DNA of 32,000 bases, taken from the NCBI GenBank assembly GCA_035568355.1, contig DATMOD010000055.1, positions 9,898 to 41,897 of the forward strand, read 5' to 3'. A model generated the notes under the pieces. The model ran no database searches. It saw only the letters and a program-made list of their open reading frames with translations, and was not told the origin of the DNA. The stretch is from Patescibacteria group bacterium (GTDB lineage: Bacteria > Patescibacteriota > Saccharimonadia > Saccharimonadales > EFPC-124). The translations under genes and the position numbers were made by a program. Shown piece after piece: positions 1-32,000 of this stretch. Numbering within the stretch: position 1 is the stretch's first letter; each line of letters opens with the position of its first letter.

Positions 1-1419
1 CGGGGAATTATTAGCTTCTGCTTCATCCCATATTAAGAAGACTGCAGTGCGCCCCTCTTTATATGTCTTACTGTCGAATAGAGCTGGTAGATAAGCTTGT
101 ACCCATTGGTCGCCTCGTGGTGGGCCCTGGCTGTGCATGTCATTATCTAAATTGGGAGTGACATATGCAAAGTTAGGTAGAGTATTGTTGCGTATATCAT
201 CGATTAGAGCTCCTCGTGGTGTTCCAGAAAGCGCAGGGATCGGTACGTCGTTGGTCTGACACTGCTGACGAATTCGCGAGAAGTAGAGTACACCATCATG
301 CCATGGAGCGTAGCGGCCCACTTGGCTGTCGCTGGCTGTGCAATTGTGTGGCGCAGACTCTTGGTAGGATTTCCAGGTTAGGTGGGCGGCATTAAGTTGA
401 TCTAGGATTGATTCGGTAGGTAGAGTGTACCTACCTGGTCCGTAGGTAGCAGCGTTCAGCAGGCAGCCGCTTCCGGTCCGGCCGTTACCGGTTATGCAGT
501 TTGAACCAGCTAGATCAGCTATATAGTTGATTACTGAGTGGTAGCCTGGTCCAAGTTCAGAGATTGGCTCATTGTTTCGGAAGTTTGTGCTATAAGCGCA
601 TTGGTTGGAAAGATTTCTGATATAAGGCGCCCCATTTAGAACGCTGTCGCGAGAACGGTTTTCTTCAAGGATCCATATAATGTGGTCGTAGCGTTGTGGG
701 GGCGCGCTATTTGCTTGGCACGGATGCGCAGCTGAGACTGGGGGGGCGGGTGGTCCCGGCGGCGTAGGCACAGGTGTTGGTATTGGGACTGGCACAGGTG
801 TTGGAGTTGGAGTAGGCACAGGTTGTGGTTGAGGCTCTGGTTGAGGTGCTGGTTGCGGTTGTAGGCCGTAGCAATCCTCCTCATTGGGATACCAGTCTCC
901 CAAATTCCTATGTCCATCTACCTCCCCTGTAGGCATGACATAGACTCTTTGTAGGGTATCTGTGTTTGGATCTTCTGCATTTTCTACGCACGTGGCAGCT
1001 ACATGTAGCCTTGTACCATCTGTAAAGACTCTCCAGACTGGGGCCTGTCCGTCTCCTCTAACAAAGTGAACTTCACTTGGGTATGGGCAATAGGCAGAAT
1101 AACTATTGCCGTAGTTATCTACGGCACTTTGATCAACTTGAATGGGGTCTCCTGCCCCGCCTCTTACTCGTATGCAGTTTAGTAGCAGGTCATTACCCAC
1201 ATAATGTCTTGTATCATTCTTAATCCAGAAGACATCTCCATTGGGGGCAAGAAGCATTTTATCTTCGTAGGGGGAGGAAGCGTGCGAGGTGAGTAGGAAG
1301 TAGCCTATAACTGCAAAAGACAGGGCGACTCCTATGGAGACAATCATATTAACGAGTGATAGTCTCGGAGATAATCTCTGAAAAGCCGAATACCAATCTC
1401 TGATCTTTTTTGTTTTCAT
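1..1419 (-). CDS. Membrane-anchored phosphoesterase family protein (phospholipase C / acid phosphatase type, PF04185-like); 3' end lies outside the window
   Basis: Absent from the ORF track because it runs off the window edge. Hand translation of the minus strand from ATG 1419..1417 gives 473 uninterrupted codons down to position 1. The N-terminus is MKTKKIRDWYSAFQRLSPRLSLVNMIVSIGVALSFAVIGYFLL, with one TM helix. A Cys-containing domain follows, then a Pro-rich linker PQPAPQPEPQPQPVPTPTPTPVPVPIPTPVPTPPGPPAPP (about nt 740-860). After that come HIIWILEENRS, NYIADLAGSN, YVTPNLDNDMHS, GDQWV and AVFLIWDEA, the motif series I associate with the phosphoesterase family. Confidence 0.75.
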   Translation of the reverse strand, partial: MKTKKIRDWYSAFQRLSPRLSLVNMIVSIGVALSFAVIGYFLLTSHASSPYEDKMLLAPNGDVFWIKNDTRHYVGNDLLLNCIRVRGGAGDPIQVDQSAVDNYGNSYSAYCPYPSEVHFVRGDGQAPVWRVFTDGTRLHVAATCVENAEDPNTDTLQRVYVMPTGEVDGHRNLGDWYPNEEDCYGLQPQPAPQPEPQPQPVPTPTPTPVPVPIPTPVPTPPGPPAPPVSAAHPCQANSAPPQRYDHIIWILEENRSRDSVLNGAPYIRNLSNQCAYSTNFRNNEPISELGPGYHSVINYIADLAGSNCITGNGRTGSGCLLNAATYGPGRYTLPTESILDQLNAAHLTWKSYQESAPHNCTASDSQVGRYAPWHDGVLYFSRIRQQCQTNDVPIPALSGTPRGALIDDIRNNTLPNFAYVTPNLDNDMHSQGPPRGDQWVQAYLPALFDSKTYKEGRTAVFLIWDEAEANNSP

Positions 1420-1531
1420 AGCTCTTATGCTCTAATATTGTTGTTAGTATAGATATGTATGGTGCGACTGTCAATTGAGTAACTTCTACGGTCTTTTATC
1501 CTAAAAACTCCCATAAACTAGCATCGACAGA

Positions 1532-1561
1532 TTGACGTACACTCGATCTTGCCCGTATAAT
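1532..1561 (+). promoter_or_regulatory. Sigma70-type promoter for tRNA-Asn
   Basis: TTGACG (1532-1537), an 18-nt spacer, then TATAAT (1556-1561). The hexamer ends 11 nt before the first tRNA nucleotide. Confidence 0.55.
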
Positions 1562-1572
1562 GATCTTCGTAT

Positions 1573-1647
1573 TCCGGGGTAGCTCAGTGGTAGAGCGGGG
1601 CGCTGTTAACGCTTAGGTCGGAGGTTCGAATCCTCTCCCCGGAGCCA
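1573..1647 (+). tRNA. tRNA-Asn (anticodon GTT), CCA encoded
   Basis: Cloverleaf folded by hand. Acceptor stem is TCCGGGG/CCCCGGA. D arm is GCTC-AGTGGTA-GAGC. Anticodon stem is GGGCG/CGCTT with loop CT-GTT-AA. Variable loop is AGGTC. T arm is GGAGG-TTCGAAT-CCTCT. Discriminator is G, followed by CCA. Confidence 0.9.
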
Positions 1648-1664
1648 GAGTTAGAATCACATTA

Positions 1665-1695
1665 AAAAGAGGCAAAATGCCTCTTTTGTTATTTT
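1665..1695 (+). terminator. Rho-independent terminator after tRNA-Asn
   Basis: Hairpin AGAGGCA-AAA-TGCCTCT (1668-1684), followed by TTTGTTATTTT. Confidence 0.65.
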
Positions 1696-1773
1696 GGGTG
1701 AAATCGAAGTGGCTTAGTTAGAAAGCATTCGTTAAACAGACTTACGATAGTTCTTCATGCTACCATTATATCT

Positions 1774-2202
1774 ATGAATATGGTTGCCAAAGCTCTTCTT
1801 TACAACTCCAACGGACAAATTCTAATCTTAGAGAGAAGTAGCACGCACCCGCGTTTTGCAGGACATTTTGATCTGCCAGGTGGAGAGATTGAGCCTGGTG
1901 AAGATTCGGCACAGGCTACGATACGAGAAATCTTTGAAGAAACTGGCATTATAATTCCTGACACTAACTTAGATTTGTTGTTTGATAAATATTCGAAAAT
2001 TGAACGAGCCCAGCATGTTCTGCATAAATTAACGCTGTCTTCGCCAATGCCGAGAGTAACCCTTAGCTGGGAACACTCAAATTATTTCTGGCTGACACCT
2101 GAACAAATTCTTAAGTCAGCGCTTCCACCTAATGCAGATGGTTATTTTGTGGATGTCGTGGAGTACTTGGTGGGCGCTTTTGACTTTATACAGCTTTTGT
2201 GA
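1774..2202 (+). CDS. NUDIX hydrolase
   Basis: Nudix box GGEIEPGEDSAQATIREIFEETGI fits GX5EX7REUXEEXGU. A second ATG at 1780 is an alternative start. Confidence 0.85.
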   Translation: MNMVAKALLYNSNGQILILERSSTHPRFAGHFDLPGGEIEPGEDSAQATIREIFEETGIIIPDTNLDLLFDKYSKIERAQHVLHKLTLSSPMPRVTLSWEHSNYFWLTPEQILKSALPPNADGYFVDVVEYLVGAFDFIQLL

Positions 2203-2215
2203 TATTTTAATCTTC

Positions 2216-2243
2216 AAATGAGTGCCAGTAAATGAGTGCCAGT
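2216..2243 (+). repeat. Perfect 14-bp tandem duplication spanning the start codon of the next gene
   Basis: AAATGAGTGCCAGT occurs at 2216-2229 and again at 2230-2243. The first copy creates a mini-ORF ATG AGT GCC AGT AAA TGA (2218-2235). Its TGA overlaps the real ATG (2232-2234) in an ATGA arrangement. Confidence 0.9.
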
Positions 2244-2711
2244 TCCCAAGAAAATCATTCCACTACAGTATTTGAAGATGCATGGATGCAGTCCGGTGGA
2301 CATATCTTTAAGTCTGAAAAGCATGGAGTGATGGCGAGGCCCGATCTCTTCCCGAAGTTTAATCTTCAGGTTGTCGTAACACCTAGAAATGGCTCGCCAG
2401 GAAACTTAGTGCGCTTTAGTGATTTACCGCGCTCCACTAGACTAAAGCTTCATATGGTAGCAGACGAAGTAGAAGAACAAATTGCAGAGCACTGCGGACC
2501 TGACCAGAGAGTTATCACGCACGTAGAAGGATTTAGTGTAGGCGATCACCCGCATGTTGTCCTGTTTCGTGCTGAGCGTAGGGAAGGGGAGCGGCTATAT
2601 ACCGGCAGTCCACTCGGGCCATTAGCTGTTCAGAATACACTCGAAGTCATTACTTTTACTCCTGTTAAAGCTCAGCTGTTGGAGGCTCGCCTAGACGAAA
2701 TTCAATGCTAG
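2232..2711 (+). CDS. HIT-like (histidine triad superfamily-like) protein
   Basis: The layout resembles HIT proteins: FNLQVVVTPRN, FSDLP, then a degenerate triad GDHPHVVLF with only two His. The assignment is tentative. Confidence 0.45.
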   Translation: MSASSQENHSTTVFEDAWMQSGGHIFKSEKHGVMARPDLFPKFNLQVVVTPRNGSPGNLVRFSDLPRSTRLKLHMVADEVEEQIAEHCGPDQRVITHVEGFSVGDHPHVVLFRAERREGERLYTGSPLGPLAVQNTLEVITFTPVKAQLLEARLDEIQC

Positions 2712-2800
2712 TCTTCCGCAGTTCTTGTTAATAATTCTCCGTCAATTTTCAGACTTGCTTCATATACTAAAATGATATGTGAGGACATTGTTAGGATTGT

Positions 2801-3247
2801 ATGAAAAAAGTCGCTATTTCATTGTTAACCATTGCTTCGTTTATTTTTTATAGTTGGCATGCGCGTAACGAGCAAAGTAATGCACGCGCTACTTTGCCTA
2901 CAACCTTGCCGGCTCAAAATTCAAGTAGCTCACCGACAACAGTACAGCCCATGATGTCATCTGGATTAAAAGACGGCACATTTACAGGGACTCCTGCCGA
3001 TGCGGTATATGGTAATATCCAAGTCCAAGCAGTTATAAGTAGTGGCAAAATCGTTGATGTGGTTTTTGTAAGCTATCCGAATGATCGCAACACTTCAATC
3101 CAAATCAATCAGCAGGCCATGCCACTCCTAAAGCAAGAAGCTATACAGGCGCAAAGTGCGAGCATTGATGGCGTCACTGGTGCTACTGACTCAAGCCAAG
3201 CATTTATTCAATCTTTAAGCTCTGCCTTGCAGCAAGCAAAAGCCTAA
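2801..3247 (+). CDS. Membrane-anchored or secreted FMN-binding domain protein (FMN_bind, NqrC/RnfG-type flavinylation substrate)
   Basis: N-terminal hydrophobic anchor MKKVAISLLTIASFIFYSW. The C-terminal FMN_bind-like domain carries the flavinylation motif DGVTGATDSS, of [ST]GA[ST] type. Confidence 0.8.
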   Translation: MKKVAISLLTIASFIFYSWHARNEQSNARATLPTTLPAQNSSSSPTTVQPMMSSGLKDGTFTGTPADAVYGNIQVQAVISSGKIVDVVFVSYPNDRNTSIQINQQAMPLLKQEAIQAQSASIDGVTGATDSSQAFIQSLSSALQQAKA

Positions 3248-3250
3248 CCC

Positions 3251-3985
3251 ATGAAACAACACATAGAACACATCATGGGCATGCCGATCAACATTACGAC
3301 CGTTCATGATAACCAGGCGGCAGTCAAAGAAGCATTCGAATATTTTCGTGCCATCGATAATCAATACAGTACCTACAAACCTGATAGCGAAATATCTAAA
3401 ATAAATAATGGTTTGCCAAAAGATGCTTGGAGTGAAAGCATGAAGCTTATTTTTGATCTCTGCGAGCAAACCAAAGAACAGACTAATGGGTATTTTGATA
3501 TAAAGCGTAACGGCAAGATCGACCCCTCGGGTCTGGTTAAGGGATGGTCAATCAAAAAAGCTGCTGACCTTCTGCTCAGTAAAGGCGTTAAAGATTTTTA
3601 TATTGAGGCTGGAGGTGATATCCAGTCATACGGGCTTAATCATAAAAAACAAGCTTGGCGTTTCGGCATACGTAATCCGTTCAATCGCAATGAGAATGTA
3701 AAGATAATCAGTGCGCCAGGCTACGGTATTGCGACATCGGGTACATATATTCGCGGCCAGCATATTTATAACCCTTTTAAACCCGCGCAATCAATCACTG
3801 ATATAGTGAGCCTTACAGTCATAGGCCCTGATATATACGGAGCCGATCGGTTTGCAACAGCGGCATTTGCTATGGGGCGCGAGGGTATTCGCTTTATAGA
3901 CGGTCTGGCTGGGTTCGAGGGGTATCTAATCGACAGTGATGGTATCGCTACATCGAGCCAAGGTTTCAAGGAGTACGTTATATGA
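3251..3985 (+). CDS. apbE: FAD:protein FMN transferase (ApbE family)
   Basis: ApbE-type motifs are present: MGMPINIT near the N-terminus, DPSGLVKGWSIKKAADLL, IEAGGDI, IATSGTYIRG and ADRFATAAF. No signal peptide or lipobox is present. The ORF is in the same reading frame as 2801..3247, separated only by TAA CCC. Confidence 0.85.
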   Translation: MKQHIEHIMGMPINITTVHDNQAAVKEAFEYFRAIDNQYSTYKPDSEISKINNGLPKDAWSESMKLIFDLCEQTKEQTNGYFDIKRNGKIDPSGLVKGWSIKKAADLLLSKGVKDFYIEAGGDIQSYGLNHKKQAWRFGIRNPFNRNENVKIISAPGYGIATSGTYIRGQHIYNPFKPAQSITDIVSLTVIGPDIYGADRFATAAFAMGREGIRFIDGLAGFEGYLIDSDGIATSSQGFKEYVI

Positions 3986-5490
3986 AATGGCTCGATGCGT
4001 TCATGGATCGGTTCACTATGTATCGGTTGCTTCTGTACTATCTAATCTTGCTGCTTTTCGCCGCCATAATACTGAGTGCGTTTGGCCTTATTCATTACCA
4101 GCCACTTGATATACTTTTTTGTTCACTTCTTTTGACAGCTACCTGTTGGCTCAGTAATAAATTGTTTGCATTTGTTTTTGAGGCGCCGACCAATGTCGAA
4201 TCGCCGCTTATAACAGCACTTATTTTGGCGCTTATTATTTCCCCATCACATAACTCTAGTGGCTTCATATTCATGATTGCTGCCGGCGGGTTGGCTATGG
4301 CATCAAAATATATTCTTGCTGTTAAAAAACGACATATCTTCAACCCGGCTGCCATAGCAGTTGCGCTCACTAGCTTTGGTGCAGGTGATGCGGCAAGTTG
4401 GTGGGTTGGTACGGTCTGGATGCTGCCGTTCGTACTTGTTGGTGGTATTTTGCTGACTCGCCGTATTAGGCGAAGCAAGATGGTCGTCTGGTTTGCTTTG
4501 ACTGCAATTATTGCAACCGCCGCTCTGGCGATTCTCAATGGCACCAATGCCTATACCGCAGCCCAGAAAGAAATACTTAATTCTGCTCTTTTCTTTATGG
4601 CTTTTGTTATGCTTACTGAGCCGTTAACCTCACCAACAACCAAGACAAAACAATCATGGTACGCCATTATAATCGGCCTGCTATTCCCGCCACAAATACA
4701 GCTTGCTGGGATTTACTCGACACCGGAGTTAACTCTGCTTATTGGCAACGTTTTTAGTTATCTTATTGGTCCACGCGTAAAGACATATCTGCACCTAAAA
4801 GAACGTGTCAGGCTGTCCCCAGATAGTATAGATTTTATCTTTACTCCAGAGGATAAATTTTCTTATAAAGCTGGTCAATTTGTAGAGCTCACTTTGCAAC
4901 ATCCTGAAACCGATTCACGCGGTGCGCGCCGTTATTTTACTCTTGCTTCTTCGCCGACAGAGCAAGATGTACAGTTCGGAATTAAATTCTATAAACCAGG
5001 CAGTAGTTTTAAGCGTGCGCTTCTTGAACTAAAGAACGAAACGCCAATTATTGCCGCACAGGTTGGTGGAGATTTTATATTGCCTGAAGATTCTAAACAA
5101 AAAATTGTTTTTATAGCCGGGGGCATTGGCGTTACTCCCTTTAGGAGTATGATTAAATACTTGATCGACACAAAGCAATCACGCCCGATTACGCTGCTGT
5201 ATTCTGCCAAAAACCAAGCCGATCTAGTCTATCGTGAAGTCTTTGAGCAAGCCAGCACACAACTTGGTATAAACGTCTTCTACTTTGTGGATGGCAATAC
5301 CGCTATGCCGCCTGTACATAATGGTCGCCTAAATGAATCAGTTATTAAAAAAGTAGTGCCAGATATCGAAGATAGTCTATTTTATATATCCGGTCCTCAT
5401 GGAATGGTTGTTGCAACCGAAGAGCAATTACGTAACCTAGGCGTTGCTGAAAGTCATATTAAAAAAGATTTCTTTTCGGGGTATGCTTAA
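3982..5490 (+). CDS. Polytopic membrane protein: NqrB/RnfD-like N-terminal half fused to a ferredoxin-NADP reductase-type FAD/NAD(P)-binding domain
   Basis: The first ~250 aa contain multiple hydrophobic helices and KRHIFNPAA, an NqrB/RnfD-style FNPA motif. The C-terminal half has RRYFTLASSP (RxY[ST] FAD motif) and GGIGVTPF (NAD(P)-binding). The start overlaps the apbE stop as ATGA at 3982-3985. Confidence 0.7.
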   Translation: MKWLDAFMDRFTMYRLLLYYLILLLFAAIILSAFGLIHYQPLDILFCSLLLTATCWLSNKLFAFVFEAPTNVESPLITALILALIISPSHNSSGFIFMIAAGGLAMASKYILAVKKRHIFNPAAIAVALTSFGAGDAASWWVGTVWMLPFVLVGGILLTRRIRRSKMVVWFALTAIIATAALAILNGTNAYTAAQKEILNSALFFMAFVMLTEPLTSPTTKTKQSWYAIIIGLLFPPQIQLAGIYSTPELTLLIGNVFSYLIGPRVKTYLHLKERVRLSPDSIDFIFTPEDKFSYKAGQFVELTLQHPETDSRGARRYFTLASSPTEQDVQFGIKFYKPGSSFKRALLELKNETPIIAAQVGGDFILPEDSKQKIVFIAGGIGVTPFRSMIKYLIDTKQSRPITLLYSAKNQADLVYREVFEQASTQLGINVFYFVDGNTAMPPVHNGRLNESVIKKVVPDIEDSLFYISGPHGMVVATEEQLRNLGVAESHIKKDFFSGYA

Positions 5491-5512
5491 GGCATTGCTG
5501 ATTTTAGAGATA

Positions 5513-8500
5513 TTATTCGATAATTTGCTTGCCGCTGCGACTCATAACTCCAGATATAGGTAGCTTTAAATAGAAGGTTGTCCCTTTGTTTTCGACTGAT
5601 TCAAACCAAACCTCACCTCCGCAGCATTTAACGATGGCTTTTACTAGATAAAGTCCCAATCCAAAACCTTCTGCTGTTTTTGCGCGTACGTTGTCAGCAC
5701 GAAAAAGCTTAGTAAATATTCTACCCTGCTGGTTTTGGGGAATTCCATAGCCTGAGTCGCTCACTTTAATGGTTGCGCTGGTCCTGTCTTTAGTGACCGT
5801 CACGCCAATAAGCCCTTTTGGGGGAGTGTACTTGATGGCATTAGTCATCAGATTCTCAATTACAATTCTGAAAAGGCGTGAGTCATTATACATGACCAAC
5901 TTTTCGGGACAAACTATTCGAACATCTAGATCCTTTTCGTTTATTTGCTCCGAAAGTTCATTAAGCTGAGCATGAATTATAGGTATGATGTCCATATCTT
6001 TTGGGTCTATAGCAATACTGCCGGACTCAAGTCGGGATATGTTTAGTAGGGAACTGACAAGCTTAATCGTACGAACTATCGCCTCGTAAGCCCCACTTAT
6101 GTATATCTTTTGTTTAGGATCTAATTTTCCTGCCCCGCCATCTAGAAGCATCTCTGAATTCCACTTGGCTGCCGTTAGGGGAGTTCTTAATTGGTGCGAG
6201 GCTAGCGATACAAACTCAGTTTTGGCTTTATCAATGCTTGCTTCAAGTGTTAAGTCATGAACGATTTCAACGGCTCCTGTAACTTTACCATCAACAGATA
6301 TTGGGGTGATTGTGCCCCCTGCTATGAAAGTCGTGCCATTTTTACGCACATACATTAAGCTCTCACTCATCTCTATTCTTAACATCTTGTTGCTATTAAG
6401 CACCTTTGTAATCTTCCTATGTGAAAAAGGAATAGCGCGTTTATAGCTGTCGACCATGACTATAGCTTTAGCTAGTGGTTTACCGTAAACCTCTTCCTCT
6501 TTGTAGCCAAACATCTCAAAAAAACCATTATTAGTTAAGACGATTTTGCCATCATTATCAGTGACCACTAGAGCCTCGCCGATACTTGTCAAAATCGCCT
6601 CGTCTTTTTGGGCCACCAAAACTGCCTTACTTCGCTCTTTTTCGAGGTCTTCAGTGATCAGTTCGGCTAGTTTAAGCGCCTCACGACGACGATGCGCCAA
6701 TAGGACCACCGTGACAGCAGTCAGCAAGCTGGCAATAGCTCCGGCTAGCAAAACGCTATTCGAGCTAGTCAGTGTATCTGAGGGGATAGGGCTGCGCTGC
6801 AAGATAGATAAGGTGAGTTTATGGCCTGCAAAGGTAATGTCCCTACTAAACGCAACCTTGCTGTCATTATTAGTTTCTGAAGGTATCGATTTGAATATAA
6901 TATTCTTACTGCTGTCGTCATGCACGAACATACTTATATGACCACTCGAAGGATTGTTGGTAATAAAGTTCTGGAAGAATTGCTGATAACTAAATTGAGC
7001 GACTATAAAACCATTTAAGTCCGCAGGTTTGAATGTAGAAGGTGAATGTGCGCCTATTACAGGATGGCTATAAACTGCTATTGCAAGAAACATGCCTTGA
7101 TTGCTATTGATGTTTTTTGTAAACGATGGTATTCCTGACGCGCTTACACCTTCTGGCATTGCACTATACCTAGCTTTATCTAAGAGTTTAAGAGCTTGAG
7201 GATACTTAGCATAATCAACTCCAGATGGTATCTGTAGAGAAACTGGCACGACAAATGCAATCTGATATGACTGGTTTACCAAAGATGTGTTGCGCAGGAA
7301 TGCTATCGACGACAAAGCCGGATATCTATTTTGCAAGCCAGAGTTTATGAAGTAGTTTTCGAACCCCATAGCTTGAACAGAATTTGAAGACTGAAGAAAT
7401 GCCTTGTAGTCACGCAACACGTCTAAGTTAGCTTGCAGTTCGGTGCTCATAACACTAGCTAGACTGTTAAGCTCGGTAGCACGTTCGGCATTTTTTGAGT
7501 TTTGCCATATAAAGATACTCACCGTCATTGTAACCGCAAAAACAATTATGCCTTGCCAATAGTTCATAAAGATGCGAACCAAAATAGGGAATTGCCCAGT
7601 TGTTCGAGAAGCAATACCCATCAATGAGAGCTCAATACCAAAAAACACCACCATGGTGCCCAATTCTCGTGGTGTTGGTGTGCCAAGAACATTGGAGATG
7701 AGCACCCCGATAGTGGCTACTACGGCGACTATCAAAGCCGATCTAAACAACCGACTGCTAAGGCTAGAGCGACTAAAACGAATTAATGTCATTGGTATTA
7801 ACATACCTATAAAGATGAAGATAATTGCTACTGAAGTAGGGCACCTGAGGTTACCCTCGGCAGCTAGTTGACTAGAGAAAAGCCAACTATCAATAGGTAT
7901 TTTTATTCCGCTCAGAGCTCCCACTACAACCAAACTTCCGAATACGATCAACCATGCGCCGATCAGACCAATTGGCCATCGAAATCTGAGTTTATTTTTA
8001 GCGTTTAGGGTCAAAAATATGAGTGCAGAGGCGATCAAAATCATATTTAATGCAACCACAGGATTTCGCGGGTCATCTACTAGACCGAGTGTTTTTAAGT
8101 GTGAGTTGCTGCTATACCATCCAAACAAAACTAAGGTACCCAATAAACCAACAAGAAACGCGTAGGTTCGCACGATCAGGATCGCATTATTGTGTCGCTT
8201 TTTTCTACCCAATACCCAATTGACCGCTTCACTCCTAGTCTTAAAAATCATCGTTTTATTAACGACGGGACTTAGGCGGATTACGTATTGCGCGATTAGC
8301 GTTATAAAAGGGTTTGCCCCAAACACAGCGCTCTTGTCGACAACATAGTCTGTGGCTACACGAAGCACTTTTCTGGCATCTGCACTGACACCGGTGACAT
8401 TTGACACATCAGTTAACAAAAGTGTCTTTCTGCCCTGTTTAGCCAGTTTTCCAGTTCGTATTTTGCCATCTGCAAGCAATTGTTTGACTATGACATGTGT

Positions 8501-8611
8501 TATGTATCCGTGCATAACACATAGTACAATTGAGCCGTTCTCTATCAGGTGATAAGAATACCCACCATCGTCTTTAGCCTTCTTTCTTTTAAGTAAGTGA
8601 AAAAGCTTCAT
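5513..8611 (-). CDS. Large multidomain sensor histidine kinase (STAS/SpoIIAA-like N-terminus, polytopic membrane block, CHASE-like extracytoplasmic domain, PAS, HisKA, HATPase_c)
   Basis: H-box SHQLRTPLT. HATPase motifs NLMTNAIKYT, DSGYGIP and GFGLGLYLV. PAS-like segment EALVVTDNDGKIVLTNNGFFEMFGYKEEEVYGKP. About 8 TM helices occupy aa 160-380, with one more at SVLLAGAIASLLTAVTVVLLAH. The track start is 8653. I prefer ATG 8611 (MKLFHLLKRKK) because TGaTATACT lies 7 nt upstream of it. Confidence 0.85.
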   Translation of the reverse strand: MKLFHLLKRKKAKDDGGYSYHLIENGSIVLCVMHGYITHVIVKQLLADGKIRTGKLAKQGRKTLLLTDVSNVTGVSADARKVLRVATDYVVDKSAVFGANPFITLIAQYVIRLSPVVNKTMIFKTRSEAVNWVLGRKKRHNNAILIVRTYAFLVGLLGTLVLFGWYSSNSHLKTLGLVDDPRNPVVALNMILIASALIFLTLNAKNKLRFRWPIGLIGAWLIVFGSLVVVGALSGIKIPIDSWLFSSQLAAEGNLRCPTSVAIIFIFIGMLIPMTLIRFSRSSLSSRLFRSALIVAVVATIGVLISNVLGTPTPRELGTMVVFFGIELSLMGIASRTTGQFPILVRIFMNYWQGIIVFAVTMTVSIFIWQNSKNAERATELNSLASVMSTELQANLDVLRDYKAFLQSSNSVQAMGFENYFINSGLQNRYPALSSIAFLRNTSLVNQSYQIAFVVPVSLQIPSGVDYAKYPQALKLLDKARYSAMPEGVSASGIPSFTKNINSNQGMFLAIAVYSHPVIGAHSPSTFKPADLNGFIVAQFSYQQFFQNFITNNPSSGHISMFVHDDSSKNIIFKSIPSETNNDSKVAFSRDITFAGHKLTLSILQRSPIPSDTLTSSNSVLLAGAIASLLTAVTVVLLAHRRREALKLAELITEDLEKERSKAVLVAQKDEAILTSIGEALVVTDNDGKIVLTNNGFFEMFGYKEEEVYGKPLAKAIVMVDSYKRAIPFSHRKITKVLNSNKMLRIEMSESLMYVRKNGTTFIAGGTITPISVDGKVTGAVEIVHDLTLEASIDKAKTEFVSLASHQLRTPLTAAKWNSEMLLDGGAGKLDPKQKIYISGAYEAIVRTIKLVSSLLNISRLESGSIAIDPKDMDIIPIIHAQLNELSEQINEKDLDVRIVCPEKLVMYNDSRLFRIVIENLMTNAIKYTPPKGLIGVTVTKDRTSATIKVSDSGYGIPQNQQGRIFTKLFRADNVRAKTAEGFGLGLYLVKAIVKCCGGEVWFESVENKGTTFYLKLPISGVMSRSGKQIIE

Positions 8612-8618
8612 AAAACTC

Positions 8619-8627
8619 AGTATATCA
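8619..8627 (-). promoter_or_regulatory. Extended -10 element (TGaTATACT) 7 nt upstream of the histidine kinase ATG 8611
   Basis: The minus strand reads ggTGaTATACTgagttttATG. No SD sequence lies in between. Confidence 0.45.
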
Positions 8628-8677
8628 CCATGTAAATTTTTTAACATAAGCACATAGACAATTTAATTAAAGAAACA

Positions 8678-8683
8678 TACAAT
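8678..8683 (+). promoter_or_regulatory. -10 hexamer TACAAT 6 nt upstream of the manC-like ATG 8690
   Basis: The sequence reads TACAATagcgctATG, with no SD. Confidence 0.45.
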
Positions 8684-8689
8684 AGCGCT

Positions 8690-9748
8690 ATGAAGCAGGT
8701 CGCTATAATACTAGCCGGCGGCAAAGGTACGAGACTTTGGCCGTTATCTGACAGATTGCATCCGAAGCCTCTCATAGAAATCTTTAATAAAAGACCTATG
8801 TTCGAAGAGACGCTTCTTCGTGCAAAACTGTTCTCTGATGATATCTTTGTGCTAACTAACCAAAAGGTAGGCGATTTGGCGAGAAAATTGTTTTTAAAGT
8901 CGGGCATTGCTAGGGCCCAGGTCATTATTGAGCCATCTAAAGCGGATACTGGGGCTGCTATCCCTTACGCGATTGCGCATATACGCGCGCTCTTTGGCGA
9001 AGATACAACCATTACTCTTCTTCCGGTAGACCATCTTATCAAAAACTACGGCGCCTTTTATCGTGATATAAAATACGCAACCAAAATTGCAGCATCACAC
9101 TCGCAAGTCACTCTATTTGGTGTTACGCCGTCTTTTGCATCAACTGGCTATGGCTATATGAAGCTTGGTCCTGCTGTCGAGCATGAGGATCGTGATATGG
9201 TTTTTGTGGTCGACAATTTTCTAGAAAAGCCGGATGAAGAAAAAGCCAGCCAGTTTTTAAAAAGCGCAGATTACGTATGGAACAGTGGCATATATATTGG
9301 GACAATAGACGCTTTTGAAAACGTTTTTCGTAAAAATTCCCTAATCTTTAAATGGTATCTCTCACTCCAGACTAATAATGGCGGAACAACCTTGCCCCAT
9401 AATCTTCAAGATATTCAGTTTGAACGCGGGCTTATCGAACATATGGATTCGCTTCTTGCGGTTATAGCCACATTCGACTGGATGGATATCGGTACCTACA
9501 GTGGCCTGTACTCATCTTCGTCTCCAACGGATGATTCTGGGAACGCAGTCCAAGGCAACGCAAGGGCTCATGATTGCCACGATTGTCTTATTATGGGTAA
9601 TCATAAAAGGATTGTTGCACTTGGGCTAGATGATATTGCCATTATTGATGGGCCGGATGGTATTTTGGTGTGCAAAAAGTCAACCCATGCGCAGTTGGTG
9701 GGTAAGATTGCTGTAGGCGAGAGTCAGCCGGGTGATGACAGTGGATAA
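8690..9748 (+). CDS. manC: Mannose-1-phosphate guanylyltransferase-like nucleotidyltransferase (no C-terminal isomerase/cupin domain)
   Basis: The N-terminal ILAGGKGTRLWPLS motif with PKPLIE is typical of ManC/CpsB-type NTP transferases. The 352-aa length fits a transferase-only form. Confidence 0.75.
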   Translation: MKQVAIILAGGKGTRLWPLSDRLHPKPLIEIFNKRPMFEETLLRAKLFSDDIFVLTNQKVGDLARKLFLKSGIARAQVIIEPSKADTGAAIPYAIAHIRALFGEDTTITLLPVDHLIKNYGAFYRDIKYATKIAASHSQVTLFGVTPSFASTGYGYMKLGPAVEHEDRDMVFVVDNFLEKPDEEKASQFLKSADYVWNSGIYIGTIDAFENVFRKNSLIFKWYLSLQTNNGGTTLPHNLQDIQFERGLIEHMDSLLAVIATFDWMDIGTYSGLYSSSSPTDDSGNAVQGNARAHDCHDCLIMGNHKRIVALGLDDIAIIDGPDGILVCKKSTHAQLVGKIAVGESQPGDDSG

Positions 9749-9935
9749 ACAAGAAATTACCACTGCAACAACTTCAAATGATATTATCACACACAAACTG
9801 GAGGGCATGATTAATAAACTTAGTATCGTTGCTCTACCAAAAGACCAGGTACTTCAAAGCAGCCTATTGCAGCTATTAGTGCTACATAAAAAAATTGCGC
9901 AAGATTTACAAAAGATATCCAGTAATGCAAGTTGA
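9732..9935 (+). CDS. Small hypothetical protein (about 66 aa), start overlaps the manC stop
   Basis: ORF with GTG 9732 / ATG 9735 start overlapping the manC 3' end. No recognisable motif. Its position in a chain of overlapping ORFs suggests translational coupling. Confidence 0.35.
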   Translation: MMTVDKQEITTATTSNDIITHKLEGMINKLSIVALPKDQVLQSSLLQLLVLHKKIAQDLQKISSNAS

Positions 9936-10104
9936 AGATCTGTATGTAATCATTCGTGAGCTACGAAGGGTGGCCATACTCCAGGCAGGTCTAAAAGACG
10001 CCGTTAAGTCTGACCCGCTTCTTCATGACATATTTCTGCAGGTCGACCAAGCCAACAGCCAGTTAAAAGAATTGCTTAAATTGTATGAACAATACAGTAT
10101 TTAA
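9925..10104 (+). CDS. Small hypothetical helical protein (59 aa from ATG 9925)
   Basis: ATG 9925 overlaps the previous ORF's TGA (9933-9935). Its stop at 10104 lies 20 nt inside the GT2 ORF. The track gives a TTG start at 9895. No motif recognised. Confidence 0.35.
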   Translation: MQVEDLYVIIRELRRVAILQAGLKDAVKSDPLLHDIFLQVDQANSQLKELLKLYEQYSI

Positions 10105-11953
10105 ACTTAGCATCCTACTTGAGTCGGGCTTGCTAAAATCACACTATACGTCTGATATATTAGAAGGTTTTGGTCCAGCTGAATGGGTGCCGCGCCTCAT
10201 AGAAAAAGATCTGGTTAAGCACAAAGACCGCAACTTCTATAAAGCCCTAGCTAGACTTTATGGTCTTGAGTATGTGACACAAATCCAAACTCCGCTCAAT
10301 CCTAAAGAAGCCATTGCTTATCGGGTTCCTACACAAGTGCTTATTGAATCACAGCTTTACCCATTCGAGATTAACGGCAGACTTTTTATAGCATCGAGCA
10401 CTCCTTTTATTGAGAAAGCCTTGCTTGATAATGTACTGTCTTTTACCGGAAGAGCTGGATATAGAATTATACTTACAAGCCAGAACCAAGTTAGGAAAGC
10501 TCTCCAGACCTTATATTACATAGAATTCTCTGTTGTCGCTCAAAACAATCTGCGCTACTCCAAAAATGAGCTTTCAGCCAGCCCACCTGTTATCGCTTTA
10601 TCCGCGAAGATTGTCACTCTGTCAGGTTTTGCGATAATTATACTCGCATATATATTCCCTAATAGTCTTTTACTTGTGGTGTTCTTTATAATCAACCTGC
10701 TGTATCTATACCTTAATGCATTGAGATTTGCTACTTTTATCGTAGCGATAGTTCGCCCAGACAAAACTTCACTGATTGTCACAAAGCGTGAAGTAAGAGA
10801 GTTGTCTGATAGCTCTTTGCCTAGGTACACCATACTCGTGCCGTTACGTTTTGAGGCGGAGATAGCTGGGCGCTTAGTCAAGCGGCTTGTAGCACTTGAC
10901 TATCCCAAGAGTAAGCTGGAAGTCTTATTTCTTGTTGGTGTTGACGACGAACAAACAATCGCCACACTGCAAGAATATGGTGTTGATAGAGATGATCCTA
11001 CGGGCAGATATAACAATCTCAATCACATGACTATCGTAAAAGTTCCCAAAGTCCAGATTGATACAAAACCTTTAGTTTGTAATTACGGACTGCAATATGC
11101 AACGGGGAATTTTACAGTTATCTATGATGCTGAAGATAAGCCAGAAGTTGATCAGCTCAAAAAAGCCGTAGTTGGTTTTCAAGCCAGTGCCCTCAATACT
11201 ATTTGTCTACAGGGGAAGCTGAATTTTTATAATATCCACTGGAACGTACTTACTCGACTTTTCTCGCTTGAATATGGAATGTGGTATGGCTATTTTCTGC
11301 CAGGCCTTCAAGCTCTTGGTTCGCCGATTCCACTTGGTGGTACTAGTAACCATTTTGTTACCAATGCTCTAAGGAATGCTGGCGAATGGGATCCCTACAA
11401 CGTGACGGAGGACGCCGACCTTGGTATGCGTATTTACCGTAGTGGTCACCAGACTCGTATTTTAAACACATTTACCTATGAGGAAGCAACCTCAACGCTT
11501 GGAGCGTGGATTAAACAAAGATCTCGGTGGGAAAAAGGCTTTCTGGCAACATTAATTGTTCATGTCCAGCACCCAATTCAGCTATATCACGAACTTGGTG
11601 CCAAGAAGTTTATACTAGGTATTACAATATTTTTTGGTAATTTTTATATGCCGTTCATTAACCCGCTTTTATGGGTGCTGACAATTTTATGGCTCCTACA
11701 TATCTTCTCATTTGGTACCTTACCCACATATATATGGATTCCTGCGGTTGTAAATCTTGTTGTGGGCAATTCTATCCATATGATTATGCATTTTATGTCT
11801 GCAATACGATCCAAGCAATATACTCTCGCTCCGCTAGTACTTATAGTTCCTCTATATTGGATTCTAATTAGTATCGCGACTTACAGATCCTGCTGGGAGT
11901 TGCTTTTTCGCCCTTACCAATGGGTAAAGACTGCACATGGAGCCGACAGATAA
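10085..11953 (+). CDS. Processive family-2 glycosyltransferase (cellulose/chitin/hyaluronan-synthase-like) with an N-terminal T2SSE_N/MshEN-like domain
   Basis: GT2 signature series: ILVPLRFEAE, DYPKSKLEVLFLVGVDDE, VIYDAEDKP (DxD), TEDADLGMR (TED) and QRSRWEKG (QxxRW). TM helices flank the catalytic domain. The N-terminal ~150 aa (ALARLYGLEYVTQIQTPLNPKEAIAYRVPTQVLIESQLYPFEINGRLFIASSTPFIEKALLDNVLSFTGRAGYRIILTSQNQVRKAL) match the GspE/MshE N-terminal domain pattern as I remember it. Confidence 0.85.
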   Translation: MNNTVFKLSILLESGLLKSHYTSDILEGFGPAEWVPRLIEKDLVKHKDRNFYKALARLYGLEYVTQIQTPLNPKEAIAYRVPTQVLIESQLYPFEINGRLFIASSTPFIEKALLDNVLSFTGRAGYRIILTSQNQVRKALQTLYYIEFSVVAQNNLRYSKNELSASPPVIALSAKIVTLSGFAIIILAYIFPNSLLLVVFFIINLLYLYLNALRFATFIVAIVRPDKTSLIVTKREVRELSDSSLPRYTILVPLRFEAEIAGRLVKRLVALDYPKSKLEVLFLVGVDDEQTIATLQEYGVDRDDPTGRYNNLNHMTIVKVPKVQIDTKPLVCNYGLQYATGNFTVIYDAEDKPEVDQLKKAVVGFQASALNTICLQGKLNFYNIHWNVLTRLFSLEYGMWYGYFLPGLQALGSPIPLGGTSNHFVTNALRNAGEWDPYNVTEDADLGMRIYRSGHQTRILNTFTYEEATSTLGAWIKQRSRWEKGFLATLIVHVQHPIQLYHELGAKKFILGITIFFGNFYMPFINPLLWVLTILWLLHIFSFGTLPTYIWIPAVVNLVVGNSIHMIMHFMSAIRSKQYTLAPLVLIVPLYWILISIATYRSCWELLFRPYQWVKTAHGADR

Positions 11954-11984
11954 TAGACAAAAAGTCTTGTGATTTAAAGATAGG

Positions 11985-12347
11985 CTAACGCATAATGCTC
12001 ATTATTTTATCGACGATGTCTTTAACAGTAGAGTCACTTTTAATAAAGTAATCTTTTGCGCCCAGGTCAATCGCCCGTTTTATATCGTCTTGAGAGTCGA
12101 GGTTGCTCGATACTAGTATAGGAACTGTGATATTTGCATCCTTCAGCTTTTGCAAAAAACCGTAACCATCAAGATTCGGCATTACTAGATCAAGGATGAT
12201 GGCATCAGGCTTGGCTTTTGTAATTATGTCAAACGCTTCGTTGCCATCACGGGCTATTTCAATTTTAATATTTTTGTAGGAATTAAATCTCGCACGATAT
12301 ATGTCGTTTAAGAATTGATCGTCTTCAACAATAAGTATGTTCTTCAT
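11985..12347 (-). CDS. Single-domain response regulator (CheY-like receiver)
   Basis: ILIVEDD, phospho-acceptor context AIILDLVMPNLDG, PILVSS and KDYFIKS. No output domain. Confidence 0.9.
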   Translation of the reverse strand: MKNILIVEDDQFLNDIYRARFNSYKNIKIEIARDGNEAFDIITKAKPDAIILDLVMPNLDGYGFLQKLKDANITVPILVSSNLDSQDDIKRAIDLGAKDYFIKSDSTVKDIVDKIMSIMR

Positions 12348-12353
12348 GCAATA

Positions 12354-12359
12354 AGTATA
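12354..12359 (-). promoter_or_regulatory. -10 hexamer TATACT 6 nt upstream of the receiver gene ATG 12347
   Basis: The minus strand reads gcTATACTtattgcATG, with no SD. Confidence 0.4.
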
Positions 12360-12392
12360 GCATTATTAATTAAACAAAATCTTTAAGATTTT

Positions 12393-12400
12393 GATAAAAT
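12393..12400 (+). promoter_or_regulatory. Extended -10 (TGaTAAAAT) 6 nt upstream of ATG 12407
   Basis: The sequence reads ttTGaTAAAATgtaattATG, with no SD. Confidence 0.4.
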
Positions 12401-12406
12401 GTAATT

Positions 12407-12676
12407 ATGTTAAAGAAAGAAAAAGCTACTGGTTTTATGCATAAAATGCCAGCAGATTTACGAAAAGCTTTGATGTCTGATGAATCCGTGCGAGAGCGAT
12501 GGGAGGATATCACGCCGCTGGCCCGTAACGAGTGGATCTGCTGGACTATCTCCACTAAAAAACCAGAGACAAGAATAAATCATATAGAAAGAGTGTGCAG
12601 CGAACTGCTAGCCGGAAAGCGGCGGCCGTGCTGTTGGGTTGGCTGCATTCATCGGTTGAATAAAAACGCGAATTAA
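12407..12676 (+). CDS. YdeI/OmpD-associated family protein
   Basis: DLRKAL...WEDITPLARNEWICWTISTKKPETRINHIERVCSELLAGKRRPCCW is the pattern I associate with the YdeI/OmpD-associated (PF13376-like) family. Confidence 0.65.
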   Translation: MLKKEKATGFMHKMPADLRKALMSDESVRERWEDITPLARNEWICWTISTKKPETRINHIERVCSELLAGKRRPCCWVGCIHRLNKNAN

Positions 12677-12700
12677 GAATAATTCGGCGCTTTTTATTGC

Positions 12701-12706
12701 TATTAT
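12701..12706 (+). promoter_or_regulatory. -10 hexamer TATTAT 6 nt upstream of ATG 12713
   Basis: The sequence reads TATTATtgactcATG, with no SD. Confidence 0.4.
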
Positions 12707-12712
12707 TGACTC

Positions 12713-13396
12713 ATGGCCTACCAATACTCTTACAAATCTAATCGCAAGCAGGAGCTTAATAAGCTTAGACAGGGGCAAGACTTCACAATTTGGCAAAAAC
12801 AAGGTCTGAATTTACAGAAGGAAGTTTCAAACCTTACCAAACCAATCGTCGAGATTGGTGGCCCATCAGATCTTGGATTTTACTTTTTGGATGGAATTGA
12901 GCTGAACAGTGACCCAATAATCACTAATATTTCAGATGATCCGTTGCCTTATAGCCCCGATGCAAAAGAGTTAACGACAAGGGTTGATAAGCTGATGGAT
13001 GCTCGCAGTATGGATTATGATAATGATTCGATTGGGATATTTCTGATGTCCTATATGAGCGTAACCGATGATTGGCATGTGAGACTTGAAGGGGAAGAAC
13101 GAGAAGAGCATTCCAAGCAGATAGAAAAAGAGTTTGACATATCTAAGCTTGAGGCAGATCAAGTCGCCATTGGCACACTTGCCCCAGAGAAAGCTAAGTT
13201 TGCCCAGCGGGTTCAGATATATCTAGAGGTAAGAAGAGCGCTATGCGACGGCGGTTTATTCTTCTCTGACGGTACTCTGGCAGAAGTATTAATTCTCCAA
13301 AGAATGGGCTTCGAGCTACTCGCATATAATCAAGAAAGCATACGAGCTAACGAGGGCTGGTCTGGTATATATTACGAGTTTGTTATGCGGGAGTAG
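12713..13396 (+). CDS. Hypothetical protein (possibly a degenerate class I SAM-methyltransferase-like fold)
   Basis: A 227-aa ORF with no competing ORF. Weak resemblance to MTase motif I (VEIGGPS) and later motifs (DNDSIGIFLMSY, LCDGGLFF). Function not established. Confidence 0.5.
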   Translation: MAYQYSYKSNRKQELNKLRQGQDFTIWQKQGLNLQKEVSNLTKPIVEIGGPSDLGFYFLDGIELNSDPIITNISDDPLPYSPDAKELTTRVDKLMDARSMDYDNDSIGIFLMSYMSVTDDWHVRLEGEEREEHSKQIEKEFDISKLEADQVAIGTLAPEKAKFAQRVQIYLEVRRALCDGGLFFSDGTLAEVLILQRMGFELLAYNQESIRANEGWSGIYYEFVMRE

Positions 13397-13397
13397 T

Positions 13398-14267
13398 TTA
13401 TATTTTCTGCGCCTGTTCGTCTTCAATGTAGTTTTTAAGGCTGGCTCGCCAATCTGGCAGCGCCAAGTTGAGTTCTTTTTTGATCTTGGTGAGGTCAAGC
13501 GTACTTTGTAAAGGGCGCGGCGCAGCAGTCGGCTTGGATTTAAAGTACTCGGCAGTCGTGGTATCGGTAACAGATAGATCGTCGCGGCCGAGATTAGCAA
13601 AAATAGCCCTGGTTATCTCTGCCCACGAGGCTGGCTGGCCATCGCCAGAGAGATTATATGTGCCGTAGGGGGCTTTAGCTTGGAGCAGCTTGTCGATACC
13701 GCTGACCAAAGTTTCGGTAAAGGTCAATCGACCAATTTGGTCTGCAACTACGGTTGGCGAAATATTTTTGGCTGCCAAACCTATCATTGTTCGTACAAAG
13801 TTTGGTCCGTCACCAATCAACCAGCTGACACGCAAGATATAGTGTTTAGTAGTCATAGCAGCTGCTATATCGCCAGCAGCTTTGGTCTGAGCATAGACGC
13901 CGAGCGGCGCAAAAGGCTCATCTTCGGTATGTGGTGTTTTGGTACCGTCAAAAACATAATCGCTAGAGATATGGACTAGAGTTAGATCATGTTGGCTGGC
14001 GATCTTTGATAGATAGCTGACTGCCTGGGCGTTAACCTGCCAAGCTGCTATTCGGCCCTCTGATGTTTCAGCTCCATCGACGTTAGCATAGACGGCAGCG
14101 TTTAAAATAACATCAATATTTGACCAGTCAAAAGCCTGCAGTGAATCTAAATTGGTTATATCGAGCTTGTTACGATCAACGGCTTTGGCTTTGGGGAAGC
14201 GGCCCTGTAAGGCTTTGCCGAGCTGGCCGTTGGCGCCAATAATAAGAAAACGCGAGCTGTCCATCAA
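13398..14267 (-). CDS. rfbD: dTDP-4-dehydrorhamnose reductase
   Basis: FLIIGANGQLGKAL Rossmann motif, SSDYVFDG and YAQTKAAGD (YxxxK). The length and order match RmlD. Confidence 0.9.
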   Translation of the reverse strand: MMDSSRFLIIGANGQLGKALQGRFPKAKAVDRNKLDITNLDSLQAFDWSNIDVILNAAVYANVDGAETSEGRIAAWQVNAQAVSYLSKIASQHDLTLVHISSDYVFDGTKTPHTEDEPFAPLGVYAQTKAAGDIAAAMTTKHYILRVSWLIGDGPNFVRTMIGLAAKNISPTVVADQIGRLTFTETLVSGIDKLLQAKAPYGTYNLSGDGQPASWAEITRAIFANLGRDDLSVTDTTTAEYFKSKPTAAPRPLQSTLDLTKIKKELNLALPDWRASLKNYIEDEQAQKI

Positions 14268-14834
14268 TTAACCTTCCATCGGTTTGATGTCTTGCAGCAT
14301 TGGATGGTTTCGGTCTCGATCTGACAATATGGCTTGATCAAGTGGGATTGGCCATTCAACCTTGAGTTGTGGATCGGCCAGGTTAAAGAAGGTGGCTGTG
14401 GAGTAAGCCTCTTCACTCCAATGCTGATTTACGCTGTAGAGATAGTAGACATCATCAGTTACGCACTGGTATGAATTACCGACGCCTTTTGGCAGATAGA
14501 CCGCTGTAGTAGGTGTAATTTCTAGAGTAACGACCTTGCCAAAGTTGCCATCCTTGCGGGCATCAACAAAGGCCACGAATACTTTGCCTGTGACAACCGA
14601 AATATACTTGTCCCATGGCTCGGCATGAAAGCCCCTGGTAACGGCTTTTTTATTGAAAGCCAAGCTGTTTTGGATAACGTTAAAATCTTCGGGTAGTCCA
14701 GCCTGTACTAGTTTGGCTTTGTGGAATTTTTCTTGAAACCATCCACGCTCATCACCGACGGTTGTTACGTCGAATACAATCAAACCTGGTATGTCAGTTG
14801 TGTGACCGGTTACTTGTGTTGTCGGAACTGCCAT
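14268..14834 (-). CDS. rfbC: dTDP-4-dehydrorhamnose 3,5-epimerase-like (cupin)
   Basis: ERGWFQEKF and RGFHAEPWDKYISVVTGKVFVAFVDAR match RmlC-type motifs. I prefer ATG 14834 (MAVPTT) over the track start 14897, because AGGAGG lies 4 nt upstream (taaggcAGGAGGcagtATG). Confidence 0.85.
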   Translation of the reverse strand: MAVPTTQVTGHTTDIPGLIVFDVTTVGDERGWFQEKFHKAKLVQAGLPEDFNVIQNSLAFNKKAVTRGFHAEPWDKYISVVTGKVFVAFVDARKDGNFGKVVTLEITPTTAVYLPKGVGNSYQCVTDDVYYLYSVNQHWSEEAYSTATFFNLADPQLKVEWPIPLDQAILSDRDRNHPMLQDIKPMEG

Positions 14835-14914
14835 ACTGCCTCCTGCCTTATCATCCACTGTTACGTTGATAGTAATGATTCCTGATTCACAAGTCAAACC
14901 AACGATCTTAGGCC

Positions 14915-15514
14915 TTATTCGGCAGCTTGAGCGTACAGGTTGTGCTCAATAATATAGTCCAAAACTGTTGGCTGTATCCGCGACGTGTCGGCAGTGCCGT
15001 TTCGAATTTGAGAAGAAGCTATGTCGGCGTCGAGAGTGTTTACGAGCGTGTAATTGATGGTGACGTCGTACTCTTGCACTAGCTTATCCATAATGGCGGC
15101 TATTTCACTAGGATCATCTCTAGCTCTCATGCCAATAGCCAGAGAGGCTGTATTAAATAGCCGGCCCAGATTATCCCATCGATATAGAAGAGTTCGAGCT
15201 AAGTCGGAGCCCATCAAGAAAGTGAAGTGAGTGTTAGCATATATGTCACATAGCTCGGGCAGGGTGTCTTTGATAGTAAATCGTTCTGACACGAGATCTA
15301 AAACACGTAATCCTGCAGTGGTTTCCGTTGCCCGTTCTATTAGAGCGAGTCTGTGCACAACATCAGTTACGTTATGTTTGCTTCGCGGGCTACGTTCGGG
15401 CAAGAATACAACTTCGTCTAAGTTGCATATCCGCATAGTTTCTTTGGCGAAAGTTATATGACCCTGGTGGACCGGGTCAAATGTGCCTGAAAATATGCCT
15501 ACGCGTCGCGCCAT
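14915..15514 (-). CDS. nadD: Nicotinate-nucleotide adenylyltransferase
   Basis: GIFSGTFDPVHQGHI (GxFxPxHxGH) near the N-terminus, and a C-terminal ISSSQIR-like ASSQIR. Confidence 0.9.
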   Translation of the reverse strand: MARRVGIFSGTFDPVHQGHITFAKETMRICNLDEVVFLPERSPRSKHNVTDVVHRLALIERATETTAGLRVLDLVSERFTIKDTLPELCDIYANTHFTFLMGSDLARTLLYRWDNLGRLFNTASLAIGMRARDDPSEIAAIMDKLVQEYDVTINYTLVNTLDADIASSQIRNGTADTSRIQPTVLDYIIEHNLYAQAAE

Positions 15515-15521
15515 ACGATTT

Positions 15522-15527
15522 ATTATA
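15522..15527 (-). promoter_or_regulatory. -10 hexamer TATAAT 7 nt upstream of the nadD ATG 15514
   Basis: The minus strand reads cTATAATaaatcgtATG, with no SD. Confidence 0.45.
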
Positions 15528-15581
15528 GGGGATCACCTGACACGCGCGTCGGGTGAATCATCATATCTGGGTCTAATCTGT

Positions 15582-15587
15582 TATTAT
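15582..15587 (+). promoter_or_regulatory. -10-like hexamer TATTAT 6 nt upstream of the candidate GTG 15594 start of tsaC
   Basis: The sequence reads tTATTATatctgtGTG, divergent from the nadD promoter. Confidence 0.35.
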
Positions 15588-15593
15588 ATCTGT

Positions 15594-16178
15594 GTGCAAA
15601 AAAATATAACTGTACCTGTTTTTGATAATCTGGCTGAGCCTGAGCTAGTGAATATATTATTGGCTGGTGGCATTGGCGTATTGCTCACTGATACCATTTA
15701 CGGCTTGGTGGGGAGTGCTAGAATTCCTGATGCTTCTACCAAGGTCATGGACGTGAAAGGCCGTAAAGATAAACCAGGGACGCTGATAGCGGCTAACATA
15801 CAACAGCTTATAGATTCGGGCATACAGCGAGAGTACGTTAAGGCCGCCGAACAATTCTGGCCAGGCCCAGTTACAGTTGTTTTGCCCATAAAACCGGGGC
15901 TTGAATATCTTGATCTCGGCTTACATTCACTAGCAGTCAGAGTGCCAGATAACCCAGAGATTGTGACACTATTAAAAGAGGTTGGTCCACTGCTGACCAC
16001 CAGTGCCAATCGCCCCAACGAACCCACGGTCAAGAGCATAGAAGAAGCCCAAGAGATCTTTGGTAATCGTCTAGATTTCTATGTAAATGGTGGGCGTATT
16101 GAATCGCCGCTAGCTTCTACTATAATTCGCATTAAGATTGAATTGTTGCGCCAGGGCGCAGCGACTATTAACTGCTGA
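15594..16178 (+). CDS. tsaC: L-threonylcarbamoyladenylate synthase (YrdC/Sua5 family)
   Basis: LLTDTIYGLVG, KGRKDKPGTLIAA, GPVTVVLP, LAVRVPDNP and LLTTSANRPNEP. The track start 15483 would overlap the divergent nadD start by 32 nt. GTG 15594 places about 30 aa before the TDTIYG motif, as in characterised TsaC. The start remains uncertain. Confidence 0.8.
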   Translation: MQKNITVPVFDNLAEPELVNILLAGGIGVLLTDTIYGLVGSARIPDASTKVMDVKGRKDKPGTLIAANIQQLIDSGIQREYVKAAEQFWPGPVTVVLPIKPGLEYLDLGLHSLAVRVPDNPEIVTLLKEVGPLLTTSANRPNEPTVKSIEEAQEIFGNRLDFYVNGGRIESPLASTIIRIKIELLRQGAATINC

Positions 16179-16292
16179 CCCACACTTACTTTTTCATATT
16201 GAGAGGGTAAAAGCGTAGTGTAATCGTGACAAGCTATAGCTTGTCACGCGTGTAACGCACTCGAGAGATGAAAAAGTAAGTAAGTATGGGTC
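16177..16292. repeat. Nested inverted-repeat element (~116 nt) between tsaC and the next gene
   Basis: The outer arms CTTACTTTTTCAT (16185-16197) and ATGAAAAAGTAAG (16268-16280) are perfect. They extend to GACCCACA / TATGGGTC with a 4-nt bulge. A central perfect 22-bp palindrome GTGACAAGCTATAGCTTGTCAC sits at 16226-16247. Unpaired segments of 28 and 20 nt lie in between. Confidence 0.8.
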
Positions 16293-16351
16293 AGGATTTA
16301 CTGTTAGCCATCCACTTTCTGATATACTCGAAACAAATCAGGAGAACTATT

Positions 16352-16906
16352 ATGAAAATTAAAATAATCGCCGTTTTAATTGCCGGAGTTGTTATTGTTG
16401 CTGGGGGTCTGTACTTTGTCCGATCTAAAACTAGCAGCACAGCTAACAGTAGTACTCAACCAACAACAGCTTCACAAATGTCAGCTAAAAAAGCCTGCGA
16501 CTTATTTACTCCGGACGATGCCAAGCAAATTATGGGCCCCAATACTGTGAGCACAGCTGGCACGGCTGCAAGTAATATGGCAACGGGTAATTCGGATATT
16601 AGCGTAACGACTTGTACCTATAATAATACTGGCACGTCTACTACTGCGACTGTTCTGGTCAGATCTGCACTTACAAGTGATGGCAAGACAAGCAACCAAG
16701 CTGGGTATGCTCAAGATAAAAAAATGTATAAGGGTAGTGATGTGAGCACTGTCGGCGAGACTGCATATTATGATACCGACCTAGGCCAACTAGAGTTTAT
16801 AAAGGGCAATAACTGGATAATAGTCACAAGTGGCGGGTTTGGTGCGGCCAACCATAGTCAAGCTCAGGCTACTCAAATTGCTCAGATAATGTTGCAAAAA
16901 CTTTAA
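16352..16906 (+). CDS. Membrane-anchored or secreted Ser/Thr-rich hypothetical protein
   Basis: MKIKIIAVLIAGVVIVAGGLYFV anchor preceded by an SD (caGGAGaactattATG). An S/T-rich linker is followed by a two-Cys domain. The track start 16286 lies inside the upstream hairpin and is unlikely. Confidence 0.6.
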   Translation: MKIKIIAVLIAGVVIVAGGLYFVRSKTSSTANSSTQPTTASQMSAKKACDLFTPDDAKQIMGPNTVSTAGTAASNMATGNSDISVTTCTYNNTGTSTTATVLVRSALTSDGKTSNQAGYAQDKKMYKGSDVSTVGETAYYDTDLGQLEFIKGNNWIIVTSGGFGAANHSQAQATQIAQIMLQKL

Positions 16907-16923
16907 TACCAGGAGGTTACTTG

Positions 16924-17385
16924 ATGACGTACGATATTCCAGGCCAAGACCAACTTGAAATCAAAACTATAATTTTGGATTTGAACGGCACGCTGTCGGT
17001 AGCAGGCATCGTTCCTGAGGGCGTCAAAGAAAGGCTAGCCAAGTTAAAACTGGCTGGCTTTAAACTGGTTTTCTTTACTGGCAACACAAGGAACGATGCT
17101 GATGAGCTTTCTGCTGATCTAGATATCGAATGGAGACTGGCTAAAAATGCTGGTGATAAACGAGACTTGGCTTTGGGGCTAGAGCCAGAAACATGTGCAT
17201 CAATCGGCAACGGGCTGATTGATTTGGAGCTTATGAAGTCTGTAAAGTTACGGATTGTTACTTTGCAGGCGGAAGGTGTCCACGTTCAGACAATGTTAAA
17301 TTCAGATATAGTGGTGCCGAATATAAACGACGCACTGGATTTATTTATTGATCAGCAACGTCTGGTTGCAACCCTAAGGACATAA
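16924..17385 (+). CDS. Small HAD-superfamily protein (soluble P-type-ATPase-like, COG4087-like)
   Basis: IILDLNGTLS (DxDxT-like motif I with Asn at the second Asp), FFTGNTRN, and IGNGLIDLELM (a degenerate GDGxND). AGGAGG lies 7 nt upstream of ATG 16924. The track uses TTG 16921. Confidence 0.6.
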   Translation: MTYDIPGQDQLEIKTIILDLNGTLSVAGIVPEGVKERLAKLKLAGFKLVFFTGNTRNDADELSADLDIEWRLAKNAGDKRDLALGLEPETCASIGNGLIDLELMKSVKLRIVTLQAEGVHVQTMLNSDIVVPNINDALDLFIDQQRLVATLRT

Positions 17386-18300
17386 ATGCACATCGTAACC
17401 TCAGGCTCTAAATATCTTGATATCGACGCATATGCTGGCTGCGTAGCTTATGCCGAACTGCTGCAAAAACAGGGTAGGGAAGCTAGCGCGGTTAGTACGG
17501 CACTGTTGAACGAGAGTATTAGCAAAACTGTGCGTTCGTGGGATGCTCCATTATTAACAAATTACAGGCCATCACAAGACGACACCTTTACGGTTATAGA
17601 TGTTTCCGACTCTGATTATTTTGATAAGATCGTCAAGCTAGAAAACGTTAGCGAGGTTATCGACCATCACCCGGGCTTTGAGCATTACTGGCAAGAGCGC
17701 ATCGGTGATTCTGCTAACATTGAATTTATTGGTGCGGCCTGTACGCTGGTTTATGAGCGCTGGAAAGCATCTGGGTTGCTAGATAAAATGAGTGTTCTAA
17801 GCGCTAGACTGCTCATATGTGGGATTCTTGATAACACATTGAACTTTGGCGCAAAGGTCACTACATCTCGCGATAGGGAAGCTTACGACGTACTGCTATC
17901 TAATGCAGACTTACCAGATGATTGGACGGCTGCGTACTTTACAGAGTGCCAACAGACTATCTTGCAAGATGCCGTAGGGGCAATAAAAAACGACACCAAA
18001 ATAGTACAGTTCAAGTCATTTACTCGGCCTATTTGTTTTGGTCAGATTGTTGTTTGGAATAGTGAACAAGTTTTGGCAAAACATCAAGATATTCTTAAAG
18101 AAACACTAGCGAGCATGAAGCCTGATTGGTTTATGAATTTAATAAGTGTGGGTGAACAAAAAAGTTATTTTGTATCTGATAACGCCGAAGTTCAAGCTTG
18201 GTTATCGAACCTGCTTGGTGTAAATTTTGATGGTTCTGTAGCGATTGCCGATCGTTTGTGGCTCAGAAAAGAAGTGATAAAGCAGGATTTGCAGATATAA
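17386..18300 (+). CDS. DHH/DHHA2 family phosphoesterase, family II inorganic pyrophosphatase-like
   Basis: Collinear with Bacillus-type PpaC as I remember it: GSKYLDIDAYAGCVAYA (the first His ligand is replaced by Ser), VIDVSD, VIDHHPG, GILDNTLNF and a C-terminal LRKEVIKQ. Confidence 0.7.
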   Translation: MHIVTSGSKYLDIDAYAGCVAYAELLQKQGREASAVSTALLNESISKTVRSWDAPLLTNYRPSQDDTFTVIDVSDSDYFDKIVKLENVSEVIDHHPGFEHYWQERIGDSANIEFIGAACTLVYERWKASGLLDKMSVLSARLLICGILDNTLNFGAKVTTSRDREAYDVLLSNADLPDDWTAAYFTECQQTILQDAVGAIKNDTKIVQFKSFTRPICFGQIVVWNSEQVLAKHQDILKETLASMKPDWFMNLISVGEQKSYFVSDNAEVQAWLSNLLGVNFDGSVAIADRLWLRKEVIKQDLQI

Positions 18301-18302
18301 TT

Positions 18303-18683
18303 TTACCCCAGAAAAGCCAACGCCAACGCTGCAAACAGTAGACCGACATCCCTGAATGAGATAGCCAGCAGACTAAGGTTAGAGAATATAATGCCCGCAA
18401 GTGTTAGGGCGCTCAACAAGGCTGCGTAACGAGTTAATTTACCGCTAAGTAGCCATAAGACCAGTACTAGTTGATAAACTGATACGGCTTTTAGTAACTT
18501 ATCTGAGTCGATAATATTGATTGGTAGATGCGGCAAATAACCAATCCAATCGCTAGGATGTATTAACGAATCTATGGCTGCATAAGCAAATACTACAGAC
18601 AATCCTACTCGTAAAAAAAGTGAAGCGAATTTTTGACCAGTATCTTTTGGTAAAGACGATTTTGCCAGCATATTATTGAACAA
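18303..18683 (-). CDS. DoxX-like small integral membrane protein
   Basis: Four hydrophobic segments. The FLRVGLSVVFAYAAIDSL start is typical of DoxX-like proteins. The ORF overlaps the upstream cupredoxin-like gene by 11 nt. Confidence 0.5.
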   Translation of the reverse strand: MFNNMLAKSSLPKDTGQKFASLFLRVGLSVVFAYAAIDSLIHPSDWIGYLPHLPINIIDSDKLLKAVSVYQLVLVLWLLSGKLTRYAALLSALTLAGIIFSNLSLLAISFRDVGLLFAALALAFLG

Positions 18684-19071
18684 TAATTTTACCAGTAACT
18701 TGCGGGGATAGGTGGTTGTGATAGCCGAACGAACCCTTTTTTGTGACCGTAAATGTTTTGGTTTGACCTGATGGTACTGACCCTATATTAAGATCAGTAT
18801 CGTCGGTGTGTATTGGATGTGGGTTAGAGTCGAATTGCAGCTCGGTAGCTGAGTTATTAGTAACAGACACAACGCCACCCGAATTTATTGTTGTAACTGA
18901 TGGGCTAAAACCGCTATCAGAATAGGTGATAGTAGCCGTATTGTTAGAGGTGCTGTTCGTAGATGAGCTGGGAGGTGCTGTAGTTGGGCTAGTGTTATTT
19001 TTATAGACGAACCAGAGAGCTCCGGCTATTGCTATCAGTATAATTGTTCCAATAATCCATAACTTCTTCAT
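18673..19071 (-). CDS. Membrane-anchored cupredoxin-like domain protein
   Basis: N-terminal TM helix, then an S/T/N-rich linker. The ~85-aa beta-domain ITYSDSGFSPSVTTINSGGVVSVTNNSATELQFDSNPHPIHTD...GSFGYHNHLSPQVTGKIIV resembles the EfeO/plastocyanin-like cupredoxin fold, with His residues but no Cys ligand. Confidence 0.55.
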   Translation of the reverse strand: MKKLWIIGTIILIAIAGALWFVYKNNTSPTTAPPSSSTNSTSNNTATITYSDSGFSPSVTTINSGGVVSVTNNSATELQFDSNPHPIHTDDTDLNIGSVPSGQTKTFTVTKKGSFGYHNHLSPQVTGKIIVQ

Positions 19072-19172
19072 AATTTTAATACACCCATTAACTTAACAAG
19101 TTTATTGTAACTCTTAATGTCTTGTTTATAAAACTACCCGGGTTAGTCTGTTGTTTAATTTACCAGACCTGA

Positions 19173-20228
<1,056 letters not shown>

Positions 20229-20267
20229 TCTCTCGGTTTTTTTGAATGGTTTGGCTTTGTTCTGCAC

Positions 20268-20352
20268 CGTCATCCCCGGCTATGACCGGGGATCCAGTTT
20301 GAAGGAAGAATTCCATATTTGTCCTGGATTTCCAATCAAGTTGGGAATGACG
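20268..20352. repeat. Palindromic repeat element, intergenic copy (85 bp), in opposite orientation to the argS copy
   Basis: Its reverse complement aligns with 21880-21960. The left arm matches at 25/28 positions and the right arm at 26/30. The central AT-rich loops are unrelated. Confidence 0.85.
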
Positions 20353-20443
20353 ATACAAGAGTAGAGATAGTTCTTCTAGAAGACTGTCTTCTAACAGAGA
20401 GACTTTTCTGTCTTACCGGGGTGACGGGGTAGTTGGTATACAG

Positions 20444-20449
20444 TATAAT
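20444..20449 (+). promoter_or_regulatory. -10 hexamer TATAAT 7 nt upstream of the argS ATG 20457, with a -35-like GTGACG at 20421-20426
   Basis: GTGACG, a 17-nt spacer, TATAAT, then aagcacc and ATG. No SD. Confidence 0.5.
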
Positions 20450-20456
20450 AAGCACC

Positions 20457-22247
20457 ATGTCTTATGCTGTCGAAAAACAATTGGCTGAAGTAGCCAAAAC
20501 TATCAAAAAGATACTAAGTGTTGCTGAATTGCCAGCTATAGAGATTGCGAATTCAAAGTTCGATGCCGACTTTGCTTTGCCGTGTTTTACTCTGGCACGT
20601 GATTTGCATAAAAAACCACAAGAAATTGCCGAGCAGATTGTTGTCGGGCTCAATCATCCCGTAATTGCCAAGGCAGAAGCTAAAGCCGGGTTTGTTAATC
20701 TGTGGCTGAGTGATAGCGCCCTAGGATCTGCTCTAGGTGAGATCGTAACTAAACCTACCTACGGTGCTCAAAAGCTGCTTGATAAGCAAAAGATACTTAT
20801 AGAGGTGTATTCTACCAATCCTTTCAAAGATCTACATATTGGCCATGCTTATAATTCGATCGTGGGTGATACACTGGCTAATATTTTTAAGCTAGGTGGT
20901 GCTGATCTGCATCGTGTGAGCTATGGCGGCGATGTTGGCTTGCATGTGGGCAAGAGCATGTGGGCAATCCTTCGATATCTAGAAGGAGATATTTCTAAGC
21001 TGGACGTTGTAAAGTCTGGTGACCGTCCGGCATTCTTAAGTCGCATGTATGTAGAAGGGGCTGGTCAGTACGAAGAAGATTCAATCATCCGCCAGCAAAT
21101 AGACGTACTTGCCAGACAATCTTTTGTGCAAGATGATGCGTTTTTTAAGCAGGTCTACGAGATTTGCCGACAGTGGAGTTTTGATTATATTCATAAGATG
21201 ATCAAAAAAATGGGTAGTCAGCTCGCCGAGAGGGAGTATTGGGAAAACGAGGCTGATAAACTAGGTCGCCAGATAGTCGAGACTCACATCGGTGACGTGT
21301 TTGAGCGCAGTGAAGGCGCGATTGTCTTTAAGGGCGAGACCTACGGGTTGCATACTAGGGTTTTTATTACCTCGCATGATACGACGTTGTACGAAGCGCG
21401 CGATCTTGGGCTCATGCAACTCAAAGAGCAAGAGTATAACCCAGATAAAAGTTATTATCTTACGGCCGAAGAACAACGAGACTATTTTAAGGTTGTTTTA
21501 AAAGCAGCGCAGCTAAGCCTGCCCGAGCTAAAAGACAAGTCTGTTAACATATCGACCGGTACTGTCAAATTGAGTACTGGAAAGATGAGTAGCCGTACTG
21601 GTAAGGTTGTGAATATCGAAGGTTTGTTCAAAGAACTTAGCGAGGCCTTGAAAGCTCGCGGTGCAGAAGAAGACAATCTGCAAGCCGGGATTGTTGGCGC
21701 TCTGCGCTACGCCATGTTAAAAGTGCGGATTGGCGGTGATATTATCTTTGATATTAACGAATCAATCAGCCTCGAGGGTAACTCTGGCCCATATCTGCAG
21801 TATGCTCATGCTCGTGGTCGTAGTATTTTAGCTAAGCTTGCCGATAGTTCATCGACTGAAAAGTCATCGTCTTCTTCCAGTCATCCCCGACTTGATTGGG
21901 AATCCAGTAAGAAAAAAAGTTCATTATTAACTGGATCCCCGATCGGAGTCGGGGATGACGAAACAGGAGAAAAAACGTTTGTGGACTTTACTGCCGATGA
22001 ACACAAACTGGCAATCAAAGTTCTAGAATATCCAACTATAACGGCCAAAGCTATCAGCGAATTAGCGCCGCATCATATTTGTAATTATCTTTACGAGTTG
22101 ACTCAGCAGTTCAACCGTTTTTATGAACATAATCGGATCATTGGCGACCCACGCCAAAACCAAAGGGCCGAGTTGGTTAATTCTTACTGCCAGGTCTTAG
22201 AAAATGGGCTTGGTGTGCTTGGTATTCCAGCACCAGAAAGGTTATAA
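20457..22247 (+). CDS. argS: Arginine--tRNA ligase
   Basis: Class I signature NPFKDLHIGHAYNSIVGD (HIGH), KMSSRTGK (KMSKS-like), YLQYAHARGRSIL, and a C-terminal DALR-type anticodon-binding region ending in GIPAPERL. I prefer ATG 20457. The track uses TTG 20433. Confidence 0.9.
   Translation: MSYAVEKQLAEVAKTIKKILSVAELPAIEIANSKFDADFALPCFTLARDLHKKPQEIAEQIVVGLNHPVIAKAEAKAGFVNLWLSDSALGSALGEIVTKPTYGAQKLLDKQKILIEVYSTNPFKDLHIGHAYNSIVGDTLANIFKLGGADLHRVSYGGDVGLHVGKSMWAILRYLEGDISKLDVVKSGDRPAFLSRMYVEGAGQYEEDSIIRQQIDVLARQSFVQDDAFFKQVYEICRQWSFDYIHKMIKKMGSQLAEREYWENEADKLGRQIVETHIGDVFERSEGAIVFKGETYGLHTRVFITSHDTTLYEARDLGLMQLKEQEYNPDKSYYLTAEEQRDYFKVVLKAAQLSLPELKDKSVNISTGTVKLSTGKMSSRTGKVVNIEGLFKELSEALKARGAEEDNLQAGIVGALRYAMLKVRIGGDIIFDINESISLEGNSGPYLQYAHARGRSILAKLADSSSTEKSSSSSSHPRLDWESSKKKSSLLTGSPIGVGDDETGEKTFVDFTADEHKLAIKVLEYPTITAKAISELAPHHICNYLYELTQQFNRFYEHNRIIGDPRQNQRAELVNSYCQVLENGLGVLGIPAPERL
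21880..21960. repeat. Palindromic repeat element inserted in frame inside argS (81 bp, 27 codons)
   Basis: GTCATCCCCGACTTGATTGGGAATCCAG, a 23-nt AT-rich loop, then CTGGATCCCCGATCGGAGTCGGGGATGACG. The arms pair over about 28 bp with 3 G.T pairs, 1 mismatch and 1 bulge. The element encodes (S)HPRLDWESSKKKSSLLTGSPIGVGDD(E). Confidence 0.85.
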
Positions 22248-22250
22248 CCT

Positions 22251-22811
22251 GTGGTTGATTTAAAACGTGTTACCCCCGATAAAATACTCTGGTTAGATTT
22301 AGAGATGACCGGCCTAAATCCTGAAAAAGACAGGATTGTTGAGGTGGCGGCGATGGTCACGGATTGGCAATTTAAAGAGCTAGAGACTTTTGAGAGCTTA
22401 ATTGCTCACGATGCAAAAGAGATAGAGGCTCTAATTAACGCTAACCCGTGGTATAAAAAATTTCCTCAGCACAAAACAGACTTTTTAAAAGCAGCGACTC
22501 ACGGTATGGCGGAGATAGAGGTGCAGAAGCAATTACTAGAGCTGATTAACCGCCATTTCGCCCCAAACATGCCAGCCTTACTAGCTGGTAACTCAATCCA
22601 CTGTGATCGTGGTTTTATTAAACAGTGGTGGCCGGATGTAGATGCTAGATTACATTACCGCATGCTAGATGTTAGCGCCTGGAAGGTAGTTATGATTGCC
22701 AAATATAACCGGCAATACCAAAAGAAAGAAACTCATCGAGCAATGTCTGATGTGTGTGAATCAATCGCCGAATTGCAATACTATCTTGAAAGCTGTTCGT
22801 CTACAAAATAG
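22251..22811 (+). CDS. orn: Oligoribonuclease
   Basis: LWLDLEMTGLNPEKDRIVEVAAMVTD (ExoI), GNSIHCDRGFI (ExoII) and HRAMSDVCESIAELQYY (ExoIII). The start is GTG. Confidence 0.9.
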   Translation: MVDLKRVTPDKILWLDLEMTGLNPEKDRIVEVAAMVTDWQFKELETFESLIAHDAKEIEALINANPWYKKFPQHKTDFLKAATHGMAEIEVQKQLLELINRHFAPNMPALLAGNSIHCDRGFIKQWWPDVDARLHYRMLDVSAWKVVMIAKYNRQYQKKETHRAMSDVCESIAELQYYLESCSSTK

Positions 22812-22822
22812 CTTATATTGCG

Positions 22823-22868
22823 CAACCCTCGATCAGGTCGGGGGCAGGCTTTGATTTGGGCATCCAGG
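22823..22868. repeat. Degenerate or partial copy of the palindromic repeat family
   Basis: ACCCTCGATCAGGTCGGGGG resembles the right-arm end CCCCGATCGGAGTCGGGG. TTTGATTTGGGCATCCAG resembles the left-arm core CTTGATTGGGAATCCAG. The order is permuted relative to full copies. Confidence 0.5.
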
Positions 22869-22892
22869 ATAAAAACGATTTCTTATAAATCC

Positions 22893-25800
22893 TTATAACC
22901 CAGGTGTCGTAACGGTAGTAGACGGTGTAGTGGCTGGAGTAGTCGTAGGTACAGAATTAGTTACCGGCGCTGTTATGGTTGTAACTGGTGCGGTAGTGGC
23001 TGCTGGGGTAGCCGAGGGTGTGCTAGCAGCCGGAACCGACTGCACTTGCTTTAGTTGATCCTGAGTTTGTTTAAGCTGAGTTTCTAATTGTGTTTGGGTG
23101 TCTTTAAGCTGCTGTAGCTGGGCATTTACATCACCTTTTAATTGTTGAATGTTACCGTCGAGCTGTTGTTTATAGGCATTAAATTGCTGTTGTATGGCAG
23201 CGGCTTTGGCAACGAATTCGTCTGACAATTGTTGCTCGTACTGTCTAAACTGATCCTGGTTGAACTGGAGTGTGCTTGGTATGCTCGACCAATTAACTGA
23301 GGCATCTATTAGATGACTGATTTGTGCCTGAGCGGTCACCTGTGTTTGATTTATAGCAGACACACTTGTCTTTAGCTGATTAACATCGGCTGATAACCCA
23401 TCTACTTGAGTTTTTGTATCAGACTGAGCTTTTTGTAAAACGGCTATTGGTTGTGCTAGCTGATTTCTTAAATCCACTGTGGCCTGAGCCTGAGCATTTA
23501 GTTGTATCTGAGTACCAAGCTGGACATTCTGTATATCTGTTATAGCATTCTTGACCTGGCCAACACTACCACCTAGGGCAGCTAGGTCTAATTTAATCTG
23601 AGACTGGCCCGCATTTAGCTCACCGATAGCCTGGCGAACTTGGGTACTCAGTGCAGCTATGCCGTCATTCATCTGTGTTTGAGCAGTGATTTGGGCTGAA
23701 TGAATAGCATCGATTGACTGCTGTAATTCTGATCGAGCTGTTTTAGTGTCTGCGATATTACTTTTGATTTGCTGTCCGGCTTGATCCAAAATTGCCTGGA
23801 CATCTTTAAGTTGTTGAGTTAGTGATACGCTCCCGACAGCAAGATTCTGCATTTTACTGTCGGCCTTATCTTGAGCGGCTTGCAATACGTTAATAGAAGC
23901 CTGCATTTGATCTTTTAGCACTTGTTTGTCGTTAATCTGATCGTTTAGGTTGCTCAGCAACTGTGCTTGAGCCGTCTTGATGCCATTAACTTGTTGATTA
24001 GTGGCGTCGTTGAGTTGACTGTGTAGTGCACTGACATCATTGAGCTGCTTTTGCATGGCGCTCACGGCTGCAGTTTGGTTAGAAGTCACTTGGTTGACGG
24101 CATTAGTAGTATCAGTCTTTAGGGCGGCGTAAGTTGTAGCTGAAAGGCTTAGTTTGGCTTGCAAGCCTGCAATTTGATTGGCCTGGGCAACCAGTGCTTG
24201 TTCTAGCTGGCCCTGAGTACTAGCTGTTGCGCTACCGGCGCTAGCAAGTTGGTTTTGTAGGCTGGTGATATTCTGATTTGTTGTTTGTTGGATAGAATCA
24301 AGCGAACTAGATAGGCTAGATAATTGGCTGGTTGCTCCTTGCTGAGCACTGTTCACAGCACCAAGGCTGGATTGGATGGTGGCCAAAGTTTGGGTTTGAG
24401 CTGCCTGAGCACTAGCAACTGATTGCTGCAATGTTTGCTGCAGGGCATTATTGGCGATTACATATTGGCCGAGCTTGTTCTGGGCGTCGGTAGCGCTGCT
24501 AAGGGATTGTTTTAAGGCGTCTTTTAATGCAGCTACCTGGGCAGTTGTAGCGTCGTTGGTATTGCCGAGTGCTGCTAGCTTGCTATTAAATGTTTGTTGC
24601 ACGTTGGCCAATTCTTTGGTAAGGTCGGGCACTATGGCTTGTGGCGTGGTGGGGGTACTAGTGGCAGTAATAAGTTGCTGTTGTATGGTGGCCATTTGCT
24701 TGGCAACGTCGGCACGGATGGAGTCTACGCTTTGTGTAGCTAATGGGGCTATAAGTGGTGTAGTAATTTGGGCTAGTGTGGCGGTGGCGGTATTGGCTAT
24801 GGCCTCTACGGTGGCAAAAGACTTAAGGTCCTTGGCTTGTTGCTGAAAATCACCTTGGGTTGCGGTAACCTGTGAACTTGTCCAGCCTGGAGGCAAGGCC
24901 AGGTAGGACATGCCTGAGCGTACCGAATTTAATATCTCTAGCTGTACTCGCTGCATTAGATCATAATTGCCGGTAACAGCACTTGTTAGCTGTAAGACTT
25001 GGCCAAATAATTGTTTGGCGTCGGTTGTGGCGGTTTGCCCAGCAGTTAGAGGCTTCCAGGCGTCGTAAAGTATTTTGCGTACAGGGCTTAGAGAGTTAGG
25101 GTCCAATTTTGATAGATCATCTGCCAGGTTAGGTGTTATATTCAAGCCATAAACAAGTGGCATAATGTAGGAACGGCTGGCGTCGCGAGGCAAGAGTTGT
25201 CCAAATTTATAACTGGTTAGATAGTCTTTGATCATTTGTTTTTGCTGGGCAGTCGGTATAATCATCTTGGCGAAAATCGCTACTTTGCGTAGTTCGTCAA
25301 ACTCTACGCTGGCCGTAAAGCGAGGTGCATCCTTAGGGGCAAGCTCAGTGACAAGGTCGTAGTTGATGGCATAAATTGCGCTGGATGGTACTTGCCCAGA
25401 CTCGGCTAGGCCACGAACTGTCGTCAGCAACTGGCGGTTGGATGTAGCCTTGGTAAATAGATTGGTTAGTTCGTCGTGGGTTAAGAACCCTTGGCTGACC
25501 AGTTTGGTGAGCTGTGTAACGTCGGTGGGCGAGACAGGGGATTTGCCCAGAGCATCTTGCACGGTTGCCAAACTACTCTGCACAGTATTAATAGCTTGCA
25601 ATACAGAAGCCTGAGCTTCGGGTGGCGCATTCAACCGTAGTTTTTCGAGTGTCATGTAAGTATTGACCATGCCTGTTTCGGCCCACTTAGATTTGTCTTG
25701 GGGTGGCTTTATGCCCTGATCGATTAAATGGCTAAAAGATGATATTTGATCGTTAAAAGTTTGGTTAAATTCGCCTAATAAATTCTGAATGTTTTGGGCA

Positions 25801-26165
25801 TCTTTGGTTTGCTGCGAGGCTGATTCTTGGGGCATCCTATCCGCTACAACTGACGCTTCTTTAACTCGATTGGTGGCAGCATTAAAGTTGGCATCGGTTT
25901 TAGCATTTTGACCTATAGCTAACGCTATACCTACTTGCTCGGCCGCACGTTTAACAGGATAAGCAAAATCTTCAGGTGCCTTGGCTTGAGCTGCCATAGC
26001 GCCTAGCGATAGAACTAGCACCCCTATACCGCCGGCAAGATACCATTTATAACGATGTAACCAAGCTCGCCATTTCGGCTTCGACTTTGCTTTTGTGCCC
26101 TCAACATGTATTTGTTTTTTGTGAGACTTACGGTGCTTTGGCCAAAGCTTTTTGATTGCAGACAT
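22893..26165 (-). CDS. Giant membrane-anchored fibrous protein: basic N-tail, TM helix, globular region, ~560-aa Q/N/S/T/A-rich helical low-complexity region, Pro/Thr-rich C-terminal tail
   Basis: The 1090-aa ORF starts with a basic tail, MSAIKKLWPKHRKSHKK. The TM helix is WYLAGGIGVLVLSLGAMAAQA. PEDFAYPVKRAAEQVGIALA resembles the DUF5667-type module (from memory). From about aa 480 to 1040 the sequence is degenerate LxxQ/AQ-rich with very few charged or aromatic residues and no Cys. The tail is SVPAASTPSATPAATTAPVTTITAPVTNSVPTTTPATTPSTTVTTPGL. Confidence 0.8.
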   Translation of the reverse strand: MSAIKKLWPKHRKSHKKQIHVEGTKAKSKPKWRAWLHRYKWYLAGGIGVLVLSLGAMAAQAKAPEDFAYPVKRAAEQVGIALAIGQNAKTDANFNAATNRVKEASVVADRMPQESASQQTKDAQNIQNLLGEFNQTFNDQISSFSHLIDQGIKPPQDKSKWAETGMVNTYMTLEKLRLNAPPEAQASVLQAINTVQSSLATVQDALGKSPVSPTDVTQLTKLVSQGFLTHDELTNLFTKATSNRQLLTTVRGLAESGQVPSSAIYAINYDLVTELAPKDAPRFTASVEFDELRKVAIFAKMIIPTAQQKQMIKDYLTSYKFGQLLPRDASRSYIMPLVYGLNITPNLADDLSKLDPNSLSPVRKILYDAWKPLTAGQTATTDAKQLFGQVLQLTSAVTGNYDLMQRVQLEILNSVRSGMSYLALPPGWTSSQVTATQGDFQQQAKDLKSFATVEAIANTATATLAQITTPLIAPLATQSVDSIRADVAKQMATIQQQLITATSTPTTPQAIVPDLTKELANVQQTFNSKLAALGNTNDATTAQVAALKDALKQSLSSATDAQNKLGQYVIANNALQQTLQQSVASAQAAQTQTLATIQSSLGAVNSAQQGATSQLSSLSSSLDSIQQTTNQNITSLQNQLASAGSATASTQGQLEQALVAQANQIAGLQAKLSLSATTYAALKTDTTNAVNQVTSNQTAAVSAMQKQLNDVSALHSQLNDATNQQVNGIKTAQAQLLSNLNDQINDKQVLKDQMQASINVLQAAQDKADSKMQNLAVGSVSLTQQLKDVQAILDQAGQQIKSNIADTKTARSELQQSIDAIHSAQITAQTQMNDGIAALSTQVRQAIGELNAGQSQIKLDLAALGGSVGQVKNAITDIQNVQLGTQIQLNAQAQATVDLRNQLAQPIAVLQKAQSDTKTQVDGLSADVNQLKTSVSAINQTQVTAQAQISHLIDASVNWSSIPSTLQFNQDQFRQYEQQLSDEFVAKAAAIQQQFNAYKQQLDGNIQQLKGDVNAQLQQLKDTQTQLETQLKQTQDQLKQVQSVPAASTPSATPAATTAPVTTITAPVTNSVPTTTPATTPSTTVTTPGL

Positions 26166-26299
26166 TCCACCCCTTAACCTTACTTTACAGCATAAAATAC
26201 TAAGTTCAGGTTAACCTATTTGCTTATATAAAGTAAATAGTGATTATGCTTAGCCGTAAAGGCCTCGACATTAACCTATGAATTTAATAGACTCTTGAT

Positions 26300-26620
26300 A
26301 TGATTACTCATAAAATGCTTGAAGATTACATATTGGAAATGCCCAATTCCAAACTAGATTATCCATTCGGAGAGGGGACAGCAGTCTACAAAGTAGGCGA
26401 TAAGATGTTTGCACTGATAAGCGAAAAATCAAACCCCGTGCATCTAAGCCTGAAATGTGACCCGCAACTAGCTGATTTGTTGAGAGATAAATACGAAACG
26501 GTATTGCCAGGCTATCATCTTAATAAAAAACATTGGAACACAATTATTTGCAGTGGCCAATTAGACGATCAAACGATAAAAGATTTAATTCTACACTCCT
26601 ACAACTTGGTCATAAACTAA
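26300..26620 (+). CDS. MmcQ/YjbR family DNA-binding protein
   Basis: YPFGEGTAVYKVGDKMFALI...LKCDPQLADLLRDKYETVLPGYHLNKKHWNTI matches the YjbR/MmcQ pattern. Confidence 0.75.
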   Translation: MITHKMLEDYILEMPNSKLDYPFGEGTAVYKVGDKMFALISEKSNPVHLSLKCDPQLADLLRDKYETVLPGYHLNKKHWNTIICSGQLDDQTIKDLILHSYNLVIN

Positions 26621-27200
26621 GGTTAGATAGCTGTGTCTGTAACGACTGAAGTGTTGTCAGTGCATTATCAAGCTTTTGCTGCCCATTCTTTGTGCTAGCC
26701 TTGTCTCTAGCAATTTGAATAGTCTCAATAACATGCACTACTTTGTTGAGCAATAAAGTGCGGTAGACTGTATCGTAACGGCCAGCTAATGACGCCTCTT
26801 TTAGTTTTGCATCACTGGTTGTGTCGGTCGCAGCTATAACTATGTCGCTTGTTAGGTCGGTTAGACCAAAATCTTCACTAAGCAAGCCGTGTAATTTGGA
26901 TGAGACGCTTAAAGTTAATATTTGTACATCGGAATTTATTTTTTTGAGATCGTTATTCTGAATATTGGATTGTTGACTAGTAGCAAAAGTATATAGGCTG
27001 TCTTGCTCGGCTACTAGTTTCATAAAGTCGTTTTTTGGTCCACTAGTAACTGCATTCTGGATCATTAAAGCTGCAATAAGCAACACTATTACGCCTAAAA
27101 CAATCAAGATTATTTTAGGCAGTTGACTTTTCTTCTCTGATACGTGGCTGTTGTAGGTGCCATAACTAAGATTGCTGGGGCTTTGTTCTGTCGGTGCCAT
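26610..27200 (-). CDS. Single-pass membrane-anchored hypothetical protein
   Basis: A 196-aa ORF with TM helix LPKIILIVLGVIVLLIAALMI and a predicted helical ectodomain. No motif recognised. It overlaps the convergent mmcQ-like 3' end by 11 nt. Confidence 0.55.
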   Translation of the reverse strand: MAPTEQSPSNLSYGTYNSHVSEKKSQLPKIILIVLGVIVLLIAALMIQNAVTSGPKNDFMKLVAEQDSLYTFATSQQSNIQNNDLKKINSDVQILTLSVSSKLHGLLSEDFGLTDLTSDIVIAATDTTSDAKLKEASLAGRYDTVYRTLLLNKVVHVIETIQIARDKASTKNGQQKLDNALTTLQSLQTQLSNLSL

Positions 27201-27206
27201 AAGCTT

Positions 27207-27215
27207 ATTTAATCA
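27207..27215 (-). promoter_or_regulatory. Extended -10 (TGaTTAAAT) 6 nt upstream of ATG 27200
   Basis: The minus strand reads gTGaTTAAATaagcttATG, with no SD. Confidence 0.4.
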
Positions 27216-27254
27216 CACTGGGCTTACTTAAGGCTACATTCTGGCCCATTGTCA

Positions 27255-27375
27255 GCTGAGACGCCTGGCCATGCACTTTTTAATAACCACGAGCTGTCTA
27301 CCCTTGATCTGATAATTAAGATCGGTGTTTCGTTAAAGAGAGGTTATTAAAAAGTGCATGGCCAGGCGTCTCAGC
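27255..27375. repeat. Long hairpin element, copy 1 (121 nt): perfect 34-bp outer stem, conserved asymmetric internal loop, variable apical hairpin
   Basis: GCTGAGACGCCTGGCCATGCACTTTTTAATAACC (27255-27288) is the exact reverse complement of 27342-27375. The core ATGCAyTTTTTnATAACCACGAGCTGTCTACC ... TGTTTCGTTAAAGAGnGGTTATnwAAAArTGCAT is shared with 31861-31971. Confidence 0.85.
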
Positions 27376-27412
27376 TCTATGTAATCCCACTGATGTACAA
27401 TAGAGGTCAAAT

Positions 27413-29167
27413 ATGGATGCAAAAGAAGAGATCAGATCTAGGTTAAACATCGAGGACGTAATCGGTGACTACGTGCAGCTTAAACGAGCTGGTCGTAATT
27501 TTAAAGGTCTGTCGCCATTCAGTGGTGAGAAAACACCCAGTTTTGTAGTCAGCCCAGATAAACATATCTGGCATGACTTTAGTAGCAACAAGGGTGGTGA
27601 TGTTTTTAGCTTTATTATGGAAGTAGAAGGCCTGGATTTTCGTGGCACATTGGAGCTGCTGGCTCGCAAAGCTGGTGTAGACCTTAGTCTTTATCAGGCA
27701 CAGGGCGACAAGGGCCTAAGCCAAAAAAAAGAACGTCTTTATCAGGCCTTGGCCTTGGCGGTTAAATTTTATCAGCAAAATCTAGTGGCTAACCAGGCGG
27801 CTCTGCAATACGTGTTTGCCAAGCGTCAGTTCAGTAAAGAGATCGTGCAAAGATTTGGCATAGGCTATGCGCCAAACTTGTCCAGCGGGCTAACCGACAT
27901 TCTGATCAAACGTTGTTTTACGTCCGAAGAGCTGCATGGTGCGGGACTTAGCGTTGAGCGCAGGGGAAAACTTGGTGACATGTTTCGTGGCCGAATGGTA
28001 GTGCCGCTGTGTGATGCTCAAGGCAGGGTAGTGGGTTTTACAGCTCGTTTGATAGACGATCAGCCTGGCGCCCCAAAATATATTAATACTCCTCAGACTT
28101 TGATTTATGACAAAGGTCGCCAGGTTTTTGGCTTGCATATGGCTAAAGAGGCCATCAGACGTAACAACTATGCAGTGGTCATGGAGGGTAATCTTGATGT
28201 AGTAGCTAGCCATCAAGCTGGTGAAACAGCAGCCGTAGCAACAGCCGGAACATCTATAACTGAGTGGCATTTACGTAGCTTAAGCCGACTAACCAATGAT
28301 ATTCGCCTTTGCTTTGATGTTGATCGGGCCGGCATAGCTGCTACCGAGCGAGCAATTGGCATGTCTAGCCAAGCCGGCATACAACTGCAGATTATCAAGT
28401 TACCAGAAGGATACAAAGATCCGGATGAACTTATACGACAAGATCCAACCGAATGGCAGAGAGTAGTGCAACGGCCTCAAGACGCCATGGAATGGCTGCT
28501 CGATTACTACTCGGCGCAATACGATCTTAGTAAAGCAGAGGGCAAACGTCAGGTGACCTCTAAGGCGCTAGATATTGTGGGCCAACTTGTAGACCCGGTG
28601 GCTAAAGAGCACTATGTGCAGATGGTAGCCCTGAGAACTGGCGCCTCGGTGTCGGCTATTGGCACAAAATTACAGCAAATGACTGAGCCGCTTGATCTTG
28701 TTAAGATCAAGCCCAGTAAAGCCCAGATTACACAAACTCCCAAGCTGCATCTTTATCAAGATCATCTTTTAGCTCTGGCTTGGGTGTATCCACAATTGCG
28801 TGACAGCTTGTTAAAGCTCGAGTTTAATGATTTTGAAGGCACTACCCGACAGGCTGTGTACGGGCTCATTCATAAGCTCGACACACGGCAGCTTGAAGCC
28901 AATCAGGTAGATGGGTTGCAATCTGACAGACTTCGTGTCAAAATTAAGGAGTTAGAGCTCATTGTGGAGCAAAGGTACGCTACTTTAGACGATAGTCTTT
29001 ACTTTGTAGCAGCAGAATTATCAAAACGAGTGCTGGTAGACAAAAAGACAAAACAGAAAGACGAATTGGCTCGAGAGCTTAGTGATATGCAAGATCCAAT
29101 CCAAAGAAAAACAAAAAACAAGGCCTATAAAAAACTTATTCAAGAGATAGAGAGCTTAAAACATTAA
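27413..29167 (+). CDS. dnaG: DNA primase
   Basis: The N-terminal zinc-ribbon-homologous region contains EKTPSF. Toprim motifs are VVMEGNLDVVASHQAG (EGxxD) and LCFDVDRAGIAA (DxD). A helical domain forms the C-terminus. The gene lies directly upstream of rpoD, the classical dnaG-rpoD arrangement. Confidence 0.9.
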   Translation: MDAKEEIRSRLNIEDVIGDYVQLKRAGRNFKGLSPFSGEKTPSFVVSPDKHIWHDFSSNKGGDVFSFIMEVEGLDFRGTLELLARKAGVDLSLYQAQGDKGLSQKKERLYQALALAVKFYQQNLVANQAALQYVFAKRQFSKEIVQRFGIGYAPNLSSGLTDILIKRCFTSEELHGAGLSVERRGKLGDMFRGRMVVPLCDAQGRVVGFTARLIDDQPGAPKYINTPQTLIYDKGRQVFGLHMAKEAIRRNNYAVVMEGNLDVVASHQAGETAAVATAGTSITEWHLRSLSRLTNDIRLCFDVDRAGIAATERAIGMSSQAGIQLQIIKLPEGYKDPDELIRQDPTEWQRVVQRPQDAMEWLLDYYSAQYDLSKAEGKRQVTSKALDIVGQLVDPVAKEHYVQMVALRTGASVSAIGTKLQQMTEPLDLVKIKPSKAQITQTPKLHLYQDHLLALAWVYPQLRDSLLKLEFNDFEGTTRQAVYGLIHKLDTRQLEANQVDGLQSDRLRVKIKELELIVEQRYATLDDSLYFVAAELSKRVLVDKKTKQKDELARELSDMQDPIQRKTKNKAYKKLIQEIESLKH

Positions 29168-29170
29168 AGA

Positions 29171-30217
29171 GTGATTATGCCAAGAAAAAAGAAAGAATTT
29201 ATAGCACTTACCGATGGTGACCAAGACGAATCGGTGTTTTCTGAGGATGACAAAGCAGCAGCCCAGATTATTCCTGGCGTGCATGACGACGACGATCCAT
29301 TAGCCCAAGAACCAGTGCCAGACGAACTGGAAGAAGAGTGGCAAGAAGACGAAGATCTGACTACCAATCCATCTTATCTTGACGATATCTCAGATGACTC
29401 GGTGCGATTGTATTTGCGCGAGATTGGCAAGATACCACTGCTCACACCGACTGAAGAGTTGGCTTTGGCTCACAGAGTGCGGGATGGTGACAAAGTTGCC
29501 AAAGATAAAATGGCTGAAGCTAACATGCGTTTGGTAGTATCGATTGCTAAACGTTATAGTGGCCGTGGTTTAGACTTCTTGGATCTTATCCAAGAAGGTA
29601 ATACTGGTCTATTAAGGGCAGTAGAGAAGTTTGACCCTGATAAGGGTTTCAAATTCAGTACTTATGCCACTTGGTGGATTCGCCAGGCGATTACTCGGGC
29701 TATTGCCGATCAGGCACGGACCATTCGTATTCCTGTGCACATGGTAGAGACTATCAACAAGCTTTTGCGTACTCAACGGCGGCTGACCCAAGAGTTAAAT
29801 CGTGAGCCAACCAACGAAGAGATCGCTGCCGCCATGGAGATGGAAGTCGACAAGGTTGAATACGTGATGAAGATCAAACAAGACATCACCAGCCTTGATG
29901 CCAGCGTCCGTGACGACGACGACGATTCTGTTCTAGCTGACTTTATAGAAGACGATCAAACTATCGGTCCAGAAGATGCTGCTACGACTCAGCTACTAAA
30001 AGAGCAAGTCCAAGACATGCTTAATGTTTTGACTGATCGTGAACAAAAGATTGTAAAAATGCGTTTTGGTTTAGAAGACGGCAAAAGTCACACGCTAGAA
30101 GAAGTTGGCCAAGAGTTCAGCGTAACTCGTGAGCGTATTAGGCAGATTGAGGCTAAGGCCCTAAGCAAGCTCCGCAAGCATAAGGATGCTAAGAAGCTCT
30201 ACGATTACTTGCAATAG
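29171..30217 (+). CDS. rpoD: Primary RNA polymerase sigma factor (sigma70/RpoD)
   Basis: Acidic N-terminus. Region 1.2 is [16 protein letters not shown]. Region 2 is [54 protein letters not shown]. Region 4.2 is [28 protein letters not shown]. The start is GTG 29171 or ATG 29177. Confidence 0.92.
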
Positions 30218-30287
30218 TGCACATTTCGCGCTGGCATCTTCTAGCCCATTCAAGTGCAAGATGCACAAATAGAGACTAGAGATAACA

Positions 30288-30320
30288 AAAAACTCGGTCA
30301 GGCATGATGACCGAGTTTTT
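30288..30320. terminator. Bidirectional Rho-independent terminator between the convergent rpoD and anti-sigma-like genes
   Basis: A 13-bp stem AAAAACTCGGTCA / TGACCGAGTTTTT with the 7-nt loop GGCATGA. An A-run sits on one side and a T-run on the other. Confidence 0.75.
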
Positions 30321-30329
30321 GTTACTGTT

Positions 30330-31166
30330 TTACTGCTTGGTATTAGGAGCGGAAAGCTCTTGGCCACAGGTCACTTTGCCGTCATTAGCGGTTTGGCAGT
30401 TGGGAGTGCCGCCATCGCCAGTGCAAGTAACATGACCATTGATGTCATTACAGCTAGAACTTTTTGGCTGGAGGCCTTTAGCGTCTGGTTCTGGGCTACC
30501 AACTGTCATTTGACCGGCATCGTGAGAGGAGGTTGCCTTCATCATGCCGTGCTGTTGATTATTTTTGGCGTCAAAGATCAGCACGAGGGAAGGCATACCG
30601 TCTTTGTCTACGCCAATGATGTGCTTAGCCCCCTGGGCGTCAGTGTAGCGGAGGTATTTTAGGCTAGTAGGATCGAGCGTTTGCGGGCCAGCCGTGCCAG
30701 CATTTGGACCATGCATCCAGACTATGTCTGCCTGAGGTGTAGATTGCTTAAACTGGGCGTAGGTTAGAACTGTCAAATCTTTAGCATTTTTGGCAGCCTC
30801 CAGCTCAGCCTTGGAATCGCCTTTAACCCGCAGGTCTAATGCTTTCTGATCAGAAACTGATAGCTGAGCTACCTTATTGAGGCCATGTTGAGTAAGCTCA
30901 GCTGCTGATGCCGGCTTGAGGCCAGTCAAAGAAACTATAGCCACGAATGCCATGGCTGTGAATGCCAGGCCTAAGCCAGACACCACAAATTTTGGTTTAG
31001 TCATAATATTACTCCATCTTTTTTTAGTTATTGGGTGCACAGGACGTGAAGCGGCGAGTAATGCTCGTCGTAATTGCACATGGTGCTGCTTCATGTCGAC
31101 GGTTGGTACCGTCAACTCTTGAAGCGTTATTGGTTGAGTCGTGTCACTCGTACTTTTCTTGTCCAT
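30330..31166 (-). CDS. Single-pass membrane protein, putative anti-sigma factor partner of the upstream ECF sigma
   Basis: The start lies 4 nt after the ECF sigma stop. An ~55-aa cytoplasmic N-region is followed by the TM helix FVVSGLGLAFTAMAFVAIVSL. The ectodomain ends in a Cys-rich tail, CNDINGHVTCTGDGGTPNCQTANDGKVTC. The assignment rests on position and topology only. Confidence 0.5.
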   Translation of the reverse strand: MDKKSTSDTTQPITLQELTVPTVDMKQHHVQLRRALLAASRPVHPITKKRWSNIMTKPKFVVSGLGLAFTAMAFVAIVSLTGLKPASAAELTQHGLNKVAQLSVSDQKALDLRVKGDSKAELEAAKNAKDLTVLTYAQFKQSTPQADIVWMHGPNAGTAGPQTLDPTSLKYLRYTDAQGAKHIIGVDKDGMPSLVLIFDAKNNQQHGMMKATSSHDAGQMTVGSPEPDAKGLQPKSSSCNDINGHVTCTGDGGTPNCQTANDGKVTCGQELSAPNTKQ

Positions 31167-31170
31167 ACCC

Positions 31171-31752
31171 TTATAACGTCTTTCTATTTAAAAAGTTGCG
31201 TTGCAGTTTGGTAGTCCCGCGTGCCAACAAAGATTTAACAGTGTTTTCTTTTTTGCCGATAATGTCAGCTATATCTTTTATAGGTTTTTTCTCAAAGAAT
31301 CTTAGAGTCAGCACCTCTTGGTATTTTATTGGCAGCTCTTTAAGTAAGGCTTGCACTAGTACAAAATCTGCATGTCTGTCGAGTTCGTCTTCTAATTTTA
31401 GTTGATCTTTTTCAAGATCTTGCGAGCTGGGTAATTCAAACCCTGTTTCTTCAAATAATTCGTCAAGTGATGAAGGTGCGTGTTTATTCTGCCTAAAATG
31501 TGTGTTCACCTCATTACTAGCAATCCTGTATAACCAGGCTCCAAAGGGAAGGCCCCGCCATTCAAACTCTGGTAGTCCCCGCCAAGCTTTAAAGAAAACT
31601 ATTGATGTTATATCCTGTGCGGACGATAAATCGCCAACTCGGCGTAAGACATAATTACTGATTTTTGAATAATACATATCAAACACCGCACTAAAAGCCT
31701 GGGCATCGGTTTTTGCTTGCTCAACGAGTTTTTGTTCTTCTTCTAGACCCAT
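31171..31752 (-). CDS. ECF-type RNA polymerase sigma factor (sigma70 family, regions 2 and 4)
   Basis: Region 2 is FSAVFDMYYSKISNYVLRRVGDLSSAQDITSIVFFKAW. Region 4 is YQEVLTLRFFEKKPIKDIADIIGKKENTVKSLLARG. Confidence 0.85.
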   Translation of the reverse strand: MGLEEEQKLVEQAKTDAQAFSAVFDMYYSKISNYVLRRVGDLSSAQDITSIVFFKAWRGLPEFEWRGLPFGAWLYRIASNEVNTHFRQNKHAPSSLDELFEETGFELPSSQDLEKDQLKLEDELDRHADFVLVQALLKELPIKYQEVLTLRFFEKKPIKDIADIIGKKENTVKSLLARGTTKLQRNFLNRKTL

Positions 31753-31860
31753 CTTACCCCAATAGCGAGTTCATTACTGATATAATCATCGTTTTTATAA
31801 CGCCTGAATGGGCAATAAGTTGCATTTTTTATGTCCTGACAAGACTGGTTGGCTCTGGGG

Positions 31861-31971
31861 CCTAACCCATATGCATTTTTTCATAACCACGAGCTGTCTA
31901 CCACTTAATGTAATACTTAAAGACTAATGTTTCGTTAAAGAGTGGTTATGTAAAAATGCATATGGGTTAGG
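31861..31971. repeat. Long hairpin element, copy 2 (111 nt)
   Basis: CCTAACCCATATGCATTTTTTCATAACCA (31861-31889) pairs with TGGTTATGTAAAAATGCATATGGGTTAGG (31943-31971) at 28 of 29 positions. The conserved core is the same as in copy 1. The outermost stem and the apical region differ. Confidence 0.85.
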
Positions 31972-32000
31972 AACTGGGTTGAGTGAGGAGAAATTATAAC

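Follow-up and report, generated by a model that had tools for sequence, protein, structure and literature searches.

Rickettsia palindromic elements (RPEs), reportedly described by Ogata et al. in 2000, are palindromic repeats that lie in frame in essential genes. A wider grouping, the CGTC-tagged REP superfamily, was set out by Di Nocera, De Gregorio and Rocco (2013, BMC Genomics 14:522; PMC3733652). In the passages of that paper on which we draw, a unit has an unpaired CGTC tag (with TGTC and CCTC variants), an 8–9 bp stem whose first pairs are A-T and then T-A, a loop of 4–5 nt and a 3-nt unpaired tail with the consensus CCA, and units occur mostly as inverted dimers with spacers of 20–100 bp. 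The same passages count Neisseria dRS3 and Rickettsia RPE-4 (= CGTC-4) and RPE-6 (= CGTC-1) among the CGTC repeats, and describe CGTC and GTAG repeats that lie within genes of several species, mostly as dimers, and encode 20–30 aa, with tRNA synthetase genes, truB and uvr genes among the hosts, as well as Xanthomonas recB genes with different REPs at about one site. They associate no transposase with CGTC repeats, and the hosts they name as of 2013 are Proteobacteria, Chlorobi, Bacteroidetes, Spirochaetes and Thermotogae, with no CPR/Patescibacteria. Related repeats have been described in Neisseria, both as dRS3/NIME (Bentley et al. 2007; PMC1797815) and as a REPIN population with the master sequence ATTCCCGCGCAGGCGGGAATC and a Group 2 RAYT (Bertels and Rainey, bioRxiv 10.1101/2021.07.10.451892).

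Here we describe two such dimers, W1 inside argS and W2 upstream of it, in a window of 32 kb from a Saccharimonadia (CPR) bacterium, by which we mean the whole stretch of DNA analysed. The best explanation of W1 is, very likely, that it is a non-autonomous mobile REP dimer, tolerated as an in-frame insert in the DALR loop of ArgS.

Architecture and fold of the two dimers

The features of the window are, in order of position with the parts of W1 after the whole:

20269–20351, minus strand: W2, the second dimer, in the rfbB–argS spacer, in the orientation opposite to W1 and with its own, different 26-nt spacer
20457–22247, plus strand: argS, for an arginyl-tRNA synthetase of 596 aa that starts with the ATG at 20457, ORF intact
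21863–21880, plus strand: putative truncated fifth unit, GTCAT-CGTCTTCT-TCCAG, abutting W1 and encoding a SSSSSS run
21880–21959, plus strand: W1, a REPIN-like pair of inverted CGTC-type REP units that encodes S475–D501 in frame
21880–21907, plus strand: W1 left unit, GTC-ATCCCCGA-CTTGA-TTGGGAAT-CCAG, found with E 7e-4 by a unit HMM from other genomes
21908–21930, plus strand: W1 A/T-rich spacer, TAAGAAAAAAAGTTCATTATTAA
21931–21959, minus strand: W1 right unit, GTC-ATCCCCGA-CTCCGA-TCGGGGAT-CCAG, with a C before GTC that makes the tag CGTC
22815–22868, plus strand: possible decayed remnant in the orn–DUF5667 spacer, TTGCGCAAC, then a CCCTCGA..TCGGGGG hairpin, then ..TTGATTTGGGCATCCAGG

The palindrome that an earlier note on this DNA had placed at 21880–21960 is present as a hairpin of 80 nt rather than 81, in which units of 28 and 29 nt flank an A/T-rich spacer of 23 nt. 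Its RNA folds with a minimum free energy (MFE) of −47.5 kcal/mol, against −21.1 ± 3.1 for shuffled sequences (n = 200; z −8.4), none of which was as stable (0/200), and covariance model R1 scores it at 87.8 bits. The left unit combines an AGTC tag and a 5-nt loop (CTTGA) with an 8-bp stem, ATCCCCGA/TTGGGAAT, that contains a single mismatch and a single G.T wobble; the right unit has a perfect 8-bp stem, ATCCCCGA/TCGGGGAT, and a 6-nt loop (CTCCGA). Spacers like that of W1 recur at other loci (L139, L140, L142, L157, L165, L173, L179 and L182; alignment A6).

W2, proposed earlier as an inverted copy, is real: its arms match those of W1 in inverted orientation over 28 nt at 89% (the 25/28 claimed) and over 44 nt at 80%, its minus and plus strands fold with z of −6.6 and −4.2, and covariance model R1 gives it 72.9 bits. 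Both of its units are CGTC-tagged with loops of 5–6 nt, and it sits between a terminator-like site (20219–20240) and a promoter-like site (20421–20449); it is an ordinary intergenic member of W1's repeat family. The two intact dimers of the window share about 80% identity whichever way round they are aligned and differ in their spacers (23 and 26 nt), with the tags pointing outward in both. All four units finish with CCAG, and their hexamers take the forms ATCCCC-N9-GGGAAT, ATTCCC-N9-GGAAAT and ATCCCC-N10-GGGGAT.

Over the 32 kb, the unit HMM, trained on other genomes only, finds exactly the four W1/W2 units (E = 7e-4, 0.01, 0.9 and 3.4). A scan for GTCAT-N(5-24)-TCCAG recovers the same four plus 21863–21880, the sole additional match in 64 kb, both strands together, which we infer to be a truncated REP unit, short of statistical certainty. 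Another candidate copy, at 478–505 (repeat family D2), was rejected, with a fold z of −0.63 and no unit-HMM match.

The arms do differ mostly by transitions, as had been suggested (three transitions and one indel), but the role proposed with this for G.U pairing at the RNA level falls away: sense and antisense are equally stable in the four copies tested (MFE −46.1/−44.7, −33.5/−33.2, −31.5/−32.5 and −35.2/−37.5 kcal/mol), giving no hint of selection for G.U pairs at the RNA level or of strand asymmetry. The same result bears on whether the hairpin was recruited as a signal that acts in cis at the RNA or DNA level, such as a site of translational pausing, RNase action or recombination, with the protein product incidental. 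A very stable hairpin (about −46 kcal/mol) within an essential mRNA would suit such a role, and REPs are thought to influence mRNA stability and termination (background passages of PMC3733652). Nevertheless, equal stability on both strands would not be expected of it, close relatives manage without the insert, the genes that dimers have entered are many and, like the insertion sites, unrelated, and Rfam has no family for either palindrome family, with generic miRNA-precursor hairpin matches far below gathering scores, all of which makes a co-opted signal highly improbable.

The insert in the predicted ArgS protein

W1 lies in frame in an argS ORF that is otherwise intact. Pfam recognises Arg_tRNA_synt_N, tRNA-synt_1d and DALR_1 in the protein, the last over residues 447–596 against a profile of 117 positions, with the insert inside this anticodon-binding domain. 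The 80 nt of W1 and one flanking base make 27 codons, S475–D501, and the peptide that they encode, HPRLDWESSKKKSSLLTGSPIGVGDD, had been translated correctly in the earlier note. Tryptic digestion is predicted to give peptides spanning the insert, for example SSLLTGSPIGVGDDETGEK. In the AlphaFold (AF2) model of ArgS, with a mean pLDDT of 89.4, the sole long segment below 50 is residues 473–505, a low-confidence, disordered stretch, and in an alignment with P. horikoshii ArgRS (2ZUE) query residues 464–507 face chain residues 524–538. The insert, which we take to be translated as part of ArgS, probably adds a floppy, disordered surface loop, judging by this model.

Comparison with the 120 closest ArgS homologues shows the segment to be missing from 118, including the closest ones at 55–66% identity. 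Counted from QYAHAR to E[LM]xPH, the linker measures 41–44 aa in 97 of the 120 and 81 aa in the window. The expectation that the linker would return to a typical length once the insert was removed does not hold, with about 11 extra residues persisting after the 27 aa are subtracted; the Ser run of the truncated unit is part of this excess. Linker length does vary in ArgS, and P0105, P0120 and P0003 carry other insertions there, as might be expected if the segment were an ordinary lineage-specific linker, or else an assembly artefact, that resembles W2 by chance. This reading is effectively refuted by the family HMM (E = 7e-4, with a model made without this genome), the fold z of −8.4, the identical sequence in an independent Logan assembly (L001, 100% identity across 20041–23633) and the DNA-level homology of W1 to dozens of intergenic copies.

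Copies in other genomes and the proposed origin of W1

W1 belongs to a multi-copy palindromic repeat family, of which the HMM and a pattern scan find further copies in other genomes. Scanning genome contigs with a pattern derived from W1 gave at least 120 loci; the matches listed come from Nitrospirota, Pseudomonadota, Parcubacteria, Paceibacteria, Armatimonadota, Planctomycetota, Dehalococcoidia and Gemmatimonadota, and nearly all of those listed consist of two GTCATTCCCGCGAAAGCGGGAATCCAG-like units in inverted orientation. Of 318 units, 171 have C directly 5' of GTC, 130 have T, 12 have A and 5 have G, which gives a CGTC/TGTC tag. In the wider sample, 96% of cells in the 8-bp stem are paired, and 76 cells show compensatory double changes against 16.7 expected, a number that none of 500 shuffles reaches. 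The CTTGA-loop variant recurs in other phyla (e.g. L032, L043, L070 and L157), the Neisseria master sequence is among the commonest units in the cross-phylum sample, and Pfam-confirmed in-frame dimers occur in other phyla, in IleRS, UvrA, UvrC, an SLT transglycosylase, a radical SAM protein, Tgt and TruB, among other genes.

A homologous segment in a distant ArgS, which the earlier note regarded as the mark of ancestral protein sequence, was found once: P0106 (48% identity) carries such an element in the same linker. The second argS copy, at locus L002, has two TGTC-tagged units. It could be that a single ancient insertion in a common ancestor of the window and L002 lineages was lost nearly everywhere and kept twice, perhaps as something useful, seeing that family, linker, orientation and frame are the same in two ArgS proteins only 48–49% identical, and that the element DNA is 79% identical between them, more than the flanking coding sequence. 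We consider this decidedly unlikely, as every sequence intermediate in similarity between the two lineages is among the 118 homologues without the segment, and the element lies 15 and 12 aa from the flanking conserved motifs in the window but 4 and 6 aa from them in L002. Moreover, each argS copy is nearer to copies elsewhere than to the other: that of W1 lies inside the uvrC gene at L131 (86%), and that of the L002 element in the rplJ–rplL spacer at L157 (85%). Parallel insertion of one mobile family is therefore favoured by these sequence comparisons over ancestral protein sequence, and the Xanthomonas recB genes cited above provide a precedent for different REPs near one site. The presence of an element in the same linker of a distant ArgS could reflect site preference, or retention by selection instead of neutrality. 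L154 was rejected as a uvrC orthologue of L131; tblastn finds no uvrC there and it is not an orn spacer either, with the GTTGCGCAA flank common to both.

Closer relatives show the family at other sites. Dimers after groEL in L126 and L127 score 47 and 30 bits, with neither sequence in the training set of the model; together with the nearest copies of the argS inserts lying at other loci, they indicate that the family is mobile in this lineage. Orthologous copies in L126 and L127 look decayed. The degenerate copy claimed after orn (22823–22868) fares less well: neither the unit HMM nor covariance model R1 (filters off) matches the orn–DUF5667 remnant, and its fold z is −0.86. At the orthologous orn site, L126 has a 21-nt empty spacer, whereas in L127 the TTGCGCAAC flank recurs and is followed by a weak unit (E 0.4), and it is the L127 unit that points to a possible REP relic here.

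If W1 is a mobile REP dimer, its history may be pictured as follows. A REP population resident in the Saccharimonadia lineage would supply one member, and the W1 precursor would land in the anticodon-binding (DALR) domain of ArgRS, in the loop that joins its helices 1 and 2, probably entering as a single-stranded hairpin by way of a tyrosine HUH transposase of the RAYT or IS200-IS605 type. With the adjoining bases W1 would preserve the reading frame, and because the frame used has no stop codon and the site tolerates extra residues, the insertion would survive. Transcribed with argS, it would be translated to about 27 residues (up to 33 including the truncated unit), forming a disordered surface loop of no required function. 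We infer both the transposition mechanism and the neutrality of the insert. The RAYT step stands as an analogy, since a tblastn search with E. coli RayT gave no match at E ≤ 1 in the window and 1.32 Mb of flanks of ~190 dimers (~2 chance-capture hits expected) and CGTC repeats are without transposase association in the passages of PMC3733652 drawn on. The genes of the 32-kb window encode no transposase domains of any kind.

A bolder proposal, which we think unlikely, is that CGTC dimers are actively mobile in ultra-small CPR genomes that have no RAYT, and that different Saccharimonadia lineages have repeatedly either received or kept them at one and the same ArgRS loop. If true, it would imply a mobilising activity from a genome of ~1000 genes, host or phage, or else a selected role of the insert in ArgRS, and small CPR genomes would be the best place to look for the enzyme of the CGTC superfamily through gene co-occurrence.

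As to novelty, which the earlier note had suggested, in-frame insertion of this kind is already on record for Rickettsia, Neisseria relatives and other bacteria, and for CGTC repeats it is described in PMC3733652, in the passages used here; it is the CPR host phylum that appears new, as far as the searched literature shows. The host range of the superfamily, including in-frame colonisation of essential genes, is thus extended to CPR/Patescibacteria, and the direct scan puts the family in many more phyla than the five of 2013. For annotation, LDSRLRGND, WIPAFAGMT and SFPRKRES within conserved proteins are to be read as repeat-derived, not as lineage-specific functional motifs. Genomes of ~1 Mb that still carry CGTC repeats offer a small search space for the mobilising gene. 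Beyond these points of host range and annotation, W1 is a routine case of something already published.

Comparison with known repeat systems

The REPINs of Pseudomonas and E. coli resemble W1 in that two inverted REPs form one long hairpin, and in being non-autonomous, vertically inherited and slowly decaying. They differ in their GTAG tag, in mobilisation by RAYT and in being described as extragenic; a cognate single-copy RAYT flanked by REPs, as in REPIN-RAYT systems, was not found in the window or in the 1.32 Mb around dimers. Neisseria dRS3/NIME is similar in form, with units of the type ATTCCC-N-GGGAAT inverted around a short A/T-richer spacer, and W1 has the dRS3-RS-dRS3 architecture. 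On the other hand, dRS3 is ATTCCC-N8-GGGAAT (20 bp), whereas the window units have N9–N10 and ATCCCC or GGAAAT hexamer variants, and NIMEs are intergenic, whereas the window has no arrays and no visible RAYT.

The likeness to RPEs is functional: RPEs are tolerated in essential genes as extra surface segments, and W1 is a repeat in frame in an ORF whose orthologues are without it. Classic RPE-1, at about 100–150 bp, is longer than W1 and forms a separate family, and its hosts are obligate intracellular alphaproteobacteria. For RPE-4 and RPE-6, the resemblance goes beyond the analogy drawn in the earlier note, as these fall in the same superfamily as W1 by the description in the passages of PMC3733652 drawn on, not by direct sequence comparison.

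With the CGTC superfamily as described in those passages, W1 and W2 share the layout of (C/T)GTC, an AT-started stem of 8–9 bp, a short loop and a CCA(G) tail, as well as inverted dimers with short spacers, an in-frame intragenic position (W1) and no linked transposase. The tag is CGTC in three of the four window units, the stem is perfect over 8 bp in the W1 right unit, and the CCA of the tail is present in four of four window units. The differences are the AGTC tag and imperfect stem of the W1 left unit, the loop of the W1 right unit, 6 nt against the 4–5 described (5 nt in the left), the CPR host, and argS itself, which those passages do not name among the targets. Judged by the sequence of their tags, stems and tails, the units of W1 and W2 belong to the CGTC-tagged REP superfamily.

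A palindromic repeat inside argS

The argS gene of the window carries an inverted dimer of two CGTC-type REP units (W1), and a second dimer of the same family (W2) lies in the spacer upstream, flanked by a terminator-like site before it and a promoter-like site after it.

20269-20351: W2, inverted relative to W1, between the rfbB-like gene and argS
20457-22247, + strand: argS ORF (596 aa), with W1 inside and three ArgRS Pfam domains
21863-21880: fifth, truncated unit GTCATCGTCTTCTTCCAG, abutting W1 and encoding a serine run
Within 21880-21959: W1 left unit, GTCATCCCCGACTTGATTGGGAATCCAG
Within 21880-21959: W1 spacer between the two units, TAAGAAAAAAAGTTCATTATTAA
Within 21880-21959: W1 right unit, CTGGATCCCCGATCGGAGTCGGGGATGAC

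The argS product has thousands of ArgS homologues in a homologue search. RNA folding of a 91-nt stretch around W1 gave a single long hairpin of -47.5 kcal/mol, as against -21.1 +/- 3.1 kcal/mol for the shuffled stretch (z -8.4; 0/200 shuffles fold as well), and the independent Logan assembly of the region (L001) is identical to the window over 20041-23633, so the arrangement of W1 and W2 is not an accident of assembly. The palindromic repeat that an earlier note had placed inside argS is confirmed. The same note had suggested that G.U pairing may matter at the RNA level; four copies show equally good folding of the sense and the antisense strand, which gives no evidence for G.U pairing or an RNA-level role in shaping the element.

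Each arm of W1 and W2 is a small stem-loop of its own with fixed ends, running from GTC through a stem started by A-T and T-A, a short loop and the stem complement to CCAG. Scanning one genome per species with a pattern taken from the element yielded at least 120 loci; the matches listed come from Nitrospirota, all Pseudomonadota classes, Parcubacteria, Paceibacteria, Armatimonadota, Planctomycetota, Dehalococcoidia, Gemmatimonadota and others, and almost all of them consist of two inverted units such as GTCATTCCCGCGAAAGCGGGAATCCAG around a variable spacer of 15-35 nt. The base 5' of GTC is C or T in 301/318 units. Pairing in the 8-bp stem reaches 96% over 95 distinct 27-nt units, with 76 compensatory double changes where 16.7 are expected (0/500 shuffles reach 76). 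In the window, an HMM trained on these foreign units hits W1 and W2, four units in all, and nothing else; the truncated unit is the only other match to GTCAT-N(5-24)-TCCAG on either strand.

The insert in ArgS and a second ArgS with the element

The segment is missing from nearly all ArgS proteins compared: 118 of the best 120 homologues are without it, including the closest (P0002-P0015; 55-66% identity, 556-568 aa). The stretch from QYAHAR to E[LM]xPH measures 41-44 aa in 97 of these 120 and 81 aa in the window protein, the longest among them. L126 and L127, the closest relatives, share the gene order argS-orn-DUF5667-YjbR-dnaG-rpoD, and both have an uninterrupted argS. When the protein is aligned to P. 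horikoshii ArgRS (2ZUE), the alignment breaks exactly at the insert, with query 464-507 opposite chain residues 524-538. An AlphaFold2 model from a 26-sequence alignment is confident (mean pLDDT 89.4, pTM 0.88), and its sole long low-confidence segment, 473-505, lies between helices 444-470 and 513-523; the W1 dimer encodes residues 475-501, which, the reading frame being intact, are presumably translated. The insert had been placed before the anticodon-binding domain, which is not strictly so, as it sits inside Pfam DALR_1, past the first helix.

A homologous segment at this place in ArgS orthologues of unrelated lineages, named in the earlier note as the mark of ancestral sequence, is formally present in P0106 (the 48-49% identical ArgS of locus L002), where GTCGTTCCGGGCTCCGACCCGGAATCCAG-spacer-CTGGATTCCCCAATCGAGTTGGGGAATGAC occupies the same linker with the same orientation and frame. 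Shared position might point to one ancient insertion followed by many losses, but we consider this improbable and read the two elements as apparent parallel insertions, because 118 of the best 120 homologues are without the element, because W1 is nearest to a uvrC copy (L131, 86%) and the L002 copy to one between rplJ and rplL (L157, 85%) while the two argS copies are 79% identical to each other, and because the element lies at different distances from the neighbouring conserved motifs in the two proteins. Di Nocera, De Gregorio and Rocco (2013; PMC3733652) also described Xanthomonas recB genes in which different REPs occupy roughly one site, which further argues for parallel insertion.

The same linker holds a different insert of ~35 aa in P0105 (48% identical; L003 11351-11536), whose G+C-rich DNA includes a GGGGCAAAGCCCC hairpin and folds strongly (-70.6 kcal/mol over 186 nt). 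CGTC units are not recognisable in it, and it may represent another repeat or a decayed one. Smaller inserts are seen there in P0120 and P0003; this ArgRS loop is thus a general insertion hot spot.

Repeats around argS and dimers in other genomes

The gene upstream of argS is an rfbB-like dehydratase in the window vs pyrG in L126 and L127 (window 20229-20456 compared with L126 9945-10000 and L127 9817-10000), whereas downstream synteny is conserved, which puts W2 at a rearrangement breakpoint. Directly downstream of orn, 22893-26165 (-) encodes a DUF5667 protein of 1090 aa that includes a low-complexity, coiled-coil-like region, very long and rich in Gln, Ala and Thr; the protein is conserved in both relatives at 74-78% identity.

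A second palindromic family, unrelated to the CGTC dimers and always intergenic, occurs at window 27254-27376 and 31861-31971, at L127 3848(+), 9916(-) and 752(-, partial), and at L131 561(+); in L127 a copy stands upstream of argS in place of W2. Its inner core is conserved (ATAACCACGAGCTGTCTACC ... GTTTCGTTAAAGAGnGGTTAT), while the enclosing outer stems of 20-35 bp vary in sequence by copy and keep their complementarity (in window copy A the arms are 35 nt long and 100% complementary, with -76 kcal/mol). MITEs show the opposite pattern, with conserved ends; the family may represent a structured RNA or a site of recombination. It matched no Rfam family, only generic miRNA hairpins below threshold.

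In at least three contexts unrelated to each other, the 9-mer GTTGCGCAA or a near variant immediately borders CGTC units on the outside of their GAC end (L154 10170-10178; the L131 uvrC insert flank; L127 14111-14119; window 22815-22823). The 9-mer contains TTGCGCAA, itself a palindrome; W2 has GGTGCAGAA at the equivalent position. It could belong to a longer consensus of the element or reflect a preference for certain targets.

A covariance model trained on 16 dimers found others, outside its training set, after groEL in L126 (623-705, 47 bits) and L127 (692-768, 30 bits), both visibly decaying; they speak for a family that is mobile in this lineage. A spacer-specific pattern retrieved 64 metagenome loci, nearly all true dimers with similar A-rich spacers, for example between rplJ and rplL (L157) and beside folD (L190). 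Among ~170 distinct dimers, the following lie in frame within genes whose Pfam domains either flank the insert left and right or span it:

IleRS: L021, Sphingomonadales
UvrA: L112
UvrC: L131, from a relative of the window organism, since the second repeat family is present there too
SLT transglycosylase: L031
Radical SAM protein: L043
Tgt: L012, Parcubacteria
TruB: L015

This survey repeats on new genomes the target list in the 2013 account (tRNA synthetase, truB and uvr genes, in which the dimers code for 20-30 aa; PMC3733652). At L074 2589-3021 (an Azospirillaceae MAG), four tandem CGTC dimers with a 124-nt period form a NIME-like array, each a heterodimer of a GCGAAAGC-loop unit and a CCCCGATCAAGTCGGGG unit; the 2013 paper describes clusters as rare outside Neisseria and Wolbachia.

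Relation to known repeats

The interpretation in the earlier note is supported overall, though in-frame CGTC repeats in genes are a kind already described. We found no report of them in CPR or Saccharimonadia in the literature searched; new are this host, argS as a target and what appears to be a parallel insertion in another lineage. The main value lies in annotation, and in a small-genome setting in which to seek the mobiliser of CGTC repeats. No transposase is encoded among the genes of the 32-kb window, a search of 1.32 Mb around dimers found no RayT homologue, and the 2013 account knows of no transposase linked to CGTC repeats. For the Neisseria dRS3 sequence ATTCCCGCGCAGGCGGGAATC, Bertels and Rainey describe a REPIN that a Group 2 RAYT replicates; mobilisation as a single-stranded hairpin, in the manner of RAYTs, would therefore be the best available analogy and nothing more.

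As defined by Di Nocera et al. (PMC3733652), the CGTC superfamily has a CGTC/TGTC tag, 8-9 bp stems begun by A-T pairs, 4-5 nt loops and a CCA tail, and occurs mostly as inverted dimers, with some intragenic copies and, in that description, no linked transposase. The same work equates CGTC-1 with Neisseria dRS3 and Rickettsia RPE-6, and CGTC-4 with Rickettsia RPE-4; in NIMEs, RS segments are flanked by dRS3, ATTCCC-N8-GGGAAT (Bentley et al., PMC1797815). The window element shares the tag, stem, tail and dimer form, but one of its loops is 6 nt and its spacing differs from that of dRS3 proper. On these sequence features we file it in the CGTC superfamily, as a member with the architecture of a REPIN or NIME, rather than as dRS3 itself.

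Follow-up and report, generated by a model that had tools for sequence, protein, structure and literature searches.

What kind of element forms the two long hairpins that stand before dnaG-rpoD and before an ECF-type sigma gene in this 32,000-nt stretch of DNA (the window), and how could stems that look different in the two copies stay paired? The earlier note had described two hairpins of like architecture with 34/34 and 28/29 paired positions. Both are present (copy 1, W1, and copy 2, W2; Table 1), and a repeat finder gave 35/35 and 29/30.

Hairpin elements in the window

By the repeat finder the W1 arms (27254–27288 and 27342–27376) were 35 nt long and 100% complementary, and the W2 arms (31861–31890 and 31942–31971) were 30 nt long and 97% complementary. 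The W1 palindrome reaches 2 bp past the element termini, to 27254–27376. Folding of the two sequences as RNA (z = -12.1 for W1 and -8.6 for W2) or as DNA (z = -12.4 and -9.4) gave structures that no shuffled sequence equalled in stability.

Inside the arms lie two core strands, ACGAGCTGTCTACC on the left and TGTTTCGTTAAAGAG on the right, which are identical in W1 and W2, as had been reported. Each occurred exactly twice in the window, in W1 and W2 only and on the same strand. The claim that the core strands are not complementary to each other held in part: about 11 pairs are possible on paper (ACGA/TCGT and CTGTCT/AGAC-AG), and this pairing had no compensatory support. The apical segment, described as a non-conserved hairpin, was indeed variable, but a recognisable sequence in it was common to five copies.

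A weak covariance-model match at 16166–16303 fell in the region of a third element (W3x), with terminal inverted repeats CTGACCCACACTTACTTTTTCAT / ATGAAAAAGTAAGTAAGTATGGGTCAG. Arms of the W1/W2 type here surround another interior, indicating that the arms characterise the family, as expected of terminal inverted repeats.

Table 1. Hairpin elements of the window and related copies at other loci, with the match between the nine bases flanking each end
Feature	Position	Strand	Flanking match	Remarks
W1 (copy 1), terminus to terminus	27256–27374	+	3/9	119 bp; covariance model 125 bits
W1 left terminal inverted repeat, CTGAGACGCCTGGCCATGCACTTTTTAATAACC	27256–27288	+		33/33 Watson-Crick with right arm; carries GCCTGG insertion
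W1 left core strand, ACGAGCTGTCTACC	27289–27302	+		conserved; not complement of right core
W1 variable apical segment	27303–27325	+		small local hairpin GATCT...AGATC
W1 right core strand, TGTTTCGTTAAAGAG	27326–27340	+		
W1 right terminal inverted repeat	27342–27374	+		pairs with left arm
W2 (copy 2), terminus to terminus	31862–31970	+	3/9	109 bp; 129.6 bits; arms 26/27 paired
W2 left terminal inverted repeat, CTAACCCATATGCATTTTTTCATAACC	31862–31888	+		arm alignment and pairing
W2 left core strand	31889–31902	+		exact-sequence match
W2 right core strand	31928–31942	+		exact-sequence match
W2 right terminal inverted repeat	31944–31970	+		arm alignment and pairing
W3x (third element)	16175–16294	+	7/9	W1/W2-type arms, unrelated 70-nt interior; flanks TATTAACTG and GATTTACTG
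Copy L087	595–704			between pyrG and argS
Copy L088	9419–9523		6/9	between rnpA and rpmH
Copy L090	9048–9152		9/9	between yidC and rnpA; flanks CTTCTGTAT
More diverged sixth Ga0210403 copy	L003 7602–7707			covariance-model search
Copy L003b			9/9	flanks ATTTTTGTT
Copy L001			7/9	
Copy L005			6/9	
Copy L002			5/9	
Other five copies (W1 and W2 among them)			1–3/9	

Copies, arms and target-site duplications

An exact two-part pattern of the core picked out five contigs of the soil metagenome Ga0210403, and a covariance model was then built from seven copies; the loci of the closest relatives were reached through DnaG and DnaA homologues. Besides W1 and W2, nine further copies with the same core were found at unrelated loci: six in the five Ga0210403 contigs, two on contig Ga0577623_0000004 and one on a Logan contig. 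Together with W3x, whose arms are shared but whose interior is not, the 11 same-core elements make 12 elements at 12 loci. The copies are 105–120 bp long from terminus to terminus, decayed copies and a solo arm occur among them, and in the sampled regions their density is roughly one copy per 10 kb. The exact core pattern had 0 matches in viral contigs and 0 in GTDB genome representatives, blastn of W2 against plasmids and phages gave no match, and the covariance model found no copy in about 1.3 Mb from other Saccharibacteria, made up of 80 dnaG loci. The organism belongs to Saccharibacteria (TM7): among GTDB species representatives the closest DnaG was 64% identical, and all good matches were Saccharibacteria MAGs. 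Stop codons interrupted nearly all frames of all copies and no frame was consistently open, so the idea that a conserved reading frame runs across the element was rejected. No relation to tRNA or tmRNA was seen.

The outermost stems, taken in the earlier note to be unrelated in sequence, proved to be related. Upon alignment the arms of all copies fitted one consensus, CTGACCCAyATGCACTTTTTnATAACC (family consensus CTGACCCAYATGCACTTTTT), and the 12 elements have arms of 27–33 bp that open with CTGAC(C)C, giving conserved termini CTGAC...GTCAG. W1 carries an extra GCCTGG in its left arm, matched in its right arm by the exact complement CCAGGC, and it is mainly this mirrored 6-bp insertion that makes its outer stem look different. 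Two copies (L001 and L090) have a run of four T/A in both arms where most copies have five. Among 224 arm positions compared within copies there were 206 Watson-Crick pairs, 2 G.U, 3 C.A, 7 other mismatches and 6 gaps. Double changes were found in 19 of the 42 pairs predicted by the covariance model, in agreement with the claim that the stems co-vary. Divergence of the arms grows gradually with distance from the core and shows no sharp boundary.

The mean pairwise difference was 2–5% in the two core strands, 32–41% in the arms and 35–40% in the apical segment; in more distant genomes the core is relaxed to ACrArCTGTCTAyC and TrTyTyGwTAAAGAG. The difference between cores and arms suggests that the cores are under constraint and that the arms are constrained mainly to pair. 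Judged from their conservation, the cores are most likely subterminal transposition sites bound by a transposase or by a host architectural protein. Cores better conserved than the terminal repeats are unusual for a MITE, and they may reflect recognition of the structure or some function for the host.

In each of the 12 elements the nine bases that immediately flank the homologous CTGAC...GTCAG termini on either side were compared (Table 1). The matches added up to 60 of 108, against 27.5 ± 4.6 for random pairs at the same spacing (maximum 47 in 20,000 draws). When either boundary was slid by 1–4 nt the signal was lost, unless both were slid in register. In four to five copies, including W1 and W2, the duplication was absent or unrecognisable at the 9-bp register. 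For the CCTAACCC-type copies (W2 and L087) the better fit was a repeat of 8 bp displaced outwards by one base, CTCTGGGG / AACTGGGT matching at 5/8 and TATTGACA / TATTGATT at 6/8. In three copies (L002, L003a and L004) the palindrome runs 4–6 bp past the terminus into the flanks, and the direct repeat is degraded there. L003b has a perfect duplication yet imperfect arms and a diverged core, indicating that perfect arms are not strictly required for insertion.

These duplications lie outside the arms, indicating that arms and core were inserted as one unit by a MITE-type transposon using an 8–9 bp staggered cut. The two hairpins had been thought the reverse of a MITE, with a conserved core and variable but complementary flanks; the conserved CTGAC...GTCAG termini, the 27–33 bp terminal inverted repeats and the 8–9 bp duplications are those of a MITE.

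Gene neighbourhood and presence/absence of copies

Pfam searches confirmed dnaG (27413–29167), rpoD (29171–30217) and the ECF-type sigma gene (31171–31752, minus strand). W1 occupies the divergent spacer between a gene for a 196-aa protein (26610–27200, minus strand) and dnaG, and it ends 36–38 nt before the dnaG ATG (27413), which agrees with the 38 nt noted before. W2 precedes the ECF-type sigma gene by 109 nt. An SD-like GAGGAG is located past W2, at about 31985, suggesting that a plus-strand gene probably starts just beyond the end of the window.

A TGT(T)ACAAT motif 11–19 nt before the dnaG ATG is common to the window and two relatives (L007 and L087). Since W1 lies ~18 nt upstream of this motif, it probably falls within the promoter region of dnaG, in its upstream portion, and not in the mRNA.

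The location of both hairpins in the spacers of sigma-factor operons was correctly observed in the earlier note, but a functional link with these operons did not stand. Other copies adjoin metallopeptidase genes, glycosyltransferase genes, tRNA-Ser, or a beta-lactamase-family gene and tRNA-Met, or lie between dnaA and dnaN, and those of the closest relatives are found at pyrG/argS, rnpA/rpmH and yidC/rnpA. With other copies beside such unrelated genes, the proximity of W1 and W2 to sigma-factor genes is coincidental.

No element precedes dnaG in the relatives. In L007 at most about 70 nt separate dnaG from the minus-strand gene upstream, and this spacer contains no hairpin. The L087 locus is syntenic with the window (argS, a DUF5667 gene, yjbR, a gene for a 195-aa protein, dnaG and rpoD), and ahead of its dnaG stands a NUDIX gene and no element. 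No copy was common to the window genome and this syntenic relative at an orthologous site. At the yidC-rnpA site L090 has an intact copy and L088 only a solo arm. This was also the outcome of the empty-site comparison proposed earlier, which was to show whether a short perfect palindrome exists where the element is absent: L088 against L090 gave the solo arm and no clean unoccupied site. The rnpA stop codon of L090 is TCA (TGA on the coding strand) inside the terminal GGGTCAG of the element, and the solo arm of L088 likewise provides the rnpA stop codon.

Origin of the elements and relation to known systems

We consider it likely that the hairpins are copies of a new non-coding MITE family in a Saccharibacteria clade. 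A size under about 300 bp, no coding capacity, terminal repeats, target duplications, copies dispersed over many unrelated sites and presence/absence differences were all found, as in other MITEs, and all of these but the size are also evidence that the element has moved. The data are best explained by a MITE family whose asymmetric core is conserved to an unusual degree and whose arms evolve in concert. An autonomous partner, i.e. a transposase gene between matching ends, was absent from the window and from about 1.5 Mb of sequence, and no full-length IS bounded by the family arms was found in the window, the 12 loci of the lineage or the 80 loci of relatives.

Insertion would proceed by a cut with an 8–9 bp stagger, leaving target-site duplications of this length. 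The transposase would be supplied in trans, and the length of the duplication points to an enzyme of the DDE type. A change in one arm would then be copied into the other by intrastrand template switching when replication meets the extruded hairpin, presumably the same step as in quasipalindrome correction. Template switching would explain both the symmetric 6-bp insertion in W1 and the growth of the palindrome by 4–6 bp into the flanks at the expense of the target duplication, and it is plausible across the ~55 nt spacer of this element. Selection would act on the lineage of active copies, keeping the sites in the core. According to PMC7202029 and PMC8604942, template switching perfects and homogenises the arms of inverted repeats at quasipalindromes. 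As described there, it explains without recourse to selection why double changes are concerted, indels symmetric and the palindrome grows outwards. The process has been described mainly for quasipalindromes with short loops in E. coli and yeast, whereas the present case would be a mobile element with a ~55 nt spacer.

Covarying stems might instead belong to a structured RNA (the product of a small RNA gene, or a cis-regulatory leader), with the stem under RNA-level selection and the internal loops binding a protein or a ligand. Such an RNA would suit the strong covariation, the highly conserved non-complementary internal strands, the promoter-proximal spacers occupied by both W1 and W2, and several one-sided changes of the inner helix that give G.U on the plus strand. 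In the 224 arm positions, however, G.U was not enriched on either strand over C.A and other mismatches, perfect helices of 27–35 bp are atypical for functional bacterial RNAs, and the flanking 8–9 bp direct repeats show transposition of DNA. Relative to co-directional genes the orientation is mixed, with five copies antisense (L001, L003a, L004, L005 and L087) and two sense (L088 and L090). In the putative helix between the two cores 8 cells were wobble and 6 broken, with none doubly compensated, and as evidence for an RNA this helix was rejected, its pairs showing no compensatory change. Rfam gave no match at the gathering score (window and five loci); in E-value mode W1 matched nothing, and W2 matched, below threshold and on both strands, only models of plant miRNA precursors, which describe long hairpins of a generic kind, so that the core had no match above noise to a known family, as the earlier note had supposed. 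The symmetric 6-bp insertion in both W1 arms cannot come from point-wise compensation. Together with the lack of wobble enrichment it supports the DNA-level process preferred in that note, and one that copies one arm from the other is favoured over RNA-level selection. A structured RNA, also considered there, thus appears very improbable.

The other explanation offered in the earlier note, an inner element (the core with ATAACC / GGTTAT) inserting at the centre of pre-existing perfect palindromes, is scarcely credible. W3x could be read as one palindrome hosting different inserts, but the direct repeats flank the arms at their CTGAC / GTCAG termini, which makes the arms part of the mobile unit and practically excludes such insertion. 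The divergence of the arms has no step where an insert would begin, and no palindrome lacking an interior (arms joined) occurred in the sequences examined.

A single-stranded hairpin like a REPIN or an attC site, in which an HUH or tyrosine enzyme reads the structure and the core bulges and complementarity of the arms is selected, has only a small probability. Structure-specific recognition predicts the pattern of double changes and core conservation seen here, the arms are better kept than the flanking duplications in several copies, and compensatory changes across the hairpin are common in REPINs (PMC3116915). On the other hand, the CTGAC / GTCAG termini are conserved like classical inverted repeats, W1 and W2 lack a GTAG / CGTC REP head and the attC R-box GTTRRRY, and the window holds no candidate enzyme gene. 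Duplications of 8–9 bp are not known as products of HUH enzymes (IS200/IS605, RAYT) or of integron-type enzymes. A host-domesticated dispersed binding site, spread originally by transposition and with its core selected at each locus (for a nucleoid protein, a regulator or a promoter module), would fit the ~1% change of cores where the flanking duplications have decayed by 20–70%, as well as the position of several copies near promoters or between dnaA and dnaN. Duplications are no clean clock, however, since palindrome extension overwrites them; the family includes decayed copies and a solo arm, no copy stands at an orthologous site in both the window genome and its syntenic relative, and a scan of W1 for promoters and terminators found no such site. 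We give such domestication as little credence as a structured RNA.

Somewhat less improbable, though still unlikely, is a hairpin replicator read by its shape, with a stem of free sequence, two fixed non-complementary strands and re-perfection of the stem by hairpin-templated synthesis. It would be long-lived and REPIN-like yet leave 8–9 bp duplications, and might possibly depend on a single domesticated transposase or have a core with a host function. If true, this would be a distinct route of persistence for a mobile element in a ~1 Mb genome.

As a MITE, the family resembles Correia/NEMIS of Neisseria, ERIC/IRU of enterobacteria and RUP of pneumococci. These known elements are non-coding, ~100–150 bp long, bounded by terminal inverted repeats and a target duplication, and present in many intergenic copies, often beside promoters, the whole element being an imperfect palindrome. 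No sequence relation to them was apparent. They leave a TA or other short duplication, whereas the present element leaves 8–9 bp, its non-complementary subterminal strands and not its terminal repeats are the most conserved part, and its host is a Saccharibacterium with a reduced genome.

REPINs have conserved ends consisting of REP sequences, are not known to duplicate their target and rely on an HUH (RAYT) gene present in one copy. They too are mobile hairpins of about 100 nt; the present element differs in its CTGAC-type inverted repeats and its 8–9 bp duplications, and the window contains no RAYT gene. An integron attC site, of the kind arrayed in cassettes beside an integrase, was rejected because W1 and W2 lack the RYYYAAC ... 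GTTRRRY boxes and the copies stand singly among housekeeping genes. The duplications and the classical inverted ends likewise argue against an element of the IS200/IS605 type.

IS4-family elements encode a DDE transposase with a YREK motif, have ends starting with CT or CA and duplicate 9–12 bp. The end sequence and duplication length of the present element are compatible with an IS4-family derivative, for which no transposase gene was found; 8–9 bp duplications are also made by other IS families. Ends of the IS10 / IS50 type, which start with 5'-CTGA and go with a 9-bp duplication, are like the CTGAC terminus, a likeness that serves as a lead only. The L003a end CTGACCCTTATGTAC presumably resembles the outside end of Tn5, CTGACTCTTATACAC, over a short length.

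The genomes of Saccharibacteria, as of other Patescibacteria, are very small, and we found no paper on MITEs in them. A MITE family at the density seen here indicates that small mobile DNA is actively reshaping these reduced genomes. Its double substitutions, symmetric 6-bp insertion and palindrome growth provide a natural example of inverted-repeat arms evolving in concert. They also call for caution in covariation-based discovery of RNAs, as DNA palindromes can mimic covarying RNA helices.

Perfect palindromes also break assemblies. A palindrome in L015 with perfect 55-bp arms at a contig end (41.8 bits), which contains TTAAAGAGCTGGCTACC, was treated as a probable assembly artefact or chance match and was left out of the family. 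One Logan contig stops exactly at the inner edge of the W1 right arm.

Hairpin elements outside the dnaG spacer

As shown in the table, a third hairpin element was found in the window, with a Sua5/YciO-family gene on one side and a gene lacking annotation on the other. Its terminal repeats were those of the main hairpin element and its interior was unrelated, containing its own palindrome with a 10-bp stem (GTGACAAGCT-ATAG-CTTGTCAC); the 9-mers flanking it were identical at 7 of 9 positions. Similar arms (ATAACCCACACTCATTTTC... / ...AAAGTAAGTGTGGAT) bounded a degenerate hairpin in L087, the related Saccharibacteria locus syntenic with the window around dnaG, and the syntenic position of the window held only an 81-nt spacer.

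At rnpA, L088 had only a solo arm at the site where L090 carried a complete copy flanked by a perfect 9-bp duplication (both loci from related Saccharibacteria), and in both the rnpA stop codon lay inside element-derived sequence.

The spacer between dnaA and dnaN, where oriC is commonly found, held a copy of the main element in L005, a soil-metagenome locus. This copy was inside a called ORF of 150 aa (99 aa in relatives), which read through the element in frame. The ORF may not be a real gene, because its identity between genomes was only 40%, against 85% for DnaA. Another repeat, CAAACCCATTTGTAAATGAGTGAGCCGGGG, occurred three times in L005 and also in L092, all within ~2 kb upstream of dnaA.

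Positions of hairpins, repeats and the promoter-like motif
Feature	Locus	Position	Setting
Third hairpin element	window	16175-16294	flanks 16166-16174 and 16295-16303
Degenerate hairpin	L087	4836-4962	between RNase T and DUF5667 genes
Solo arm CTGACCCACGCTCATTTTTCTATATC	L088	9025-9050	site matching L090 9048-9152
Main-element copy	L005	7351-7455	between dnaA and dnaN; same site as L092 5470-5574
CAAACCCATTTGTAAATGAGTGAGCCGGGG	L005	10048, 10651, 12150	
Perfect palindrome, 55-bp arms	L015	1-120	extreme contig end
TGT(T)ACAAT	window	27391-27399	
TGT(T)ACAAT	L007	about 9980	
TGT(T)ACAAT	L087	about 9975	
Inverted doublets	window	20269-20351, 21880-21959	
CTCGACCTGCGGTTCGAATCCCGCTCGATCA	L004	about 7395-7440, minus strand	adjoins main-element copy
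CTCGACCTGCGG	L004	10640-10652	end of locus
Tandem 24-nt repeats	window	761-852	within minus-strand ORF 636-917

Palindromes at contig ends and a probable dnaG promoter motif

The short-read Logan contig SRR7098091_7464505 (L006) started 71 nt upstream of dnaG, at the equivalent of window position 27342, where the right arm of copy 1 begins; assemblies are evidently broken by the perfect palindrome of this copy. The palindrome of L015, from the Saccharibacteria MAG UBA4727, included TTAAAGAGCTGGCTACC, which resembled the two core strands of the main element joined together, and was possibly an assembly artefact.

In three genomes (the window, L007 and L087) a conserved motif, TGT(T)ACAAT, stood 11-19 nt ahead of the dnaG start codon. 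The dnaG-rpoD promoter probably has its -10 region here, which would imply a very short leader.

Other repeats

Units of ~28 nt (GTCATCCCCG...CGGGGATCCAG) made up a second repeat family of the window and were paired as inverted doublets in a REPIN-like arrangement, one doublet lying upstream of argS and the other within its reading frame. The latter gave the window protein a 38-aa in-frame insert (SSSSSHPRLDWESSKKKSSLLTGSPIGVGDDETGEKT), missing in the L087 ortholog and similar to Rickettsia palindromic elements.

In L004, a soil-metagenome locus, CTCGACCTGCGGTTCGAATCCCGCTCGATCA was similar to the 3′ half of a tRNA, ARAGORN making no tRNA call for it, and its first 12 bases (CTCGACCTGCGG) occurred a second time. 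The pair may represent a tRNA-fragment repeat or an att-like site. A Pfam search with the window ORF containing the tandem repeats gave no match; these repeats were of the GGTGTTGG / GGCACAGG type.
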